Shown here: piece by piece, positions 1-64,000 of the stretch
How positions within the stretch are numbered: the stretch's first letter is position 1
Layout of the letters: every line of letters begins with the position of its first letter
Source of the DNA: a virus
DNA: 64,000 nt
Virus record (IMG/VR): IMGVR_UViG_3300042691_028844
Span: 1-64,000 of that record
Reading direction: 5' to 3' (one strand)
Translations under genes and position numbers: made by a program
The notes under the pieces: model-generated
The model's database searches: none
What the model was told of the DNA's origin: nothing
Seen by the model: only the letters and a program-made list of their open reading frames with translations

Positions 1-8585: not shown

Positions 8586-8611
8586 AAAAAGAGGAGGTCT
8601 TTAACCTCCCC
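8584..8611 (-). terminator. Intrinsic terminator
   Basis: GGAGGT/ACCTCC stem followed by T7 on minus strand. Confidence 0.7.
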
Positions 8612-8629
8612 CGTCCCCTTGCTGTCACC

Positions 8630-9436
8630 TCAAAAGTCTATCCCCAATTCCTTGGCTCGATCCTCATCGACCTCAATTGTCCGGGTTTTCTTCGCGGTTG
8701 CCTGAGGCGGCTCGGCGTTGGCAGAGGCCAAACGAGGGATATCCCCCATTCCCGCCAGTGACGGAGCGGATCCCGTAGGCGGATTCGCCTCTACAAAAGC
8801 CTTTTTGATCGCCGCGTGGTCAGTGCCGAGTGGCAGTTCCACGAGATTGCTTCCAGGAATGTGGGAGCGAAGCGCCGCCGGGAGCATTTCTCCGCCTTTA
8901 TCTTTGAGCCACTCGTTTACATCTGCCAGGAGCTTCTTTTCCTCCGGCGTGGTCGCCGGTCGATCCTTAAACTCCAGTGCGTTGTAGTTAATTTTTGCCC
9001 CGTCTTGACCCGTGTTTGGGTCCCGCTCACTAAAGCTTTTAGTGACAAACTTAGTACTCGTAATAACGCTGGCGCAGTTAATACGGTTGTTGTATAAGTT
9101 TTGGAAGTAGGAGATGAAGTTCTTCTGGCTCGACTTCCCTGAGACGATCGTCGTTGTAACGCACCGGGGAGGCAATAGACGATGTTGAGGAGTTACACCG
9201 ATATACGCGATGCGGAGAAACTCTTCCCCGTTTCGCATACCTAAGTTGCCGAAGAACGGACTGAAGCCCAAAAGAACGAACTCGATCGGTATACCGTTGT
9301 CATTTGAATCCGTGATGGCAGATTCGGAATCAACGTCTGACTTCCAGCGACGGGCTTGAAGGTCGATTCTTAGTGTGTGAGGCGGAACGTTGCAGAGAAT
9401 TTCGTCTGCTTCAAAGTTTCCAGCGATGTAAACCAT
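8630..9436 (-). CDS. Conserved-looking phage protein, possibly ssDNA-binding/recombination
   Basis: ORF track; next to SSB-like gene; both end in IDF-type tail. Confidence 0.7.
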   Translation of the reverse strand: MVYIAGNFEADEILCNVPPHTLRIDLQARRWKSDVDSESAITDSNDNGIPIEFVLLGFSPFFGNLGMRNGEEFLRIAYIGVTPQHRLLPPRCVTTTIVSGKSSQKNFISYFQNLYNNRINCASVITSTKFVTKSFSERDPNTGQDGAKINYNALEFKDRPATTPEEKKLLADVNEWLKDKGGEMLPAALRSHIPGSNLVELPLGTDHAAIKKAFVEANPPTGSAPSLAGMGDIPRLASANAEPPQATAKKTRTIEVDEDRAKELGIDF

Positions 9437-9454
9437 AGGAAGTTACCGAGAGAA

Positions 9455-10102
9455 TCAAAGAGAGAAATCAATCGAACCGATAGCGGCGGGAGCTACTTTG
9501 CCCTTTTCAGGGTCAGCAGCTTTTTTCGGTGCAGTCCTAGTAGATTTAGGCAGATAAAGCACCTTATCAACAGTGTAGTTCAGGTAGGTTTTGTCGTCCT
9601 TAGTAGCGCTGGACACTTTGCCCACAGCGATCGTTGGAGTACCGGGCGGCAAATCTGACAGCTGTTTCGACAGTTCGCCAAATGCGCTTAGCTTAAACCA
9701 ATTAGTTTCTTTATCTTCGTTTTGCCAAGCGAGCGAGCGATTCGTTACGGTGGTGTCTTCGAGCTCGACCTCATCTGCTTTGGGGCCCAGTCCCCCCGTG
9801 GCGATAAACAGATTGATCGCTAAAAGATCCTCGTAATTTGTTTTTGGTGTAACTACGAGCATAGGCTGCATAATTAGCAGTCCTTCTGGCGTCGGCTTAG
9901 TGGGACCGATAGCCAAGCAAGTATCGTCAACGTTGAGATCGATTAAGAGCTTGCCGACGTAGTGATCTTTCTGCTGTTTCAGTTGAAGTTTGGTTGGGGA
10001 CTTTCTGTCCGATGCTGGCAGGGATTCAGCGAGGACATTTACGATTCCGTCTTCAACGGAAGCGCTAGCCGTGATTCTGAGGCCCAGAGTAAAAATGTTC
10101 AC
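9455..10102 (-). CDS. ssb: SSB-like protein (probably tandem OB folds)
   Basis: ETNWFKLSAFGELS...PGTPTIAVGKV resembles SSB OB fold; GTG start at 10102. Confidence 0.6.
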   Translation of the reverse strand: MNIFTLGLRITASASVEDGIVNVLAESLPASDRKSPTKLQLKQQKDHYVGKLLIDLNVDDTCLAIGPTKPTPEGLLIMQPMLVVTPKTNYEDLLAINLFIATGGLGPKADEVELEDTTVTNRSLAWQNEDKETNWFKLSAFGELSKQLSDLPPGTPTIAVGKVSSATKDDKTYLNYTVDKVLYLPKSTRTAPKKAADPEKGKVAPAAIGSIDFSL

Positions 10103-10634
10103 GGTGGAGTTTCCTGTAAACTGTTGAGCGGTGTACGTTAAAGGCCTTGGCGATCTGCTCAATGCTGACCCCTTGGCTTGCGTAGGCTAGCAGCATCCGT
10201 GTATCCCCGCCTGTAAACTTTTCGTTTTTTCTCTCTGTGTAGTTAAAGTGATATGGATTTATACACTGTTTGTTGTTGCATATTAGTTTTAGGCTTGAGT
10301 TTTCTCTGGGTATATCCAAGTACCTTAATATTACATTTTTGACGTATAGTCTTTGTTTAAATAAGTAGAGGCACGGGTAACCGTCTGGATCAAACTTACC
10401 TTCCCACTCTGCACAGTCTTTGCGATCGTAATTGCTGGTAGCGAGGTTTTTAAATAAGTCTGATAAGACTGTCGGCTCTGTCTGTTCGTAACCCATCGTG
10501 TATTTATCTACCTGCAGGGCTTTACATATGTCTTGTGCCTGTGCATTCGCATGCCCGCTGTTTAGGGCTTCGATACTTATGTTTACTCTGTTTCGTCCTT
10601 TTAAAAGTTCTAGGGTGTACTGATCTTCCTTCAC
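10065..10634 (-). CDS. His-Cys box/HNH-like Zn domain fused to C-terminal HTH
   Basis: CAEWEG..DGYP, CNNKQCINPYH, GVSIEQIAKAFNVHRSTVYR. Confidence 0.7.
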   Translation of the reverse strand: MKEDQYTLELLKGRNRVNISIEALNSGHANAQAQDICKALQVDKYTMGYEQTEPTVLSDLFKNLATSNYDRKDCAEWEGKFDPDGYPCLYLFKQRLYVKNVILRYLDIPRENSSLKLICNNKQCINPYHFNYTERKNEKFTGGDTRMLLAYASQGVSIEQIAKAFNVHRSTVYRKLHREHFYSGPQNHG

Positions 10635-11128
10635 TTGTTCTCAATATAAAATCGTCTGAGAGTGTGCCCTGGCTCGTAAACACGATCTAGAACCTTTGCC
10701 GTCATATTCGCGTCTTCGTACGATCTAAATATTTGAGCTGATTCTTGTTTCTTTGTGTAGGAAACTACTTTGGTTTCGGTGAGGGAGGTTTCGACAAACC
10801 CCCCTTTTCGTCTGACAATGACCCACGCCTCTCTGAACCTCAAGTGGGTTAGCTGCGCCATTTCAGCCTCGGTGTAAAATTTAAGTTTTTGCTCTTTTGC
10901 GATTTTAGGTTTGCTTGTCTTGTCTTTATTTTGTTTCTTAACAGTAGTTTTTAAGTTGTTTGTCTTTTTGAGTCTCCTCGTTTCGTTTGCAGCCTTAAGA
11001 GCACTGGCGAACCCCTCCGTGGTAATCTCCAGCGAATCACCGTCCCAAACAATCCCATGGTAACGGTCGTTTATCTTAAGAACTTGAAGTTCTCTCTCTT
11101 TATCTAGTTTGATTTTTGCTAGTTCCAC
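10631..11128 (-). CDS. Hypothetical basic protein
   Basis: ORF track. Confidence 0.7.
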   Translation of the reverse strand: MELAKIKLDKERELQVLKINDRYHGIVWDGDSLEITTEGFASALKAANETRRLKKTNNLKTTVKKQNKDKTSKPKIAKEQKLKFYTEAEMAQLTHLRFREAWVIVRRKGGFVETSLTETKVVSYTKKQESAQIFRSYEDANMTAKVLDRVYEPGHTLRRFYIENK

Positions 11129-11136
11129 TTAGATAC

Positions 11137-11169
11137 AAAAAATCCACCTGAGTTTACCCCAGATGGATT
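11137..11169 (-). terminator. Intrinsic terminator
   Basis: 12-bp stem with G-U pairs (AATCCATCTGGG/CTCAGGTGGATT) plus T tract. Confidence 0.65.
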
Positions 11170-11196
11170 GAGTTTAGGTGTCTAGCCCTTACCCTG

Positions 11197-12210
11197 TTAT
11201 TTTTTCTTTTTCCCTGAGCTCTTGCTAGGTCCACGGTTTTGAGCCGGAGCCTGTCTTGCCGGAGCCTGTCTTGCCGGAGCCTGTCTTGCCGGAGCCTGTC
11301 TTGCCGGAGCCTGTCTTGCCGGAGCCTGTCTTGCCGGAGCCTGTCTTGCCGGAGCCTGTCTTTGAACGGGGGCCGCTTTTTTGGGGGTCCGGCCAGCAGT
11401 CTGCGTTTTGTACTTAGACACAACCGCTGCCTGTTGTTTTGTTTTACTTGGCTTTACTTGTTCTTTCGCCTTTGTCCGCGCCTTAGGCTGCCCCGTGGGC
11501 ACAGGCTTACCCGCCTTCTGTGCCGCCAGAGACTTAGACAAGAACTTGGAAGCCTTAGAGCCTAAGTAGCCAGAGCCCTTGGATTTAAGTGCCTTATTTA
11601 TTTCCTTCGCACTAACACCCGACGAGAGCATTGAGCGGACCTCGGATTTAGTTACGCGTTTTGTGTTATCTTTGTTCGTTTTAATTGCTGAGCTCAGCAA
11701 TTGTTGCGCTTTAGTTTTCGTTTGTTTTTGTTTTCCTCCGCTCGCCTGTGTCTGCCCTTGCGCAGCGGCTTGTCCGCTTCCTGAGGGCTCCTGCGCATCA
11801 GCGAAGCCTTCATCAAAGTAAGACGGCTGCGCCATCTGCCCGAACAGATCGCTAACGAAGTCTTCATCAAAGTAACCCGGCTGCTCCATCTGCCCCATGT
11901 AGCTGCTCAATGCTTTGTCGAAAGCCCCTTGGAAGTCAAAGGGCTCCGGTGTCGGCGCGGGCGTCGGAGTCGGAGTTGGAGTTGGAGTTGGAGTTGGAGT
12001 TGGAGTTGGAGTCGGGGTCGGAGTCGGCGCAGGGGTCGGTGCGGGCGTCGTTTGCTGCGCTTGATTTAGGGGGACAGCCAGAGACTGGTAGCCGGGAGCT
12101 CTGCCTAAGCGGCCGCCACGGGCGCCTTTTGCGGGAATAAACGCCATGCCTCCAGCGGGCATTCCGGCGAGCAGGGAGGCTTGGGCCATTTGTACACCCG
12201 CGTCAGCCAT
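11197..12210 (-). CDS. Low-complexity protein with (PT)n linker and K/R-rich tail with (RQAPA)8
   Basis: ORF track. Confidence 0.75.
11243..11362. repeat. 8 x 15-bp perfect tandem repeat GCCGGAGCCTGTCTT (encodes RQAPA)
   Basis: Counted directly. Confidence 0.95.
11945..12048. repeat. 6-bp tandem repeat (GGAGTT/GGAGTC) encoding (PT)n
   Basis: Read directly. Confidence 0.9.
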
Positions 12211-12252
12211 GTGTCTCGAAGCGGTTTTTAATTTTGCTTCTATCAGGATACT

Positions 12253-14157
12253 CTATTTATCTGCCCATGAGTTTCCTGCTTTCGCGTCTGCTTTTGAGGG
12301 AACGTCAACCAGTACAGTCTGAGCCGCCTCGATCATTATCATTTGAAGAACTTCTTTATACATATCCGCCAGCTCCTCTTTTACTTCAAGCACCAGTTCG
12401 TCGTGGATGCACGCTACTAATCTTACTTCGTCGTTAAGGTGGTTATCTAACTCCGCTATAGCTATCTTAAGTATGTCAGCTCCAGACCCTTGGATCAAAG
12501 TGTTTGCGCAGCACATCATTGTTGTGTCGTCGTAGCTGAGCAAACGTCTCCGTCCTACCGCTGTTCTGACGTAAGTCCAACCATCCTGCACCAACGCCGC
12601 TCTCTCCTGGTGCCACGCTCGTAGTCTTGGGTATGCGGCGTGGAATGCCGCGTGGGCAACTTTTGCTTCAGATAAGGAAATAATCTTACCGCTTTGCGCT
12701 GTGTAGGTTTTATATTTTCTATACCCCATACCGTACAGTAGAGCAAAGTTTAGGGTCTTACCTTCCTGCCGTAGTTCATCAGGTACGTCTTTAATATTTA
12801 GTTTGTAAATTAAACTTGCTGTCAGTGTGTGTAAGTCTATATTTCTGTTAAACGCTTCCCGCATTTGAGGGATGTTGATCAGTTGAGCACCTAAACGCAA
12901 CTCAATTTGGGACCAATCGCAGATGACAAGTTTGTACCCTTTATCAGGTACAAAGCAGCTGCGGAAGTCTTTTGAACGTGGAATCTGTTGGATGTTTACC
13001 GAAAATACGCTTTTCTTCTCTCGCGCCTTAGTTTTAGCTGCTCCGCTCGATGTAAATCTTCCTGAGTTAGCCCCTACTTGATTGTATCCTGAGTGTATAC
13101 GGTGAGTTATAGGGTTTACATTATTTAGTAGTTTTTCTACGTGTTCTCTTTCTGTCTGGACTTTCGTCTGCTCTCTGTAAAGAATAATCGTAGGGTCTTG
13201 GCTATCAAATTCCGCTAAAGCAATTTGATTCAAGACGGGTTTGTTTGTGTTTACGTCTACTGGTAAAGATATTCCGCACGCTTGGCACGCTTTAATAACT
13301 TGTTTAGTGCTACCGGGGTTGAATTTTTTCTGCTTCGTTCCCTTCGTAACTCCTATCGCGATCTCCCCGTCCTCTCCACGCGGCAGTTTTTGGTCGTCTG
13401 GGAGCCTCTTGTCTAATGAATACACAAACTCTCTCACTTTCCCCTCTAGCTTCTCTTCAATCTTAAGCTTTAAGGCTTGCAGCTTTTCCAGGTCTACGCC
13501 GAAGCCTGTACTGCACATCTTCGCGACAGGGCGGATGCACTTGCTCTCCATTCCATATATGTGCATAAGGTTCTCCTCTTTAAGCTCACGGATTTGATCT
13601 GCCGCAATGTCAGGCAGGATATCTACGTCCGTGGCGGAGTATTCGATCTGATTTAAGTTCAGCTCGTCTTTTGACCAGTCTGAAACCTGCTGATCCTTTG
13701 CTAGGTCGAGCCCTAAACGCCTCGCGGCCACGGCTTTTAGCGAGCAAGACACATCAGAGAAATACTCTTTACCAATCTTTGGGCTGTACTTCTTTTCTTT
13801 AAATCCTGAGCGTAAGACTCTTTCAGCTATATACGTGTCAAAGATTTTATTTCTGTAGTCAATGCCTAAGTATAGGAGAAACTGTAAATCAAAGTTTGCG
13901 TTGTGTAAGATTAGAAGCTCCCTGCTTTCAATAAGCTCTTTGAGCCTTGCCGTTACTTTTGTTTTGAATAGGTCAAAGACGTAGATGTCTCGATTTTTGT
14001 TCCCCGGCGTGGTTTCGCATAGCTGCACTAAACGAGGCTCTGCGATTCGAGGCTGTAATCCTGTTGTTTCTGTATCGAGACACAGTTTACTGACCGCTTC
14101 TAAAGCTTTGATTGCATCTGCAGCTTTTTGGTCTGTGTCTAAGTAAAATACGTTCAT
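12253..14157 (-). CDS. polA: DNA polymerase family A (3'-5' exonuclease + polymerase)
   Basis: DTETTGL, HNANFD, motif A DWSQIELR, motif B RQEGKTLNFALLYG, motif C IHDEL. Confidence 0.97.
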   Translation of the reverse strand: MNVFYLDTDQKAADAIKALEAVSKLCLDTETTGLQPRIAEPRLVQLCETTPGNKNRDIYVFDLFKTKVTARLKELIESRELLILHNANFDLQFLLYLGIDYRNKIFDTYIAERVLRSGFKEKKYSPKIGKEYFSDVSCSLKAVAARRLGLDLAKDQQVSDWSKDELNLNQIEYSATDVDILPDIAADQIRELKEENLMHIYGMESKCIRPVAKMCSTGFGVDLEKLQALKLKIEEKLEGKVREFVYSLDKRLPDDQKLPRGEDGEIAIGVTKGTKQKKFNPGSTKQVIKACQACGISLPVDVNTNKPVLNQIALAEFDSQDPTIILYREQTKVQTEREHVEKLLNNVNPITHRIHSGYNQVGANSGRFTSSGAAKTKAREKKSVFSVNIQQIPRSKDFRSCFVPDKGYKLVICDWSQIELRLGAQLINIPQMREAFNRNIDLHTLTASLIYKLNIKDVPDELRQEGKTLNFALLYGMGYRKYKTYTAQSGKIISLSEAKVAHAAFHAAYPRLRAWHQERAALVQDGWTYVRTAVGRRRLLSYDDTTMMCCANTLIQGSGADILKIAIAELDNHLNDEVRLVACIHDELVLEVKEELADMYKEVLQMIMIEAAQTVLVDVPSKADAKAGNSWADK

Positions 14158-14160
14158 GAG

Positions 14161-14186
14161 AAAAAAGGCCCAGTTTTTGCTGGACC
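14161..14186 (-). terminator. Terminator-like hairpin plus T6 immediately upstream of polA ATG
   Basis: GGTCCAG/CTGGGCC stem then TTTTTT. Confidence 0.55.
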
Positions 14187-14216
14187 TTGATGATAGTGCT
14201 TTTTGCTTTAGTCGTT

Positions 14217-15026
14217 TCAGTTGAGGCGGCTTAAGAAGTAAGTGTTTACCAGTTCGATTGAATCACCCCATTTACTGAAAACTTTTGTACCGAACTCTGT
14301 CGAGCTCAGTTTGTAGTACTTGCGTTGGGTTGCGGCCGCTCTTGAGTTATTTTCCCCGTCTTCTGACCCGTACGAAATGCAGGTTTCGATGTCGATAAGA
14401 CCGTGCTCCTTAGCCCACATCATCCCTTCGCGAGCACAAATGTAAATAGCGGAAGAGGGGTACGTTCTTTCTGTAGTATTTTTTGCGCTTCGGACGGGAG
14501 TCCAGACCGCACCAACGTTCGTGTCGTCCTGTTTAAATCCCTTGAACAGAATCGATTCTTCTGGCATATCGAATCTGTGCCACGCTAAATTTACGTAATC
14601 AATACAGATCTCCTTAAGAGTCACGCCGGGATGGAATCTCTCGTTCAACGCATACACAAGTAGCGCAACTCCCACTGACCAGTATGCACTATTAGTGCAG
14701 ACAGCCGAGATTACTGTATCTTCGTTTAGTTGGTCCGCATTAATTCTGTGCGATACTCTTGGACGCACGTATTTCTTTGGCTTGCTCGTCTCAGGGAGCT
14801 CCCCCGTGGCAACAGAGATCTTCCAAGCCAAGGTTGCCAAATCTTGGTTCTGCGAGGCGACTGCTTGCATGAACAAATCCTTCGTATTCAGTTTCTTTAA
14901 ATTGAATACTTTAGTTAGCTCGATCTGAGGAATTTCATCTTCAGCGAACTTGGAAGCCTTGAGCAATGCCAGAGCTTCCTTGTCTGTAACAGGCTGCTCA
15001 TTCAGGGTGAATTGAAAAGAAGTCAT
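14217..15026 (-). CDS. Hypothetical protein
   Basis: ORF track; start set at MTSFQF. Confidence 0.75.
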   Translation of the reverse strand: MTSFQFTLNEQPVTDKEALALLKASKFAEDEIPQIELTKVFNLKKLNTKDLFMQAVASQNQDLATLAWKISVATGELPETSKPKKYVRPRVSHRINADQLNEDTVISAVCTNSAYWSVGVALLVYALNERFHPGVTLKEICIDYVNLAWHRFDMPEESILFKGFKQDDTNVGAVWTPVRSAKNTTERTYPSSAIYICAREGMMWAKEHGLIDIETCISYGSEDGENNSRAAATQRKYYKLSSTEFGTKVFSKWGDSIELVNTYFLSRLN

Positions 15027-15144
15027 CTGTCTAGGTTGGGTTTTCTTTTCAAGGCTGACACAGTGTCGTGTCGCCTTGGTTTGCACGTTAGCACCTGTGT
15101 CAACCCTTGGCCATTGCTCGCTCACTTCGTCCGCTCCTCCGGAT

Positions 15145-16689
15145 TCAACGGAAGCACTTCTGCACAGCGTCTATGGCGTCGGCTTGTTTGCTTGTATCGA
15201 CAGAGTAGACTTCATCGCTAAACCGGAAGCACACTTTGGGAACGAGTGCGGTGAGGCAGACTGTCGACCATTGAAGGCCCGTCTCGGTTTTGAGGGCATC
15301 AAGCCGGCGGATGACGGGATCCGACACTTCAGAGTGCCCATCCGTAATCATCAGAACGTCAGCCTTATCTTTGAGTTCGGCGTTGGTCCCCGCGTGGGCG
15401 ATTACTGAGTTGAAGGCAGTGCCTCCTCCTAAATGCCATCGCCCGATAAAGTCAAGCAATTCACGGTTATCTCGTCTGCTCTTGTCGAGCACTACAGTCT
15501 CTGTAACCTGTGTATCAAACAGATTAATTTGAACAGTCCTCTTTTCTTTAAGTCCTTCTTCTGCGAGCATAAAGGCAATAGCCTTACTCCAGATTTCTTG
15601 TTCGCCTCGCATAGAGCCGGATACGTCGATGTACATGACAATTGGACCTTTACCGATGTCCTTTCTGTCTGCCTCGTAGTCTTTCGTGAGGATGGTCTTT
15701 TGAGTGTACTTGAGGGCAAACAATGCCCGTCCTTTATCTGTTCCAGCTAGCGCCAGTTCAGTTGAGAACGCTTTAGTAATATCGTTACTGAATCGTGCTC
15801 CTGTGATTGCAGCGTATTTTGCTTGATCTTTACGAGCACGCTTTCTCTCGATCCATACTCTCCTCATAGCACCTAATTTAGACGCCAGTTGTTTAAGCTC
15901 ACGGTTGTTCTTAAGTCTATTAGCTAAGGCACGCTTCTCTTGTAGGTTGCCACAGTCCCGGCCGATACCTTTTTCGGTCCCCCATAAGGTCGAAAGCTGC
16001 TCATTGGTTTCATCGCTTTCCTTGATTGTCTTGTCGACGACGCTACTAATGTGAGGTTGTACAAGATCTTTGAGTTGTTGAATAGCTTCGTTGATTGCCT
16101 GCACCATGGCCTTACCCTGTGCGCGAGCTTTCTGAGCCTCTTTCGTGTCGCCCTGGCCCATTGCCTGTTTGTATTTCTCCCGCAGTTTCTCTAAGCCCTC
16201 GCCCCCGTGGACAAGAAGTTTAATATCTACCGCAGCATTATTGATTGCCTCTTCAATAACTTCAGATAGTTTGTTGAGAATGCTGATCGCATTGTTACCT
16301 GAGTTAAATTGATTGCCTGTGCAGCGAATCAAAAGATCGGGCCATGCTGCTGCTTCGGTGAGATCAGACATAACTGCCCACCAGAATCCATTCTCCGGTT
16401 TATATCCCGAAGGCATTGCAGGTGTCTCACCGTCGTACAACTTTCGGTAATACTCTTCATACTCATCGAAGGACACCAACCACGCGACGTTATCAGCTGT
16501 GTATAAGCGATCGAAGATCTCTTTGCCGAAGCGTGATAGTTGTTTGATGTTGTGTGTCTCTATGAGATACTTGACGGAAGGTCGTGCGTCTCGGATAAAG
16601 TCACTCCACAGGAAATCTGCAATCGCAGAGCAGGCAAGGGTTAGGGGCTCGTCGTTGAGGAGCAGAACAAACTCGTTTTTGGTTTCCAT
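15145..16689 (-). CDS. vWA (MIDAS) domain protein, ViaA-like
   Basis: DVSGS, GGGT, ITDG MIDAS residues; adjacent to MoxR ATPase. Confidence 0.88.
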   Translation of the reverse strand: METKNEFVLLLNDEPLTLACSAIADFLWSDFIRDARPSVKYLIETHNIKQLSRFGKEIFDRLYTADNVAWLVSFDEYEEYYRKLYDGETPAMPSGYKPENGFWWAVMSDLTEAAAWPDLLIRCTGNQFNSGNNAISILNKLSEVIEEAINNAAVDIKLLVHGGEGLEKLREKYKQAMGQGDTKEAQKARAQGKAMVQAINEAIQQLKDLVQPHISSVVDKTIKESDETNEQLSTLWGTEKGIGRDCGNLQEKRALANRLKNNRELKQLASKLGAMRRVWIERKRARKDQAKYAAITGARFSNDITKAFSTELALAGTDKGRALFALKYTQKTILTKDYEADRKDIGKGPIVMYIDVSGSMRGEQEIWSKAIAFMLAEEGLKEKRTVQINLFDTQVTETVVLDKSRRDNRELLDFIGRWHLGGGTAFNSVIAHAGTNAELKDKADVLMITDGHSEVSDPVIRRLDALKTETGLQWSTVCLTALVPKVCFRFSDEVYSVDTSKQADAIDAVQKCFR

Positions 16690-16693
16690 GGTC

Positions 16694-17893
16694 TTAGTTG
16701 CTGCTGAGATCGTTGATGGCGCGTGCCAAGGTGTCTTTATGCCCTTGAAGCTGTTGGATCAGTTTCACTCCTGTAGCACGAGCGTTAAATGTGAGTCGGA
16801 GCTTGGAACCATCAAGGATCTCGTTTACTTTGTCGTAAACGATTGACATATCCTTATAGTAGCGCTTCAGGTCGAATACAAACTCATTGAGTGTTTCGAT
16901 GTTTGCTTTGTGTACATGCTTGCTCTGTTGTGCGTTGTACTCTGCCATGATTCCGGCCGCAGCACGTTTAGCGTCTGCAAAGACGCGATCCGCCGTGGGA
17001 ATCTCTTGATTCAATACCTCTTGAATGATCTCTTTGTCGTCCTCTGTTTGGTACACAATGTGGATCAGGGATCCGTGCATGTGTTCTGGACAGAGCTCAG
17101 TCTCGCCTTGTACCACTACCCAAGCTTTGAGAAACTTAAGTACTTGCACTCGGCGGCGATCAGAGATACCGATACCCCTTTGCTCTAGCACATCCCAAAC
17201 CCCGCTGAACTTCTCCAGAAAGTTATCTTCCACTTGTACAGCATCGACAGCCTGCTGAAGATCCTTTAGATCTTTGATCGTTAGGTGTACTCCCACTTGC
17301 GGACGTTGCGCCATCCCCACACTCCAACGATCGAGCGTGGCCTTAGAGATCGGCTTTTTCAGGGTGTTAACCGTAGGACGGAACAAGAAGCGATCACCGA
17401 AAGCCTGCAGTGATTCTTCATCGGGCCAACTATTTGTTGCCGCAACGATAGATTCAATCGGGGTTGTTACGTTGACCTTGCCATTATTAAAAGTTCGTTC
17501 ATTCAGGAGCGTGAGCAAGGAGTTAAGGATGGCAGAGTTACCTCGGAACAATTCATCGAGGAAGGCAATATTGCACGACGGAAGATAGCCCTCAATGTCT
17601 CGTGTGTACTCGTCATTCAACAGTTTGGTAACTGCGACCGGACCGAATACCTCAGAGGGATCCGTAGTGGGGCTTAGCAGGTACCCGAAGTACTTAGCGT
17701 CGCTGATTCCGTTACAGATTGAACGGACTAGATCAGACTTGCCCGTGCCAGGCACACCGAGGAGAAACGCATTCTGTCGGCTGAGTACTGTTGCGAGAAG
17801 TCCGTCGATTATGCTTTCACGTTCAAGATGTGAGCTGTTCAGTGCGGAGCGAAAGTTTTGGAGTTTGGTGAAGAGAGCGTCGTTCATGATCAA
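16694..17893 (-). CDS. MoxR-family AAA+ ATPase, RavA-like
   Basis: GVPGTGKS, FLDELF, NSAILNSLLTLLNER, DRF, ISDRR. Confidence 0.92.
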   Translation of the reverse strand: MIMNDALFTKLQNFRSALNSSHLERESIIDGLLATVLSRQNAFLLGVPGTGKSDLVRSICNGISDAKYFGYLLSPTTDPSEVFGPVAVTKLLNDEYTRDIEGYLPSCNIAFLDELFRGNSAILNSLLTLLNERTFNNGKVNVTTPIESIVAATNSWPDEESLQAFGDRFLFRPTVNTLKKPISKATLDRWSVGMAQRPQVGVHLTIKDLKDLQQAVDAVQVEDNFLEKFSGVWDVLEQRGIGISDRRRVQVLKFLKAWVVVQGETELCPEHMHGSLIHIVYQTEDDKEIIQEVLNQEIPTADRVFADAKRAAAGIMAEYNAQQSKHVHKANIETLNEFVFDLKRYYKDMSIVYDKVNEILDGSKLRLTFNARATGVKLIQQLQGHKDTLARAINDLSSN

Positions 17894-18573
17894 GAAGTTT
17901 TGTAGGTGTTCAGGATGGCGTCGAAACTGGACTGATTTTGTTCTTGAGGTTGCTGTACCTCTGGGGTTTGGGTTTTTCCTGATGCGAACCTTGCGGTCGC
18001 ATCTGTTCTAGCGAGCTCAACAGCTTTCCATAGCTTGCGCACATCAGCGTAAAACTGAGCGTGGAGCCTCCCGATTTCTCTTTGAAGTTCGATAAAGTCT
18101 GGCGCGGTTTTACTAACCAAAACCTTGTCAGGCTCTTTAATCTCTACTCCTTCTGATACAGGGTATGTACCAGGCCGAACGAAGCTGTAGTGTTTACCGA
18201 GATATTCTGCGGAGAAGACATTGTTTCTCTGTTTTAAGTCACTTGTATGTCCGCTAGAGTTGATGACGGATTCTAGACTAGGTAATTCAAAGCTGTCATT
18301 ACGGGTGATTGTTCTTTCAAAAGTTACTCTAGGTTCTAGTTCCCTCTCCAGGCTTTCTCTTATTCTATCGCGAAGGGAATGCGGAGCTTGGTCTTTACAC
18401 TCTCGTATGAAGACATCGCGTCCCTTGCTTGTCTGAAGTTGCTCTTGTTTCGTAACGAAATAACCTAGTTGCTCATCCCCTTCTTTCCTGTAGTAAATAG
18501 GAACTTCTATAGACTCTTCGGCAGATAGTGCAAGACAGATTGTCGCGAATTTGGTAGTAGATCGTCTAGCCAT
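17890..18573 (-). CDS. Hypothetical protein
   Basis: ORF track; coupled to ATPase gene. Confidence 0.75.
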   Translation of the reverse strand: MARRSTTKFATICLALSAEESIEVPIYYRKEGDEQLGYFVTKQEQLQTSKGRDVFIRECKDQAPHSLRDRIRESLERELEPRVTFERTITRNDSFELPSLESVINSSGHTSDLKQRNNVFSAEYLGKHYSFVRPGTYPVSEGVEIKEPDKVLVSKTAPDFIELQREIGRLHAQFYADVRKLWKAVELARTDATARFASGKTQTPEVQQPQEQNQSSFDAILNTYKTS

Positions 18574-18778
18574 AGGACAAAGGTTTCTCGCGTGGAAATG
18601 AGATGGTCTCAGAGGCTACCCAACAAGGCAGCTTCAGTTTGTACCTAACCAGAGCTAACCTCCTAAGTGCTGTATCTAAATCTGTAAACTCTACAGCTTT
18701 AGTTACGTCAGTGGTGTAGCGTTCAATGTCAAACAAGTAGCCTTCGTTTGATTTAATTGTCCAGATCGTTCTCCTCAT
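18566..18778 (-). CDS. Small hypothetical protein
   Basis: ORF track; overlaps both neighbours. Confidence 0.7.
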   Translation of the reverse strand: MRRTIWTIKSNEGYLFDIERYTTDVTKAVEFTDLDTALRRLALVRYKLKLPCWVASETISFPREKPLSYG

Positions 18779-19974
18779 TAGAAGTCAGGTTCCTCATTGG
18801 TGTTTGCAACTTCAGAGATCAGCTCATCCAAGCCCGCTCCTCCAGCAGCGTGGATAAGCTCTTTACGTTGCTCAAGAAGTTTCTTAAGTTGTTTAGAACG
18901 CTGCTCGTAGATGTCAAGTTCAAGATTGATATCAGGCAAGAGGAGGTTTAGTACGTTTGCATTCTCTGCTGTTTTGATACGTTCGCATAGTTGCTTGTAC
19001 TTTGTCGACAATGCAATTGAAGACTTGAGCTTCTCAAGACCCTTAGAAGAATCTCTTACATTGCAAATATCTTCTAGCTCTTGCTTAATCGTCTCCTGTA
19101 CGGAGTAGAAAGTTTCTGTTGCCTTCTCTCTTACGCCACGATTCTCGTGCTGCATGTTTCGCCCGGACTCAAGCAATTGCTCGGCCAAGTCTGCGAGGTT
19201 ATCGAAGCCAGCAACGGAGTCAGCAATAAGCTTGAGCTTGGTTGCTGTAATCTCCCACGAGCCTCGCTTTTTATCGCTGCCCGTTTGTTGCTTGCCGATT
19301 TTATGAGCCGACCGACAATCTAGATCATCGATGAGTTCAGCGCCGATGACAAGAGCTTTATCTGCGGCCTGTTTCTTAGCGGCTTCAAGAATAGATTGTG
19401 TATTGATTGAGTTCTCGTACGCGATAAACTCTTCTACACCTGTTGTTTCCGTGGGAGTATCCGCTTTCTTAAGTGAGACAGGCAGCGGACCGAGCACACT
19501 GACACGAATTGGAGATTGATACTCCTGCTTTGTAGGAAAGATTCTCATGTAGGCATCGAAGGCGAGCTTAAATTCCTCGTCATCTTTGAACAGCGGTCGC
19601 AGAATACCGTCTGTCGTTTCCTTCCATTTGGAGAACTCAGACTCCCACAGGCCGGCTAGCTTTTCATTAGCTTCCTTTGCTTCTGCTTTAATTTGTTTAA
19701 TCAGTTTGTTAGCGTCATGAAAATAGTTGCTAGTGACAAAATGAGAATCGCCGTAGTGAATGCAATAGCAGTCATACAGTTCACGCTGTAGTACGCGAAG
19801 CGAATCAAGTTCTGTCTTGAGAGCATTGCTGAGGTTAGGCCGAATACTCACAGTGTTATTCTGCTTAAGAGTGTCGACAACACTCTGCGGCAGTTTGAGA
19901 TCGTCAAACTTGATTTGAACTGACTGACGAATGTCTGCACTGATTGCGCAGGAAAGAAGGTAATGAGAAGTCAT
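18778..19974 (-). CDS. Helical/coiled-coil protein in MoxR-vWA locus
   Basis: ORF track. Confidence 0.8.
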   Translation of the reverse strand: MTSHYLLSCAISADIRQSVQIKFDDLKLPQSVVDTLKQNNTVSIRPNLSNALKTELDSLRVLQRELYDCYCIHYGDSHFVTSNYFHDANKLIKQIKAEAKEANEKLAGLWESEFSKWKETTDGILRPLFKDDEEFKLAFDAYMRIFPTKQEYQSPIRVSVLGPLPVSLKKADTPTETTGVEEFIAYENSINTQSILEAAKKQAADKALVIGAELIDDLDCRSAHKIGKQQTGSDKKRGSWEITATKLKLIADSVAGFDNLADLAEQLLESGRNMQHENRGVREKATETFYSVQETIKQELEDICNVRDSSKGLEKLKSSIALSTKYKQLCERIKTAENANVLNLLLPDINLELDIYEQRSKQLKKLLEQRKELIHAAGGAGLDELISEVANTNEEPDF

Positions 19975-20013
19975 GGCAAACAGAATAGGTTGTGGATTGA
20001 CAGAGCCGACAGT

Positions 20014-20436
20014 CTACTTTTTAAGACGGCTGAAGGCGAGTGTGATCTTTTCGGTAACTTGATCGCATTGGCCTTTCATGATGAGCTCTTCCGCTGTGTT
20101 CTTGAACATGGTCTTAGCTAGTTTAAGTTCCTGCTCAAGCTTTGCAACCTTATCGGCAAGTTTAGTGAGTTTGTCGTGTGTGGTTGGTTGTTTGTGAACT
20201 CGAATAACAATGTGAGCGTTGAAATCCGGGAACTTGAACCTACTGTCGTCGCCCTGGAAAACAGAGAAATCGAGACCTTCTTTCTCAGCGATACGAATGT
20301 CCCGTAGGAGATTGTCTTTAGCGGCGACGTAAGTAACGCCGAAAGACTGCTCAAGTTGCTGTGAGGCTACATCGTATTCGTCATACGATTCTGCAGCAAG
20401 TGTGCCTAGATCGAGTAGGTGGTTGGTGGTAATCAT
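20014..20436 (-). CDS. Hypothetical protein with coiled coil
   Basis: ORF track; start set at MITTNH. Confidence 0.75.
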   Translation of the reverse strand: MITTNHLLDLGTLAAESYDEYDVASQQLEQSFGVTYVAAKDNLLRDIRIAEKEGLDFSVFQGDDSRFKFPDFNAHIVIRVHKQPTTHDKLTKLADKVAKLEQELKLAKTMFKNTAEELIMKGQCDQVTEKITLAFSRLKK

Positions 20437-20492
20437 TTGAGGGAATGTGATAGTAAAACGCACCTCGTTGCGGGCCGGTGCCGCCCATGGCG

Positions 20493-20503
20493 ATCATACC
20501 ACA
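20493..20503 (-). promoter_or_regulatory. Extended -10 promoter TGTGGTATGAT
   Basis: TGn-TATGAT upstream of the MoxR-vWA operon. Confidence 0.5.
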
Positions 20504-20529
20504 GGAAACCTCTAGATAGCTAGGTGATT

Positions 20530-20593
20530 CGGCGGAAGGGGAATCGAACCCCACTTTTACCCGGCAGCACCGTGGCAGGCGACCCGCCCCGCC
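20530..20593 (-). ncRNA. tRNA-like element (acceptor stem + T-arm, no normal D/anticodon arms)
   Basis: GGCGGGG/TTCCGCC stem, GGGG-TTCGATT-CCCC T-arm; about 64 nt. Confidence 0.45.
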
Positions 20594-20600
20594 GGGTTTG

Positions 20601-20774
20601 TTACTTGCGCGGGTATGCAGTCACATGCCACGGAGGCACTGCTACATTTGCGCTTAAGAATGCAGATTTAGCTTGCTCAATACTTGAGCCCTGCACTCTT
20701 TCGGTGAACTTCCAGCCGTCTTTGCCTTTCACGAAGACATCGAACTCACGGAGCGGTTTCTGTGCCTGAAACAT
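20601..20774 (-). CDS. Small hypothetical protein (57 aa)
   Basis: Manual translation MFQAQKPLREFDVFVKGKDGWKF... Confidence 0.65.
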   Translation of the reverse strand: MFQAQKPLREFDVFVKGKDGWKFTERVQGSSIEQAKSAFLSANVAVPPWHVTAYPRK

Positions 20775-20949
20775 TGGCGAAACTGTCGTCGAAGTTACTT
20801 TACCATCGGATTAACCTCTTAACTACGTTACCTAGATCTTACAGATTACCTTAAGCGTACTGGGTAGCTGGTTAATAGTAGAAGTAAAACTTTTCTTACT
20901 AACACCGATTACTTAACGTAAATTTCGCTGGGGGCAGATAAGGACCCTT

Positions 20950-21156
20950 TCACTTATAAACACAGAGCAGTTGAGGTGTGAGGCTATCTTTAAGCTCTAT
21001 AAGTTTGTGCGTTTGCTTATTGCATTTCTTGCGTATGACGTTGTTTTGCTCGATTTGAGCGGCGGCCAGCAGGCCCAGAGTCACGGCTATCGCAGCCAGA
21101 AACGTCAGAAATTTGGATTCAAAACCAAAAGCCCGGACAAGTTCTTTGAAAGACAT
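20950..21156 (-). CDS. Small membrane/secreted protein
   Basis: ORF track; hydrophobic segment plus 2 Cys. Confidence 0.6.
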   Translation of the reverse strand: MSFKELVRAFGFESKFLTFLAAIAVTLGLLAAAQIEQNNVIRKKCNKQTHKLIELKDSLTPQLLCVYK

Positions 21157-21219
21157 TAACTAAGAAACGGAAATGAAGTACAGATACTGCCGGCGTGGCA
21201 ACTAATCTCTCCCCCACAG

Positions 21220-21435
21220 CTATGTCTTTAGGGAGTTATCGGTCTCGTTCTTTTCTCTCGTGCAGTGATACGCAATGTATCTGATTCGTAGATTCTTATG
21301 TTCTTCTAATTGTCTCACTAGGTCTTCGTGTTCTTCAGCGTACCAGAAGGTATTTTGAAGCTCACGCCCAACCTTTAACTCTTCGTCACTGTCTAAGTCA
21401 TGGAATCGCACCCATTCGAGTTTGTACTTGTACAT
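21220..21435 (-). CDS. Small hypothetical early protein
   Basis: ORF track. Confidence 0.65.
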   Translation of the reverse strand: MYKYKLEWVRFHDLDSDEELKVGRELQNTFWYAEEHEDLVRQLEEHKNLRIRYIAYHCTREKNETDNSLKT

Positions 21436-21437
21436 TC

Positions 21438-21659
21438 TTAGGGTTTTACGGTCAATAAGAGTTTAATGACGCTACACTCTCTCACACATTCGTGTACTGC
21501 TTCTTCATAAGAAACTCCACATTCAACGCCGCTTACGATGCAGTCAACAGCGTATGTAAATAGCTGTAGTTGATTCCTGCGTCGATGGTCATTCGTGAGG
21601 AGGTTGTGCAACTTTGAGCTTAGCGAGTGTGTCTGCTTGTTTGACATTGTTCGGTTCAT
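21438..21659 (-). CDS. Small hypothetical early protein
   Basis: ORF track. Confidence 0.55.
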   Translation of the reverse strand: MNRTMSNKQTHSLSSKLHNLLTNDHRRRNQLQLFTYAVDCIVSGVECGVSYEEAVHECVRECSVIKLLLTVKP

Positions 21660-21906
21660 TTGACGGTTTAGTAAGCGTAGGTTTGGCTTTAGTCTGTTTC
21701 TTGGTTTGGGTCACACTTACGCGACCCTTTATGTCCCATAGTTCCCCAATGATTCGGTCTAGTTCGATGACTCGCTTTGAGTACATCTTGTAATTGGGGT
21801 GTTCGGTGTTGGCGCTGTACATTTCAGCCCAGCGCTGCGACGCATTGCACTCGTGGATCAGCGCTGTGCGTAACACTGCAGCATCTAGTTCAATGTCAAC
21901 AGTCAC
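21589..21906 (-). CDS. Small hypothetical early protein
   Basis: ORF track. Confidence 0.6.
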   Translation of the reverse strand: MTVDIELDAAVLRTALIHECNASQRWAEMYSANTEHPNYKMYSKRVIELDRIIGELWDIKGRVSVTQTKKQTKAKPTLTKPSNEPNNVKQADTLAKLKVAQPPHE

Positions 21907-22015
21907 GAAGAACTCCAGCGAGTAAGATACATGCCCCCAGTAGGGTTATGGGAGGATAAAAGCTAGTTAGGCCGCCGATAATTAAGCCAACCCCGATTGC
22001 GCGAACGACGAACAT
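21896..22015 (-). CDS. 39-aa hydrophobic membrane peptide
   Basis: Manual translation MFVVRAIGVGLIIGGLTSFYPPITLLGACILLAGVLRDC. Confidence 0.55.
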   Translation of the reverse strand: MFVVRAIGVGLIIGGLTSFYPPITLLGACILLAGVLRDC

Positions 22016-22038
22016 GATGATAGTAAATTTCTGTTGGG

Positions 22039-22308
22039 TTAATTTATACCGCCATTGTTAACAAACTCTTTCGCGTCGATGACACGATTGAAGCTCTGTA
22101 TAACTTGAGCGATGTGAACTACGCCGTCCGCAACTTCGAGCGGCTCGTACTTACACACGTTATAGATTTTATGAGCCGCCGTGGATTCGACCGGCTCTCT
22201 AATCTCACCCACCACAGTGTTATCCCGGAAGATAAGTTCTCGATACCAACTGTTGTTGTTGGGGTAGTGGCGCTGTTCGTAACGATAGGGAATTGGGGTA
22301 GTGTTCAT
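22039..22308 (-). CDS. Small hypothetical early protein
   Basis: ORF track; start at MNTTP. Confidence 0.65.
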   Translation of the reverse strand: MNTTPIPYRYEQRHYPNNNSWYRELIFRDNTVVGEIREPVESTAAHKIYNVCKYEPLEVADGVVHIAQVIQSFNRVIDAKEFVNNGGIN

Positions 22309-22329
22309 GATGCAAATGTGCAGAGGTTG

Positions 22330-22358
22330 ATTGTGTGAGTTGGCCCCGCGAAGCGGGT
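22330..22358 (-). repeat. Intergenic hairpin repeat, copy 1 (CCCGC-TTC-GCGGG-GCCAACTCACACAAT)
   Basis: Near-identical to 23981-24010. Confidence 0.85.
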
Positions 22359-22525
22359 TAGACAATCATTCCATGTTTCATGTCATACAACAATTCGTCG
22401 CATACATCATCCCCCACACGGAGGATGAGTGCGCGAGCAATGTACAGTTCCATGCCGTGCATGTCTACCAGCTCGCGCAGTTTATCACGAGACGATTGCC
22501 CGTGGACCTTCTCGTAGATGTTCAT
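22358..22525 (-). CDS. Small hypothetical protein (55 aa)
   Basis: Manual translation MNIYEKVHGQSSRDKLRELVDMHG... Confidence 0.65.
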   Translation of the reverse strand: MNIYEKVHGQSSRDKLRELVDMHGMELYIARALILRVGDDVCDELLYDMKHGMIV

Positions 22526-22540
22526 GACTTTGTACGTTGG

Positions 22541-22942
22541 TTACGAACCGAGGATGATTGAATCAATGTCTACGAGACGATGATTCTTGTCGTAGAGGTA
22601 GCACTCTCCAGATAATCCAGATCGGCTATCGTATGTGATCCAAATTACTTTCATGTACTTGCTGACCATTAAGGTTGCGTAGTGAGCTGAAATGAAGTCG
22701 AAAATGTCTTGGTCGTAGTTGCCATCTTCCGTGTCAAGTTTGATGGTTAGCTTGTCGCCGTCGAGTTCAAGATACTGCTCGGTTTCCTCTACAAAACCCT
22801 CGTATGTTACCCATTCAAGTGAGGGCGGAATCTCATCCTCGTGATTGGTCAGGTAATCGTAAATGTGCAGAAGTACATCTTCCTTAGACTTGATGTTAGC
22901 GACTGTGCAAGTAGCAATCGCAGCGTTATGGGTGTAAGACAT
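22541..22942 (-). CDS. Acidic hypothetical early protein
   Basis: ORF track. Confidence 0.75.
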   Translation of the reverse strand: MSYTHNAAIATCTVANIKSKEDVLLHIYDYLTNHEDEIPPSLEWVTYEGFVEETEQYLELDGDKLTIKLDTEDGNYDQDIFDFISAHYATLMVSKYMKVIWITYDSRSGLSGECYLYDKNHRLVDIDSIILGS

Positions 22943-22969
22943 TGTGATTCAGTGGCAAATGGTAAAGGC

Positions 22970-22984
22970 GCCCCGCGTAGCGGG
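22970..22984 (-). repeat. Intergenic hairpin repeat, copy 2 (CCCGC-TAC-GCGGG)
   Basis: Same stem as copies 1 and 3. Confidence 0.7.
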
Positions 22985-22985
22985 A

Positions 22986-23177
22986 TTAACGACAACGTGC
23001 ATCCCTAGCTTCAGCGTGAAGCTCAGAGATCATGTCTTCTAGCTCATCTTCTGTCGGGGTACTTTTCAGCCGGTCGTAAATAAGCTCAGCCATCATGTAG
23101 ATGTGTTCTGTTTCAAGGTAGTTACCTACAGCGTTGTGAGTTGATTTCACATACTCTTCGATTTGTTGGAGTTCCAT
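22986..23177 (-). CDS. Small acidic protein
   Basis: ORF track. Confidence 0.65.
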   Translation of the reverse strand: MELQQIEEYVKSTHNAVGNYLETEHIYMMAELIYDRLKSTPTEDELEDMISELHAEARDARCR

Positions 23178-23179
23178 AA

Positions 23180-23341
23180 TCAGTCAGAGTTCCAGGATTT
23201 GCATGGCCTGCGTGATACATAGTATCGCGCAACTGGATCAGAAATGTTGTATTCGTTGCACATACGTGAGGCTTCCTTGTATGTGTCGAACTGATCCACA
23301 GTTTCTAGTTCGTTTGTCGTTTTGCGTTGGATGTAGAACAT
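23180..23341 (-). CDS. Small hypothetical protein (53 aa)
   Basis: Manual translation MFYIQRKTTNELETVDQFDTYKEASRMCNEY... Confidence 0.7.
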   Translation of the reverse strand: MFYIQRKTTNELETVDQFDTYKEASRMCNEYNISDPVARYYVSRRPCKSWNSD

Positions 23342-23343
23342 AA

Positions 23344-23691
23344 TTAACCCCGGACGAAGTGGTGGTGAGAATTCACTTCAACCCTCCAATCATCTTCTTC
23401 GATTGCGGTGGCGAACCACTTGTGATTCTTCTGATAAATGCCTGCGCCACAAAGATTGTGCAGGATGACATTCAGGCGTGACTTAGTTGTAGGTGTTTGC
23501 CACCCACAGTCGCAGATACTTACAAGGTCGGGCCTGATCTGTGCGATCAGATTGTCGTGAAGGTAGACGTTAATCCGTTCGATGTTTGTGTCACCGTGCG
23601 GGAAGTACGTTACCTGAACTCGTGTATTGCTGGACTTCCAATCCTTACGATTGCGGATTGCATCCAGCATCTGCTGTTCGATCACTCGCAT
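23344..23691 (-). CDS. Conserved-type phage early protein (MRxIE...GWQTPTTKSRLN)
   Basis: ORF track; recognisable motif of unknown function. Confidence 0.8.
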   Translation of the reverse strand: MRVIEQQMLDAIRNRKDWKSSNTRVQVTYFPHGDTNIERINVYLHDNLIAQIRPDLVSICDCGWQTPTTKSRLNVILHNLCGAGIYQKNHKWFATAIEEDDWRVEVNSHHHFVRG

Positions 23692-23722
23692 TGTTCGATC
23701 CTCGTGGTTAGTTAGTGTGGAT

Positions 23723-23965
23723 TCAGTCAGTTAAGGTTGCAAGCACAATCTCACACCTATCCGTTGGACGGATGATGATGTAAGTGCCCCAATCTGAGGT
23801 GATACAGGGTAATCCTGTCCACCCAAGTTCTTTCTTGAGTGTGCGTACAATCCACGCTGAACTGTACTTTTCAGGTATCTCTACCTCGCTGCGGTTAACC
23901 CAGCAATAGTTAGGCTCTCCACCGAATGTATCGGTGTGCTCAATGCTCCACAGTTTGTGTGACAT
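23723..23965 (-). CDS. Small phage protein (TDTFGGEPNYCWV motif)
   Basis: ORF track. Confidence 0.75.
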   Translation of the reverse strand: MSHKLWSIEHTDTFGGEPNYCWVNRSEVEIPEKYSSAWIVRTLKKELGWTGLPCITSDWGTYIIIRPTDRCEIVLATLTD

Positions 23966-23980
23966 TGTGATGTTGGTGTA

Positions 23981-24010
23981 ATTGTGTGAGTTGGCCCCGC
24001 GTTAGCGGGT
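23981..24010 (-). repeat. Intergenic hairpin repeat, copy 3
   Basis: Near-identical to 22330-22358; contains the stop codon of 24002-24193. Confidence 0.85.
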
Positions 24011-24193
24011 GATAACCGTGTCGCCGTTATCCTCAATCTGAGAAGTTATAACTGTGCGCCCACAAAGTGCATTGTATGCTGCGGGGCACTCGCGCATAAG
24101 AATCCTGCGCAAATCCTGCGACATGTGGTAAGACATTGTGCGCAGGAGAATCTCTTTGTGGTAGTAGGAGATCTGGTCAAAGTTGCTGCTCAT
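24002..24193 (-). CDS. Small hypothetical early protein
   Basis: ORF track. Confidence 0.65.
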   Translation of the reverse strand: MSSNFDQISYYHKEILLRTMSYHMSQDLRRILMRECPAAYNALCGRTVITSQIEDNGDTVITR

Positions 24194-24390
24194 CGGTTTG
24201 GATTGCAGGTGTTGGGGATAATCTGGACCGTGGTGATGTTGCCCTCTATAGACAGAAGGGCGTCATCAATCTGTTTGATCTTGTCACCTAACGTTGTATA
24301 AACGTGCGGGTACCCATTAAATAATTGCAGTAATGCTGTGCGATAGTCAATCAAAGCTATGCGAATTGTGGTCGCGTCGATTGTAGTCAT
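24190..24390 (-). CDS. Small hypothetical early protein
   Basis: ORF track. Confidence 0.65.
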   Translation of the reverse strand: MTTIDATTIRIALIDYRTALLQLFNGYPHVYTTLGDKIKQIDDALLSIEGNITTVQIIPNTCNPNR

Positions 24391-24421
24391 GGCGGTGAAT
24401 GATGATAGTAATTTGATGCAG

Positions 24422-24592
24422 TCAGTCTGTAGGTGAGCCTGCTAGAAACTCAGCCTCGCTGATAATCTCTACCCAAGCGTGTGGGAGAGATTCAGCGAAT
24501 GAATCGTAGGCGTCATCAGCTTCTGAATAAGAGTCAAAGTGTGCGAGAGTTTCGTAGCCATAGGGCGAGAGATTAACGATGCGGTAAGACAT
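24422..24592 (-). CDS. Small acidic protein (56 aa)
   Basis: Manual translation MSYRIVNLSPYGYETLAHFDSYSEADDAY... Confidence 0.65.
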   Translation of the reverse strand: MSYRIVNLSPYGYETLAHFDSYSEADDAYDSFAESLPHAWVEIISEAEFLAGSPTD

Positions 24593-24614
24593 GATTCAGA
24601 AAGAATAGGTGAGG

Positions 24615-24773
24615 TTAGGCTTGGTCAGGGTAAATAAGTTTATGCTGTTTAAGCAAGATCATGTGATCGAGTGCGTCACCTAAGGTAGAGCGAACATACT
24701 CATCCTTCAGGCCAGCTAACTCATAGGCTTCGTAAACAGCGCGATAGAGTTCATCGAATTGTGTTTGTATCAT
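24615..24773 (-). CDS. Small protein (52 aa)
   Basis: Manual translation MIQTQFDELYRAVYEAYELAG... Confidence 0.65.
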   Translation of the reverse strand: MIQTQFDELYRAVYEAYELAGLKDEYVRSTLGDALDHMILLKQHKLIYPDQA

Positions 24774-24803
24774 GGTGACAAGATGCAGGGTTAGTTACAG
24801 CAA

Positions 24804-25013
24804 TCAAGTATTCGGTTTGATTAACTTAAACTCCTGAATGTCGTAATAAGCAATAGTGTCTGCACTATAACTACGCAAACGCTTTAACTCATTCTGTGCG
24901 CCGCGATCAGACTTGAACCACTGGTGATTCCATCGGCCGCGAGACTTAACAGCCACGCAATGCGTGGCATTCTTCTCAACTTGGCGACCAGTTGCGAGGG
25001 TAAAAGTGTTCAT
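24804..25013 (-). CDS. Small hypothetical early protein
   Basis: ORF track; start at MNTFTL. Confidence 0.65.
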   Translation of the reverse strand: MNTFTLATGRQVEKNATHCVAVKSRGRWNHQWFKSDRGAQNELKRLRSYSADTIAYYDIQEFKLIKPNT

Positions 25014-25020
25014 GATTAAA

Positions 25021-25290
25021 TCAAACAGACTGACGAAGATGAGAGAAACCGGGCACTTCATGAGCCCAGTCGGGTGAGGGCAACGTGCGCCGCAATTCGT
25101 TATACAAACCCGGCTTAATGTTTATACGTTCCGCATCGTATGCGGCACTGCGCCAGATACCTGGCACTGCATCGCTACCCATGTAGCCTTCATCCCATGC
25201 GGCTATACGTTGCCCTTCATTAACAAGAACATACAGCCGCCGTGGGTTACCATTACGGTCGTTATGTGTGCAAAGATGTTGGAAGTACAT
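25021..25290 (-). CDS. Early protein with DRNGNPRR motif
   Basis: ORF track; start at MYFQHL. Confidence 0.7.
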   Translation of the reverse strand: MYFQHLCTHNDRNGNPRRLYVLVNEGQRIAAWDEGYMGSDAVPGIWRSAAYDAERINIKPGLYNELRRTLPSPDWAHEVPGFSHLRQSV

Positions 25291-26072
25291 GGCAAAAGAT
25301 GCGACGAATTTAGTAAAACAATCAGCGAGAAAGTTTGGCCGATTGTTTACGCGAAAGGTTCGCAGCCTTGCGAGCAATTGCTTCGATTTGCTTAGCAGTC
25401 ATGACGGATCACCTGTTAAAACAATGTGGACGTTGAGAGAGTGAATCTCTCAGGTAAAGTGTAAGTTACACCCTACGGGAGAGAATCACGCTGACAAGAT
25501 AAACGCTAAGATTGATTCAGTGCCATGATCTAATTTAGATCATAACTTGATCCACGATTGGTCTACCTTGTCAGCGGACTAGAAACAATCCGGGATCCCT
25601 CAAAGGATCATCCGGTAATCAAACGGAAAACATAATCGACGCACAGTGTTAGTTACAGCGTACGAATGCAATCGCTGGCAGATAACTAATCCCGCCATCC
25701 TACGGGCGCCGCCGTGGTGAGGGATCAGTGTCCAACGGTCCGCGTACCTGCTCTAAAGACAGATACGCTGGACACAATCAGTACAATGTAACTAACACTG
25801 TGCGCTGATAATGTGTACGGTGCGACCCATACATTGCGCAGCTAGTTACAGGGAACGACCCTGCAGATCAGTTGTAGTTACAACGTGCCCACTGATAATG
25901 CGTGACATAGATACAGAGCGTGAGTAGATAGGGTTCGCCTATCGGACAGTGTGACCCACGGTTATACCTTGCGGGGGAACTTCCGCGCCCGCTTCATCAC
26001 TTAAGTATGAAATAGTTAGCTATTGTGTCGGCTACCCGTGCTAACCCGCACACACATAACTAAACTATTTAA

Positions 26073-26084
26073 TTGTCAAGGTTC
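26073..26084 (-). promoter_or_regulatory. boxA-like element GAACCTTGACAA
   Basis: Matches cyanobacterial rrn boxA. Confidence 0.6.
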
Positions 26085-26220
26085 GTCAACCTAGTTACCT
26101 ACTACAACTCCCGCCGCTCACGTTCGGTTACACCATGCCTGCCATCGCCTACGTTTCGGGGAAGAGCTCCCTACCATCGGCGGCACGCGTGGCGACCGTT
26201 CGGCCATCGCGGGGTTGATT

Positions 26221-26257
26221 CAGTTTTCAAGGTTCAACCGATCGGGTTTCGATCAGT
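26221..26257 (-). promoter_or_regulatory. boxB-like hairpin followed by boxA GAACCTTGAAAACTG
   Basis: 8-bp stem 26237-26257 directly upstream of the cyanobacterial boxA consensus. Confidence 0.7.
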
Positions 26258-26263
26258 GAGCAC

Positions 26264-26293
26264 AGCATCGCCCCGATCTGGTCCGTCCGTCAA
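26264..26293 (-). promoter_or_regulatory. Putative early promoter TTGACG-N18-GATGCT
   Basis: Predicted TSS falls on the first base of the boxB-like stem; -10 is imperfect. Confidence 0.45.
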
Positions 26294-26387
26294 CCCTTTC
26301 CACTAGGTACAAATACCTATTCTTCTATAAGCGTAGCTAATGGTACAGGTGTCCTAGTCTGCCAGGGTCCTTCTCCAGTAGGAGGAA

Positions 26388-26467
26388 ACGCACGCACGCA
26401 CACACACACACGCACACGCACACACGCACACACGCACACACGCACACACACACGCGAGCGCGCGCGT
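26388..26467. repeat. Alternating purine-pyrimidine (CA/CG) tract, about 80 bp
   Basis: Read directly; single interruption at 26457. Confidence 0.9.
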
Positions 26468-26792
26468 TAAATAAAACTACCTACCCCCTCAGTATTGTAT
26501 AACAATAGAGTTGTTGTAGCCTACTCCTTGTGTGTTAGTTATACTCAGTGCTAAGTATAAAGAATAGCGAACGCTAAGTGTATAGCTTATGCTTACTGTC
26601 CGTGTTGGTCGCAAGGTCCTTTTTTTTATATAGCGCGCTTACTCGTCGGCGTGGGCGAGAAGGGTCTGGTAATTTTCTGGGTAAATTGGGGGGCGTAGTT
26701 TTGAGTGACAGCATATTGACAGATGCTTCACAAAAATTTTTTCGCCGCGTGGTTTTTGCTTTAGACTTATTCCACGCCGCGCAGAGTACGGA

Positions 26793-27014
26793 ATGTACTA
26801 CAGAGATCAGGTTGTAACAGGGCCAGAATTACTGGAAGAGTACATTGCGCAGGTTACTCCTCGTATTGTTCGTAATATCTACTCTGGGTACAGTGGTGAA
26901 CCGCATATTATTACGCCTGGGGACAAATTAAATATGTTGATGGATTACCGTGATGTTATAGATCACGACGCGAATACTTTGCGTCAGGTTTTAGGCCCTA
27001 TTCAAGCTCCTTGA
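26793..27014 (+). CDS. Small hypothetical protein
   Basis: ORF track; TAGACT upstream. Confidence 0.65.
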   Translation: MYYRDQVVTGPELLEEYIAQVTPRIVRNIYSGYSGEPHIITPGDKLNMLMDYRDVIDHDANTLRQVLGPIQAP

Positions 27015-27018
27015 TACC

Positions 27019-27225
27019 ATGTCTATCTTCAAAGAAGAGGATGCTGCCTTAGGTAAGATCCCTTTTAGCGCAATGGTTCGGAAATACGGGCCTGAGTTAG
27101 CTCTTGCGGGTTACTTCGAGGAGCTTACAGACGCCCCTGACGAGCCTCCGTCACCGATTGCGACAGCTTTCTTACGCAAGTACCTGTCTGAGCTACCGTC
27201 GGAGGACGCTCCTTCTTTCGGGTAA
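27019..27225 (+). CDS. Small acidic protein (FLxxYL motif)
   Basis: ORF track. Confidence 0.65.
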   Translation: MSIFKEEDAALGKIPFSAMVRKYGPELALAGYFEELTDAPDEPPSPIATAFLRKYLSELPSEDAPSFG

Positions 27226-27237
27226 AGCGTTTTCCGG

Positions 27238-27311
<74 letters not shown>

Positions 27312-27431
27312 TTAGAGCTTCTTTTGTCGTGTCGGGTTATTCCACTCCCGCGCCACGGAAGGGTGTTCAGGGCGTGTGTTTATCGCAGATACGAAGCTTC
27401 ATTTAGACTAAAACAAGCTCGATTTTCACTT

Positions 27432-27758
27432 GTGACTTATTATTCGCCCGATTATGCGCGTTACAACGACCCTGAAGGCTCTTATGGAGTTCCGGATGAG
27501 CTGGGGCCTGTACTCAGGGCTGACCCTAAGTCTTTTCTGTTTGATTACTTGAATAAGAACCTTATTCAAGGACCTCCAGAGAACATAGATATTTATGAGC
27601 AAGAAATGTATAGAGAAGACTCTTCCCCTTCTTTTAAATTAGAGCCGTCTAAATTAGACTTACGCGAATTTAGGGACCCTAGAGCTCCCGTTACTCCTCG
27701 TGAATTTCTAGATCGCGATAAGTTTTTACTTTTGAGCCCTAGGAGTCCCTTGACCTGA
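27432..27758 (+). CDS. Small acidic protein (FLxxYL motif)
   Basis: ORF track; GTG start at 27432 after TAGACT. Confidence 0.65.
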   Translation: MTYYSPDYARYNDPEGSYGVPDELGPVLRADPKSFLFDYLNKNLIQGPPENIDIYEQEMYREDSSPSFKLEPSKLDLREFRDPRAPVTPREFLDRDKFLLLSPRSPLT

Positions 27759-28115
27759 CATTGATTCAAGGTGAAAAAAGATACATTCAGGAAAATCTGC
27801 AAAAAACTTAAGTGTAGCGGGGCATAACCAACCTCTAAGTTCGTCTTTTTGCTCTGCTTGTAAGGCGTACCATGCTCCCCCATGCTCGTTTTTATCTCTT
27901 TTTAAGTGTGTTTTGCAATTAGGGAACATTTCTGAGCTAAAAATGATCCTGTACTTGTTTTCCGTGTTCTGTGACGGCAGGCTTTCGATCATGTAATCGA
28001 CGATTTCAGGCGTTCCGAGGACAAACGGCTCGTGAATCAAGCCTCGTTTTTCGTCTGTGAAGCACCATGTGTCGGCGTATCGGTAGATTTCTACCGTCAT
28101 CATGCTGTTAGACAA
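27726..28115 (-). CDS. Conserved hypothetical protein (DUF6717-like)
   Basis: W.F.D..RGL..EPFV.G...GGAWY...GWLCPA pattern. Confidence 0.65.
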   Translation of the reverse strand: MSNSMMTVEIYRYADTWCFTDEKRGLIHEPFVLGTPEIVDYMIESLPSQNTENKYRIIFSSEMFPNCKTHLKRDKNEHGGAWYALQAEQKDELRGWLCPATLKFFADFPECIFFHLESMSGQGTPRAQK

Positions 28116-28217
28116 AGCACTGAGCGCATAGGACTCGTGTAGTGTACCATACTGGACCGAGACCCGTCCTGCCTCCGTGGCCAGACCTCGTATACTTAAA
28201 GTAAAGCGGGTTGTTAC

Positions 28218-31200
28218 GTGCCTTCTCCACTTAATACAGAGACTTTACGTAAGGCTCTAGACGCTTATTCAGAGTATGGGGACGTTAATCCTTACTCCCA
28301 AGACGACGCTCGTGATGCGTTAGTTGATCGTGCTCTCAATCAAGGGTTTTTAGATGACTATATCGAAGAAGAGATAAGGACAAATCGCGAGTACAATGAT
28401 CCTGATTACGATCCCGATGATTATATTGGACCCGAAGAAGTAGAGGCTTATAGGAGGAGAGTTGATTCGAGCGATTTTCCAGATAGAGTTCCGTTTTCTG
28501 AAGATGTCAGCATAGACCCTGATCTAGAAGAGTATAACGTTTATAACTTTGTAAACCAGAACCCTAAAGCTAGAGAGTACTTTACGAATCAGACTATAAA
28601 CATACGCGGCACAGATGCGGGGGATCGGTTTCTTCGGGCTTTACGTGCGGGCTCTTTTACTCCTGAACAGTTAAGGACTCTTCGAACCGTACGCTTTGCA
28701 GGTAATTCTGACGTATTAGAAAACACTAGAGACTATGATGCTGCCACGGAGGCAGCTAATTTTGTAAATCAGAATGCTACCGGGCGTAGCGATATTCCTT
28801 CAATTGAGCCTGTTTATGAGAACACTGCCGAAGCTTTAAATCAAATACAGGATTTAGAGTCTATTGCGGCTCGAGTGAATGCGTATTCTGAGGATATTGC
28901 TACCACTCAGAATCGACTCCAAAATATCAGCCCTAGCAATGCTTCGTTGGCGAGTCTGTACGAGTCTGCTCCCCGGAGCCTAACTTCTCGTCAGCTTGCT
29001 TTACCGCTTGAAGTTGATCCATACGGGGATCGGGTTAATGAGTTTGCTTCTCGCATTCAATCCCTACCTTTGTCTTTTAACACTGTTGCAGAGTTAACTG
29101 ACGCTACTAATCGTTTGTCCTCGATTCAACGAGATCTTGGTGGGTTAGTTAGTCAAATAACTCATCCTAGTGAGCGTGCTAGAGCGTTTATTGCGGAGAC
29201 AGTGTTACCGCAAGTCGAACAAGCGCTCGGCCCGTATGGGGTTCAGCGTGCTACGCGTCGAGCGTTTGAGGAAAGTCGAGGGGCTTCAATGGACGCCGCT
29301 CGGGAGGAAGACGCTAGGCGTGAGTACTTCAATCTTCTTCGGCGGCAGGACTCAGCGGACCGTGTGCCAACTGCTCCCCCAGCGGATAGAACGCCGCAGG
29401 TTCAGGTTCTTGAGTCGTCCCAAGGTATGGAGCCTATACCTGGATTGAATGCGGCTATTCAAAAGGATCGTTTAGAAGCTATTAAACGAGTTGTTTCCCA
29501 GTATCCAGAAGTTGAACGGCTATTAGCCAGCGCACCTAAGGACCCGCAACGGCGTCCTCTTCGTGGTCCGTCTGTTAAAGAGTATCTACCTTATGTAGAC
29601 AGGGAGCAGGTTATTTCATTGCCGGAGCAGCGAAAAGCTATATACGACGTATTGTTAAATAGTGATGCAGAATTTGTTAACAACCCTGCACTAGGTCGGA
29701 GTTTTGTAGATGATGTTGAATCACTCTACACTAGCGGTAATACTGAACTACAGCAAAACGCTTTACAGCAGTTAGACACCCGTGGTTACGGTGACGCCAT
29801 GCGTGCTGTCTCCGCTCCCGCGACATACCCAACTCGGCCAATCGTCGGCGGTGGTAAGTACATCCGTACGAATGATCCTTCCAGTGGTCCGGAAGTGGCC
29901 GCAATGGTGAAGAAAATTCGCAACCGGGCGGAGGCTCTTGACCGTGCTCTCCCACGGTCGGAAGCTCTCTTGCGGGAGGCTTATCCTAATTTTTCGACGC
30001 GGCCGGATACTGTACGAAAGTTAGAGTTAAATTATGACCCTGATACCGATTCCGTCTCTTTACCTGAACCTGGGGAAAGAGGGCAGTACGGGATTGATGT
30101 GAGTACCGGTACCCCTCGGTTGAATCCGCTTTCGGCGCTCAGCTCTATGCCGAACAATGTTTCTCTCAATGCGCTTCGGTTCCTCGCGGATAATCCTGTT
30201 CTGGGAACTGCATCTGTTTCTTTCATGACTAAGGGACCTGGCCCTGGCCAGGGGTACAGCTACGAACCGAAAGAGTTGCCTTCGGCTGTTTCCGACGCCT
30301 TTGGGCGATTTGCTCAAGGTAAAGCTTTAGAAGGTTTGCCTCCGGGTACACTCGTGAGCAACTCCCCCCTCAAGTCCCGAGACATCGTTGAACAAAAAAA
30401 GCGCGAAGGGCGCACGGCTGACACAAGTTCCACGCTGCGTAAGCTTGAGCCGTTTATTGACGCTAGGCAACAGCTTCCCAACATCCGTGGCGCAGCTTAT
30501 CAAACTGCCGGGTTTGGGCCTTATACAGCAGAAGGTAATCAGCTTGCGTACATCGACGCAAATGGGCAAGTCGTACCGCTGCAATTGACTCGGCCTGAGG
30601 CAGGTTTGGCGGGATCTGTTCGTATGGACCGCAGTAGAAATACGACTGAGGTTGGGCAGGGAAGATTGCCTTTAACTACAAAGTCGTATTATTCCATTCC
30701 CCCTGAAGTTATTGCTGCCAAAGGTCTGCAAGAACTTGGCCGAGGCATCAGACAAACTCCGTCTGCGTTGTTGCCTGGTGCTGCTGATTTAATTCCTAGC
30801 CCCGAAGCTATACAAACGGGGTATCGCGAGGGTCCCGTAGCGATGGGCAGGCAGATGGCGCAAGAGTATGCGCAGAGTCTCCCTTCCGCCGTGGCGGCTG
30901 CAGGAGTTTTAGCGACACCGGCTGCGGCTCCCCTTGCTCCGGGAATTGGCGTGGGCATGGTCGGCACCGCTGCTGCCCGAGCTGTGAATGAGGTTGTTCG
31001 CCAACAGACTGGCGAAGGTATCGTTCCCAAACTTCGTCAAGCTCTTGGTACGGCTCCAAGAAGCGGAGTGGCGTCGCCACAACGTACGACGCCCAGGCCG
31101 TTAACAGCCAGCATTCAAGCCCTAACTCCTGCTCAGCGGGTTGAGATGAGCCGGCGGCAGAATCGAAATGAGTTACAACGTAGAGTTGACTTAGCTAAAG

Positions 31201-31259
31201 AAAGGTTTAACCCAGCTAGATTGGAGTTTGGACTCTCTGAGTTATTCCGTGGAAGGTGA
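28218..31259 (+). CDS. Large (1013 aa) protein, possibly internal virion/ejection protein
   Basis: ORF track; function inferred from composition only. Confidence 0.75.
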   Translation: MPSPLNTETLRKALDAYSEYGDVNPYSQDDARDALVDRALNQGFLDDYIEEEIRTNREYNDPDYDPDDYIGPEEVEAYRRRVDSSDFPDRVPFSEDVSIDPDLEEYNVYNFVNQNPKAREYFTNQTINIRGTDAGDRFLRALRAGSFTPEQLRTLRTVRFAGNSDVLENTRDYDAATEAANFVNQNATGRSDIPSIEPVYENTAEALNQIQDLESIAARVNAYSEDIATTQNRLQNISPSNASLASLYESAPRSLTSRQLALPLEVDPYGDRVNEFASRIQSLPLSFNTVAELTDATNRLSSIQRDLGGLVSQITHPSERARAFIAETVLPQVEQALGPYGVQRATRRAFEESRGASMDAAREEDARREYFNLLRRQDSADRVPTAPPADRTPQVQVLESSQGMEPIPGLNAAIQKDRLEAIKRVVSQYPEVERLLASAPKDPQRRPLRGPSVKEYLPYVDREQVISLPEQRKAIYDVLLNSDAEFVNNPALGRSFVDDVESLYTSGNTELQQNALQQLDTRGYGDAMRAVSAPATYPTRPIVGGGKYIRTNDPSSGPEVAAMVKKIRNRAEALDRALPRSEALLREAYPNFSTRPDTVRKLELNYDPDTDSVSLPEPGERGQYGIDVSTGTPRLNPLSALSSMPNNVSLNALRFLADNPVLGTASVSFMTKGPGPGQGYSYEPKELPSAVSDAFGRFAQGKALEGLPPGTLVSNSPLKSRDIVEQKKREGRTADTSSTLRKLEPFIDARQQLPNIRGAAYQTAGFGPYTAEGNQLAYIDANGQVVPLQLTRPEAGLAGSVRMDRSRNTTEVGQGRLPLTTKSYYSIPPEVIAAKGLQELGRGIRQTPSALLPGAADLIPSPEAIQTGYREGPVAMGRQMAQEYAQSLPSAVAAAGVLATPAAAPLAPGIGVGMVGTAAARAVNEVVRQQTGEGIVPKLRQALGTAPRSGVASPQRTTPRPLTASIQALTPAQRVEMSRRQNRNELQRRVDLAKERFNPARLEFGLSELFRGR

Positions 31260-31398
31260 TCTAACGGATAAACCAAACTACGAGAAGTGGCTGCAAGTTA
31301 AGAAGATACTGGAGAAATCGGGTAAAACGTCGGGCCCTTTCTACGAGAGGGCTCTGACGATTCTTCGAACCGGCGTGGACCCTCAACTTGGCAAATAA
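31249..31398 (+). CDS. Small cyanophage-type protein (W..VK..LE..GKT..FY.RA..I...DP)
   Basis: Manual translation from GTG 31249. Confidence 0.65.
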   Translation: MEGDLTDKPNYEKWLQVKKILEKSGKTSGPFYERALTILRTGVDPQLGK

Positions 31399-31510
31399 CG
31401 TAGCCCTCAGCCACTAAGCGTTTACGGGTGTTTTCTTCGTCTTTAGTGCTGACTTTAAATTTTTGAAAGATACCCGAACGGTAGGCGTGGATCTGAACAG
31501 TTGAGGGCAT
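31298..31510 (-). CDS. Small hypothetical protein
   Basis: ORF track; converges with 31249-31398. Confidence 0.45.
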   Translation of the reverse strand: MPSTVQIHAYRSGIFQKFKVSTKDEENTRKRLVAEGYVICQVEGPRRFEESSEPSRRKGPTFYPISPVSS

Positions 31511-31609
31511 CGCGCTTTAGTCGCCAACTTACTTTAACGGGTCTGTTCGAGGTTCCCTCGATGTCTTCCATCTTTTTGTGTGTAAAATATAGAGAGCTGA
31601 GAGATTTAC

Positions 31610-31894
31610 GTGGCGTACGCTTCGATTGGGGAGCTGATGGCGAATATGCCTAATTTCGATGAGATGGGTATCCCTGGTGGCGCTTCTCTACATTCTTTTC
31701 CGGCTCTGCCTGGGGAGCTGCGCCTAATCCCTCGAATGCAAAAAATGCGGGATATGCAGGATAAGCTGCAACCAGCATTGCCTCCTGTACGTAAAGCACA
31801 GATTGATTCTGAGCAATTTTTAGCAGACTATCTGATGGGTGTTGGTAGACCCATGGCTATAGCTGAAGCGAGCCGCGACGACCGCTTGTATTAA
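31610..31894 (+). CDS. Small protein (FLxxYL motif)
   Basis: ORF track. Confidence 0.65.
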   Translation: MAYASIGELMANMPNFDEMGIPGGASLHSFPALPGELRLIPRMQKMRDMQDKLQPALPPVRKAQIDSEQFLADYLMGVGRPMAIAEASRDDRLY

Positions 31895-31959
31895 TCACTT
31901 AGGCAGGATTCGAACCTGCGTTGCTCCGCAGTAGCAGAACCGCCTGCTCACACCGTGAT
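31894..31959 (-). ncRNA. Degenerate tRNA-like element
   Basis: Perfect T-arm GCAGG-TTCGAAT-CCTGC; partial acceptor stem ATCAC/GTGAT; no canonical anticodon arm. Confidence 0.4.
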
Positions 31960-32061
31960 CGGAATTTCCGGCCACGGGGTGTCAGTTGAAATGACGCCCC
32001 TCTCGTCGACATTTAGTCCCCCGTGGTTTGATGGGGCTAGCGAGCACGGACTTACCGAAGC

Positions 32062-32742
32062 TCAATGGGCTTGTTCGTCAGCGTCCTTTGGGGTCCCCTT
32101 GATGCACCAGAGCTGCCAGCCGGGACAAAACGCTTTTTCGATGCACCTCAGTGCAGCCAGAGCACCCTCAACACCCCTAGCTACGTCCGCATCACCGAAA
32201 TCGTCGAAGATAACTGCCCCGTGGTGACGGACTAGGGGCACGTAAAGAGCTGCGTCACGGCATACGGCTTCCGCTGTGTGCTCTCCGTCAATGTACAGGA
32301 TGTCGATCTTGCGGTTCTCAGCCTGAAGTTGCCTTGCGACAAGGGGAAACAGGTCCCACGAGGCGCCTTTCATCACCGTAACTTTGCCCGGATGCTTACT
32401 TTTAGCGATATTTGAGCGTGCAATGTACTCAATATCGTTAAGTGTCGGGAATTTTTCCCTGTTTTGCCGATATTCTTCGTTCCCTGTGAACGGATCGATT
32501 GAAATTAGACGACTTTCCGGGTGTTCTAGGAAGTTATCGGACCACCAGCACGACGAAGCACCTTCGTACACCCCTATTTCAACGATCGTACGATATTCAT
32601 CCGGCAGGAATCGTAACTTTTCCGCCGTGGGCTCGTTGCTGACTCGCTGGTAACTGGCTAGGAGCTGCTCGTACCACGCGTGAGTGATTCTGTAGTCTTT
32701 GTTTAATTTGGAGTCCATAGGTGAAATTTTTTCAAACAACAT
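32062..32742 (-). CDS. Class I SAM methyltransferase (Methyltransf_24-like)
   Basis: VEIGVYEGAS, IDPF, LYIDGEH, IFDD. Confidence 0.85.
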   Translation of the reverse strand: MLFEKISPMDSKLNKDYRITHAWYEQLLASYQRVSNEPTAEKLRFLPDEYRTIVEIGVYEGASSCWWSDNFLEHPESRLISIDPFTGNEEYRQNREKFPTLNDIEYIARSNIAKSKHPGKVTVMKGASWDLFPLVARQLQAENRKIDILYIDGEHTAEAVCRDAALYVPLVRHHGAVIFDDFGDADVARGVEGALAALRCIEKAFCPGWQLWCIKGTPKDADEQAH

Positions 32743-32840
32743 CTTACTGGCTCTGTCAACCTTGTTAAACTAGGCCCGATCCGCTCTGAGCTTACTGTTG
32801 TGTTTTATTAAGTGTTTACACGGTTTCACTCGCGTTATTA

Positions 32841-33095
32841 GTGCTCAAGACACTGTTTCACAGCAACATGGCTCCTTTGAATTTACTTGACATCAGTTTT
32901 GCTGCTTCGCTTTTTAATCGCTTGCCTTCTTCTTTGAGCGTTGGGTCCGTCTTGTGCGGGCTACATTCTGAGCTGTTATCTCAGTATTTCTCAGAGGAGG
33001 AAGTTATGTTTTTGAAATCCTTGTTCAGGGGTTCGTATGCTGTGGATTACTCACCTGAAGCCAGGAAAGCTTTAGATCGTATTAGGATGCTTTAG
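32841..33095 (+). CDS. Hypothetical protein
   Basis: ORF track only. Confidence 0.45.
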   Translation: MLKTLFHSNMAPLNLLDISFAASLFNRLPSSLSVGSVLCGLHSELLSQYFSEEEVMFLKSLFRGSYAVDYSPEARKALDRIRML

Positions 33096-33119
33096 TACAT
33101 TTAAATCTCTTCTGTTCTC

Positions 33120-33335
33120 ATGTCAGTCTCAGCCTTAAACGAATTACGGTCAGCGTGCCCCTACTGCGGTGAAGAGGTTGTTCTGCGCGGAGCCCGTCTT
33201 CGCGTGTGGCTTCAGCGGGCAGCACAAAACCCCACCAGAACTGGTCCTTACTGCAACTATGTGTGCTCGTCTCGCACTAACATTCAATTAGCGGTAAATC
33301 GTCGTTCTCGGAACACCGAAAAAGTTTTTATCTAA
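33120..33335 (+). CDS. Small Zn-finger-like protein
   Basis: CPYC...CNYVC. Confidence 0.6.
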   Translation: MSVSALNELRSACPYCGEEVVLRGARLRVWLQRAAQNPTRTGPYCNYVCSSRTNIQLAVNRRSRNTEKVFI

Positions 33336-33336
33336 C

Positions 33337-33711
33337 GTGACTACAAACTCAACTCGCGTTGCTAACGATCTCCACATCGTACAGCATCTGCACGGAAAGC
33401 TTACAAAAGCTGATAAGGTCTGTTATACATGCGGGACTTTATTTGGCTCTCCTATGCCTGGCGGTGTTTCGACATTCCATTATGGAGATTGCGATGTCTG
33501 CGGTCAAGTTGAAGTCCCTGTGACTGAAACCCGCGACTACGGGTATCTGATCCGTGGCATTATGCACCTAGAAAACCGGCTGGCAGAGGACCACGTTCTG
33601 GGAGCAGAAACAGAGCAAGTTTCTGAAAATGACCGTGATCCGCTGATGCGGCGGTTTTTGGACACCTGTGACAAGGCGGGAACCCCCGTGGAGAATTATG
33701 AGTCTCGATAG
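33337..33711 (+). CDS. Zn-binding hypothetical protein
   Basis: CYTC...CDVC...TETRDYGYL. Confidence 0.7.
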   Translation: MTTNSTRVANDLHIVQHLHGKLTKADKVCYTCGTLFGSPMPGGVSTFHYGDCDVCGQVEVPVTETRDYGYLIRGIMHLENRLAEDHVLGAETEQVSENDRDPLMRRFLDTCDKAGTPVENYESR

Positions 33712-33770
33712 ATAACGAACTGTTTAAAGCCCGTTGGGTTCGCTGCCGCCAGTTATACTGTGCTCGCCAG

Positions 33771-33846
33771 GCGCGTCTAGCAATCTGGTGAATGCAGCGA
33801 ACTCATAATTCGCCTAAGGTGGGTTCAATTCCCTCGACGCGCACCA
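33771..33846 (+). tRNA. tRNA with CAT anticodon (elongator Met or Ile2), CCA encoded
   Basis: GCGCGTC/GACGCGC acceptor; loop CTCATAA; lacks initiator features. Confidence 0.88.
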
Positions 33847-33931
33847 GCCCTGGTGGTGGAATCGGTAGACACAACAGACTTAAAATCTGTCGGCCATTGC
33901 GGTTGTGCGAGTTCAAGTCTCGCTCAGGGCA
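33847..33931 (+). tRNA. trnL: tRNA-Leu(TAA)
   Basis: Loop CTTAAAA; long variable arm; abuts previous tRNA. Confidence 0.93.
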
Positions 33932-33946
33932 TTCAACTTTAATCTC

Positions 33947-34300
33947 ATGTCTGGCTTAACCCCTACTTGCTGTCCTGCTTGCACTGCCTTTGAGTTGCGG
34001 GTGATTGAGAGTCGTAGGAAGGCTCGCTACACCAGACGGCGGAAAGAGTGCGGTGGCTGTGGCCATCGCCTTACGACGTACGAACTGTCGGCCGAATACT
34101 TTGAGGAGGTCCGAGACGCCAAATTGCAGCTCAACAAAATTTATAAAGTTTTGGGTTCTGCTGAGGTTTCGACTCCCACGAAGGAAGGTGTTACGTGCTA
34201 TATGTGTATTCACATGACTGGTAGGGGCTGCCAACTTGATTTTCCCGAAGCCGGTGGAGCCTTCGCAGCCGAGTGCTCTTCGTATCAAGAGTTTGTATAA
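33947..34300 (+). CDS. NrdR-like N-terminal Zn ribbon protein
   Basis: CPAC...VIESR...RRRKEC..CGHRLTTYE. Confidence 0.8.
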   Translation: MSGLTPTCCPACTAFELRVIESRRKARYTRRRKECGGCGHRLTTYELSAEYFEEVRDAKLQLNKIYKVLGSAEVSTPTKEGVTCYMCIHMTGRGCQLDFPEAGGAFAAECSSYQEFV

Positions 34301-34304
34301 ATAC

Positions 34305-35207
34305 TTAAATTTGCCCCTTTAGGACTTCTCGGTACGCTAGACCTGGATTCTGAGTTGCCCATTTGATAAGGGCGTCTTCAGGCATATCCTCTACACGGCC
34401 GGTTTCTTTCATCAATCGAACCAGCTCGGTTGCACCTAATTTTTTGCCGAGCTCATCCTGTGCCCTGTAGAACTGTGCTAAAGGTACGTTTGTAGGAGCT
34501 ACGAACTGTGATGATTGTTCCAGTATTTCTGGCGAAACTCTCGGCGCCGTCTGTGCTGTCGCTGTCGGTTGCGATGGGAGGCTTGTGCGAGCAGTTGCAT
34601 CCATCGGTGAGGGCCATGGATTCGTGGCCGCTGGCGATTGCCTCGGACCCGGTGGCGCATAGGCCGCTTCTGCCGGAGCTGGCAGGCTTAACCCTGCGCG
34701 AGCGGAAGTATCAGACCGTGGTTCAGTTCTCTGCGCCTGGTTGCGTGCTCGCGCATCACGAGTATCAGCGGCCTCGCGCTCATAACGAGCCCGCTCCTGC
34801 TTCATAAGTTCTTCTTCGCCACGGTTGACCGGCGTGGGCCATAAAGCTGCTGCTGCAGCGAGTCGTTGAAGCGGACCTCCTACAGGTAAGGAGGTAAGGA
34901 GATACGCGCTTCCTATATCCGCACCGAGTTGCTTGTTGGGTATTGCTTTTGCAATATTTTCTACTAGCGTGTCGACGGCGTATCCGGCGCCTAAGGTTCT
35001 AAGAACTGGCCCCGGTTTGAGTGGAATATTGGCGTTGGACAGGGGGTTGACCGCAACTCTGATTGAAGGAGGCAGGCGACGGTACTGTTCCACAACGGGA
35101 CGAGCCACAGGGTTTTGCGTGGCGATCCTGATTGCACGCTGACCTGCCTGCTGGACACTTTGGCCGCCCCGCTGTAACGTCTGTAATGCAGTGTTCCACC
35201 AGCTCAT
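34305..35207 (-). CDS. Low-complexity late protein with WAxxNPxLAY C-terminal motif
   Basis: ORF track; motif shared with 58556-60400. Confidence 0.7.
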   Translation of the reverse strand: MSWWNTALQTLQRGGQSVQQAGQRAIRIATQNPVARPVVEQYRRLPPSIRVAVNPLSNANIPLKPGPVLRTLGAGYAVDTLVENIAKAIPNKQLGADIGSAYLLTSLPVGGPLQRLAAAAALWPTPVNRGEEELMKQERARYEREAADTRDARARNQAQRTEPRSDTSARAGLSLPAPAEAAYAPPGPRQSPAATNPWPSPMDATARTSLPSQPTATAQTAPRVSPEILEQSSQFVAPTNVPLAQFYRAQDELGKKLGATELVRLMKETGRVEDMPEDALIKWATQNPGLAYREVLKGQI

Positions 35208-35724
35208 TTTGGGGCGCGACTTCTTGTCTCAGTCTACTTATAAGCCTGGGGATTCCTCTGCCCTGAGTTGGGATGTAAGGTTCTTATCTTTCGCTAAGCA
35301 TGTGTCTGATTGGTCTAAGGACCCGTCCACGAAGGTTGGCGCTGTGGCGGTCCGCGATCGCCGTGTCTTAGCTACAGGTTACAACGGGTTCCCGCAACAC
35401 ATCGTTGATTTGCCTGGAAGGCTGCTGGATCGTGAAGAAAAGCTACTACGCACCGTTCACGCGGAAGCGAACATCGTGGCGCAGGCCGCAAGAAATGGTG
35501 TTTGCCTGGATGGCTCGACGGTTTACGTGTGGCCGTTCTTGCCGTGCAATACGTGCTGCACGTTGTTGATACAGGCAGGATTTAAGCGCGTCGTGGCACC
35601 AGAAATTGATATCCCCGATAGGTGGCTCAAGAGCTTCACCGCGTCCAAGGATATGTTTACTGAGGTGGGGATTAATTTGACTTTAATTGATCCTTCTCTT
35701 GTAGAGCCAGATACATGTTCGTGA
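35191..35724 (+). CDS. dCMP deaminase
   Basis: SKDPSTKVGA, GYNG, HAEAN, PCxxC; true start may be TTG 35224. Confidence 0.92.
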   Translation: MFHQLILGRDFLSQSTYKPGDSSALSWDVRFLSFAKHVSDWSKDPSTKVGAVAVRDRRVLATGYNGFPQHIVDLPGRLLDREEKLLRTVHAEANIVAQAARNGVCLDGSTVYVWPFLPCNTCCTLLIQAGFKRVVAPEIDIPDRWLKSFTASKDMFTEVGINLTLIDPSLVEPDTCS

Positions 35725-36385
35725 ACGGCTGGATCTGGGCAATTGAATAATTGAGGCTAGTTAAATATTTGAATAAGGTGTCCTTGGAATCGGAGTACCA
35801 CGGGTGATTGTTAGATTCGAAAACAATCGGTGGGTAGTTACTGGCTTCGAGGGACCGCTTGGCTCCTAGTAGAGCTTTGTATTCGCTGCCTTCAACGTCG
35901 AGTTTGATCAAGCCGATATTTTCGAGTGTGTAGTCGTCAAGCGCGCACGTACGGACTTCCAATGTGGATTTAACTTTTTCCGGCGTGGCTTCAAGTGTTG
36001 AGCCCCCGCCGTCATCGGATACGATGGATAATGTACGTACGTCAGCAAAGTCGGTTAGGGCTGCTGCATGAGGTACGATATTGTGTTTCTCGTTGATGAA
36101 TATGTTGCCACAGAGCTGGAAGTACGTTCTGTTCTGGGGCTCAAAAGCGTACACCTGTTTAAAGCTGTCGGCTAACAGGATCGAGTACACGCCCATGTGC
36201 GCTCCACCATCGACAAAAATCGAATCCGGGGAACTGAACTGTTTGACGAAGTTAACTAAGGCTAATTCAGGTATGCCGACTTGGAACATCTGGCACCGGC
36301 CGGAGTCGTCGTCGTGCATTAAGAAAGCCGTTTCCGGCGTGGGCACGATCAGTCGTTGCTCCGGACCCCAGAGGTAGGTCGCCAT
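35672..36385 (-). CDS. FkbM-family methyltransferase
   Basis: DGGAHMG, AFEP, IKLDVEGSE. Confidence 0.9.
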   Translation of the reverse strand: MATYLWGPEQRLIVPTPETAFLMHDDDSGRCQMFQVGIPELALVNFVKQFSSPDSIFVDGGAHMGVYSILLADSFKQVYAFEPQNRTYFQLCGNIFINEKHNIVPHAAALTDFADVRTLSIVSDDGGGSTLEATPEKVKSTLEVRTCALDDYTLENIGLIKLDVEGSEYKALLGAKRSLEASNYPPIVFESNNHPWYSDSKDTLFKYLTSLNYSIAQIQPFTNMYLALQEKDQLKSN

Positions 36386-36424
36386 GCAGGTTGATTATAG
36401 TGCCAGTATATTAGCAGTTTTTTG

Positions 36425-37162
36425 TTAGACCAGCGTGATGCCCCACTTAGAGGCTAGCCATGATTGCAACGAGTCTCGATCGGTGCTGTTCAGAACAGAA
36501 GAGAAACAGATCACTTCACCCATCAGGCCAAGCCAACCGCGAGTGCCGAGGTAGAAATTGCTTCTATCGTTACCCAGCTGAACACCCTGGTTGGTATTGA
36601 ATGAAGCCGAACCATTATTTAAGATGCGAATAATCGAGGGGTTGTCTACACTTGGCGAAGTAAAGTGCGACGTTCCAAATCTGTTGGTTGCTCCACCGTT
36701 AATGTAAGCCCTATCAAAACCTGTGCTTGCTTGGGTGTAAGCTGTATTGAGCCCACTAATGTACCAACCTGGATCATCATAGGCAGTTATTAGGCCACCA
36801 AAAGCAGTGTAAGTTCCGCCAAATGCCCCGTCCATGACAACGTAAATTTCAGCTATAGCAGTTGTTGTTGTAGTAGAATTGCGCAGATAGTTACTGTGAT
36901 TACTGCTGCCCCAGTCTACGCATTTCTTGCCGTTGATACCGGTGACATACTGCGGGCCGGTTGCGCTTTTAGTGAGCGTCCACGCCCTGCTGCCTTTGCT
37001 GGTTACTGCCGTGATCTCAGTACCAGATGTTGTTACGGTTGTCTGATCGGCAAAGTCATACCAAAGAACTGGAGATAGCCCTGGCGTTGGGTCGACGGGC
37101 CCACCTCCTGTTTTTCTTCTTGCCGAGGCACTAAATCTTGCTTTCGGTGGGATTAAAAACAT
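36425..37162 (-). CDS. Virion-associated lectin/LamG-like domain protein
   Basis: LWYDFAD...GEVI.F...L...W.ASKWG pattern seen in phage fibre domains. Confidence 0.65.
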   Translation of the reverse strand: MFLIPPKARFSASARRKTGGGPVDPTPGLSPVLWYDFADQTTVTTSGTEITAVTSKGSRAWTLTKSATGPQYVTGINGKKCVDWGSSNHSNYLRNSTTTTTAIAEIYVVMDGAFGGTYTAFGGLITAYDDPGWYISGLNTAYTQASTGFDRAYINGGATNRFGTSHFTSPSVDNPSIIRILNNGSASFNTNQGVQLGNDRSNFYLGTRGWLGLMGEVICFSSVLNSTDRDSLQSWLASKWGITLV

Positions 37163-37164
37163 GA

Positions 37165-37806
37165 TTAAGCTGAGGTTTCGCCGGTAAGAATGTATCTGTC
37201 TGCGGATATACCGATCACACCCGCCACTGCAAATTGCCTTGCAGTCTTAAACGTGGCTCCCGCAGAGTCCAGCGTAACGGAGGTACCCGAAGTAACCGTT
37301 ACTTGACCAGAAGCCAGCTGAATCAGCGTGCAGTTAAATCCGTTTGTCAGACCTTGTGGCACCTGGACGGCTACACCCGTCGCGTTCGTGAAGAGAACCG
37401 TTCTGCCGTTATCCGTAGCGGCCAGTACGTACCCCGTGGTAGCTACGGTGTTTAAGCTCGCCAGGGTAGTTGTGTAGCTCGGTGACGTTATGCCCGAAGC
37501 GTAGATTCCTGAGCCAGTGAAAATCGCATTTTCGCTGCCTGAAGCTGTAGTACCAGCTTTGAATTGAATGGCGCCAGCCGGCCCTAGTGTAGTGCTGCCA
37601 CCTACTGTAATGTATGCAGCTGCTGCGGCCGCAAAGCCACTAACAGTTACTTTCTTTGGTTGTGCGTCTGCGTCGATCTCGCTGACATCTAATACTGCTA
37701 AAACGTCAGCTCCGGAGAGCGCAGAGTCTCCAGTCTGCAGATCATGAATGGGCTGGATGCTGCGACCGTAGGATCTAGCGTCATCCAGATTACGCCGCGT
37801 AGCCAC
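37165..37806 (-). CDS. Virion structural/fibre-associated protein
   Basis: Y.L..TDNG...VP..L..GF.C..IQ...GQVT pattern. Confidence 0.65.
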   Translation of the reverse strand: MATRRNLDDARSYGRSIQPIHDLQTGDSALSGADVLAVLDVSEIDADAQPKKVTVSGFAAAAAAYITVGGSTTLGPAGAIQFKAGTTASGSENAIFTGSGIYASGITSPSYTTTLASLNTVATTGYVLAATDNGRTVLFTNATGVAVQVPQGLTNGFNCTLIQLASGQVTVTSGTSVTLDSAGATFKTARQFAVAGVIGISADRYILTGETSA

Positions 37807-37896
37807 TGGTTTTTCTTTATTTAACTCCAGTATAGCCCTACTTTTTTCTGCTGAAGACTGTTAGTATGGTGGCAGATTGATTTTATTCGCTAATAC

Positions 37897-38661
37897 ATGA
37901 TCCCTGTTATCGGTACAGCTGTTGTTAATGCGCCTCATTGGGTATACAGATTATTCTACAGCATAGACTATCCGGTTGATACCTTTGTTATTTTCAATAA
38001 CAACGGCCGAGGTCAAATCACTGAAGAACTGGACTATTTAACTAAGGTTCCGCATAAGTACGTGAAGCGGGTTGTCGTGACCCACATGCCGTCGAACTTC
38101 GGTTGTTCTGGCGCGTGGAATCTGATCATCAAGTCGTTTATGTTTGCTCCGTACTGGATCATCACAAACCATGACTTGATGTTCACACCGGGGTTTTTAA
38201 AGCAAGCCGTGGAGCACGCAGCAGATGCGGAAACCGGTATCGTCCACGGGGAGAACGGCAGTTGGGATTTCTTTCTCTTAAAAGACTGGGTTGTGCAGCA
38301 GTACGGGTTGTTTGATGAGAACTTGTATCCGGCGTACTGTGAGGATATGGATTACGGAATGCGTTTTAAACATAAGGATTTAAAGCGTTGTATGTCTGTA
38401 GGTCTGCCTTATTACCATGGGGAGACCTGCGGTGATTACGCTGACGGGTCACAAACCTGGCGATCTGAGCCCGAACTGGCGTCCAAAATTAACCTGGCGC
38501 ACGAGCTGAACAAACAGTATCTGCACGCCAAGTGGAATCCAGCGTGGCAGGCTCACGTTGAGGGTGAAGTTTATAAAACTCCTTTTAACAACCCGAGTAT
38601 CCCGCTGGACTTCACAACGTACGATTTACACTTCGTTCGTAGTAAAAGTCTAGGGTTTTAA
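37897..38661 (+). CDS. Glycosyltransferase, GT-A/GT2-like
   Basis: N.G.SGAWN, ITNHD, GLFDENLYPAYCED.DY. Confidence 0.85.
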   Translation: MIPVIGTAVVNAPHWVYRLFYSIDYPVDTFVIFNNNGRGQITEELDYLTKVPHKYVKRVVVTHMPSNFGCSGAWNLIIKSFMFAPYWIITNHDLMFTPGFLKQAVEHAADAETGIVHGENGSWDFFLLKDWVVQQYGLFDENLYPAYCEDMDYGMRFKHKDLKRCMSVGLPYYHGETCGDYADGSQTWRSEPELASKINLAHELNKQYLHAKWNPAWQAHVEGEVYKTPFNNPSIPLDFTTYDLHFVRSKSLGF

Positions 38662-38666
38662 GTATA

Positions 38667-38969
38667 GTGAGCGAAGCGAATAGTCAGTATGCTGTCGGAA
38701 TGCCTTACTACTCGTCACACACTGACCGAGGTCAATTAGTTAACTCCCTCAAAGAGGTGCTAGATCAGCGCGGCGTTTCTTCTTTTAAACTTAGCGTCGA
38801 GGCTGAACTTTCACCTACGACTACACGTAAGATCTACTCAGACCATAAGTATATACCTTCTCCTACTGTTTTAGAACGAATTTGTTTAGTTTTAAATATT
38901 CAGCCTGGCGAGATTCTAAAAATTTCGTCTAATATGGAATCACAAGTAGCGGTGTGTTCCGGTGTTTAG
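38667..38969 (+). CDS. Cro/C1-type HTH regulator
   Basis: LKEVLDQRGVS..KLS...LS..T...LERIC..LNIQPGEIL. Confidence 0.85.
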   Translation: MSEANSQYAVGMPYYSSHTDRGQLVNSLKEVLDQRGVSSFKLSVEAELSPTTTRKIYSDHKYIPSPTVLERICLVLNIQPGEILKISSNMESQVAVCSGV

Positions 38970-39468
38970 TCCTGCTGATTACGAGCTGGCGGCTCGATTG
39001 ACCGGATTACCCGTTCCGCGTACGGCTGCCGAGCAGGCTGCAGCAGCACCTATCGTATCCAACATTCTTAGGACTTTTGGGCGGGCTCCGGCGCCTATGC
39101 CTGGTTTTGATGACTCTCGTGGAATGTCAACGTCGCCCACGAGGTCTCTCAACATGATGCCTGATGTTTCCCAGCCGGAAGCTAAGGATCAGTTAGAGCA
39201 TCGTCTTCGTGCAGGTATGACGGATCCGGACGCGTTTGCCGAAATTGCAGACTTACTAGAGATAATTGAGCAAGATCCGGAGATTGTAGATCAGCTGTTA
39301 GCTGCCCTTAGGGATATGCAGGATGACTCTGCGGCTTCTGGTGAGATGCTTAGTCAGCAGCGTCCTCTGTATTACGACACTCCTAATTATGGCGGGCAGT
39401 ACTCTGTGCTGAACGCCCCTAGCTCCAGTCCCATCCCTCCGTCCATTCGTTATCAGGAATTGGGCTGA
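38962..39468 (+). CDS. Hypothetical late protein
   Basis: ORF track. Confidence 0.7.
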   Translation: MFSPADYELAARLTGLPVPRTAAEQAAAAPIVSNILRTFGRAPAPMPGFDDSRGMSTSPTRSLNMMPDVSQPEAKDQLEHRLRAGMTDPDAFAEIADLLEIIEQDPEIVDQLLAALRDMQDDSAASGEMLSQQRPLYYDTPNYGGQYSVLNAPSSSPIPPSIRYQELG

Positions 39469-39469
39469 T

Positions 39470-39706
39470 ATGGACCGTATTCGTCAGTTAATGGACAGGG
39501 ACGTTAGATACGACGCTCCTGAACTCTCTCCTAGTGAGTTTTTACAGTCTTATTTAGATTCTAATTTTCCACAAACTGCAACACACCCCTCAGCCGAGCA
39601 GAAGGCTATGGGTGTATCTAAGTCAACTGATGAAGATGAGCTAAACTTTAATAAGATGAAGCGTGCGCCTACGGGCGTTGGCTACGACCGTCCGCAAGTC
39701 AGCTAA
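39470..39706 (+). CDS. Small protein (FLxxYL motif)
   Basis: ORF track. Confidence 0.65.
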   Translation: MDRIRQLMDRDVRYDAPELSPSEFLQSYLDSNFPQTATHPSAEQKAMGVSKSTDEDELNFNKMKRAPTGVGYDRPQVS

Positions 39707-40458
39707 TGGCCCCTATTCCCGTTCGCGGTCTCGCTGGTTTAGGCACAGGAGCAATCGAAGCTCTTGTTAAAGCCGGCGTGGATCCTAACGACCTGTTAAA
39801 GACTTTGGGCGAAGGGACGCAGGAAGGTGTCCAACGAATTCCTGGCGAAACTCGTCGAGCACTTTTACGAGACATTCTTGCCAGCGTCATAGGGGGAGGT
39901 ATTGCTACCTCTGTACCTAATCTCGTAGAGAGTATCGTAAAACCGTCTGCTATTGCGGGTCCTCCGGCAGAAGGCCGGTACATGGTTGGGCCAGATGTCG
40001 ACCTGCGGCTGATTCCGGATTATCGGGCCGATGTCTTTAGGACGCGGCTTCTAAATCTCCTGCCGGGAGTTGAGCTCCCCATGCCTAGATCCCCTCAAGA
40101 TGTATTAGGGGAAATCGAGGCCCGTATTACGCGTCAGGCCCGAGACTTAACGGAAAGAGAAATTGCGAAGACTAGAGCTGAACGAGAGTTTGATGTTGCT
40201 TTGAAGAGGCTAGAGACACAAGGTGCTCTCCAAAGAGCCCAAGTGGAGGCTGCTAGCGCTATTCGCCAGCAAGAGATTGCTAGTGGAGCCGATATTCGCT
40301 CCCGCGAGCTGCAGAGTTTAGGCGACGTTCAGCGCCAAAGGCTGAGTTCGTCCTATGATTTTGCTAAGGGAGCATTGGAGAACGCCATTCAAAACGTACT
40401 CCAATCTGGGGTTATTAATGATCGTTCTGTTCAGCAAGAGTTAGCTCGCATTCAATAA
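39706..40458 (+). CDS. Possible internal virion/ejection protein
   Basis: G/A-rich N-terminus, coiled-coil C-terminus. Confidence 0.65.
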   Translation: MAPIPVRGLAGLGTGAIEALVKAGVDPNDLLKTLGEGTQEGVQRIPGETRRALLRDILASVIGGGIATSVPNLVESIVKPSAIAGPPAEGRYMVGPDVDLRLIPDYRADVFRTRLLNLLPGVELPMPRSPQDVLGEIEARITRQARDLTEREIAKTRAEREFDVALKRLETQGALQRAQVEAASAIRQQEIASGADIRSRELQSLGDVQRQRLSSSYDFAKGALENAIQNVLQSGVINDRSVQQELARIQ

Positions 40459-40462
40459 GAAC

Positions 40463-41317
40463 ATGGCCCTTCCTCTCCCTGTTAATCCCTTTCAAAACGT
40501 AACTCCTGCGGAGCTCTTAACTCCTCTTGGGTTTGTAACTCTCCCTTTTCGCGGGGCGGCGGCGGTAATGTCTGGCCTTAGTGGTGCGGACCAGAGTCGC
40601 CCTACAGCCCGTGGAGGACAAAAAGCGACCCTTGGCGGAAAGCCTGTCGTCTTTGATGCTGGCTCCAATAAATGGGAGCCTGACCTGAGTACTCCGGAAG
40701 GTAAGGATGCTTGGAGGGCTCCCGGAACTCGGGCTACGCTGGGAAGCGCTTCCGTAACTTGGGACCCTAAAGAGGGTTGGGTTGCGGACAGGCGATCAGC
40801 CAATGATTCTTCATTGCCACCCCCTCCTCCGACTGACGCTTACACCGGGGGAAACATTGATACGGATACTGGGGTTCCTCCTGTACCTAATCTTCCCGCG
40901 CCAACCGAGGGCGCTCCGGGTACTTTTCCGTCACCAAACACGCCTTTAGGCAAACAGCAGCCTGATATTGATCCCAAGCTTCCGTTTGATTATACGGAAC
41001 GGATGATCCGGGACTACTTTGTACCGCTCCGAGAGCGAGAGCGCAAAGGAGCACTGATTGAGAGCATTGTTACTTCCCAGTTACGCGATCGTGGCTTACG
41101 AGAGTTATCGCGTCGGGCGATCGAAACCGAAAACATTAAAGCTTGGAGAGAGATTGAGGTGGCTCGACAGCAGGCTATGTCGAACCAAGCTATTGCATTG
41201 GCTAATACGGCGTACCTCTCTCAAATTCCTAATACGGGGATTATGCAGGCGATGTCCGAGACGATGAAAGCCTCTATGCAGCCTGTATCTTTAGCTTCTG
41301 TTGGGACGGTGGGCTGA
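40463..41317 (+). CDS. Possible internal virion protein, Pro-rich
   Basis: ORF track. Confidence 0.65.
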   Translation: MALPLPVNPFQNVTPAELLTPLGFVTLPFRGAAAVMSGLSGADQSRPTARGGQKATLGGKPVVFDAGSNKWEPDLSTPEGKDAWRAPGTRATLGSASVTWDPKEGWVADRRSANDSSLPPPPPTDAYTGGNIDTDTGVPPVPNLPAPTEGAPGTFPSPNTPLGKQQPDIDPKLPFDYTERMIRDYFVPLRERERKGALIESIVTSQLRDRGLRELSRRAIETENIKAWREIEVARQQAMSNQAIALANTAYLSQIPNTGIMQAMSETMKASMQPVSLASVGTVG

Positions 41318-42024
41318 TGGCTGGTCCTCTTGCTGCTCTTGGTGCGATTGGCACTTTCGCTAGTGGGGCGGGCAGTCTCGCTGGATCCTTAGGTTTAGGC
41401 GGCAGCGGCCCAAGCCCAGGAACTCCAACCGGAGCGGATTACGTATCCCTGTACGCTTCGTCGTTAGCTCCGGGTAACACACAACTCACTATCGCTGCGC
41501 AACAGTTAGCTGCGATGATGGGGCCTTATATCCAAGGGCTCAATACATCCACGGCTCTACAAGGATCGCAGTCTTTAGGTCAATTCAATCAAGCTGCTTA
41601 TCGCGACCAAAAGGTAACTGATTTGTACTCCGGTATTGCCGGGGGGTACTCTAACTCGCTAATTGGTAATGAAGATCTCGTAGCTAAGTATAAAACGGCT
41701 ACAGAATTCCTAGGACCCTCAGCTGCTGCTGATCTCACATCTAAGTATGCTGATACTGCATCCGCTCTGCAGGCCAGAGTGTTAGAAGGTGAATCGAGTG
41801 CCCTGAATAAGGTCACTGAAGGACAGGTTTTGGCGGGTATGGACGCGTCTGAGAAGCGCAATGAGTTTGCTTCGAATATCGCGAACACTAATCTTGATAT
41901 TCGTAAACGTCAGGAAGACACTAAGAACGCGTTAGCTCTCCAGCGTGGGCAATTTGAAGCTTGGAGAGCTAAACACGCAATAGGTCAAGGTAGTGCGCTC
42001 GCCGGGCTAAGAATGTTCGCATGA
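41317..42024 (+). CDS. Possible ejection/pilot-like protein
   Basis: G/A/S-rich hydrophobic N-terminus then helical region. Confidence 0.65.
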   Translation: MAGPLAALGAIGTFASGAGSLAGSLGLGGSGPSPGTPTGADYVSLYASSLAPGNTQLTIAAQQLAAMMGPYIQGLNTSTALQGSQSLGQFNQAAYRDQKVTDLYSGIAGGYSNSLIGNEDLVAKYKTATEFLGPSAAADLTSKYADTASALQARVLEGESSALNKVTEGQVLAGMDASEKRNEFASNIANTNLDIRKRQEDTKNALALQRGQFEAWRAKHAIGQGSALAGLRMFA

Positions 42025-42548
42025 TTTCTACGATTGGTAACTCCCAAACTGTTGCAGACTGGCTTGCTCTTTTAGATAAGTCTGCGAAAGACGCTTTTGT
42101 CCATTACGCTAAGAATTCCGCTAGCGATATTGAGGCTTACTTGTACGCCCGGTTTATGAAGCCGTCGTACACCGGAAGCATCAGCGATCTTTCCGCGTGG
42201 GTTCAAGAGAAGTACCCGAAAACTGATTTACGTAAAATCCTGTTATTCGAAATCGACGAGCTTCAGCAAGATATTCATAAAGTTAGGGACATGACCATAA
42301 CAGGCATGTTAGATCACGCCACGGCGGCCACGAAGATCTCCGCTCTTCAGAAAGAACTTCGGTCTCACATTCAGTCTGTTCGAGCTATGTCAGATGGGCT
42401 TGACCGGCGTGGATTGCTGCTTGCCGGCGCTGATCGATGCCTCAGAGAGTTGACCCAGACCTTCGAATCTCAACCTACGATTCAAGCTTTGTTAGAAGAC
42501 TCGGCTTTATTGGTCTGGTCAACTCTGGAGCGTGAAGAACGCAGCTAA
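42021..42548 (+). CDS. Helical protein, candidate terminase small subunit
   Basis: ORF certain; function guessed from position and size. Confidence 0.5.
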   Translation: MISTIGNSQTVADWLALLDKSAKDAFVHYAKNSASDIEAYLYARFMKPSYTGSISDLSAWVQEKYPKTDLRKILLFEIDELQQDIHKVRDMTITGMLDHATAATKISALQKELRSHIQSVRAMSDGLDRRGLLLAGADRCLRELTQTFESQPTIQALLEDSALLVWSTLEREERS

Positions 42549-42549
42549 T

Positions 42550-43641
42550 TCACACGCTGATAACTTTAGTCATTCGCTTCATTATGTTTTCTAGCGGGCA
42601 CCTAAACGTGCCCATAAACGCGTCATTGACCCCTAAAGCCATCACAACTTCTGTGTTTTCGATAAACGCCCCGAAAGGGAGGATAACTGCGGGCTGAAAG
42701 GACACAATATTTCCTGTTACGTCAGTCCACGCAATGAGCTGGTCATTTAGGGATCCTTCAAACAACGGATTTTCGTCGTAGTACAGGATTTTCTCAAAAG
42801 TCTTATCGACTATGTAAGAACCTAAATAGTATTTAAGATACACAAATCCGTTAGAGTCTGTCTCCATACGCTTCCAGTGATAAAACACTAGATGGCCGTA
42901 TCCGATATTGATCGGAGCCGTGGAGTTGAAGGTAGCAGCTCCGTGCGTTGCGCCCTCCAGTACGGTTGTGTCTGTTGTAATCGTTGGGCTTGACTCTCGC
43001 TCAATGATCAAGGGTCGCGTTGAGTACAGACAACACAACTCGTCTTTATGGGTAAAGAAGCACCAGTTTTTCTCTGCGGCTTCTTTTTCTCGGTTTTTTC
43101 CGATCGGCGGAATTGCTGGTGTAACAGCTTCCCCTGTTTCGTTGACGTAGGCGACGATTACCTTCGGTTGATCGAAGAGTTTCGCACCGCCTTTATTTCT
43201 CTGACTTGCATAAGTTGAGCCAACAAACTGAACGTAAAGTTCAGAGTCTGGGCCAATAAAAAGTCGAGGATCCTCGTAACTGAGCTTGTGAGGTTTTGAT
43301 CTGATTTTTTTCGTTCCGATGATTGTGGAGTCATTCAGCAGCTCTCCGATGTAAACATCCGTTGGCTGACTATTCATGTAGAAGTAATTATTGTCATATC
43401 TAAAGCAAAAAGGCTCTGGTTGTGATCTCCATGCAATCAGAGTTTTATTGTTATGCTTTAGAACACAAGGGCTGAAATTGGCAACTGAATTTTTAGGTAG
43501 GCCCTTGGTTATTCGCACGAAAGTACCGCCAAGACTCTCCGCTTGCTGGTAAACAGTTGGAGTTCCGGGGTGATCCTGTTTGATGCGGATAGCAACCTGA
43601 GAATGCTCGTGGTAAAACCGTGCGCTGTTCATGGGTATCAA
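42550..43641 (-). CDS. Beta-propeller glycoside hydrolase/phosphorylase-like protein (GH130/GH43-like)
   Basis: NFSPC, YEDPRLF, EKNWCFF motifs. Confidence 0.7.
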   Translation of the reverse strand: MIPMNSARFYHEHSQVAIRIKQDHPGTPTVYQQAESLGGTFVRITKGLPKNSVANFSPCVLKHNNKTLIAWRSQPEPFCFRYDNNYFYMNSQPTDVYIGELLNDSTIIGTKKIRSKPHKLSYEDPRLFIGPDSELYVQFVGSTYASQRNKGGAKLFDQPKVIVAYVNETGEAVTPAIPPIGKNREKEAAEKNWCFFTHKDELCCLYSTRPLIIERESSPTITTDTTVLEGATHGAATFNSTAPINIGYGHLVFYHWKRMETDSNGFVYLKYYLGSYIVDKTFEKILYYDENPLFEGSLNDQLIAWTDVTGNIVSFQPAVILPFGAFIENTEVVMALGVNDAFMGTFRCPLENIMKRMTKVISV

Positions 43642-44810
43642 GCTAAAAGGTCGTTAATTGCTGCTACAAACCCCGCAGCTACGGTTTCCCACCGGTATTC
43701 GGGTCTTTGAGTCAGTGCGTAGCAAGCATCGGCAACTTCTTTGTAAATTAACTTGTCGTGATACAGCGTGTTAAGTTGCTCCACAGCGTGATCTGTTTCG
43801 ATTAGACCGCGCTCAACGCCTAGGTCTTTGTCGTAGACCCACGTAGCAATGTCCGTGGTCATGCCAACGCCTTCCCACAGATCGCGGCACACTGTGTGAT
43901 TGGGAACAATCTGAGGCTTGCGGCAACTTGCGTGTTCGAAGCTGACAAGCCCCCAGCCCTCACCATCCGCAGTATTCAACCCTACGTTTGAGACGTTGTA
44001 GATCTTATTAAGAAGTTCGTCGGATGGTGCATCCGTGTAAGACATTGAGTTAGTCGTCAGCACCAGCCTGTTCTCGGCGCTTAGCCCACGCTTCTCCATC
44101 TCGTGACGGAAAAGAGGCATAATATCCCACCCAAGATCTTTAAGCGCCATGTGCAGATACAGCATTGTATCTGGCTTATCGACTGCAAATTTTGCGAAGG
44201 TTTGAATGGTTAGGTCTATACGTTTCCGAGGTTGGTTTCGATTACCGTTGAAAACAATAAACTTGTCCTTAGGAATTCCGAGTTGGTCGCGGGCTTCGTC
44301 CATTGGCATGGGGTTGAAGCGACCAATGTCCACCCCGTGGGGGATAACAGCTAGTTTCTGTGCTTCTACTCCTTGATCTAGAAGACGCTCAGCGCTTCCT
44401 ACGGTAAACGTAGTTGCTAGATCCCAGTGGGGGATATTTCGCAGCATATCAGAGAGGTAACTCTGACTATCTGTTGGGAAGTATGCGAAAAACTTGAACT
44501 TTTGAGTTTCGCGAAGGAACTGAGCTCTCTCCCAAACCTGATTTAGAACCCAAATATCCCCTAAGGCAATAAAAACATCAGGCTTGACTTTCGACAGGAT
44601 CTCCGGAATTCGGTTGAAGCCGTGGCGATCCGGTGCATTGACGGTAGCCGCCGGGTAAATGTCGAAAGGGTAATCGTGCGGATCTCCTACAGCGTTAACC
44701 CCGAGGACAGTGACTTCGTGCTGTTTACTTAGGTGGTTTAAGATGCTGTGCGTTACTCTACCGAATCCAGTATTACAGCACGCATCGCCATACCAAAGTA
44801 CTTTCGCCAT
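43638..44810 (-). CDS. Glycosyltransferase GT-B/GT4
   Basis: TGFGRV, IPHGVD, RNQPRKRID, EGWGL..FE. Confidence 0.9.
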   Translation of the reverse strand: MAKVLWYGDACCNTGFGRVTHSILNHLSKQHEVTVLGVNAVGDPHDYPFDIYPAATVNAPDRHGFNRIPEILSKVKPDVFIALGDIWVLNQVWERAQFLRETQKFKFFAYFPTDSQSYLSDMLRNIPHWDLATTFTVGSAERLLDQGVEAQKLAVIPHGVDIGRFNPMPMDEARDQLGIPKDKFIVFNGNRNQPRKRIDLTIQTFAKFAVDKPDTMLYLHMALKDLGWDIMPLFRHEMEKRGLSAENRLVLTTNSMSYTDAPSDELLNKIYNVSNVGLNTADGEGWGLVSFEHASCRKPQIVPNHTVCRDLWEGVGMTTDIATWVYDKDLGVERGLIETDHAVEQLNTLYHDKLIYKEVADACYALTQRPEYRWETVAAGFVAAINDLLA

Positions 44811-44863
44811 CCCGATGTAGAATCTGAATACAGTTAATATAGCAGCACTGTCAGGATATTGAT

Positions 44864-46384
44864 ATGCCGAGCCGGGAATCCTTTGCTTATCGTCGCGGTG
44901 CTCAGATCAAGGCAGTTAGAGCGCAAGAGGACACTTCAACTAAGTTAGATAACGTCTATTCGCGGGCTTCAGCGGATTTTCACACGTTCTGTACTCTTCT
45001 GGATAAGCCTCCGGCAAAGCACATGCTGGAGTGGCACCAGCACTTAATTACAGGTGCCTCAAACAAGTACTTAATTGATATTGCTGGGCCGAATCTAGAT
45101 ATCTTAAGTCCCCGAGGATCCGCAAAGTCTACTGTACTTAACCTGTTTACCGCTTGGATCATAGGTAGGCACACATCAGCTGGGTTGCCACTGCAGATTA
45201 TCTATGTGTCGTATAACATCGCCACTGCCACGCCGAAGAGCCGGATTATTAAGCAGCTGATCGATTCAACTGTCTACAAAAAGATTTTTCCTAAGGTCCA
45301 GCTAAAGGCTGGGATGCAGTCCGACATTGGCTGGTCGATTGACTTTGAGTACGCTGGTATTCCCCGCGTGGGCGATGAAGAGTTTACGTTGCGTGCTGCT
45401 GGCTTACGAGGTTCGATTACATCCAAACGCGCACATTTAGTTATCGTTGATGACCCTATTAAGTCCAGTACGGATATTAAAAATCCCGCAATTAGGGATG
45501 AAATGAATACTAACTGGTCGTCTGTTATTGCCCCAATTATCTTCGAGGGCGGACGCTCGATTTGTCTAGGCACCCGCTTCCACCCTCTAGACATTCATAA
45601 AACTCTCTTTGTTGAGTCTAAGGGATGGAAACAGGTGACTCAAGAGGCGCTTACCTACGACAACCACGGAAACCCCCGGAGTTACTGGCCGGAACAATGG
45701 TCTGTTAATTACCTGATGCAGCAGAAAGAACTTGATCCTGTTGCGTTTGCCTTCCAGTACCAACAACAACCCGTTCTTACTTCGGATCTTATCGTTTCTC
45801 CTGAGTTAATCATTAAGGGAGATGTTGTTACAGAGTTCGATTCGCTCGCCGTGGGAATTGACCTCTCAGCTAGTCGTAGTGAAACAAGCGACTACACCGC
45901 ATTTGTTCTCGGAGGACGCCTTAAGGACAAGTACTACATTATCGACGCTCATCAGTGTAGAAGTATCGGTAATTTAGAGAAGATAGATTTACTGTGCGAC
46001 ATGTTGTTGGAGTGGGGGATCCTGGTAAAACAGGATGGACAGTTCCTGCCTACTTATTCCACCGTTACCCTTGTTGTTGAGTCTGTTGCGTATCAAGCTT
46101 CTCTGGCTGCGGATATCCGGCGGGTTCTCTTAACTGAGCGGGGCTTAGGCAACCTTCACATTCACGAAGTCAAAGGCTTCCGTGGAGATAAGATTGCTCG
46201 GTTCAGAGGAACCCTCGGTTTGTTAGAGAATAAAAAGATCGTCTTTAACAAATATAGAAAGTTTGATGCGCTGCTTGACCAGCTGATTAATATAGGCGCT
46301 ACGTCTCACGATGACTTACTTGACGCCTATACCTGGCTCATCACTTTCTTGCAGCGACGCGGAACCTTCTCCATCGAGTACTAA
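44864..46384 (+). CDS. terL: Terminase large subunit
   Basis: PRGSAKST, VIVDDP, GTRFH, FQYQQ, GIDLS..DYTA, HDDLLDA. Confidence 0.93.
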   Translation: MPSRESFAYRRGAQIKAVRAQEDTSTKLDNVYSRASADFHTFCTLLDKPPAKHMLEWHQHLITGASNKYLIDIAGPNLDILSPRGSAKSTVLNLFTAWIIGRHTSAGLPLQIIYVSYNIATATPKSRIIKQLIDSTVYKKIFPKVQLKAGMQSDIGWSIDFEYAGIPRVGDEEFTLRAAGLRGSITSKRAHLVIVDDPIKSSTDIKNPAIRDEMNTNWSSVIAPIIFEGGRSICLGTRFHPLDIHKTLFVESKGWKQVTQEALTYDNHGNPRSYWPEQWSVNYLMQQKELDPVAFAFQYQQQPVLTSDLIVSPELIIKGDVVTEFDSLAVGIDLSASRSETSDYTAFVLGGRLKDKYYIIDAHQCRSIGNLEKIDLLCDMLLEWGILVKQDGQFLPTYSTVTLVVESVAYQASLAADIRRVLLTERGLGNLHIHEVKGFRGDKIARFRGTLGLLENKKIVFNKYRKFDALLDQLINIGATSHDDLLDAYTWLITFLQRRGTFSIEY

Positions 46385-46394
46385 TACGCACGCG

Positions 46395-47270
46395 ATGAAT
46401 AAACGAATTTGGGTCGCAATCACCGCACACAAACCTCTGGATAGGTTATCACCCTTACTGCATGTAATTTCTCAGTACGAGTCGTTTCCATTTGATGTTA
46501 AGGTTTGTGTTTACATTGATTATGACTCACAAAATGATGTTGAGCTTTTACACAACTTTTTCGGTATTTTTAAGAAGGTAGAAGTTGAAGTTAAAGTTGC
46601 TTCGCCTGGTTATGAAGATTGGTATTTAACCTGGGCGCACAAAACGGATCTAGCGCTTGAGATTCTCAATAAACGTGCAGATTACTATATTTATCAAGAG
46701 AATGACATGGTATTAACTCTAGAGAACTTTAAGTACTGGATGGTTTGGCAACCTCGTCTAGCTCAGCGTGGATTAGAACCGGGCTTTATTCGGTACGAAA
46801 ATTACAGCGGTTTAAAGGTCCCTTTTGATAATCACTACGTCTACTCGCTGACTAAAACCACGCCGGATATCTGGGGGTCAGTTGGGTTCACTGTCCCGAA
46901 GATTTTAGTTATTGATCACGAGATAGATTTATTTGTTCAGGTAGCCAACCCTTATTACGGGGGGATGATTCTCACTCAAGCTGACGGGGATAAATACATA
47001 CGCTCAATGAGTTACGACCCGGAGATGAGCTATTCCCGCGTAGGCATTCGTAATTGGCCCATCGCAGATCGTAGTTCTATGGGGTTGGCGTTCGAAGGTG
47101 TGCCAGCAGAGTACGAACACAGACGCTGCATTCCCCTTAAGAAAGTTTCAGAGGGTTACGAGCCCCTCGATTTTTGTTTGATTCACCATGACGACTTCAA
47201 ATATGCTCCGGAACTAAAGCAAAAAAATGTAACTTTATTAGATTGTAAGCAGATGTTTTCCTTGAGTTGA
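46395..47270 (+). CDS. Glycosyltransferase-like protein (GT-A)
   Basis: W.HK...DYYIYQEND motif, NPY.G. Confidence 0.6.
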   Translation: MNKRIWVAITAHKPLDRLSPLLHVISQYESFPFDVKVCVYIDYDSQNDVELLHNFFGIFKKVEVEVKVASPGYEDWYLTWAHKTDLALEILNKRADYYIYQENDMVLTLENFKYWMVWQPRLAQRGLEPGFIRYENYSGLKVPFDNHYVYSLTKTTPDIWGSVGFTVPKILVIDHEIDLFVQVANPYYGGMILTQADGDKYIRSMSYDPEMSYSRVGIRNWPIADRSSMGLAFEGVPAEYEHRRCIPLKKVSEGYEPLDFCLIHHDDFKYAPELKQKNVTLLDCKQMFSLS

Positions 47271-47387
47271 GAACTCCTCGTGGAGCTGAGTACGTAAAAG
47301 TCTGCTATACTCTCGCAGGAAGGAGTACATGTGAAGTTCTGTATAGAACAGACGCATACAACCTTCGTAAACATATTCAAGCTTTAC

Positions 47388-47690
47388 ATGGAACCATTTA
47401 CTGGTTTAACCCGTCCTGAGGATCTGGTTGGCGTTTTAACCGAGCGTGGATCTAGATACGGTGCTTTCATGGGCCACGCGGGTGTCACTTGCAAGCTGAA
47501 AGACGTTATCCGCGCTGAGCTTAACCACCGTTCTAAACAACTTGAGGTAGATCAATTAGAGGCTTTAGATATGATTTGTCATAAAATCGGACGAATTATT
47601 AATGGAGATGCCGACTATGACGACAGTTGGCGGGATATTGCTGGATATTCTATGCTTGTTTGTGATCGTTTAAACGGAATTGTTCGCTAA
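47388..47690 (+). CDS. DUF6378-like phage protein
   Basis: ERG.RYG.F...EALDMI.HKIGRI.NGD..Y.DSW.DIAGY. Confidence 0.75.
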   Translation: MEPFTGLTRPEDLVGVLTERGSRYGAFMGHAGVTCKLKDVIRAELNHRSKQLEVDQLEALDMICHKIGRIINGDADYDDSWRDIAGYSMLVCDRLNGIVR

Positions 47691-47737
47691 CTCTTCCTGG
47701 TTAAACTCGATAGACTGTTTTTAAGTAGAGCTTTTTT

Positions 47738-48031
47738 ATGGATTTTCGCGCTTTCGGCACCACGTATCCTTACTCTGGTACGGTCCCCTTCACGAGCGGT
47801 TTCGGCATGGTGCCGCATGCTTCTGGCGGAGGAGAAGCACACTTTGCTTCCTGTAGAGCACTGTTTATTGAGGCGAAGTCAGGCGGTAGCGGAGGCTTTC
47901 TCGCTGTGGAGATGACGGACGCACCTAATCAGATCATACGGGCACAAAACCTTAAAGGGGATCAACTGTATCCTATCTCTTGTATCGCTATTCACAGCGG
48001 TGACGTTGCTGGCGTGTTTGTTCTTTACTGA
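47738..48031 (+). CDS. Small beta-rich structural-type protein
   Basis: ORF track. Confidence 0.65.
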   Translation: MDFRAFGTTYPYSGTVPFTSGFGMVPHASGGGEAHFASCRALFIEAKSGGSGGFLAVEMTDAPNQIIRAQNLKGDQLYPISCIAIHSGDVAGVFVLY

Positions 48032-48052
48032 TTTCTCTGCTGAGGAGGGTTT

Positions 48053-48280
48053 ATGTCCGAAATAGCGAAGAAAAAGCACCCTGAAAAGTGGGCTAGAGCT
48101 AAGGCTAAAGCCCGCGCAAAACTCGGCGGCCATAGCGCTAGAGCTATGCAGCTCGCCACAAAGTACTACAAGGACATGGGAGGTGAGTATTCGGGTAGAA
48201 AATCCGGTGAAAATCGTCTCTCTCGCTGGTCTAAGGAAGATTGGCAGACGAAGGAAGAGTATGAGTCGAACAAAGACTGA
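48053..48280 (+). CDS. Small basic protein (SAR.MQLA..YYK..GG.Y...L.RW.KE.W)
   Basis: ORF track. Confidence 0.7.
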   Translation: MSEIAKKKHPEKWARAKAKARAKLGGHSARAMQLATKYYKDMGGEYSGRKSGENRLSRWSKEDWQTKEEYESNKD

Positions 48281-48282
48281 AA

Positions 48283-48501
48283 ATGGCTGATTTAGCTAGG
48301 GAGAAAGGGCGGACTGAACGTTATTTACCTCGTTCAGCTTGGGCTCAACTCAGCCCAGAGGAGCGTCGAGCGACGGATGAAAAGAAAAAGAGGGCCACGG
48401 CTGGCGATAAACCAGTGAATACCCGCGTGGCTAATACCGAAGCAGCCAAAAGAGCTCGCGCAAAAGCATCAGAGTACATCCGACGCAAATCTCAAGCCTA
48501 A
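48283..48501 (+). CDS. Small basic protein (ERYLP.SAW..LS.EE..AT..KK)
   Basis: ORF track. Confidence 0.7.
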   Translation: MADLAREKGRTERYLPRSAWAQLSPEERRATDEKKKRATAGDKPVNTRVANTEAAKRARAKASEYIRRKSQA

Positions 48502-48503
48502 AA

Positions 48504-48737
48504 ATGGAACCTTCCTCTAGTTCTGCTCGATATTTTCTTCGCGGTTACGTAGAAAAACCTAAGGATGAGCAGGGCGAGCAGCAATCTTTCGGGGCTGAGC
48601 CCGAAGAACCCTCTAAATTTGAGTCCCCGGAAGATTATCTGAACGAGGGGCCGAATATTGCGGACGTTGAGGAGGTCAAAGACCACTTAATCGAGAAAGC
48701 TCAGGCCGCGAAACGGGTATCTGCCCCCTACGCCTAG
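48504..48737 (+). CDS. Small acidic protein (FLxxYV motif)
   Basis: ORF track. Confidence 0.6.
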   Translation: MEPSSSSARYFLRGYVEKPKDEQGEQQSFGAEPEEPSKFESPEDYLNEGPNIADVEEVKDHLIEKAQAAKRVSAPYA

Positions 48738-48787
48738 CGTATTCCGTAAAAACCGTCCTAGTATGCTGCTAGCTCGCACCTGGCGCC

Positions 48788-49633
48788 GTGCTTTTTGACT
48801 GTTTTTTGTATTTCAACGAACGTGAACTGCTAGAACTGCGTTACGAGATACTCAAAGACGTTGTAGACGGCTTTATTATCACAGACGCTAACAGAACTTT
48901 CAAAGGAGATCCTAAACCTTTTACTTGCGTTGATACTCTCCGCGAGCTGGGGATCCCTGAGGACAAAGTTCAGGTTCTACACGTTGAACTTCCCTCAAAG
49001 GAAGAGATTTTTGATCCATGGGTGAGGGAATACGCCCAAAGGGATGCTCTCGCCGTGGGTATGCGGATGACCCCTCCCGACTCGGTGTTTTTCTTCAGCG
49101 ATGTTGACGAAATTCCTCGCCCAGAAGCGTTACTAGACGCCGCTAAGATCGCTCAAAGGTCCCCAGATCGCTGTATACGCTTATCAATGCCTATGTTTTA
49201 TGGGCGTGGCGATCTGCGGGTGGTGAATCCAAACGGTCGCGATTCGGAAGCACCAAATAATTGGGTTTGCGGCACAATTGTTTTACATGATCATCTACAC
49301 CAAACACTTTCGCAAATTCGTCGTAACCCACGCGATGTTGTTTACGGCTATTGCGACGCCGGGTGGCACTTCTCCTGGATGGGTGACTCAAATCGTTTGA
49401 AAACTAAGGTACAGTCGTTCTCTCACTGTTACGACGACATTCCTAATTCCGTGGCCCCAGCCGACAGTCAAGAATTGCTTGATTTTATGGATCAGTATAA
49501 GGCTGTTGAAGGCGCTACAGATCCGTTAGGGCGCACAGATCACATTCTGGTTAACTACCCGCATGAGCTTTTGCCTCCTGAGCTGTTTAGAATGGATCGA
49601 GTCAGAGATTTTCTGCTCCCGACTGTAGATTGA
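48788..49633 (+). CDS. GT17-like glycosyltransferase (GlcNAc-transferase III type)
   Basis: DCFLYFNE.ELLELR, QRD, SDVDEIP, AGWHFSW. Confidence 0.85.
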   Translation: MLFDCFLYFNERELLELRYEILKDVVDGFIITDANRTFKGDPKPFTCVDTLRELGIPEDKVQVLHVELPSKEEIFDPWVREYAQRDALAVGMRMTPPDSVFFFSDVDEIPRPEALLDAAKIAQRSPDRCIRLSMPMFYGRGDLRVVNPNGRDSEAPNNWVCGTIVLHDHLHQTLSQIRRNPRDVVYGYCDAGWHFSWMGDSNRLKTKVQSFSHCYDDIPNSVAPADSQELLDFMDQYKAVEGATDPLGRTDHILVNYPHELLPPELFRMDRVRDFLLPTVD

Positions 49634-49654
49634 ACGTAAGAGGATCCGGATCTA

Positions 49655-51883
49655 ATGCCTTCAGATAATCTGAGTGTCCGCAGTCGATTTTCAGAAATTC
49701 TGGAGGCTGCTAGAACCCAAGATCGTAGTAAACAGTCTACGACGATGGTTGTTCTCAGCCATCTTCAGCAGATGACGCTGCTGATGCTTAAAAAAGGACT
49801 ATATTTTTATTGTGAACAAGATACCTATAATGCTCGAACTCGTTTTCTTCAAGATTTAATCGAGTTAAATAGATTAGACATACGGTTTCCCGCAATTATC
49901 CGGAATTTTTTGATTGACGGCTGCGGATTGTTCTATTTCCGTCCTGACGTTAAGTTAAAGTACCAAATTTATTTCTTTAATAAAAATCAATATAAGGTTT
50001 ATCATGATGTAAACGGTAATATAGAGGAAGTCGTAATTCTTTATAGCTACCAAGTTAGAGGATCCTTGTTGGGTCTTCCCGGTGACTCGACGAACCAAAA
50101 CAAGCGTTATGTTCGGTTGTCTCTGACCTCTGAATTCATATCAGAGTATGAATCAAATACCGAACTCAGTTTTGATTTAGAACCAGGCGGAATTATCAGT
50201 CCAAAGAGTAAAAAACCCAACGGTTTAGGGTTCATTCCCGCCGTGGAGGTTCTGAATAAGCCGAACTCCAGCGGAACTGAAGGCGAAGGGGACTTTGAGC
50301 AGTTCATGGAAGCGGTTGTGCTCCATGACCAGATGATGAGCACTATTGCCAAGAATATTGAGTTCTTCGGTAATCCCACGCTTGTCAGCTCCCGTCCCAG
50401 AAGTGATCTGGTCGAAGCTTCGGATGCTGAGCGCAATTTCAGACCGACTATTAGTAGTCAGAGCGGTTTTGCGGGGCCGGATTCTCCGTCCACGCGTGTG
50501 TCGGAGCCATTCGGCGCATCTTCTGCGCTCGGGGGTCTCCGTGTTCCACGGATTATTGCGAACGTTGAGCCAACGGATCGAGTCGGTTTCATTACGCCCG
50601 ACCCGGTTAACGGAGATATGAACCGTTACTCTCTCCTGTTACGGGAAGAGATTCGAACGGCTCTCGGAGGTGTCGACGAAATTTCTGTGTCGGCTGGTGC
50701 AACCGCGACGGAAATTAAGGGTCTCATGGGTCGGGCTCAGGCCACGGCGCTCCGTAAGAACAAGAGCTTCCTGAATTACGGATTCTGTAAACTCTTGGAG
50801 ATGATTATTTATCACCAAGAGAATGTATTTAGAGAGAGTTTTGCAGAAATTACTGGGCTGAAAGCTCCGCAGCCTCCGGCTGAAGAAACTGAAGAAAGCG
50901 TCACTCTTTATCAAACGAAGCTGGCTAAGTTTGAGGCCAAGCTTGACGCCGCTATTCAAAAAGCAACTCAAGAAGGGAAAGTCCCTCGGGGCGTCTACGG
51001 TCTTCCTCCGGATGGGGATCGTAAAGTTTCCTATCGTTTCCAAGGTGACGTTTACGAAGACACGGCCTACGACATTAATCAGAAGTCGATTGTCGTTCGT
51101 AACCTTCAAGAACTTGGCGTGGATAGCGTCGAAGCTCTTAAGTACCTCTTCCCTGATAAGACTGACAGTGAGCGGGCTGAGATGTTGAAGGGGTTCCCCT
51201 TCCGAATGATTCAGCAGACTCAGAGCGCTTTTCAACAATTTCTATTATTATTGAATCAGATGTTGCAAGTGCCACATCCGCTTCAGCCGAATCAACCGCT
51301 TGCGGCTGATCCCCGGCTAAATCTAACGGCCCTTCTTTATAGGACGTTTGATCACCTTGCGCAAGAACTGACTTACTCGGGCAGCTATGAGCCAGCAGAT
51401 CCCAGCTTCGATCCCGAGCCCGGTATCCCCGGCGGTAGCTCCCTCGCAGGCAGCGCCAATGGCGGATATGGGCGCGGGCAACTACCCACAATGGGTAGCA
51501 CATACCCAGGCGGCACCTTCGGCAACTATGCCGCAAATGCCGTCGCCGGGAACACCGGTTTCGGTCCCTTCTACCAGCAACCAGTCCAGCCAGTCTCAGT
51601 CCAGCTTCTCCCCGAACAATCCGTGGGAAGCGGCTATGAGCAGCCTGGAGCGGGTGGTTTCCCGGATCTCGCCGTCCCCCAGCCAGACAGCACAGTATCC
51701 TTCGTACCAAACGGCGCAGCCGGGTACAACACAGTACAATCCGAGTTTACAGGCCCAACCGGCGCAATATCCGGTGGCCCAGGCTCCGCAGACCTCGTAC
51801 AGCAACGGCTATACGACCCCAACTTCCTCTCGGGGTTCTACGGAAACACCGCAGCTCAGCGCGGAAACCGCCGCCGTCGTTAA
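49655..51883 (+). CDS. Portal protein with long low-complexity C-terminal extension
   Basis: Size, position after TerL, helical portal-like core. Confidence 0.75.
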   Translation: MPSDNLSVRSRFSEILEAARTQDRSKQSTTMVVLSHLQQMTLLMLKKGLYFYCEQDTYNARTRFLQDLIELNRLDIRFPAIIRNFLIDGCGLFYFRPDVKLKYQIYFFNKNQYKVYHDVNGNIEEVVILYSYQVRGSLLGLPGDSTNQNKRYVRLSLTSEFISEYESNTELSFDLEPGGIISPKSKKPNGLGFIPAVEVLNKPNSSGTEGEGDFEQFMEAVVLHDQMMSTIAKNIEFFGNPTLVSSRPRSDLVEASDAERNFRPTISSQSGFAGPDSPSTRVSEPFGASSALGGLRVPRIIANVEPTDRVGFITPDPVNGDMNRYSLLLREEIRTALGGVDEISVSAGATATEIKGLMGRAQATALRKNKSFLNYGFCKLLEMIIYHQENVFRESFAEITGLKAPQPPAEETEESVTLYQTKLAKFEAKLDAAIQKATQEGKVPRGVYGLPPDGDRKVSYRFQGDVYEDTAYDINQKSIVVRNLQELGVDSVEALKYLFPDKTDSERAEMLKGFPFRMIQQTQSAFQQFLLLLNQMLQVPHPLQPNQPLAADPRLNLTALLYRTFDHLAQELTYSGSYEPADPSFDPEPGIPGGSSLAGSANGGYGRGQLPTMGSTYPGGTFGNYAANAVAGNTGFGPFYQQPVQPVSVQLLPEQSVGSGYEQPGAGGFPDLAVPQPDSTVSFVPNGAAGYNTVQSEFTGPTGAISGGPGSADLVQQRLYDPNFLSGFYGNTAAQRGNRRRR

Positions 51884-52325
51884 TCACTTCGGCATTGAGG
51901 CTCCCGGCATTCTGAATCAGTATGCCACGACCCTCGAAGATGCTCTGATTCAGCAGCAAGCTGTGCTCGAAAGTGTGGCCTCTCGTGCCGCTGCTATGGA
52001 GCACATTCTGACTGACGGTGAGCAGCTCGCTGATTACACCAATCGGTATTTCACTGATGTAGAGCCCATCGATATCGATGAGGCCATTACTGCAGTGACT
52101 CCTGATTACGGTTACCAGCAAAATGCTGAGTACACCCCCCGCTACGATCAGGTTCCCTCTATTCCCGCTAACGCGTCTGCTGGCTCCCGCCCCGTGGATC
52201 CCCAGACTCAGTGGAACGGTTTTGGTAACGTTATGAACCAGAGCCCCGATCAGGCTTGGCGCTATCTGTCTCAGATGAGCCCCGATGCTATCCGTAGCAA
52301 GCTTTTGTTTATGGATCAGGCTTGA
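51387..52325 (+). CDS. Capsid scaffolding protein (putative)
   Basis: Q/P/S-rich N-terminus, helical core, between portal and capsid, followed by terminator. Confidence 0.65.
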   Translation: MSQQIPASIPSPVSPAVAPSQAAPMADMGAGNYPQWVAHTQAAPSATMPQMPSPGTPVSVPSTSNQSSQSQSSFSPNNPWEAAMSSLERVVSRISPSPSQTAQYPSYQTAQPGTTQYNPSLQAQPAQYPVAQAPQTSYSNGYTTPTSSRGSTETPQLSAETAAVVNHFGIEAPGILNQYATTLEDALIQQQAVLESVASRAAAMEHILTDGEQLADYTNRYFTDVEPIDIDEAITAVTPDYGYQQNAEYTPRYDQVPSIPANASAGSRPVDPQTQWNGFGNVMNQSPDQAWRYLSQMSPDAIRSKLLFMDQA

Positions 52326-52351
52326 TAGACTGGTTCTGGAATATCGAACTT

Positions 52352-52379
52352 AGGCCCCGTGAAAACGGGGTCTTTTTTT
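52352..52379 (+). terminator. Intrinsic terminator
   Basis: AGGCCCCGT-GAAA-ACGGGGTCT plus T tract. Confidence 0.85.
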
Positions 52380-52424
52380 GTTTGTTACTTTTCAGCTAAT
52401 ATGTAGAAAGACTTGACCCGTACG

Positions 52425-52682
52425 ATGCCTTTTAAATCTGAGGCGCAACGCCGCAAATTTCACGCAATGGCTGACCGTGGCGAAATGCCTAGAAGCAAGG
52501 TAGACGAGTATGAAAGAGCGTCTAAAGGGGATATTCCTGAACGCGTAGGGGTTGAGAAACGAGAAATGAAAAGGAAGGCAAAGAAAAAAGCCCGCAAAAA
52601 ACTTATGCGGACTGAGCAGCGAGAGACTAAACAAGAGGCTAGAAGCGGTGCCCCCGTGGCCGACACAGCTTCAAACGCTTAA
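52425..52682 (+). CDS. Small basic protein (MPFKSEAQRR motif)
   Basis: ORF track; common phage N-terminal motif. Confidence 0.75.
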   Translation: MPFKSEAQRRKFHAMADRGEMPRSKVDEYERASKGDIPERVGVEKREMKRKAKKKARKKLMRTEQRETKQEARSGAPVADTASNA

Positions 52683-52704
52683 TTTCTTTACTCGGTAATT
52701 TCTA

Positions 52705-52929
52705 ATGCCTAACTCCATTGATCGTCGCCGTTTACAGACTCCTGCCGGTGTCTCGGATGAGGTAGAAAAACTCAAGGCCGAACTTGAGACTTTGCGGAAA
52801 TTGTATCTGCAGGATATGGCTAATGTCAGCCGGGACATGCTGAGCCTTAGCGAACAGATTACTGCGCCCGCTGTGGCCGAGACCCTAGCGGATGACGAAA
52901 GCACGCCTCCGAGTAACTTGATCAATTAA
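52705..52929 (+). CDS. Small coiled-coil protein
   Basis: ORF track. Confidence 0.65.
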   Translation: MPNSIDRRRLQTPAGVSDEVEKLKAELETLRKLYLQDMANVSRDMLSLSEQITAPAVAETLADDESTPPSNLIN

Positions 52930-52938
52930 GGGCGCGCG

Positions 52939-54522
52939 GTGGCTTACCTTCCACTCCGTAATTATAAATACGACTCGGGTCCGCATCGGATACAATCCGG
53001 TCCTGATCATGAAGGATATATTGTAATTACACAGGGAGTTCAATCAACAGGGGCTGACAACGGAATTATCGTCGACGGCACACCCCTTAGTGGCGTGGTT
53101 GGGTCCGGTCAACGATGGGGGTATGATGCAAATTGGCGTTATGTCCCAACGTCAGCCCCTTCGCTGAGCGGACGACTTACCCCAACTTTACGGCAGCCAA
53201 GCGGAACTTTAGGGTCTTATACGTTCACCAGAATCTCTACTCCAACTAATGTCGCTGGGGTTAAAGTTGTTAGCTCTGTTGAATCCGACACGACTTTTAA
53301 GAATCTAAGAAAAAGAAAATCAGTTTATTACGGAGGAGCTTGTCCTGATAATCAAAACTACTCTCCTTTCAATACACCAGAAGGTAATACAGCTGCTGAA
53401 GGTAAAACGGGCGGAGGCGTTACCCACCCGCTGTACGAGAGTCCGTTATTAACTAATGTTTTAGGTGGCCAGGGTACGTCTGACAGAAGTGAATGGCAAT
53501 ATAGTTCTCCTGTATATTGTGCTGTATTTACAGAAGCTAAGCGATCAGAGACCCCTGGGGTAATGTCCGGTGTTATTAGGAGCACTTATCGGGGCGGGTC
53601 TTTAAGCTATTTAACGAACTACGGAAACGTAGTATTAGGAGGTCGGCAGTTTTCCGGCGGCGGCGGCGGCGGCGGCGACGATCTTTATGAAGAAGAGATT
53701 GATGGAGGTTTTGGGGAGTGGGTCGAGGAAGATTTCTCGACTTGTACACCTTATACTCCGGAGTTACCTTCTAATAACAATGAATACCCCAACCCCGCGA
53801 CCGTATACGTAGGGGATATTTTAACTGCCAACTTTTTAACTGGGGAAATTAACGGAGCTTTATTCTGCGAGGACTCTTCTATAGAGTGGTATAGTGACCG
53901 TGACGGCTATTTAGGGTCTGGCGAAACGTATCTTGTTCCGGCGGCTAATATAGGCTCCAGTATATATTACGAAGTTACTTACGAAAACGATGAGATTCTA
54001 CCATCCCCACTTACTGATCCTGTAGCGTATCCTCTTCCTTTTCCGCCCTGTGCAATTACAGATATACGCGCTATTGCCGTAAGACCGTCGAATGTCGCGG
54101 CTTGGCCGGTAGGGACTTACGACCCTTGTGGACGTAATGAAATGCAGTTTGAGGCTTTCGGGACCAAATTTAACCCGGATAGCTGCGCTCGTGAATCATT
54201 TTACTCAGTTATCGGTTTTCCTGTTATAGACATTGGGGTTGGGCAGGTCGTGTGGCCCGCGCTCCCTGTCTTAGACAATGACCTTTGTGAGAATTATACA
54301 ATTCAAACGTACGAGGTTACCAGAGTATACCTTTCAAATCTAATAGGGAGTGTAACTGGAGCGTTTTTATTCCTGAGGACGCAGAGAGGATTAGATGGCT
54401 ACGTTACATGGACTGCAGCTATTCGCCCGATGAATCCCTCGGGACTATATGTCAGACCGTTCCCACAACCAGGGGAGACCGTATATGGTGAGGCACCTTT
54501 CATACCCTCAGTTTCCGGTTAA
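52939..54522 (+). CDS. Putative virion protein with Gly7 linker and Ig-like/Cys-rich C-terminal half
   Basis: ORF track; VGDILTA..W.SD...G.GETY.V...IG..I pattern. Confidence 0.65.
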   Translation: MAYLPLRNYKYDSGPHRIQSGPDHEGYIVITQGVQSTGADNGIIVDGTPLSGVVGSGQRWGYDANWRYVPTSAPSLSGRLTPTLRQPSGTLGSYTFTRISTPTNVAGVKVVSSVESDTTFKNLRKRKSVYYGGACPDNQNYSPFNTPEGNTAAEGKTGGGVTHPLYESPLLTNVLGGQGTSDRSEWQYSSPVYCAVFTEAKRSETPGVMSGVIRSTYRGGSLSYLTNYGNVVLGGRQFSGGGGGGGDDLYEEEIDGGFGEWVEEDFSTCTPYTPELPSNNNEYPNPATVYVGDILTANFLTGEINGALFCEDSSIEWYSDRDGYLGSGETYLVPAANIGSSIYYEVTYENDEILPSPLTDPVAYPLPFPPCAITDIRAIAVRPSNVAAWPVGTYDPCGRNEMQFEAFGTKFNPDSCARESFYSVIGFPVIDIGVGQVVWPALPVLDNDLCENYTIQTYEVTRVYLSNLIGSVTGAFLFLRTQRGLDGYVTWTAAIRPMNPSGLYVRPFPQPGETVYGEAPFIPSVSG

Positions 54523-54655
54523 AGCCTCTCCGATCTTTGATTTGATTCTCCGTCCTTAAAACCGTTAAAATAAACGCGGAACTTGCGACAAAATCTTTGT
54601 TTAATAGGGTTAGGTTTGGTTAAACTTAACGTGTAGTTCTTCGGGGGTTGGCGCT

Positions 54656-55771
54656 TTGTTCGTCGACAATGATTTTCCGAAGCTGCTCGGCGCCGAATTA
54701 TACCGTCCGCATCCTGCGTACGTTGTAGAAATGGCGGCTGAGCCCGTGGTTGTTCACGACTTTAGTAAGCAACCGGGCCAGACTGTGCAGCTTGACCGCT
54801 ATAGATTCTGGGGCAATCCTGGGTCTAAAGAATCGCGTGAGCGTACGGCAGAACAGACCATCGGTACTGCGAACAGCAGGAACATTGTCAAGGACAAAGT
54901 TCTTGTGACTCTTCGCGAGTACACTGGTCCTGCTGACCCTGGCGATCCTACTCAGCCTAGCACTTTCAAGATTGCTAGAGAGACCTTAATTACCGCTCAA
55001 AGATTACTTTTAGACACAGGTAATCTTACAGCGTTCCATCAATCTATTGGTTCTCTAACTCTCTTAGATGACTATAGAAGATGGCGCGACCGGGTGTTCA
55101 TTAACGAACTCCTGAAAGCTGTCTCGAAGGGTCAATCGTCTGACACCCAAGGTGGTTACTACTACCCTGGCGATTTAGCTGTTGGCGCCCTCACCTATAC
55201 CAACGCCGAACAAGCCAAGTTCGACGTTAAGGACGACCTGCTCCGCGTGGTTAAGAGCCTGCGTAAGCGCAACGTTCCTACGTATCAGGACGGTTTCTAT
55301 CGCTGTGTATGCGATCCGACCTTCCTTATGCACCTTAGACAGAATAGCGACTTCCGTGAGGTGGCTCGTTATCCTGGTAACGGGCAAATTAACCCGCTCA
55401 TGTCTTCGATGCAGCCCAACGCTGCCATCTACATGGGCCAAGGTTTCGGCCAAGCTACCTTTGTAGCAGGTGAGCCGATTATGCCCACCGGCTTCGTGTT
55501 TGAGGGAGTTCGCTTCTTCGAATCCACGAACATGCCGTCTCAGTCTCAGACTGCTTCGATTGCTGGTGCTAGCGCCTCTTACGAAGCAGCTGTTGGTATG
55601 TTCTTCGGCCCTCAAGCCGTAGGCGTAGGCATTGGTGGCAACAACGCTCAAGTGTTGTTGAATAATAATGACGATTTCAGTCGTTTCATCATGATGATCT
55701 GGTCTCTTTATGCCGGATTTGAACTGCTGAACGCTGACTTCGCCACCATCAGTTATTCCTTCAACGCTTGA
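54656..55771 (+). CDS. Major capsid protein (HK97 fold; N4-gp56-like)
   Basis: Size, position, DF.K.PGQTV, strong C/T-ending codon bias, G.RFFES.N; TTG start. Confidence 0.85.
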   Translation: MFVDNDFPKLLGAELYRPHPAYVVEMAAEPVVVHDFSKQPGQTVQLDRYRFWGNPGSKESRERTAEQTIGTANSRNIVKDKVLVTLREYTGPADPGDPTQPSTFKIARETLITAQRLLLDTGNLTAFHQSIGSLTLLDDYRRWRDRVFINELLKAVSKGQSSDTQGGYYYPGDLAVGALTYTNAEQAKFDVKDDLLRVVKSLRKRNVPTYQDGFYRCVCDPTFLMHLRQNSDFREVARYPGNGQINPLMSSMQPNAAIYMGQGFGQATFVAGEPIMPTGFVFEGVRFFESTNMPSQSQTASIAGASASYEAAVGMFFGPQAVGVGIGGNNAQVLLNNNDDFSRFIMMIWSLYAGFELLNADFATISYSFNA

Positions 55772-55786
55772 TAGGAGGTATTAACG

Positions 55787-56656
55787 ATGGCTATTAACGC
55801 AAACCAGCTTGCAGTTACCCGGATTTATCCCGGTAACTACACCAACGTGCTGAAGTATTGGCACGAAACCAAGACCGTTACGTATTTAAACGAGAACGGT
55901 ACTAGCCAGACCCTGACGGATCAACCCGTGGGCGGCCCTGTCGGCGTGGTCTTCCGCCCCGGCTGGATTGCTCAGCAGGCTGTTGGCTATGTGGACCTTT
56001 CGTATCAAGCGTTAGGTTCTATCAACCAAATGGAGTATTACACTACTCCTTACGCTTCTGGCGGCGCGTCTAACAAACCGTTTACTAACGGCACTGCGAT
56101 TATCCCTTCCCCGGATTATCACAAAGACATCCGCGCCGACATCACCACCGGCATCAAAGTGCCTTCCGGCGCTTATGTGTACCGTGTGGGTCTCCGTGTT
56201 GACGGCGGCGATGTGGTCAGCAGCGGTGTGGTTGGCGGTGTTTCCTCTCCGAAGCTGGGTCTCGGCCCTGGTCTCGGCATTGGTCTCTCTGAAACTCCTT
56301 CCGCTAGCGGCTTCTACGCAACTGTTGTCGGTTCCAACAGCCGGATCACGAACGGTACGTGGAATTCCAGTAATGCCTGGAATGCCGCAAACATGCACCG
56401 TGTGACGGCTGAGACTGAGTACGCTCTGGCCACCGTGGGCAACCTCGGCGGCGCTGCAGCGTCCGGTCTGGCCCAGGCTTCGGGTGTTTATGACCCCCGT
56501 GCAGGTGTCGGTAAACTGTCCGGTCGCAATAAAGCCCTCGCTATTTGCGAGGTTTGCTGGCTGCTTCCTGACGAAACCCCGAACCGCGAAAGCCTTGGGC
56601 TTCAACCTGGCGGTGTGGTGGAGTCCAGCATTTACACTTCCACCTCTCCCACCTGA
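55787..56656 (+). CDS. Abundant structural protein (decoration/minor capsid)
   Basis: Strong SD (AGGAGG), high-expression codon bias, follows MCP. Confidence 0.7.
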   Translation: MAINANQLAVTRIYPGNYTNVLKYWHETKTVTYLNENGTSQTLTDQPVGGPVGVVFRPGWIAQQAVGYVDLSYQALGSINQMEYYTTPYASGGASNKPFTNGTAIIPSPDYHKDIRADITTGIKVPSGAYVYRVGLRVDGGDVVSSGVVGGVSSPKLGLGPGLGIGLSETPSASGFYATVVGSNSRITNGTWNSSNAWNAANMHRVTAETEYALATVGNLGGAAASGLAQASGVYDPRAGVGKLSGRNKALAICEVCWLLPDETPNRESLGLQPGGVVESSIYTSTSPT

Positions 56657-56699
56657 GATTAGGTTTAATCTCAAATTTATCTCCGGTTACGGAGTTTTT

Positions 56700-56723
56700 A
56701 CCCCTCTCTACGAGGGGTTTTTT
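56700..56723 (+). terminator. Intrinsic terminator
   Basis: ACCCCTC/GAGGGGT plus T tract. Confidence 0.85.
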
Positions 56724-56764
56724 ATTGCGGAGGGCTATACTAAGGCTTAGCCAATAGCTTCATA

Positions 56765-57199
56765 ATGACAGTCACTGCCGTGAAAGAATTTACCTACGTT
56801 CCGAACGGTGTGAAAGTTACCGTTCTCAGTACTCACGATGATGGTGAGTACTACATGGTTCGTTCCATCACTACTGGCAAAGTTTTTTACGCACACAAGA
56901 ATCAAATTGTTGAAAAAGATGTAGAAGAGGAGCTTGACGAAAAACCCGTTAAGCGTCGCCGGGGTCGGCAAATTGTTCGGCCCGAGTCGCCGGCTTTTAC
57001 ACGCATCAACATCAACAGCGCGCCTCCAGAGCTGTTAACTCAGATTCTTAACGGGGTTGGAATGAAGACCGCCGTGGCGATTAAAGAGCTTCAGCAGTCC
57101 TTGCCTGGCGAGCGGTTCACCAAACTGGATCAATTAAAGAGTATTTCGGGCATCGACTGGGATGTCGTCCTTGAGGGAGATATTGCTTATGTCGAATGA
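56765..57199 (+). CDS. Helix-hairpin-helix (ComEA-like) DNA-binding domain protein
   Basis: ININSA..E.L...L.GVG.KTA..I...F..LDQL..I.GI. Confidence 0.8.
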   Translation: MTVTAVKEFTYVPNGVKVTVLSTHDDGEYYMVRSITTGKVFYAHKNQIVEKDVEEELDEKPVKRRRGRQIVRPESPAFTRININSAPPELLTQILNGVGMKTAVAIKELQQSLPGERFTKLDQLKSISGIDWDVVLEGDIAYVE

Positions 57200-57243
57200 T
57201 TTGGAGTTAAATCTTTTAGACTGTTGTTAGCGGTCGGGTTTTA

Positions 57244-57876
57244 GTGGCTCGTCTTTTAACAGCAGAATTACAGCAAGTTCAGCAATACCTTGACGAACAA
57301 GGTGTTGTATTTGCCAGTGAGTTTACTGACGCTGCTCGGCTTGAAGTCGTTTATGCCGCAGTTAACTCTTTACTGAGGCAAGTTCCTCAAGTTCGGTCAT
57401 GCTCTCTTGATGACTATAACTTTGAGCGTGTTTGTTATCACCTTAATTACAACATCTCTGCAGTTAGCCCCGCAGACTACTCTAGGTTGCTGGAGGCTTG
57501 CAATAATATTCCTAGTGATTTTTACTACTCAAAAATCCTGAATCAGGTTGAGCGTTGCGATCGAGCCGAGGTGTACACAGAACTGGCATCCAATCGAGGC
57601 GCTAGCCAGCAGGAAGTGATTCTCGGTCAAGGAGAGGAAGTATTAAATAGAACCATAACGATTCAAGATAATCGAAAAGTTATGCGCGTCTGGCGTGAGA
57701 ACTATTTATATGAGTGTGATCGACTTTCGGCCGTTTTGCATGTAGTTAATTACAAGGATCCGGTTATTGCTCACTCTCGTTTTATCGCCACGGAGGGTGA
57801 GTTCATCCAGAGTCTTCCCGGCCCACCTAGTCCAGCGCTATACGACGATATTTTCTTTTCTACCCTTTGGCATTGA
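57244..57876 (+). CDS. Structural-region protein, paralog 1
   Basis: Aligns along its length with 57904-58524. Confidence 0.75.
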   Translation: MARLLTAELQQVQQYLDEQGVVFASEFTDAARLEVVYAAVNSLLRQVPQVRSCSLDDYNFERVCYHLNYNISAVSPADYSRLLEACNNIPSDFYYSKILNQVERCDRAEVYTELASNRGASQQEVILGQGEEVLNRTITIQDNRKVMRVWRENYLYECDRLSAVLHVVNYKDPVIAHSRFIATEGEFIQSLPGPPSPALYDDIFFSTLWH

Positions 57877-57903
57877 TTAGACTCTGTATAAACGTAACCA
57901 GCC

Positions 57904-58524
57904 GTGGCTGAATTAAGTGTTCAAGAACTAGAGCAGATTTACAGCTACCTTGCGCAGCAGGGTGTTGTAACTCAGCCCACCACCACGGATCGCACAAAAC
58001 GAGAAATCGTTTATGCGGCGCTAAATGAAATCGGCCGCAACCCTGGCAAGGTTTTTGGTTTTAAGCTAGATGACTTTAACTTCTCTAGAGTTGCGTATCA
58101 CTTAGGGTATAACGTAGCGACTGTCCCTGCTGGCGATTACTCTCGTCTGCTGCTGGCTTGTACAAGTATCCCCAGTCAGTATTTTTATGACAAGATTATC
58201 CAGCAGATTGAACGTTGCGAAGAGGCTGAAAGGCTTTCGGAATTAGCTGGTGGTAAAGGCACCAGCCGGCAAGAGATTATTCTTGGTGACGTTAGCCGTA
58301 CGATTAGCGTTCAGGATAAACAAGAGACAGCCAAAATCTGGCGGGAAAACTATATCTTTGAGACCGATAGGTTAGCCCAAATGCTGTTCGTAGCTAACTA
58401 CAGGAACCCCGTGGTTAATCGTTACCGTTTTGAGCGTAGTGGCGGCACGTATGTTCAGGCTCTGCCTGGTGCTCCCACGATGTCGCGGGCCGATCGTCTC
58501 TATTTTGCGACTAATTGGCGTTAA
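57904..58524 (+). CDS. Structural-region protein, paralog 2 (possible head-tail adaptor)
   Basis: Aligns with 57244-57876. Confidence 0.75.
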   Translation: MAELSVQELEQIYSYLAQQGVVTQPTTTDRTKREIVYAALNEIGRNPGKVFGFKLDDFNFSRVAYHLGYNVATVPAGDYSRLLLACTSIPSQYFYDKIIQQIERCEEAERLSELAGGKGTSRQEIILGDVSRTISVQDKQETAKIWRENYIFETDRLAQMLFVANYRNPVVNRYRFERSGGTYVQALPGAPTMSRADRLYFATNWR

Positions 58525-58555
58525 AGCTATTATGGTATTAAGTACTGGTGTTTAG

Positions 58556-60400
58556 ATGGCTTTACTCGATCAGCTGCTTAGAGCGGGAGGTGTTAGCCCA
58601 GCTCAGATTCAGCGTGCTTTAGAGACTGTCGGCACAACCTTACTGCAACAGGGTAATCAGACAGGTCGGGAAATTCTTCGGCGGGTTAATCCGCAGTTAG
58701 AGAGAGCAGTAGATACAACTAGGCAGCAAGGTGCGTCTAGAGCTATTCGTCAATTTGAACAAAATCAAGCTGGACGCAGAGCGGCCGAAGCCGGAAGACC
58801 TGCACCCGTCCCACAGTTTGGTGGCGGCGGGCGTCCGCCAGCTCGACCTACAACTGCTGGTGGATCTGGGGCCAACCGTCCGCCCAATCCTCCTCGGGCG
58901 TCGGCTTCGCCTGAGCCTACCCCTTCGCCCCGCTCCACTGTTTATCAGCCCCCGTTACCTAATCCGCGTGGGCCCAGAGGACAGTATCAATCTATTTATG
59001 GTGAACCGCGTTCGGTTATTGAAGCTCGTCTTCGCAGGGCTGTTCCCATTGAGCAGCCCCCAGCCACCGGGCCTGCTGTTAGTCCCGGTCAGTTAGCTTT
59101 TGACGCTCTTGGGCTGCAAGAGCCAATGGGTCCTCTCAGCAGACAACTACTTGAATCGGATCCGCAAACGTATAAGTCGATCTCGGATCTTGCTGTTGCT
59201 GCTCAGCGGCAGTTTAATGTTCCGGTAACGGTTGAGGATCTGGTTGGCCCTCGGGGTACTTCACTTCTTAATGAGCTTCAGGCGAGTAGCGGCATAGTTA
59301 GATCTTCTGGCGGTCGTGCTGCTGGTTCGCTCTCTGCGCCTCGCGTCGAAGTTACCCTTGACCCCGATCCCAGCGATATTGTCCGTCGTGGATCTTCACA
59401 GGGGGTAAGTCTGTACCCAGAAGCTTCTGATGTTATCCAGACATCCACTGGGGCATACCAGTTACCTCCAGGAGGGGTGAAAGGGTTGCGAGGGTTCGGA
59501 CCTACGGCTAATGCTGTTAGCGCCGTAGGTGAAGATGTTGTCGATATTCGGCCAGTTGTAGGCTCGCTAAGTGATGCCACTGACTTCCGAAACGCTGTCG
59601 GCGGGTTACGCCAGCGTAATCTGGGCCGTTACGTTATGCCCGGTAGTCTCGGTGTAGCAGGCGGTCTTGGGGCGGGAGCCCTTGGATATTTTGCTCTGCG
59701 GGAAGATCAGCCGCCTGCAGGGCAGCGTTTAACCGATGCACAACTGTATCCCCCGCAGGGATCTGCGCTTCCGCTGACTTCTGATGGCGGTCCGAACGCG
59801 TATCCGCCCGCCGCATTCGATCAAGGCTTAGGTTCTGGTCAAACTCAAACCGCCACTACTGGCCAGATGGGTGCGGGCACTGTAACCATTCGCATGAATG
59901 ACAGTGCAAGCAATCAACGGCAAGCAGCTCAAAACGCTGCTGCTGGTGCCGGTATGTTCGAGCCCAGACCGCAGGACTTTAGAACTCCTAGAGAGTTTTA
60001 TACCGCCGCATCCGCGTACGCCCGTCAACCTGGCGTGCGCGAGAACATTGCAGAGCAGTTAGCTCAGCGATCTGAAAGGATGGGGCAGGTTGATATGCAG
60101 GCGTGGGCTAGATCAAATCCGAGTCTCGCTTATCAGCTGTCCCTGCGTAACGCCCCGCGAGACATTTCCCAGCAGACTCCGAATATCCAGGAGGGTGCAG
60201 TTGTTACATCTTTAGGGGAAAACAACGCGAACAATATGATTGGTAATACCGCTGAAGCGGTCAGAGTCGCTGAGGGCGCTCCTTCAGATATTAGGGACGC
60301 CACTGATCCCCGGTTAGCGGTTTCACTGAAGCCCATGCCCAGGGACCTTCAAGCGTTCTTTAATCGTCCTGGTTTCGCGGGCACCTCCCGTCTGTACTGA
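58556..60400 (+). CDS. Low-complexity protein, possible internal virion protein (WAxxNPxLAY motif)
   Basis: ORF track. Confidence 0.7.
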   Translation: MALLDQLLRAGGVSPAQIQRALETVGTTLLQQGNQTGREILRRVNPQLERAVDTTRQQGASRAIRQFEQNQAGRRAAEAGRPAPVPQFGGGGRPPARPTTAGGSGANRPPNPPRASASPEPTPSPRSTVYQPPLPNPRGPRGQYQSIYGEPRSVIEARLRRAVPIEQPPATGPAVSPGQLAFDALGLQEPMGPLSRQLLESDPQTYKSISDLAVAAQRQFNVPVTVEDLVGPRGTSLLNELQASSGIVRSSGGRAAGSLSAPRVEVTLDPDPSDIVRRGSSQGVSLYPEASDVIQTSTGAYQLPPGGVKGLRGFGPTANAVSAVGEDVVDIRPVVGSLSDATDFRNAVGGLRQRNLGRYVMPGSLGVAGGLGAGALGYFALREDQPPAGQRLTDAQLYPPQGSALPLTSDGGPNAYPPAAFDQGLGSGQTQTATTGQMGAGTVTIRMNDSASNQRQAAQNAAAGAGMFEPRPQDFRTPREFYTAASAYARQPGVRENIAEQLAQRSERMGQVDMQAWARSNPSLAYQLSLRNAPRDISQQTPNIQEGAVVTSLGENNANNMIGNTAEAVRVAEGAPSDIRDATDPRLAVSLKPMPRDLQAFFNRPGFAGTSRLY

Positions 60401-60402
60401 TC

Positions 60403-60888
60403 ATGGCTGACTATTCCTCGATTGATTACAGCAGCGGTTTTAGTCAACCGTTTGATGCGTTTACAACCCCAGCTAACGCCGGCGGGTACGACTGGAGTCA
60501 GAGTACACCTTTTAGCGACCCTTATCAGCCGTCTATTCAGCAGAATGCCCCAGCGCAGACTAACTGGACAGACATTCTTAAGGGTGTAGGTATCGCTGCC
60601 GGCGGTGTTGCTAAAGGAATCGACGCTTACCGTGGCACTCCTTCCAGACCCGGTAACCCGTTCGATCAGTTTATGGCTCAAGAGGCCGAGAAGGAAAAGT
60701 ACACTCGGGAGAAAGACTTAATTGGTGCTTTACTGGAGGAGTACACCCAAGGTAAAGATAAAAAAGAACAAGATCCAGAAGGTCTCCTTTGGCTAGATCG
60801 TGTTCTCGACCCTACGAAGCGGACTAAAGTTGCCGGTATAACGAGCGATTCGCCGCGCATGGCCGGCAGTATCTTCGGGATGTCCTAA
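60403..60888 (+). CDS. Hypothetical late protein
   Basis: ORF track. Confidence 0.7.
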   Translation: MADYSSIDYSSGFSQPFDAFTTPANAGGYDWSQSTPFSDPYQPSIQQNAPAQTNWTDILKGVGIAAGGVAKGIDAYRGTPSRPGNPFDQFMAQEAEKEKYTREKDLIGALLEEYTQGKDKKEQDPEGLLWLDRVLDPTKRTKVAGITSDSPRMAGSIFGMS

Positions 60889-60900
60889 TCCTTTTTCACC

Positions 60901-61455
60901 ATGAGCTCAACTAGCACCAACAAATCGCCCTGCCTGATTGATCGCCCGTTTCTGCGTGGGGCTCGGATTACCTCGTCTACCCAGACCTGTAACCCGAGCA
61001 ATCCTAATCTTACTGACCTTATTCAGTTAGTTCGAGTAGGCGATCTTCCGTCTGAGGATGCTGCACTGATCGAGGATATCACAATCGTCTCGAACGAGGA
61101 TTATCCCGATCAATCAGGCATTCGTACAGCTGACTTAGGTTTGTACGTCTATGCACCCAATCAAGCTGCCCCTTCTACTTCTGCGGCTCTGATGGTTGGC
61201 CGCTTTGAAGTTGGTCTTAGCGGCTCCACCCACGGGTATCCTCAGTCGGTGCAACTGTTCGGCATTAACGCACCTGTTCCGCAAGTTGGGGACACAACGA
61301 TTGTTGCCCCTATTCAGTTAGGCAAGGGCGAAGGTCTTTACCTTGAAAAAGGTTACATCCTCTGCGTAGGCTACATCGGCACAGGACCGACTGCTGTTTC
61401 TGGTGGTTTAAGTCCGTCCGGTATTACTGTTTGGGCTCAGGGAGGTTTCTACTGA
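60901..61455 (+). CDS. Putative structural protein
   Basis: ORF track; MSSTSTNK.P.LIDRP N-terminus, QGGFY end. Confidence 0.7.
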   Translation: MSSTSTNKSPCLIDRPFLRGARITSSTQTCNPSNPNLTDLIQLVRVGDLPSEDAALIEDITIVSNEDYPDQSGIRTADLGLYVYAPNQAAPSTSAALMVGRFEVGLSGSTHGYPQSVQLFGINAPVPQVGDTTIVAPIQLGKGEGLYLEKGYILCVGYIGTGPTAVSGGLSPSGITVWAQGGFY

Positions 61456-61458
61456 TTT

Positions 61459-62991
61459 GTGCCCAAAAAATCTAACGGCGACAACTTTAGTTTAAAAAGG
61501 AGCCGAGGGGAAAAACCAATCCCCAAGGTTCCTAAGTTTACTGGAGCGGACACACCGCATCAGCTATCCCAGCCGATGCCGTTTAAGCGCAGGTTTCGCC
61601 CTGTCGTAGGTACAAAGAACTTCAGTCTTCTAAGTGAATATGATTACGCATCTTTGTGGTCTCGTTGGAGGCGAGGATACGAACTGTCGATGTATGCGCA
61701 GCAAGCATACAAAGGCGTAAATTACAGCTTCAAGTACTTCTACAGCGGAACAGCTGGAATAGGGTCTTACAGCCCAGGGTACGTTTATTTGTACCCAACT
61801 ACCCGAACTGACGACCGAATGTGGTCTGTCATTATTCAGCCTGAAAAAAATATAAGTTTCAAAGATTTTAGTTTAAGCATAGCGTCTGTAACGAATTACT
61901 CTGATACAGTTTATGCTGTACAGTTTTCCGATAATTTTGGGCTGCCTTTTTCACAGCTTCATGGCGACACACTGGCTAATAAGTTCACAGCGGGCGGGGT
62001 TGAAAAAGTAACTGGGTACAACAACTACACCGTCATCGGCGTGGGGAATAACGGTGTATTGGAGGCAAATCCTGATTACACACAGTATTTCAACACTTTA
62101 TTTTTAGATCACAGTCAAGCTAATAGCTGGGAAGTTGTTGACTCGAAGACTCTTAAAGTTCCAGCCTCTGGTCCTCCTGCCGTAGGCGAATTTTTGTGTA
62201 CTAACTTCAAAGCTCAATGTACTTGTCCTGATTTTGTTGGTAGAGAAACTGTTAATCTTTACGACATATCACTTAAAAAACGTTACCCCTACACTCCCCC
62301 TATCGACATGAAGCCGGGATTCTCTGATGCCGGTTCTCAGTCAGCGGAAGGACGAATTATAGATTCTATTGATAATCCTGGTTGGTCTAGGGCTTTTGGT
62401 TTTATATATCTGAACGAGATCTTTGAAATGCCTAGTTACAGCGAACGAGCGTATTCAGATCCTAATTTATTTTATTTTCAACCAAAGTGGTGTAAACATG
62501 TGTATGCCGCTGTGTTCGACTTATCTCGCACACCGAATCAAACAGCTCTTACTTCAATTTATCTACCTCAGCCAAATGACGAGCCGACCCACCCGGCTTA
62601 CCGAGAAATGTTTGACCGTGAACTAGGCAAGCAGACTGATTTTTTTGAGAGGGAACGGGACTATCGCTGGTGGCTGCGTTTTGGCCCCACGAAGCAGACA
62701 CTCCCTTCGCATATTATGCAGCCTGACACGTACAACGTGTTTTCTAAGGTAACTAACATTGGAACACTAGACAGCCCGAGCGCCGCCGTGGCATCCGGAC
62801 TCTCATTCCTTGATGTAAATTCTTACAGCCCTTTTATTCCTTCTAGTGGCGTCGATTCTTATGTCAGTGATATATATGCTAGTGGTGTGTTGGCGACCTT
62901 CGATGCTGTTAACATAATTGACGGGGGGACGTATGCTAGCGGCGTACTTACATCACCATCTGCATACGCTATTAACGGAGGCACGTATTAG
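61459..62991 (+). CDS. Protein with split SWIM-type Zn finger
   Basis: CTCPDF ... WCKHVYA. Confidence 0.7.
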   Translation: MPKKSNGDNFSLKRSRGEKPIPKVPKFTGADTPHQLSQPMPFKRRFRPVVGTKNFSLLSEYDYASLWSRWRRGYELSMYAQQAYKGVNYSFKYFYSGTAGIGSYSPGYVYLYPTTRTDDRMWSVIIQPEKNISFKDFSLSIASVTNYSDTVYAVQFSDNFGLPFSQLHGDTLANKFTAGGVEKVTGYNNYTVIGVGNNGVLEANPDYTQYFNTLFLDHSQANSWEVVDSKTLKVPASGPPAVGEFLCTNFKAQCTCPDFVGRETVNLYDISLKKRYPYTPPIDMKPGFSDAGSQSAEGRIIDSIDNPGWSRAFGFIYLNEIFEMPSYSERAYSDPNLFYFQPKWCKHVYAAVFDLSRTPNQTALTSIYLPQPNDEPTHPAYREMFDRELGKQTDFFERERDYRWWLRFGPTKQTLPSHIMQPDTYNVFSKVTNIGTLDSPSAAVASGLSFLDVNSYSPFIPSSGVDSYVSDIYASGVLATFDAVNIIDGGTYASGVLTSPSAYAINGGTY

Positions 62992-64000
62992 TGACTACTA
63001 CTCCCGTAGTTATTCTTCTTAAGAGATCTTCTCTAGATTCGGATCGTCCTAGCGGAGTTATCATCCAATACGGAGAATTGGCTCTGTGCCGAGGATCCGG
63101 AGACCCCGGTCTGTATTTTGAAGATAACGCCGACAATATTGTAAAGATTGGACCTCCAGGATACGGTCCCGTCGCACCGAACGCAAATTACGTTGGGTCG
63201 TCTGGCAACTCCCTAGGCGAACCGTGGAATGACACCTCAAGTCCAACGCCGTATTACAGAGTATGGAATGGCGCGATTTGGGCAAAAATTAACGCTGGTT
63301 TTGCTGACACAGCTACTATAGCTTCTGGCGCTATTCTGGCTTCGGGTTCTTTATTAGCCTCAGGCGCATACTTAGCCTCAGGAGCTATTCAAGCTTCTGG
63401 CGCTATTCTGGCTTCGGGTTCTTTATTAGCCTCAGGCGCATACTTAGCCTCAGGAGCTATTCAAGCTTCTGGCGCTATTCTGGCTTCGGGAGCTATACAA
63501 GCATCAGGTGCATACTTAGCCTCAGGAGCTATTCAAGCCTCTGGTGCTATTCTGGCTTCGGGTTCTTTATTAGCCTCAGGTGCATACTTAGCCTCAGGAG
63601 CTATTCAAGCCTCTGGTGCTATTCTGGCTTCGGGAGCTATACAAGCATCAGGAGCGTACTTGGCGTCGGGCGCTATCCTGGCATCTGGTGCGATAGAAGC
63701 GCAAACAGCTACTTTGGCTTCCGGAGCTATTCTGGCTTCTGGCGCCGTGGAAGCTTACAGTGTCTTACTTTCGTCAGGCACACTACAAGCTTCAGGAGCT
63801 TTATTAGCTTCTGGTGCATATATTGCTTCGGGTGCTATTTTAGCGTCGGGCGCTATCCTGGCATCTGGTGCGATAGAGGTCGTCACTGTGGTTTCTAGCG
63901 GTCTTCCCGACCCCGTTTCTACTGCATCTGGGGTCTTGTATCTTCAACTTGAGCCATCTGGAACATACGGCTCTGGTCTGTATGTTAGAGCTGGTTCTGC
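62991..64000 (+). CDS. Tail fibre-like protein with (ASGxxx)n repeats; truncated by window end
   Basis: Manual translation from GTG 62991: ILLKRSS...RP...GELAL...PGLYFED...VKIGP, then hexapeptide repeats; no stop. Confidence 0.8.
   Translation, partial: MTTTPVVILLKRSSLDSDRPSGVIIQYGELALCRGSGDPGLYFEDNADNIVKIGPPGYGPVAPNANYVGSSGNSLGEPWNDTSSPTPYYRVWNGAIWAKINAGFADTATIASGAILASGSLLASGAYLASGAIQASGAILASGSLLASGAYLASGAIQASGAILASGAIQASGAYLASGAIQASGAILASGSLLASGAYLASGAIQASGAILASGAIQASGAYLASGAILASGAIEAQTATLASGAILASGAVEAYSVLLSSGTLQASGALLASGAYIASGAILASGAILASGAIEVVTVVSSGLPDPVSTASGVLYLQLEPSGTYGSGLYVRAGS
63321..63878 (+). repeat. 31 x 18-bp coding repeat with 72-bp higher-order unit
   Basis: 72-bp units start at 63321, 63393, 63465, 63537, 63609. 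Confidence 0.9.

Follow-up and report, generated by a model that had tools for sequence, protein, structure and literature searches.

A candidate boxA-led, multi-domain structured RNA at the head of the early operon of a virus related to Synechococcus phage S-EIVl

What does a phage hold in 1.39 kb of ORF-poor DNA lying between two divergent operons? The question is raised by positions 25441-26257 of a viral sequence, which an earlier note, made from the letters of the DNA, had described as an ORF-free stretch tiled by nested stems and had taken for an undescribed class of structured RNA, or a giant 5′ leader, transcribed leftwards; folding energy against shuffled sequence, comparison with Rfam and covariation among homologues were named as checks. 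In the best reading of the data presented here, the locus specifies a multi-domain leader or non-coding RNA of the early operon, led by a boxA element and resembling an rRNA operon in its layout.

The intergenic gap and its folding

The window (the whole stretch of DNA analysed, 64,000 nucleotides, positions 1 to 64,000 of IMG/VR record IMGVR_UViG_3300042691_028844) is the first part of an 86,580-bp virus genome classed as complete by CheckV. The element lies inside a gap (25404-26792) with divergent operons on both sides. The minus-strand genes have their first ATG at 25402 and continue down to the start of the window, with many small ORFs first, followed by a MoxR-type ATPase, a family A DNA polymerase and a primase, so that the leftward operon behind the element measures roughly 25 kb. 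The plus-strand genes run from 26793 on, leading to the portal and other structural genes, and a tRNA gene is present ~1 kb from the element. The gap is ORF-poor, and a coding reading of it was rejected (see below). Synechococcus phage S-EIVl, the only cultured relative found, was located via its portal protein (45% identity over 78%) after queries with the gap and with a neighbouring 1013-aa protein had drawn blanks; among INPHARED phages, neither the gap (blastn) nor the 1013-aa protein (tblastn) gave a match.

The features of the element, listed in the direction of the proposed transcript, are as follows.

26264..26293, minus strand: host-type promoter, with -35 TTGACG (26293-26288), an 18-nt spacer and -10 GATGCT (26269-26264); from alignment A4
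26238..26256, minus strand: 5′-terminal hairpin, helix 1 of the A4 structure, in the place of boxB in the cyanobacterial rRNA spacer
26224..26235, minus strand: boxA copy 1, GAACCTTGAAAA, also the 5′ strand of the long-range helix closing domain D
26085..26223, minus strand: domain D core, with nested helices, a GAUGGUAGGGAG hairpin and two CCGAAC loops; from A4 and an RNAalifold consensus
26073..26084, minus strand: boxA copy 2, GAACCTTGACAA, which ends domain D and has a small GGUU/AACC hairpin before it; from the host spacer match
25824..26072, minus strand: variable middle region with several hairpins, stems CAGGG/CCCTG, ATCAGT/ACTGAT and GATAGG/CCTATC appearing in the predicted fold
25622..25823, minus strand: domain B, with a closing helix, three-way junction, 14-bp hairpin and arm; from covariation in A2 and A3 and model R1
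25490..25621, minus strand: linker, with a short hairpin (25590-25615) and at least three GATC sites; from a pattern count
25433..25489, minus strand: hairpin motif H1, an outer stem of GAUUCUCUCC with GAGAGAUUCA, a variable inner stem-loop and a downstream UCUCUC; from A5 and model R2
25400..25414, minus strand: Shine-Dalgarno (AGGUGA) and ATG of the first early gene, which encodes a 26-aa basic peptide; read from the sequence

The stems of the earlier note that were checked occur in the sequence, and its overall observation was confirmed. Stems 25441-25451/25479-25489 and 25728-25737/25766-25775 are present, the arms 25489-25504/25561-25576 are 88% complementary, ATGATCTAA and TTAGATCAT form a perfect 9-nt pair, and the 18-bp stem 25640-25657/25787-25804 is nested in a 41-nt arm pair with 80% complementarity. 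Folding of the 817 nt gave -286.7 kcal/mol for the plus strand (z -7.19) and -331.1 kcal/mol for the minus strand (z -8.86), with 0/20 shuffles as good in either case, whilst three 817-nt control windows of coding DNA gave z of -3.20, -0.54 and -1.45; the z-score check thus came out in favour of structure. A scan in 400-nt windows placed the signal mainly within 25257-26056, with values of -5.9/-6.5 for 25257-25656 and -2.8/-4.4 for 25657-26056. The scan segment 26057-26456, which contains domain D and the promoter region and lies half upstream of the predicted start, reached only -1.4/+0.5, and neighbouring coding windows ranged from +1.5 to -3.9. Since this segment is unremarkable and coding neighbours extend to -3.9, thermodynamics alone is a moderate argument, and the case is carried by the comparative evidence.

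One metatranscriptome matched about 7% of the sampled words. A single 151-nt contig from it falls on 25602-25752 with 3 differences, at depth 2 and strandless, and is at most a hint of transcription, as it could be DNA carry-over; the rest of 24800-27400 was uncovered, the tRNA excepted, which is not evidence of absence.

Covariation in domains B and D

Homologous loci were collected with a 398-aa protein encoded 5 kb away as the query, which brought 52 viral loci; the 1013-aa protein, used in the same way, yielded none. In 19/52 of these loci nhmmer detected the gap entire or in large part, at 46-59% identity to the window in a joint alignment. A DNA pattern for domain B added a further 60 metagenome loci, 43 after removal of sequences ≥97% alike. 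In all, dozens of contigs of viral or metagenomic origin contain a homologous gap, with roughly 50-59% identity to the window. The flanking small genes differ among the phages that carry the homologous gap, and thus the gap is better conserved than its neighbours; the 26-aa basic peptide of the first early gene is kept in two of the loci (L004 and L006). The predicted RNA has a median length of 774 nt (603-973) in the 28/43 loci in which both anchors were found. S-EIVl has a gap of similar size that lacks domain B, domain D and H1, which means that the lineage can do without the RNA.

When 46 homologues of domain B are folded singly, they agree in architecture: inside an outer helix comes a long closing helix, built around an invariant 11-bp core (GUUAGUUACAG/CUGUAACUAAC) and prolonged by an inner extension, and then the three-way junction with its 14-bp hairpin and an arm. 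This arm ends in a hairpin and is interrupted by a conserved internal loop, CAC / CGAUGGC. Early RNAalifold runs on gappy alignments yielded nothing for domain D and only part of domain B. Likewise, a column-wise helix search on A2, a plain MAFFT alignment of the 46 sequences, returned hardly more than the invariant core, the variable hairpins being misaligned with one another there; the fold of one homologue (L169) was therefore projected onto A2, and a covariance model was used besides.

With the projected structure, 73.4% of the cells in A2 were paired as against 63.4% after shuffling, the covariation score was 0.301 as against 0.154 (best slid control 0.119), and 51/69 domain B pairs changed on both sides. 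The corresponding values for A3, which holds 44 sequences fitted to the structure of model R1 and hence leans towards it, were 78.4% as against 64.0% paired, a score of 0.396 as against 0.160 (best slid control 0.121), and both-side changes in 53/69 pairs. In neither alignment did any of 500 shuffles reach the observed pairing or covariation score. The sequences compared are related, and the shuffle controls here and below do not correct for phylogeny (the effective number for R1 is 6.4). The invariant 11-bp core itself says nothing for RNA pairing, as a DNA site would fit it equally.

Model R1 also discriminates between the strands. For the window its score was 141.9 bits on the minus strand as against 31.5 bits on the plus strand; for the homologues the RNA strand scored 90-190 bits and the opposite strand 26-44 bits. 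It matches domain B on the RNA strand in 23/99 sources, with E at most 5.9e-18, and in 44/46 non-redundant loci. Furthermore, the paired cells of the domain B alignment comprise 265 GU/UG and 109 AC/CA, a count that the fitting of this alignment to the minus-strand model favours; the excess of G-U over A-C points to the minus strand. The observation in the earlier note that A-C mismatches of the plus strand become G-U pairs on the minus strand accordingly extends to the homologues.

For domain D, the folds of 25 homologues agree in architecture, and the structure was taken from an RNAalifold consensus of 15 sequences and counted on all 25 (A4). Cells were paired in 79.1% as against 68.4% after shuffling, and the covariation score was 0.281 as against 0.138, slid controls reaching at most 0.112; 35/57 pairs changed on both sides and 0/500 shuffles reached the observed values. 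Seven sequences make up a second subtype of the domain, which keeps the central hairpin but differs in its outer part. The pattern of the domain D core gave 0 matches in 185,579 bacterial and archaeal species genomes. Covariation in both domains, each of about 200 nt, is therefore well above the shuffled and slid controls.

The remaining parts are more variable. The middle region ranges from 108 to 472 nt among homologues. At least three GATC sites, mostly 10-11 nt apart, stand between domain B and H1 in 39/41 loci, and RNAalifold on this linker (A6, 21 sequences) returned only an invariant GATC/GATC pairing with 0 compensated pairs, so that an RNA structure of the linker is unsupported; the phased sites may be a feature at the DNA level. 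The hairpin 25590-25615 and its counterparts are visible by eye, misaligned in A6 and left out of the counts. The long stem 25489-25576 is specific to this phage, with 71% of the rows gapped at 25494-25523.

Rfam 15 was searched by cmscan at E up to 1 with positions 24000-28000 and eight homologous loci, and no family matched the element. The same search returned only tRNA, low-complexity matches on a CA repeat and one abiF RNA match outside the element. Together with the covariation in two domains, this supports the proposal of an undescribed RNA class.

Promoter, boxA copies and the H1 hairpin

The promoter, of sigma-70 type, is well conserved in A4, in which TTGAC is ≥90% conserved across the 25 sequences and positions 2 (A) and 6 (T) of the -10 element are invariant; the pattern TTGACN-16..19-NANNNT occurs in 22/25. 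The start predicted from the conserved -10 element, ~26257, coincides with the end coordinate given in the earlier note, and strand, promoter and boxA all agree with the leftward direction assumed there. The 5′-terminal hairpin, which is visible in individual homologue folds, changes on both sides in 5/6 pairs, with only 60.7% of its cells paired because its length varies.

Immediately behind this hairpin, boxA copy 1 is a 12/12 match to the boxA of cyanobacterial 16S-23S spacers in the form quoted in a passage of PMC8461337 that credits Iteman et al. 2000. The element has the host sequence, lies just after the promoter and is separated from the predicted start by a hairpin, as befits a boxA of the rRNA type. 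Its core ACCTNGANAA is invariant in the 25 homologues of A4, and its variable base covaries with the helix partner (AU 8, UA 7). Two boxA-like elements are present in 23/25 homologues, and in the homologue folds the strand complementary to copy 1 can pair with copy 2 instead. Copy 2 matches, in 12/12 positions, the 16S-23S spacer boxA of a picocyanobacterial genome (G010, of the family of a Prochlorococcus single-cell assembly), which is located between the spacer tRNAs and the 23S rRNA with a hairpin before it and CTGCATA after it. Across 31 Prochlorococcus-family genomes the boxA 12-mer gave 54 matches compared with 37 for a reversed control, a modest enrichment for so short a word; one of three inspected sites of the pattern in such genomes was in an rRNA spacer and the two others were not beside rRNA.

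The 3′ end of the proposed RNA is formed by H1, which consists of an outer stem of 9 bp and an inner stem of 7-8 bp, nearly coaxial. The arm pattern was matched exactly in 60 IMG/VR loci, of which ~40 have nothing else in common with the source and three look like chance matches. In A5 (66 sequences) 95.8% of the cells are paired as against 77.6%, and 7 inner pairs covary, one of them reading AU 31, UA 31, GC 3 and CG 1; the outer arms are invariant by selection, the loci having been chosen through the arm pattern. Moreover, the UCUCUC segment can pair with the 3′ arm of H1 instead, forming ≥5 bp in 65/66 sequences, whereas with shuffled tails the alternative hairpin was reached by 43.9 of the 66 on average and by 51 at most. 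In the divergent relatives L046 and L048 all three segments change together.

Model R2 matches the source at 25493-25421 (E 3.5e-9) and shows H1 to be single-copy in this genome and in cyanophage 9515-10a, present three times in a 44.6-kb contig and absent from S-EIVl. The cultured Prochlorococcus phages P-SSP6 and P-SSP10 carry H1 as well, and that of 9515-10a has an intergenic position among the early genes, ahead of the RNA polymerase gene. H1 is therewith a separate motif, common to the S-EIVl-like and T7-like cyanophage families. In other phages it follows right after stop codons, 25-46 nt before the next start, and in the window ~30 nt separate its end from the first early start codon. 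Like an RNase III-type site, it provides some two helical turns of largely paired RNA between neighbouring cistrons. In 185,579 bacterial and archaeal genomes the pattern gave 118 matches, approximately the number estimated for chance, and only 1/118, in a Prochlorococcus single-cell assembly, has the anatomy of H1.

Two further identities were considered for H1 and rejected. A gene for a giant virion RNA polymerase is absent from the genome and H1 occurs after stop codons inside operons, which speaks against an N4-like hairpin promoter; a tRNA-like or ribozyme reading found no support from ARAGORN or Rfam. A full-text literature search with the arm sequences returned unrelated primers only.

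Reading of the locus and comparison with known systems

Taken together, the minus strand of 26257-25433 probably encodes a ~0.8-kb multi-domain structured RNA with which the leftward early transcript begins and which is released by a nuclease at H1. In the course of events that we infer, which includes Nus loading, H1 cleavage and any function in trans, host RNA polymerase would start at ~26257 and the boxA elements would load host Nus factors in the manner of rRNA operons, making transcription fast and termination-resistant through the untranslated RNA and the ~25-kb operon, and the loaded Nus factors would help the long-range helices to fold. A host nuclease would then cut the transcript at H1, freeing the stable structured RNA, and the downstream mRNA would keep a 5′-terminal hairpin from the alternative H1 pairing. 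For the freed RNA a trans-acting or scaffold role in host takeover is favoured over a purely cis-regulatory one.

The main rival to this reading is a purely cis-acting leader. Here the structures and boxA would act on the early operon by way of elongation, timing, stability or translation, with no RNA being released, an explanation that we regard as possible if rather doubtful. The element is contiguous with the first early gene, a scan having found no convincing intrinsic terminator between the two, boxA elements are cis-acting by nature, H1 ends close to the start codon (~30 nt), and the three-segment alternative pairings at H1 and at boxA would suit such a leader; two covarying domains that fold independently, together with conserved internal loops, in a length of ~800 nt nevertheless go far beyond the needs of known leaders, and in other phages the place of H1 between genes, right behind a stop codon, suits processing or insulation better than membership of one leader. 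The locus could also act as DNA, as a replication origin or as an operator between divergent promoters, with the repeats serving as protein sites or cruciforms and the GATC sites as methylation or binding sites. This is improbable as the main explanation, although the position between divergent operons, the invariance of the 11-bp inverted repeat, the GATC spacing of 10-11 nt in 39/41 loci, an alternating purine-pyrimidine tract upstream of the element and further copies of the repeat motif clustered in 24788-26543 would all accord with it. Changes on both sides of 51/69 and 35/57 pairs and the one-strand excess of G-U are not expected of duplex DNA sites, and DNA cruciforms at an origin, which the earlier note had raised, cannot explain the compensatory changes; moreover, cumulative GC skew has no clear switch at the gap, and no clear AT-rich block was seen there. 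A DNA role of the GATC sites or of the repeat core may nonetheless coexist with the RNA.

That the region instead encodes small proteins, such as that of a 77-aa TTG ORF on the plus strand (26073-26306), is scarcely credible, even though some frame is open over ≥90% of domain D in 15/25 homologues. These frames are opposite the RNA strand, occur two or three at once in the same sequence and differ from phage to phage; a 10-nt insertion at a hairpin tip extends the stem yet shifts the frame, Pfam gave no match, and domain B has a comparable open frame in only 2/44 sequences. Coding and chance readings are therefore both rejected.

A more far-reaching version of the favoured reading, a released RNA at the head of the early operon, is unlikely in its full form and is offered as speculation. 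The RNA would be ‘pseudo-ribosomal’, a large self-folding molecule with copied host antitermination signals, Nus-chaperoned folding and release by a hairpin shared across cyanophages; within minutes of infection it would serve as a decoy or a scaffold, or assemble itself into a ROOL/GOLLD-like particle. Conceivable targets of a decoy or scaffold of this kind include ribosomal proteins, RNases and other RNA-binding host factors.

The RNA family and the combination of its parts are new, whilst each kind of part has known examples, namely ornate large RNAs in phages, antiterminators of the boxA type and processing hairpins between cistrons. A literature search for S-EIV1 and noncoding RNA returned nothing relevant, and no description of the element was found in the literature searched. 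Fremin et al. 2023 (PMC10690425) predicted 8,495 short structured RNA candidates in IMG/VR, and H1 or fragments of domains B and D may be among them. Few large structured phage RNAs are on record, and with the present element they gain a class that has a defined promoter and is clearly supported by comparison; its place at the head of the early operon suggests when the RNA acts. The exact copies of the host rRNA-type boxA suggest that a cyanophage recruits the host rRNA transcription machinery for an RNA of its own, a use that to our knowledge has not been described for cyanophages so far. The presence of H1 in unrelated cyanophage families points to a common host factor, which would give a handle on early mRNA processing in picocyanobacteria, and the motif is amenable to existing Prochlorococcus and Synechococcus phage systems.

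The closest parallel is the antiterminator of cyanobacterial rRNA leaders and 16S-23S spacers (boxB hairpin, boxA, D4), which, in the form quoted for the spacers, has the same 12-nt boxA and the same order of hairpin followed by boxA. The bases after phage boxA copy 1 (CUGAAUC) resemble the host CTGCATA and, as in the rRNA operon, a long structured RNA within a long-range helix follows. Unlike the rRNA operon, the arrangement is phage-encoded and no rRNA stands behind it (there is no Rfam rRNA match); in contrast to the host antiterminator, boxA copy 1 is itself part of a helix, and its binding of Nus factors is putative. The nut sites of phage lambda and the put elements of HK022 are RNA elements just downstream of early promoters that render host polymerase termination-resistant. 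They are tens of nucleotides long, and nut contains boxA and requires the phage N protein. The present RNA differs in its size of ~0.8 kb and in a boxA that is exactly of the host rRNA type, and no N-like gene was found in this phage.

With GOLLD and ROOL the RNA shares a length of several hundred nucleotides, several domains, carriage by phages and conserved internal loops, and the tRNA gene ~1 kb away may be counted as a likeness to their setting. Formation of multimers by GOLLD and ROOL is reported from cryo-EM (10.1101/2024.12.08.627333). Unlike these classes, the present RNA has no Rfam similarity at E up to 1 and constitutes the 5′ part of an operon, behind boxA elements. Finally, phage T7 has RNase III processing hairpins between its early genes. 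H1, a candidate site of this kind, is likewise an irregular hairpin of roughly 20 bp between early genes, but differs from those of T7 in that its arm sequence is conserved across unrelated phage families and a third segment offers an alternative pairing.

Conserved and repetitive sequences between the divergent operons

Two features lie on the rightward side of the promoter from which the predicted structured RNA would be read:

26604-26723, conserved block in which eight consecutive T are invariant and which also holds an A/T-rich hexamer, a small GC hairpin and GAGAAGG
26380-26463, CA/CG repeats that form an alternating purine-pyrimidine tract, with a minus-strand length of 69 nt

The block lies upstream of the rightward genes, is recognisable in Synechococcus phage S-EIVl too, and is probably the rightward promoter together with its leader. 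A coding role was rejected because the open reading frames across it differ from phage to phage.

The purine-pyrimidine tract lies between the divergent promoters, 90-170 bp upstream of the leftward one, and is Z-DNA-prone as judged by its composition. Such tracts, of at least 20 nt, were found in 12 of the 26 relatives with enough upstream sequence. Matches to microRNA and snoRNA families in Rfam were dismissed as spurious, being caused by these CA/CG repeats.

Motifs repeated in and around the predicted RNA

Domain B, the three-way-junction domain of the RNA, contains the core motif GTGTTAGTTACA in its closing helix, and the segment leading from it to the 3′ hairpin contains closely spaced GATC sites:

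24788, 25459, 25843, 25871, 26092 and 26532, further copies of the core motif, including variants
25524-25553 and 25594-25610, GATC sites phased at 10-11 nt, from domain B to the 3′ hairpin

With at most two mismatches allowed, the core motif has 11 matches in the window, seven of them inside 24788-26543 and hence clustered around the RNA. In some relatives it also occurs single-stranded, in the loop of the 14-bp hairpin of domain B. These copies could allow alternative or intermolecular pairing.

The segment separating domain B from the 3′ hairpin carries three or more GATC sites in 39 of 41 loci; the phased sites could be targets of Dam-type methylation or binding sites for a protein on the DNA. 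A DNA methyltransferase gene is located near H1, the 3′ hairpin motif, in the T7-like cyanophage that has this motif.

Neighbouring genes and matches in other loci

The following genes were recorded nearby:

28218-31259, open reading frame of 1013 aa
27238-27311 and 33771-33931, genes for tRNA-Arg(TCT), tRNA-Met(CAT) and tRNA-Leu(TAA)

The 1013-aa product is conserved in related contigs (30-37% identity), belongs to no Pfam or PHROG family and gave no tblastn match among cultured phages. The first of these tRNA genes is on the opposite strand to the RNA, at a distance of about 1 kb.

The H1 arm pattern also matched a different conserved element, of 51 nt, in genomes of Paenibacillaceae (Paenibacillus and relatives; loci L181, L209, L225, L229, L234, L256 and L280). 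Its inner sequence is common to these loci and its anatomy is unrelated to that of H1. Separately, L094, a relative of the window, contains an Rfam abiF RNA match (3954-3991) beyond the rightward gene start; at 38.2 bits it narrowly exceeds the gathering score of 37.

Follow-up and report, generated by a model that had tools for sequence, protein, structure and literature searches.

A conserved host-type boxA leader precedes the replication arm of a putative freshwater cyanophage

The 64,000-nt stretch of DNA analyzed here (the window) is part of an 86.6-kb (86,580-nt) phage record in IMG/VR. The TerL protein of this phage is 51% identical over 100% of its length to that of Synechococcus phage S-EIV1, and its portal protein shares 45% identity over 78% with the S-EIV1 portal, the sole match among 50,697 phage records. 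The genome also has the two-arm layout of S-EIV1, and by this layout and by hallmark proteins closest to those of S-EIV1 we assign the virus to the S-EIV1-like cyanophage lineage. It is an uncultured freshwater virus that probably infects cyanobacteria; because of its distance to S-EIV1, the likeness leaves the host genus uncertain. Sequences of the phage are present in freshwater sequencing runs, with no RNA run among them, and the genome holds an NblA-like ORF that scores slightly below the cut-off. The psbA and hli families were not found among the phage proteins.

Upstream of the replication-gene arm lies a 1.5-kb gene-free divergent region. The original prediction, made from the letters of this region, described TTGACG-N18-GATGCT, an 8-bp hairpin, and two boxA elements on the minus strand, which it took to head the early arm of the phage. 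These motifs and their coordinates are borne out, and the leader is located at the start of the replication/early arm, as follows:

26293-26288, minus strand: -35 hexamer TTGACG of the leader promoter
26269-26264, minus strand: -10-like hexamer GATGCT, after an 18-nt spacer from the -35 hexamer
26257-26237, minus strand: boxB-like hairpin of 8 bp, ACTGATCG / loop AAACC / CGATCGGT, with one G-T pair
26235-26224, minus strand: boxA1, GAACCTTGAAAA, followed by CTGAATC (26223-26217)
26235-26221, minus strand: boxA1 taken as a 15-mer, GAACCTTGAAAACTG
26223-26085, minus strand: conserved folded spacer RNA of ~140 nt between boxA1 and boxA2
26084-26073, minus strand: boxA2, GAACCTTGACAA, followed by TTAAATAG (26072-26065)
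26072-25400, minus strand: ORF-free, very strongly folded RNA of ~0.67 kb between boxA2 and the first conserved gene
25290-25021, minus strand: first conserved gene of the arm, encoding 89 aa, with 60 homologues of mostly 88-95 aa
14188-14165, 11169-11141, and 8612-8590, minus strand: terminator-like hairpins with T runs within the arm, from a pattern scan only

The 3' end of the hairpin falls 1 nt from boxA1, and the predicted transcript start, A26257, lies at or near the hairpin's 5' end. The boxA1 site is outside any ORF and would thus belong to untranslated RNA; the two boxAs begin 151 nt apart, and no hairpin precedes boxA2. GATGCT matches TATAAT at 3/6 positions, which makes it a weak -10 hexamer, and a consensus promoter scan called no minus-strand promoter at the leader. 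Folding of the module (26060-26260) gave z = -2.4. A simple GT-rich repeat lies nearby in the divergent control region. Even with one mismatch allowed, a search for the motif GAACCTTGA(A/C)AA finds no copies other than these two, both on the minus strand, whether the window or the entire 86,580-nt record is searched. At this tolerance, 12/100 shuffles contained at least two matches, while two exact 12-mers are expected ~0.02 times per genome by hand calculation. The motif count in one genome is weak evidence, and the real proof against chance comes from comparative data.

Relatives were fetched via the 89-aa first conserved gene of the arm, which gave 139 loci (59 + 80); the distinct related loci number 124 (796 kb). 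Allowing at most one change, 68 of the 73 boxA matches in the 139 loci lie on the gene strand, upstream of the gene, and with a relaxed motif the 124 distinct loci yield 80 copies on the gene strand versus one on the other, with a chance expectation of ~1.1 per strand (hand calculation, 796 kb). The order that recurs is a TTGAC/-10 promoter, a hairpin, boxA1, ~140 nt of folded RNA, and boxA2. A profile of the inner segment alone (26085..26223) found 35 places in the 124 distinct loci, all on the gene strand, and 35/35 have a boxA on both flanks, where random windows usually show 4-6 differences; the profile was trained on motif-bearing loci and the first alignments were motif-seeded, an ascertainment issue for these counts. 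It also found 9 further loci (L178, L179, L181, L184, L186, L188, L191, L227, and L262), all with both boxAs. The original prediction had tied its fate to conservation in relatives, and there the module proves to be conserved and strand-specific, with a covarying hairpin.

Each element of the module has its own pattern of constraint. TTGAC stands at the aligned -35 place in 24/28 related modules, and in the -10 hexamer the last T (26264) is invariant across the 28 aligned modules, 90% or more of which also retain its A (26268). Of the distinct modules, 30/31 have a hairpin of 6 bp or more that ends 1-2 nt before boxA1, versus 692/2000 random places. Across 10 sequences, 4/8 of its pairs changed in a compensatory manner and 92.5% of cells pair, which 0/500 shuffles equaled; the shape is kept and the sequences of loop and stem vary freely. 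BoxA1 reads G[AC]ACCT[AGTC]GA[AC]AA in relatives, with 21/35 modules differing both at position 2 and at position 7 and with C4, C5, G8, and A9 among the invariant boxA positions. Of the 35 modules, 25 have an exact boxA2, 9 a boxA2 with a single change, and 1 a boxA2 with two. Judged by these sequences, the 12-mer boxA is looser than it looks, and the boxA1 variants stay within host-leader variation. The spacer RNA between the boxAs contains helices with compensatory changes and variable-length extensions, including a GGCC-GAAC-GGCC hairpin ~12 nt after boxA1 whose loop sequence is kept in the main subgroup. Structure counts come from the subgroup alignment and a 10-sequence ungapped alignment; a 15-sequence alignment, with five sequences out of register, was left out of the counts. 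RNAalifold returned no consensus structure from a 28-sequence MAFFT alignment because that alignment was too heterogeneous.

Natural variants were compared in contigs of four DNA sequencing runs, of which X11 and X13 cover the stretch in part. One variant contig (run X8) carries 17 changes in 76 nt, none of them in the -35 or -10 hexamer; a C-G to U-A exchange preserves its stem, and two changes fall in boxA1. A divergent 640-nt contig from the DNA runs aligns at 26066-26185 only. The divergent region of S-EIV1 has 0 boxA matches at one mismatch or fewer and is thus missing the module, and of 56 relatives whose upstream DNA extends 4.5 kb or more, 29 have no module copy within reach. The module is dispensable for the lineage. 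At the DNA level, a similarity search with the leader in the first two relatives gave no match, and in a blastn search of 25400-27300 against 50,697 phage records a tRNA-Arg was the only match.

The boxB-boxA-D4 nomenclature of cyanobacterial rrn spacers reportedly stems from Iteman et al. (2000). In 4/4 cyanobacterial rrn operons examined, the boxA of the 16S-23S spacer has exactly the 12-mer of boxA1 and lies 95-112 nt before the 23S gene, and the leaders of the four operons consist of TTGACA-N17-TAnnnT, a hairpin, and GAACCTAGA(C/A)AA. Among the cyanobacterial rrn boxAs examined, the leader form is GAACCTAGACAA or GAACCTTGACAAC(T/A)GAATAG and the spacer form GAACCTTGAAAACTGAATAG. A pattern of the boxA core, 90-120 nt, and the 16S 5' end is found in 15/121 genomes of the phylum, with 0 matches for a reversed-pattern control. 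The four operons and these 15 genomes with leader matches uphold the proposed identity as a cyanobacterial rrn boxA, and the alignment with host rrn leader and spacer that had been suggested as a check returns the same layout and the same boxA variants. Three members of the phylum with small genomes have an rrn leader boxA equal to boxA2 with a C(T/A)GAATAG tail; their leaders read G[AGC]ACCTTGACAAC(T/A)GAATAG, the form that the 12-mer and tail of boxA2 also take in several relatives of the phage. The boxA2 12-mer occurs, in addition, 15 nt before rpsJ, the gene for S10 (NusE), in three genomes. The boxA1 12-mer and the D4 that follows it are named as conserved spacer domains (PMC8461337).

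Phage leader and cyanobacterial rrn operon thus have in common the 12-mer and its variants, a promoter, a hairpin of variable sequence directly 5' of a boxA that follows after 1-3 nt, a (C/T)(T/A)GAATAG-like tail, and a leader-type boxA that is succeeded by a spacer-type boxA. In contrast to the rrn operon, the phage boxAs flank ~140 nt of phage RNA rather than 16S rRNA, the second has no hairpin of its own, and phage protein genes follow after 0.7 kb, with no rRNA or tRNA behind the leader.

As for the factors that act on boxA, NusB scores above the cut-off in 61/61 sampled genomes of the GTDB phylum. The accompanying claim that cyanobacteria generally lack Rho describes 46/61 of these genomes and fails for the 15/61 with Rho above the cut-off; Rho is above the cut-off in none of the small phylum genomes. 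B. subtilis NusB binds its own rrn boxA (PMC13753749). In the literature searched, no cyanobacterium has been the subject of a NusB-S10-boxA experiment, and the open-access papers searched contained no report on a cyanophage boxA.

The boxA signal also occurs in other settings. As a 19-mer, the motif also heads promoter-hairpin leaders in Lachnospiraceae/Roseburia genomes and is thus not confined to cyanobacteria. Within cyanobacteria the signal stands before long tRNA arrays, and it heads tRNA arrays and rRNA both in hosts and in two viral contigs. Our scan of IMG/VR with the 15-mer returned at least 117 stretches, a number that alone is near chance for the collection, and only the contexts are informative. 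Many non-coding promoter-hairpin-boxA sites are present in viral contigs that are unrelated, and such sites also occur in phage Slash of Bacillus.

On the strength of these comparisons, we regard the stretch as a real, conserved leader of the host boxA type. The reading that we favor, with a probability of about 0.65, is that it serves as promoter and 5' leader of the early/replication arm and is a functional copy of host rRNA-operon control signals. The original proposal is partly supported: the rRNA-operon style of the leader stands in its architecture, its early-arm position, and its conservation, and the motif is shared beyond cyanobacteria. Under the favored reading, host RNA polymerase would start at the sigma-70-type leader promoter early in infection, and the nascent boxA RNAs would be bound by NusB and S10 (NusE) of the host. 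These two, with NusG and NusA, would give the polymerase the form in which it makes rRNA, resistant to pauses and terminators and able to chaperone RNA, and the modified polymerase could then pass the long untranslated folded leader and the terminator-like hairpins of the ~25-kb arm. That the polymerase is the host's we infer from the sigma-70-type hexamers. An RNA polymerase of the phage's own was not recognized among the ~47 phage proteins scanned. The likely hosts are without Rho, and a faster polymerase that withstands hairpin-dependent pausing and termination and lets the RNA fold in order is therefore a likelier benefit than Rho protection. A need for a modified polymerase is suggested by the 0.67-kb folded leader and by the three terminator-like sites, one of which (14188-14165) lies immediately before the DNA polymerase gene; the pattern scan gave 29 sites versus 21 +/- 4.6 in shuffles, for which reason we list just these three, all strong and intergenic.

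Textbook accounts of phages that use host Nus factors are confined to lambda-like phages with N. A boxA behind the early promoters of T7, a virulent, non-lambdoid phage in which no N protein is involved, was reportedly studied by Savalia et al. (2010). Mutations in this boxA have a phenotype (PMC3709561), and since boxA behind T7 early promoters is in print, the principle is not new. Our phage probably borrows the host's machinery for continued transcription much as coliphage T7 does, with a host boxA placed just after an early promoter. The two differ in that the host of T7 has Rho and T7 switches to its own RNA polymerase, and in that the leader described here is long and folded, with a covarying hairpin and a second boxA. 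Cells, too, use boxA outside rRNA, at suhB, rpsJ, and toxin genes (PMC5725501) and at CRISPR arrays (PMC13753749), where, as we propose for the phage, a short 5'-leader boxA brings Nus factors to a non-rRNA transcript; unlike the phage leader, these are host genes, some of them repressed by boxA rather than antiterminated.

The RNA between boxA2 and the genes bears on a different account of the locus, in which the 140-nt spacer, the 0.7-kb RNA, or both would form a stable non-coding RNA gene that is made like rRNA, with the Nus-modified polymerase acting as a folding chaperone and the downstream genes secondary or served by other promoters. The minimum free energy of 25400..26072 is -270 kcal/mol, where 20 shuffles gave -198 +/- 8.5 (z = -8.5), and minus-strand ORFs of more than 32 aa are absent from this interval. 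The compensatory changes in the inter-boxA spacer, the stable RNAs that the same signal heads in hosts and in the two viral contigs, and the placement of a leader-type and a spacer-type boxA on either side of an RNA, like those around host 16S rRNA, all speak for such a gene. Against it, the only terminator found between the folded RNA and the genes is a weak 5-bp site at 25706-25691, DNA-level conservation is poor over most of the 0.7 kb (2-13/124 loci, with an island at ~25650-25800 only, in 13 loci), and in relatives the gene can lie anywhere from 0.6 to 2.5 kb beyond boxA2. Rfam returned nothing above gathering in the gene-free stretch, where matches with E up to 10 were chance-level eukaryotic ones on the GT repeat. 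We consider a stable RNA as the primary product unlikely; it is compatible with the favored reading and does not exclude it.

A bolder version of this idea treats the locus as a miniature rrn operon, in which two boxAs bracket the ~140-nt RNA and precede the 0.7-kb RNA, and the phage would employ the host complex that transcribes and chaperones rRNA to make stable, trans-acting RNAs of its own in Rho-less hosts; the non-coding sites in viral contigs and in Slash would then represent a general, unrecognized phage strategy. We offer this as speculation, somewhat less likely still.

The position of boxA next to a hairpin in a phage early leader RNA also recalls the nut sites of lambda. At nutL and nutR, boxA and boxB act with N and with NusA, NusB, NusE, and NusG. 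By extension, a phage N-like factor could bind the hairpin before boxA1, or the one ~12 nt after it, with Nus factors on boxA. The second hairpin, conserved in sequence in the main subgroup, is the nearer of the two to a lambda nut site, and the early arm encodes many small proteins without assigned function, among them the conserved 89-aa protein, which belongs to no Pfam or PHROG family and has no tblastn match in 50,697 phage records. The first hairpin is a different matter: it precedes boxA1, which is the order of an rrn leader, and its loop is not conserved, so it does not qualify as a nut hairpin; with loop and stem varying, it resembles rrn boxB and not a loop recognized by a protein. 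In addition, the phage boxA has the host rrn form and is not a phage-specific deviant. A search of 20 early-arm proteins for antiterminator PHROGs (E <= 0.001) found none, N proteins being small and diverse and most of the proteins scanned matchless, and a factor encoded downstream could not serve the first round of transcription. A nut-like site is, on balance, improbable.

With two boxAs on each transcript and a conserved promoter ahead of them, the leader could also have the role of a decoy: an abundant leader RNA could titrate NusB-S10 and lower host rRNA synthesis. The host boxA before rpsJ suggests that the supply of Nus factors is regulated (PMC5725501). The sequence gives titration no edge over use in cis, and the fixed architecture, with the hairpin 1 nt before boxA1 in the host order, is what a cis-acting loading site needs, making a decoy very improbable. 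We give hardly any credence to a DNA-level element (the -35 hexamer or operator of a second promoter, an origin, or protein-binding repeats) or to a functionless captured piece of rrn: the motif does contain TTGACA/TTGAAA, TTGACG (26089-26084), 16 nt, and TAGTTT can be read as a promoter with boxA2 in its spacer, and the divergent control region has its GT-rich repeat, but the 80 to 1 strand bias and the RNA hairpin with compensatory changes beside boxA1 oppose a DNA element, and a neutral captured fragment is excluded by relatives that retain the element although their flanks can no longer be aligned. The element also has no similarity to rRNA itself. The second promoter at 26089-26084 was set aside, as TTGAC precedes boxA2 in 4/19 main-subgroup sequences and boxA2 is present in all.

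To return to the favored reading, a host-type leader of the early arm, its setting is a phylum that is mostly without Rho and in which the role of boxA is without experimental test in the literature searched. As a small, well-delimited leader with natural variants, it offers a direct handle on how boxA and Nus factors act without Rho, be it on speed, read-through, or folding, and it could be put to use in cyanobacteria as a compact part that drives transcripts of great length or strong structure. Since boxA also stands before cyanobacterial tRNA arrays and rpsJ, before an operon of a Bacillus phage, and in many viral contigs, its regulatory use outside rRNA is probably far commoner than annotated. 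Should the miniature-rrn idea be true, the ancestral job of boxA and Nus factors would be co-transcriptional RNA folding and speed, not defense against Rho. If the leader works as it looks, then widespread uncultured freshwater cyanophages recruit the host rRNA antitermination complex by host signals alone.

The virus record, whose first 64 kb form the window, is a single contig of 86,580 nt with 49% G+C and is 100% complete by CheckV. Its two arms are separated by approximately 1.5 kb without credible open reading frames (ORFs), and the boxA module lies in this divergent gap on the strand of the replication arm, whose products include a MoxR-type ATPase, a VWA protein, a family A DNA polymerase, and a D5-type primase-helicase. 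The original prediction placed promoter hexamers, a hairpin, and two boxA sites here, and we found each of them on the minus strand.

Features of the leader and its surroundings, with the basis of each assignment
26293-26288, minus: −35 hexamer TTGACG (sequence)
26269-26264, minus: −10-like hexamer GATGCT, 18 nt past the −35 (sequence)
26257-26237, minus: hairpin of 8 bp (sequence)
26235-26221, minus: boxA1, GAACCTTGAAAACTG (sequence)
26084-26073, minus: boxA2, GAACCTTGACAA (sequence)
~25,290 down to the window start, minus: replication arm (gene calls)
from 26,793, plus: arm with terminase and portal (gene calls)
14165-14188, 11141-11169, and 8590-8612, minus: strong terminator-like hairpins with T runs (pattern scan)

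boxA1 and boxA2 are the only boxA copies in the whole genome, both on the minus strand. The count alone is unconvincing when one mismatch is allowed, with two or more copies in 12 of 100 shuffles. The −10 is poor, and a consensus promoter scan called no promoter at the leader.

Conservation in relatives had been set beforehand as a test of the module. The arm's first conserved gene codes for an 89-amino-acid (aa) protein (25021-25290, minus; the 118-aa ORF call is overlong at its 5′ end) from a family with invariant residues D33, E34, G38, V42, P43, R47, A50, Y51, and Y63. Metagenomes yielded 60 homologues of this protein and 50,697 isolate phage records none, and it matches no Pfam or PHROG family. 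Searching with the alignment of this protein yielded 59 viral and 80 metagenome loci (124 distinct), which we oriented with the gene on the plus strand. The boxA 12-mer with at most one change occurred 73 times in the 139 loci, 68 of these upstream of the gene and on its strand, with copies often paired 150–165 nt apart. The relaxed form G[ACG]ACCTNGA[AC]AA matched 80 times on the gene strand of the 124 distinct loci versus once on the opposite strand, where about one per strand is expected by chance; the module recurs strand specifically.

A profile built solely from the segment between the boxAs, with the motif itself left out and trained on motif-bearing loci, identified 35 places, all on the gene strand, including nine loci outside its training set (L178, L179, L181, L184, L186, L188, L191, L227, and L262). 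A boxA flanked both sides in 35 of 35. The downstream copy was exact in 25, with one change in nine and two changes in one; the upstream copy carried 0–3 changes, mostly at positions 2 and 7, which vary likewise in the leaders of host rRNA operons (rrn). Of 28 aligned modules, 24 retain TTGAC, and within the −10 the A and last T are invariant or nearly so. In 30 of 31 distinct modules, a hairpin ends 1 nt (in one case 2 nt) ahead of boxA1, versus 35% of random places, and four of its eight pairs showed compensatory changes across ten ungapped sequences, a result that shuffles and slid registers came nowhere near. A variant contig from one sequencing run (X8) carries 17 changes over 26222-26297, none in the promoter hexamers; the stem is preserved via a C-G to U-A change, and two changes in boxA1 convert it to the host leader form GAACCTAGACAA, so natural variation agrees with conservation of the promoter, the hairpin, and a host-type boxA. 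S-EIV1 itself has no module, and among the 56 relatives with at least 4.5 kb of upstream sequence, one or more copies were present in 27, and no copy lay within reach in 29.

Several further features surround the module. An imperfect (GTGTGTGC)n simple repeat occupies 26381-26469, ~90 nt ahead of the −35, and it is there that public assemblies break and reads are cut. Contigs of many relatives start less than 1 kb upstream of the 89-aa gene, and a conserved TGTGTGCCAAT recurs in many of them ~40 nt ahead of the −35. On the plus-arm side, 26600-26750 is another short stretch of the gene-free region that is conserved as DNA (in up to 12 of 124 loci) and is possibly the promoter region of the plus-strand arm.

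The host is likely a cyanobacterium, and probably a freshwater picocyanobacterium, a call that draws on S-EIV1-like terminase, portal, and layout, an NblA-like ORF, and freshwater sequencing runs. Over its full length, the terminase shares 51% identity with the terminase of Synechococcus phage S-EIV1. For the portal the figure is 45%, with S-EIV1 the sole match among 50,697 phage records, and the two phages share the two-arm layout. The NblA-like ORF (7964-8269, plus), inside the minus-strand arm, aligned over positions 5-48 of 50 and scored just under the cut-off (21–22 bits versus 25); if real, this phycobilisome degradation gene would mark the host and would also be a host-takeover gene of the cyanophage type. 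A family search of the phage found neither psbA nor hli. Phage DNA is present in 20 runs from 14 studies, labeled as freshwater, lake, "fungus," and "crustacean" metagenomes.

The motif had been identified in the original prediction as the cyanobacterial rrn boxA, and it was matched in both rrn leaders and spacers of genomes of the phylum. One taxonomic description of the cyanobacterial 16S-23S spacer names GAACCTTGAAAA boxA and the CTGCATA that comes after it D4 (PMC8461337). In four of four complete genomes, this 12-mer lies between tRNA-Ala and 23S, 95–112 nt ahead of 23S, and is followed by CTGAATAG or CTACATAA. The leaders of those operons run TTGACA-17 nt-TAGATT/TATGTT, hairpin, and boxA, the latter being GAACCTAGACAA in three genomes and GAACCTAGAAAACTGAATAG in one. 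A search pattern that linked the boxA core with the 5′ end of 16S matched 15 of 121 genomes sampled from the phylum (reversed-pattern control, 0), with the order promoter, hairpin, boxA in eight of eight leaders inspected; three small genomes carry the leader form G[AGC]ACCTTGACAAC(T/A)GAATAG.

The same motif occurs at other cellular sites. In three cyanobacterial genomes (L338, L340, and L342), GAACCTTGACAA follows a terminator and precedes the start codon of rpsJ (S10, or NusE) by 15 nt, with S10 identity at L338 confirmed by NCBIfam; this fits a boxA before rpsJ noted for some genera in a published account (PMC5725501) and looks like Nus-factor autoregulation. The exact phage 19-mer was found in 36 stretches of the genome collection. 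It directly precedes long tRNA arrays (dozens of tRNAs packed into a few kb) at ten cyanobacterial loci (L137, L140, L144, L146, L148, L149, L152, L153, L163, and L166), several with TTGACA-N17-TAnnAT and a hairpin ahead of it. In L134, L135, L147, and L159 (Scytonema hofmanni, Nostoc, and a MAG), it follows two hairpins; no rRNA or tRNA was among the Rfam matches listed for the first three, the loci scanned. In Roseburia, Lachnospiraceae, and other Bacillota, the 19-mer stands behind promoter-hairpin leaders at contig ends, so the motif is not exclusive to cyanobacteria; judged by these contexts, it is a genuine boxA, yet shared beyond that phylum.

Among viruses, the 15-mer occurs at no fewer than 117 viral-contig sites in IMG/VR (L005-L121). 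Among the matches listed, 66 of 117 fall where no 100-codon frame is open, versus 15% of places drawn at random from those loci; these matches form 63 context clusters, 26 mostly non-coding and many with promoter-hairpin-boxA order, and non-coding contexts recur in several unrelated viral groups (clusters of 12, 8, 8, 5, 4, and 4). No 16S start lies within 3.5 kb of any of the matches listed, and at two of them (L075 and L079) the 15-mer heads phage tRNA arrays (11 tRNAs in 3.5 kb). Bacillus phages Slash (KF669661) and Staley carry GAACCTTGAAAACTGAAT after a promoter-like site, intergenic and behind an annotated terminator; in Slash (L346, 2440-2530), TATAAT is followed ~25 nt later by GAACCTTGAAAACTGAATAAC, ahead of a small-gene block, making this a candidate boxA leader. 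The closest cellular model of the phage module is the cyanobacterial rrn leader plus spacer, and among phages T7 offers the closest precedent, one report giving genetic evidence that the boxA behind its early promoters is functional (PMC3709561). The T7 precedent lowers the novelty of a phage boxA leader; no paper on boxA in cyanophages was found in the open-access literature searched. Lambda nut differs in element order, its conserved boxB loop, and its need for N.

The ~140-nt inter-boxA RNA is conserved and folded, with compensatory changes in its helices and extensions of variable length. After boxA2 come 673 ORF-free nt (25400-26072, minus) with very long perfect stems, a folding z of −8.5 versus 20 shuffles, no Rfam families, and patchy DNA-level conservation among relatives. 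These folded RNAs may be products in their own right. The three terminator-like hairpins sit in intergenic gaps on the coding strand, one directly before the start of the DNA polymerase gene, and are possible boundaries of temporal classes.

In E. coli and B. subtilis, as set out in two papers (PMC3177189, PMC13753749), NusB-S10 on boxA seeds the assembly of NusG, NusA, and other factors into a termination-resistant complex that also aids rRNA folding. All 61 genomes sampled from the phylum have NusB. For the phage, sequence comparison establishes the architecture, its conservation, and its identity with host rrn signals; by analogy with these two bacteria, we strongly infer that the phage leader uses host Nus factors, which its boxAs would recruit. 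The accompanying claim that cyanobacteria generally lack Rho holds for 46 of 61 sampled genomes of the phylum; the other 15, none of them a small genome, have Rho above the cut-off (Synechococcus elongatus control negative). In hosts without Rho, the gain cannot be protection from Rho. Plausible gains are faster elongation, fewer pauses and less termination at hairpins, and a long leader RNA that folds in an orderly way. A phage factor may join the antitermination complex; a scan of 20 early-arm proteins found no known antiterminator family. Titration of Nus factors by the leader may also matter. Taken on its sequence conservation, this is a real promoter-hairpin-boxA leader of the host type, maintained by selection and carrying a second boxA. 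It is conserved across many uncultured freshwater phages, a large group with kinship to S-EIV1, and it is well suited to experiment.
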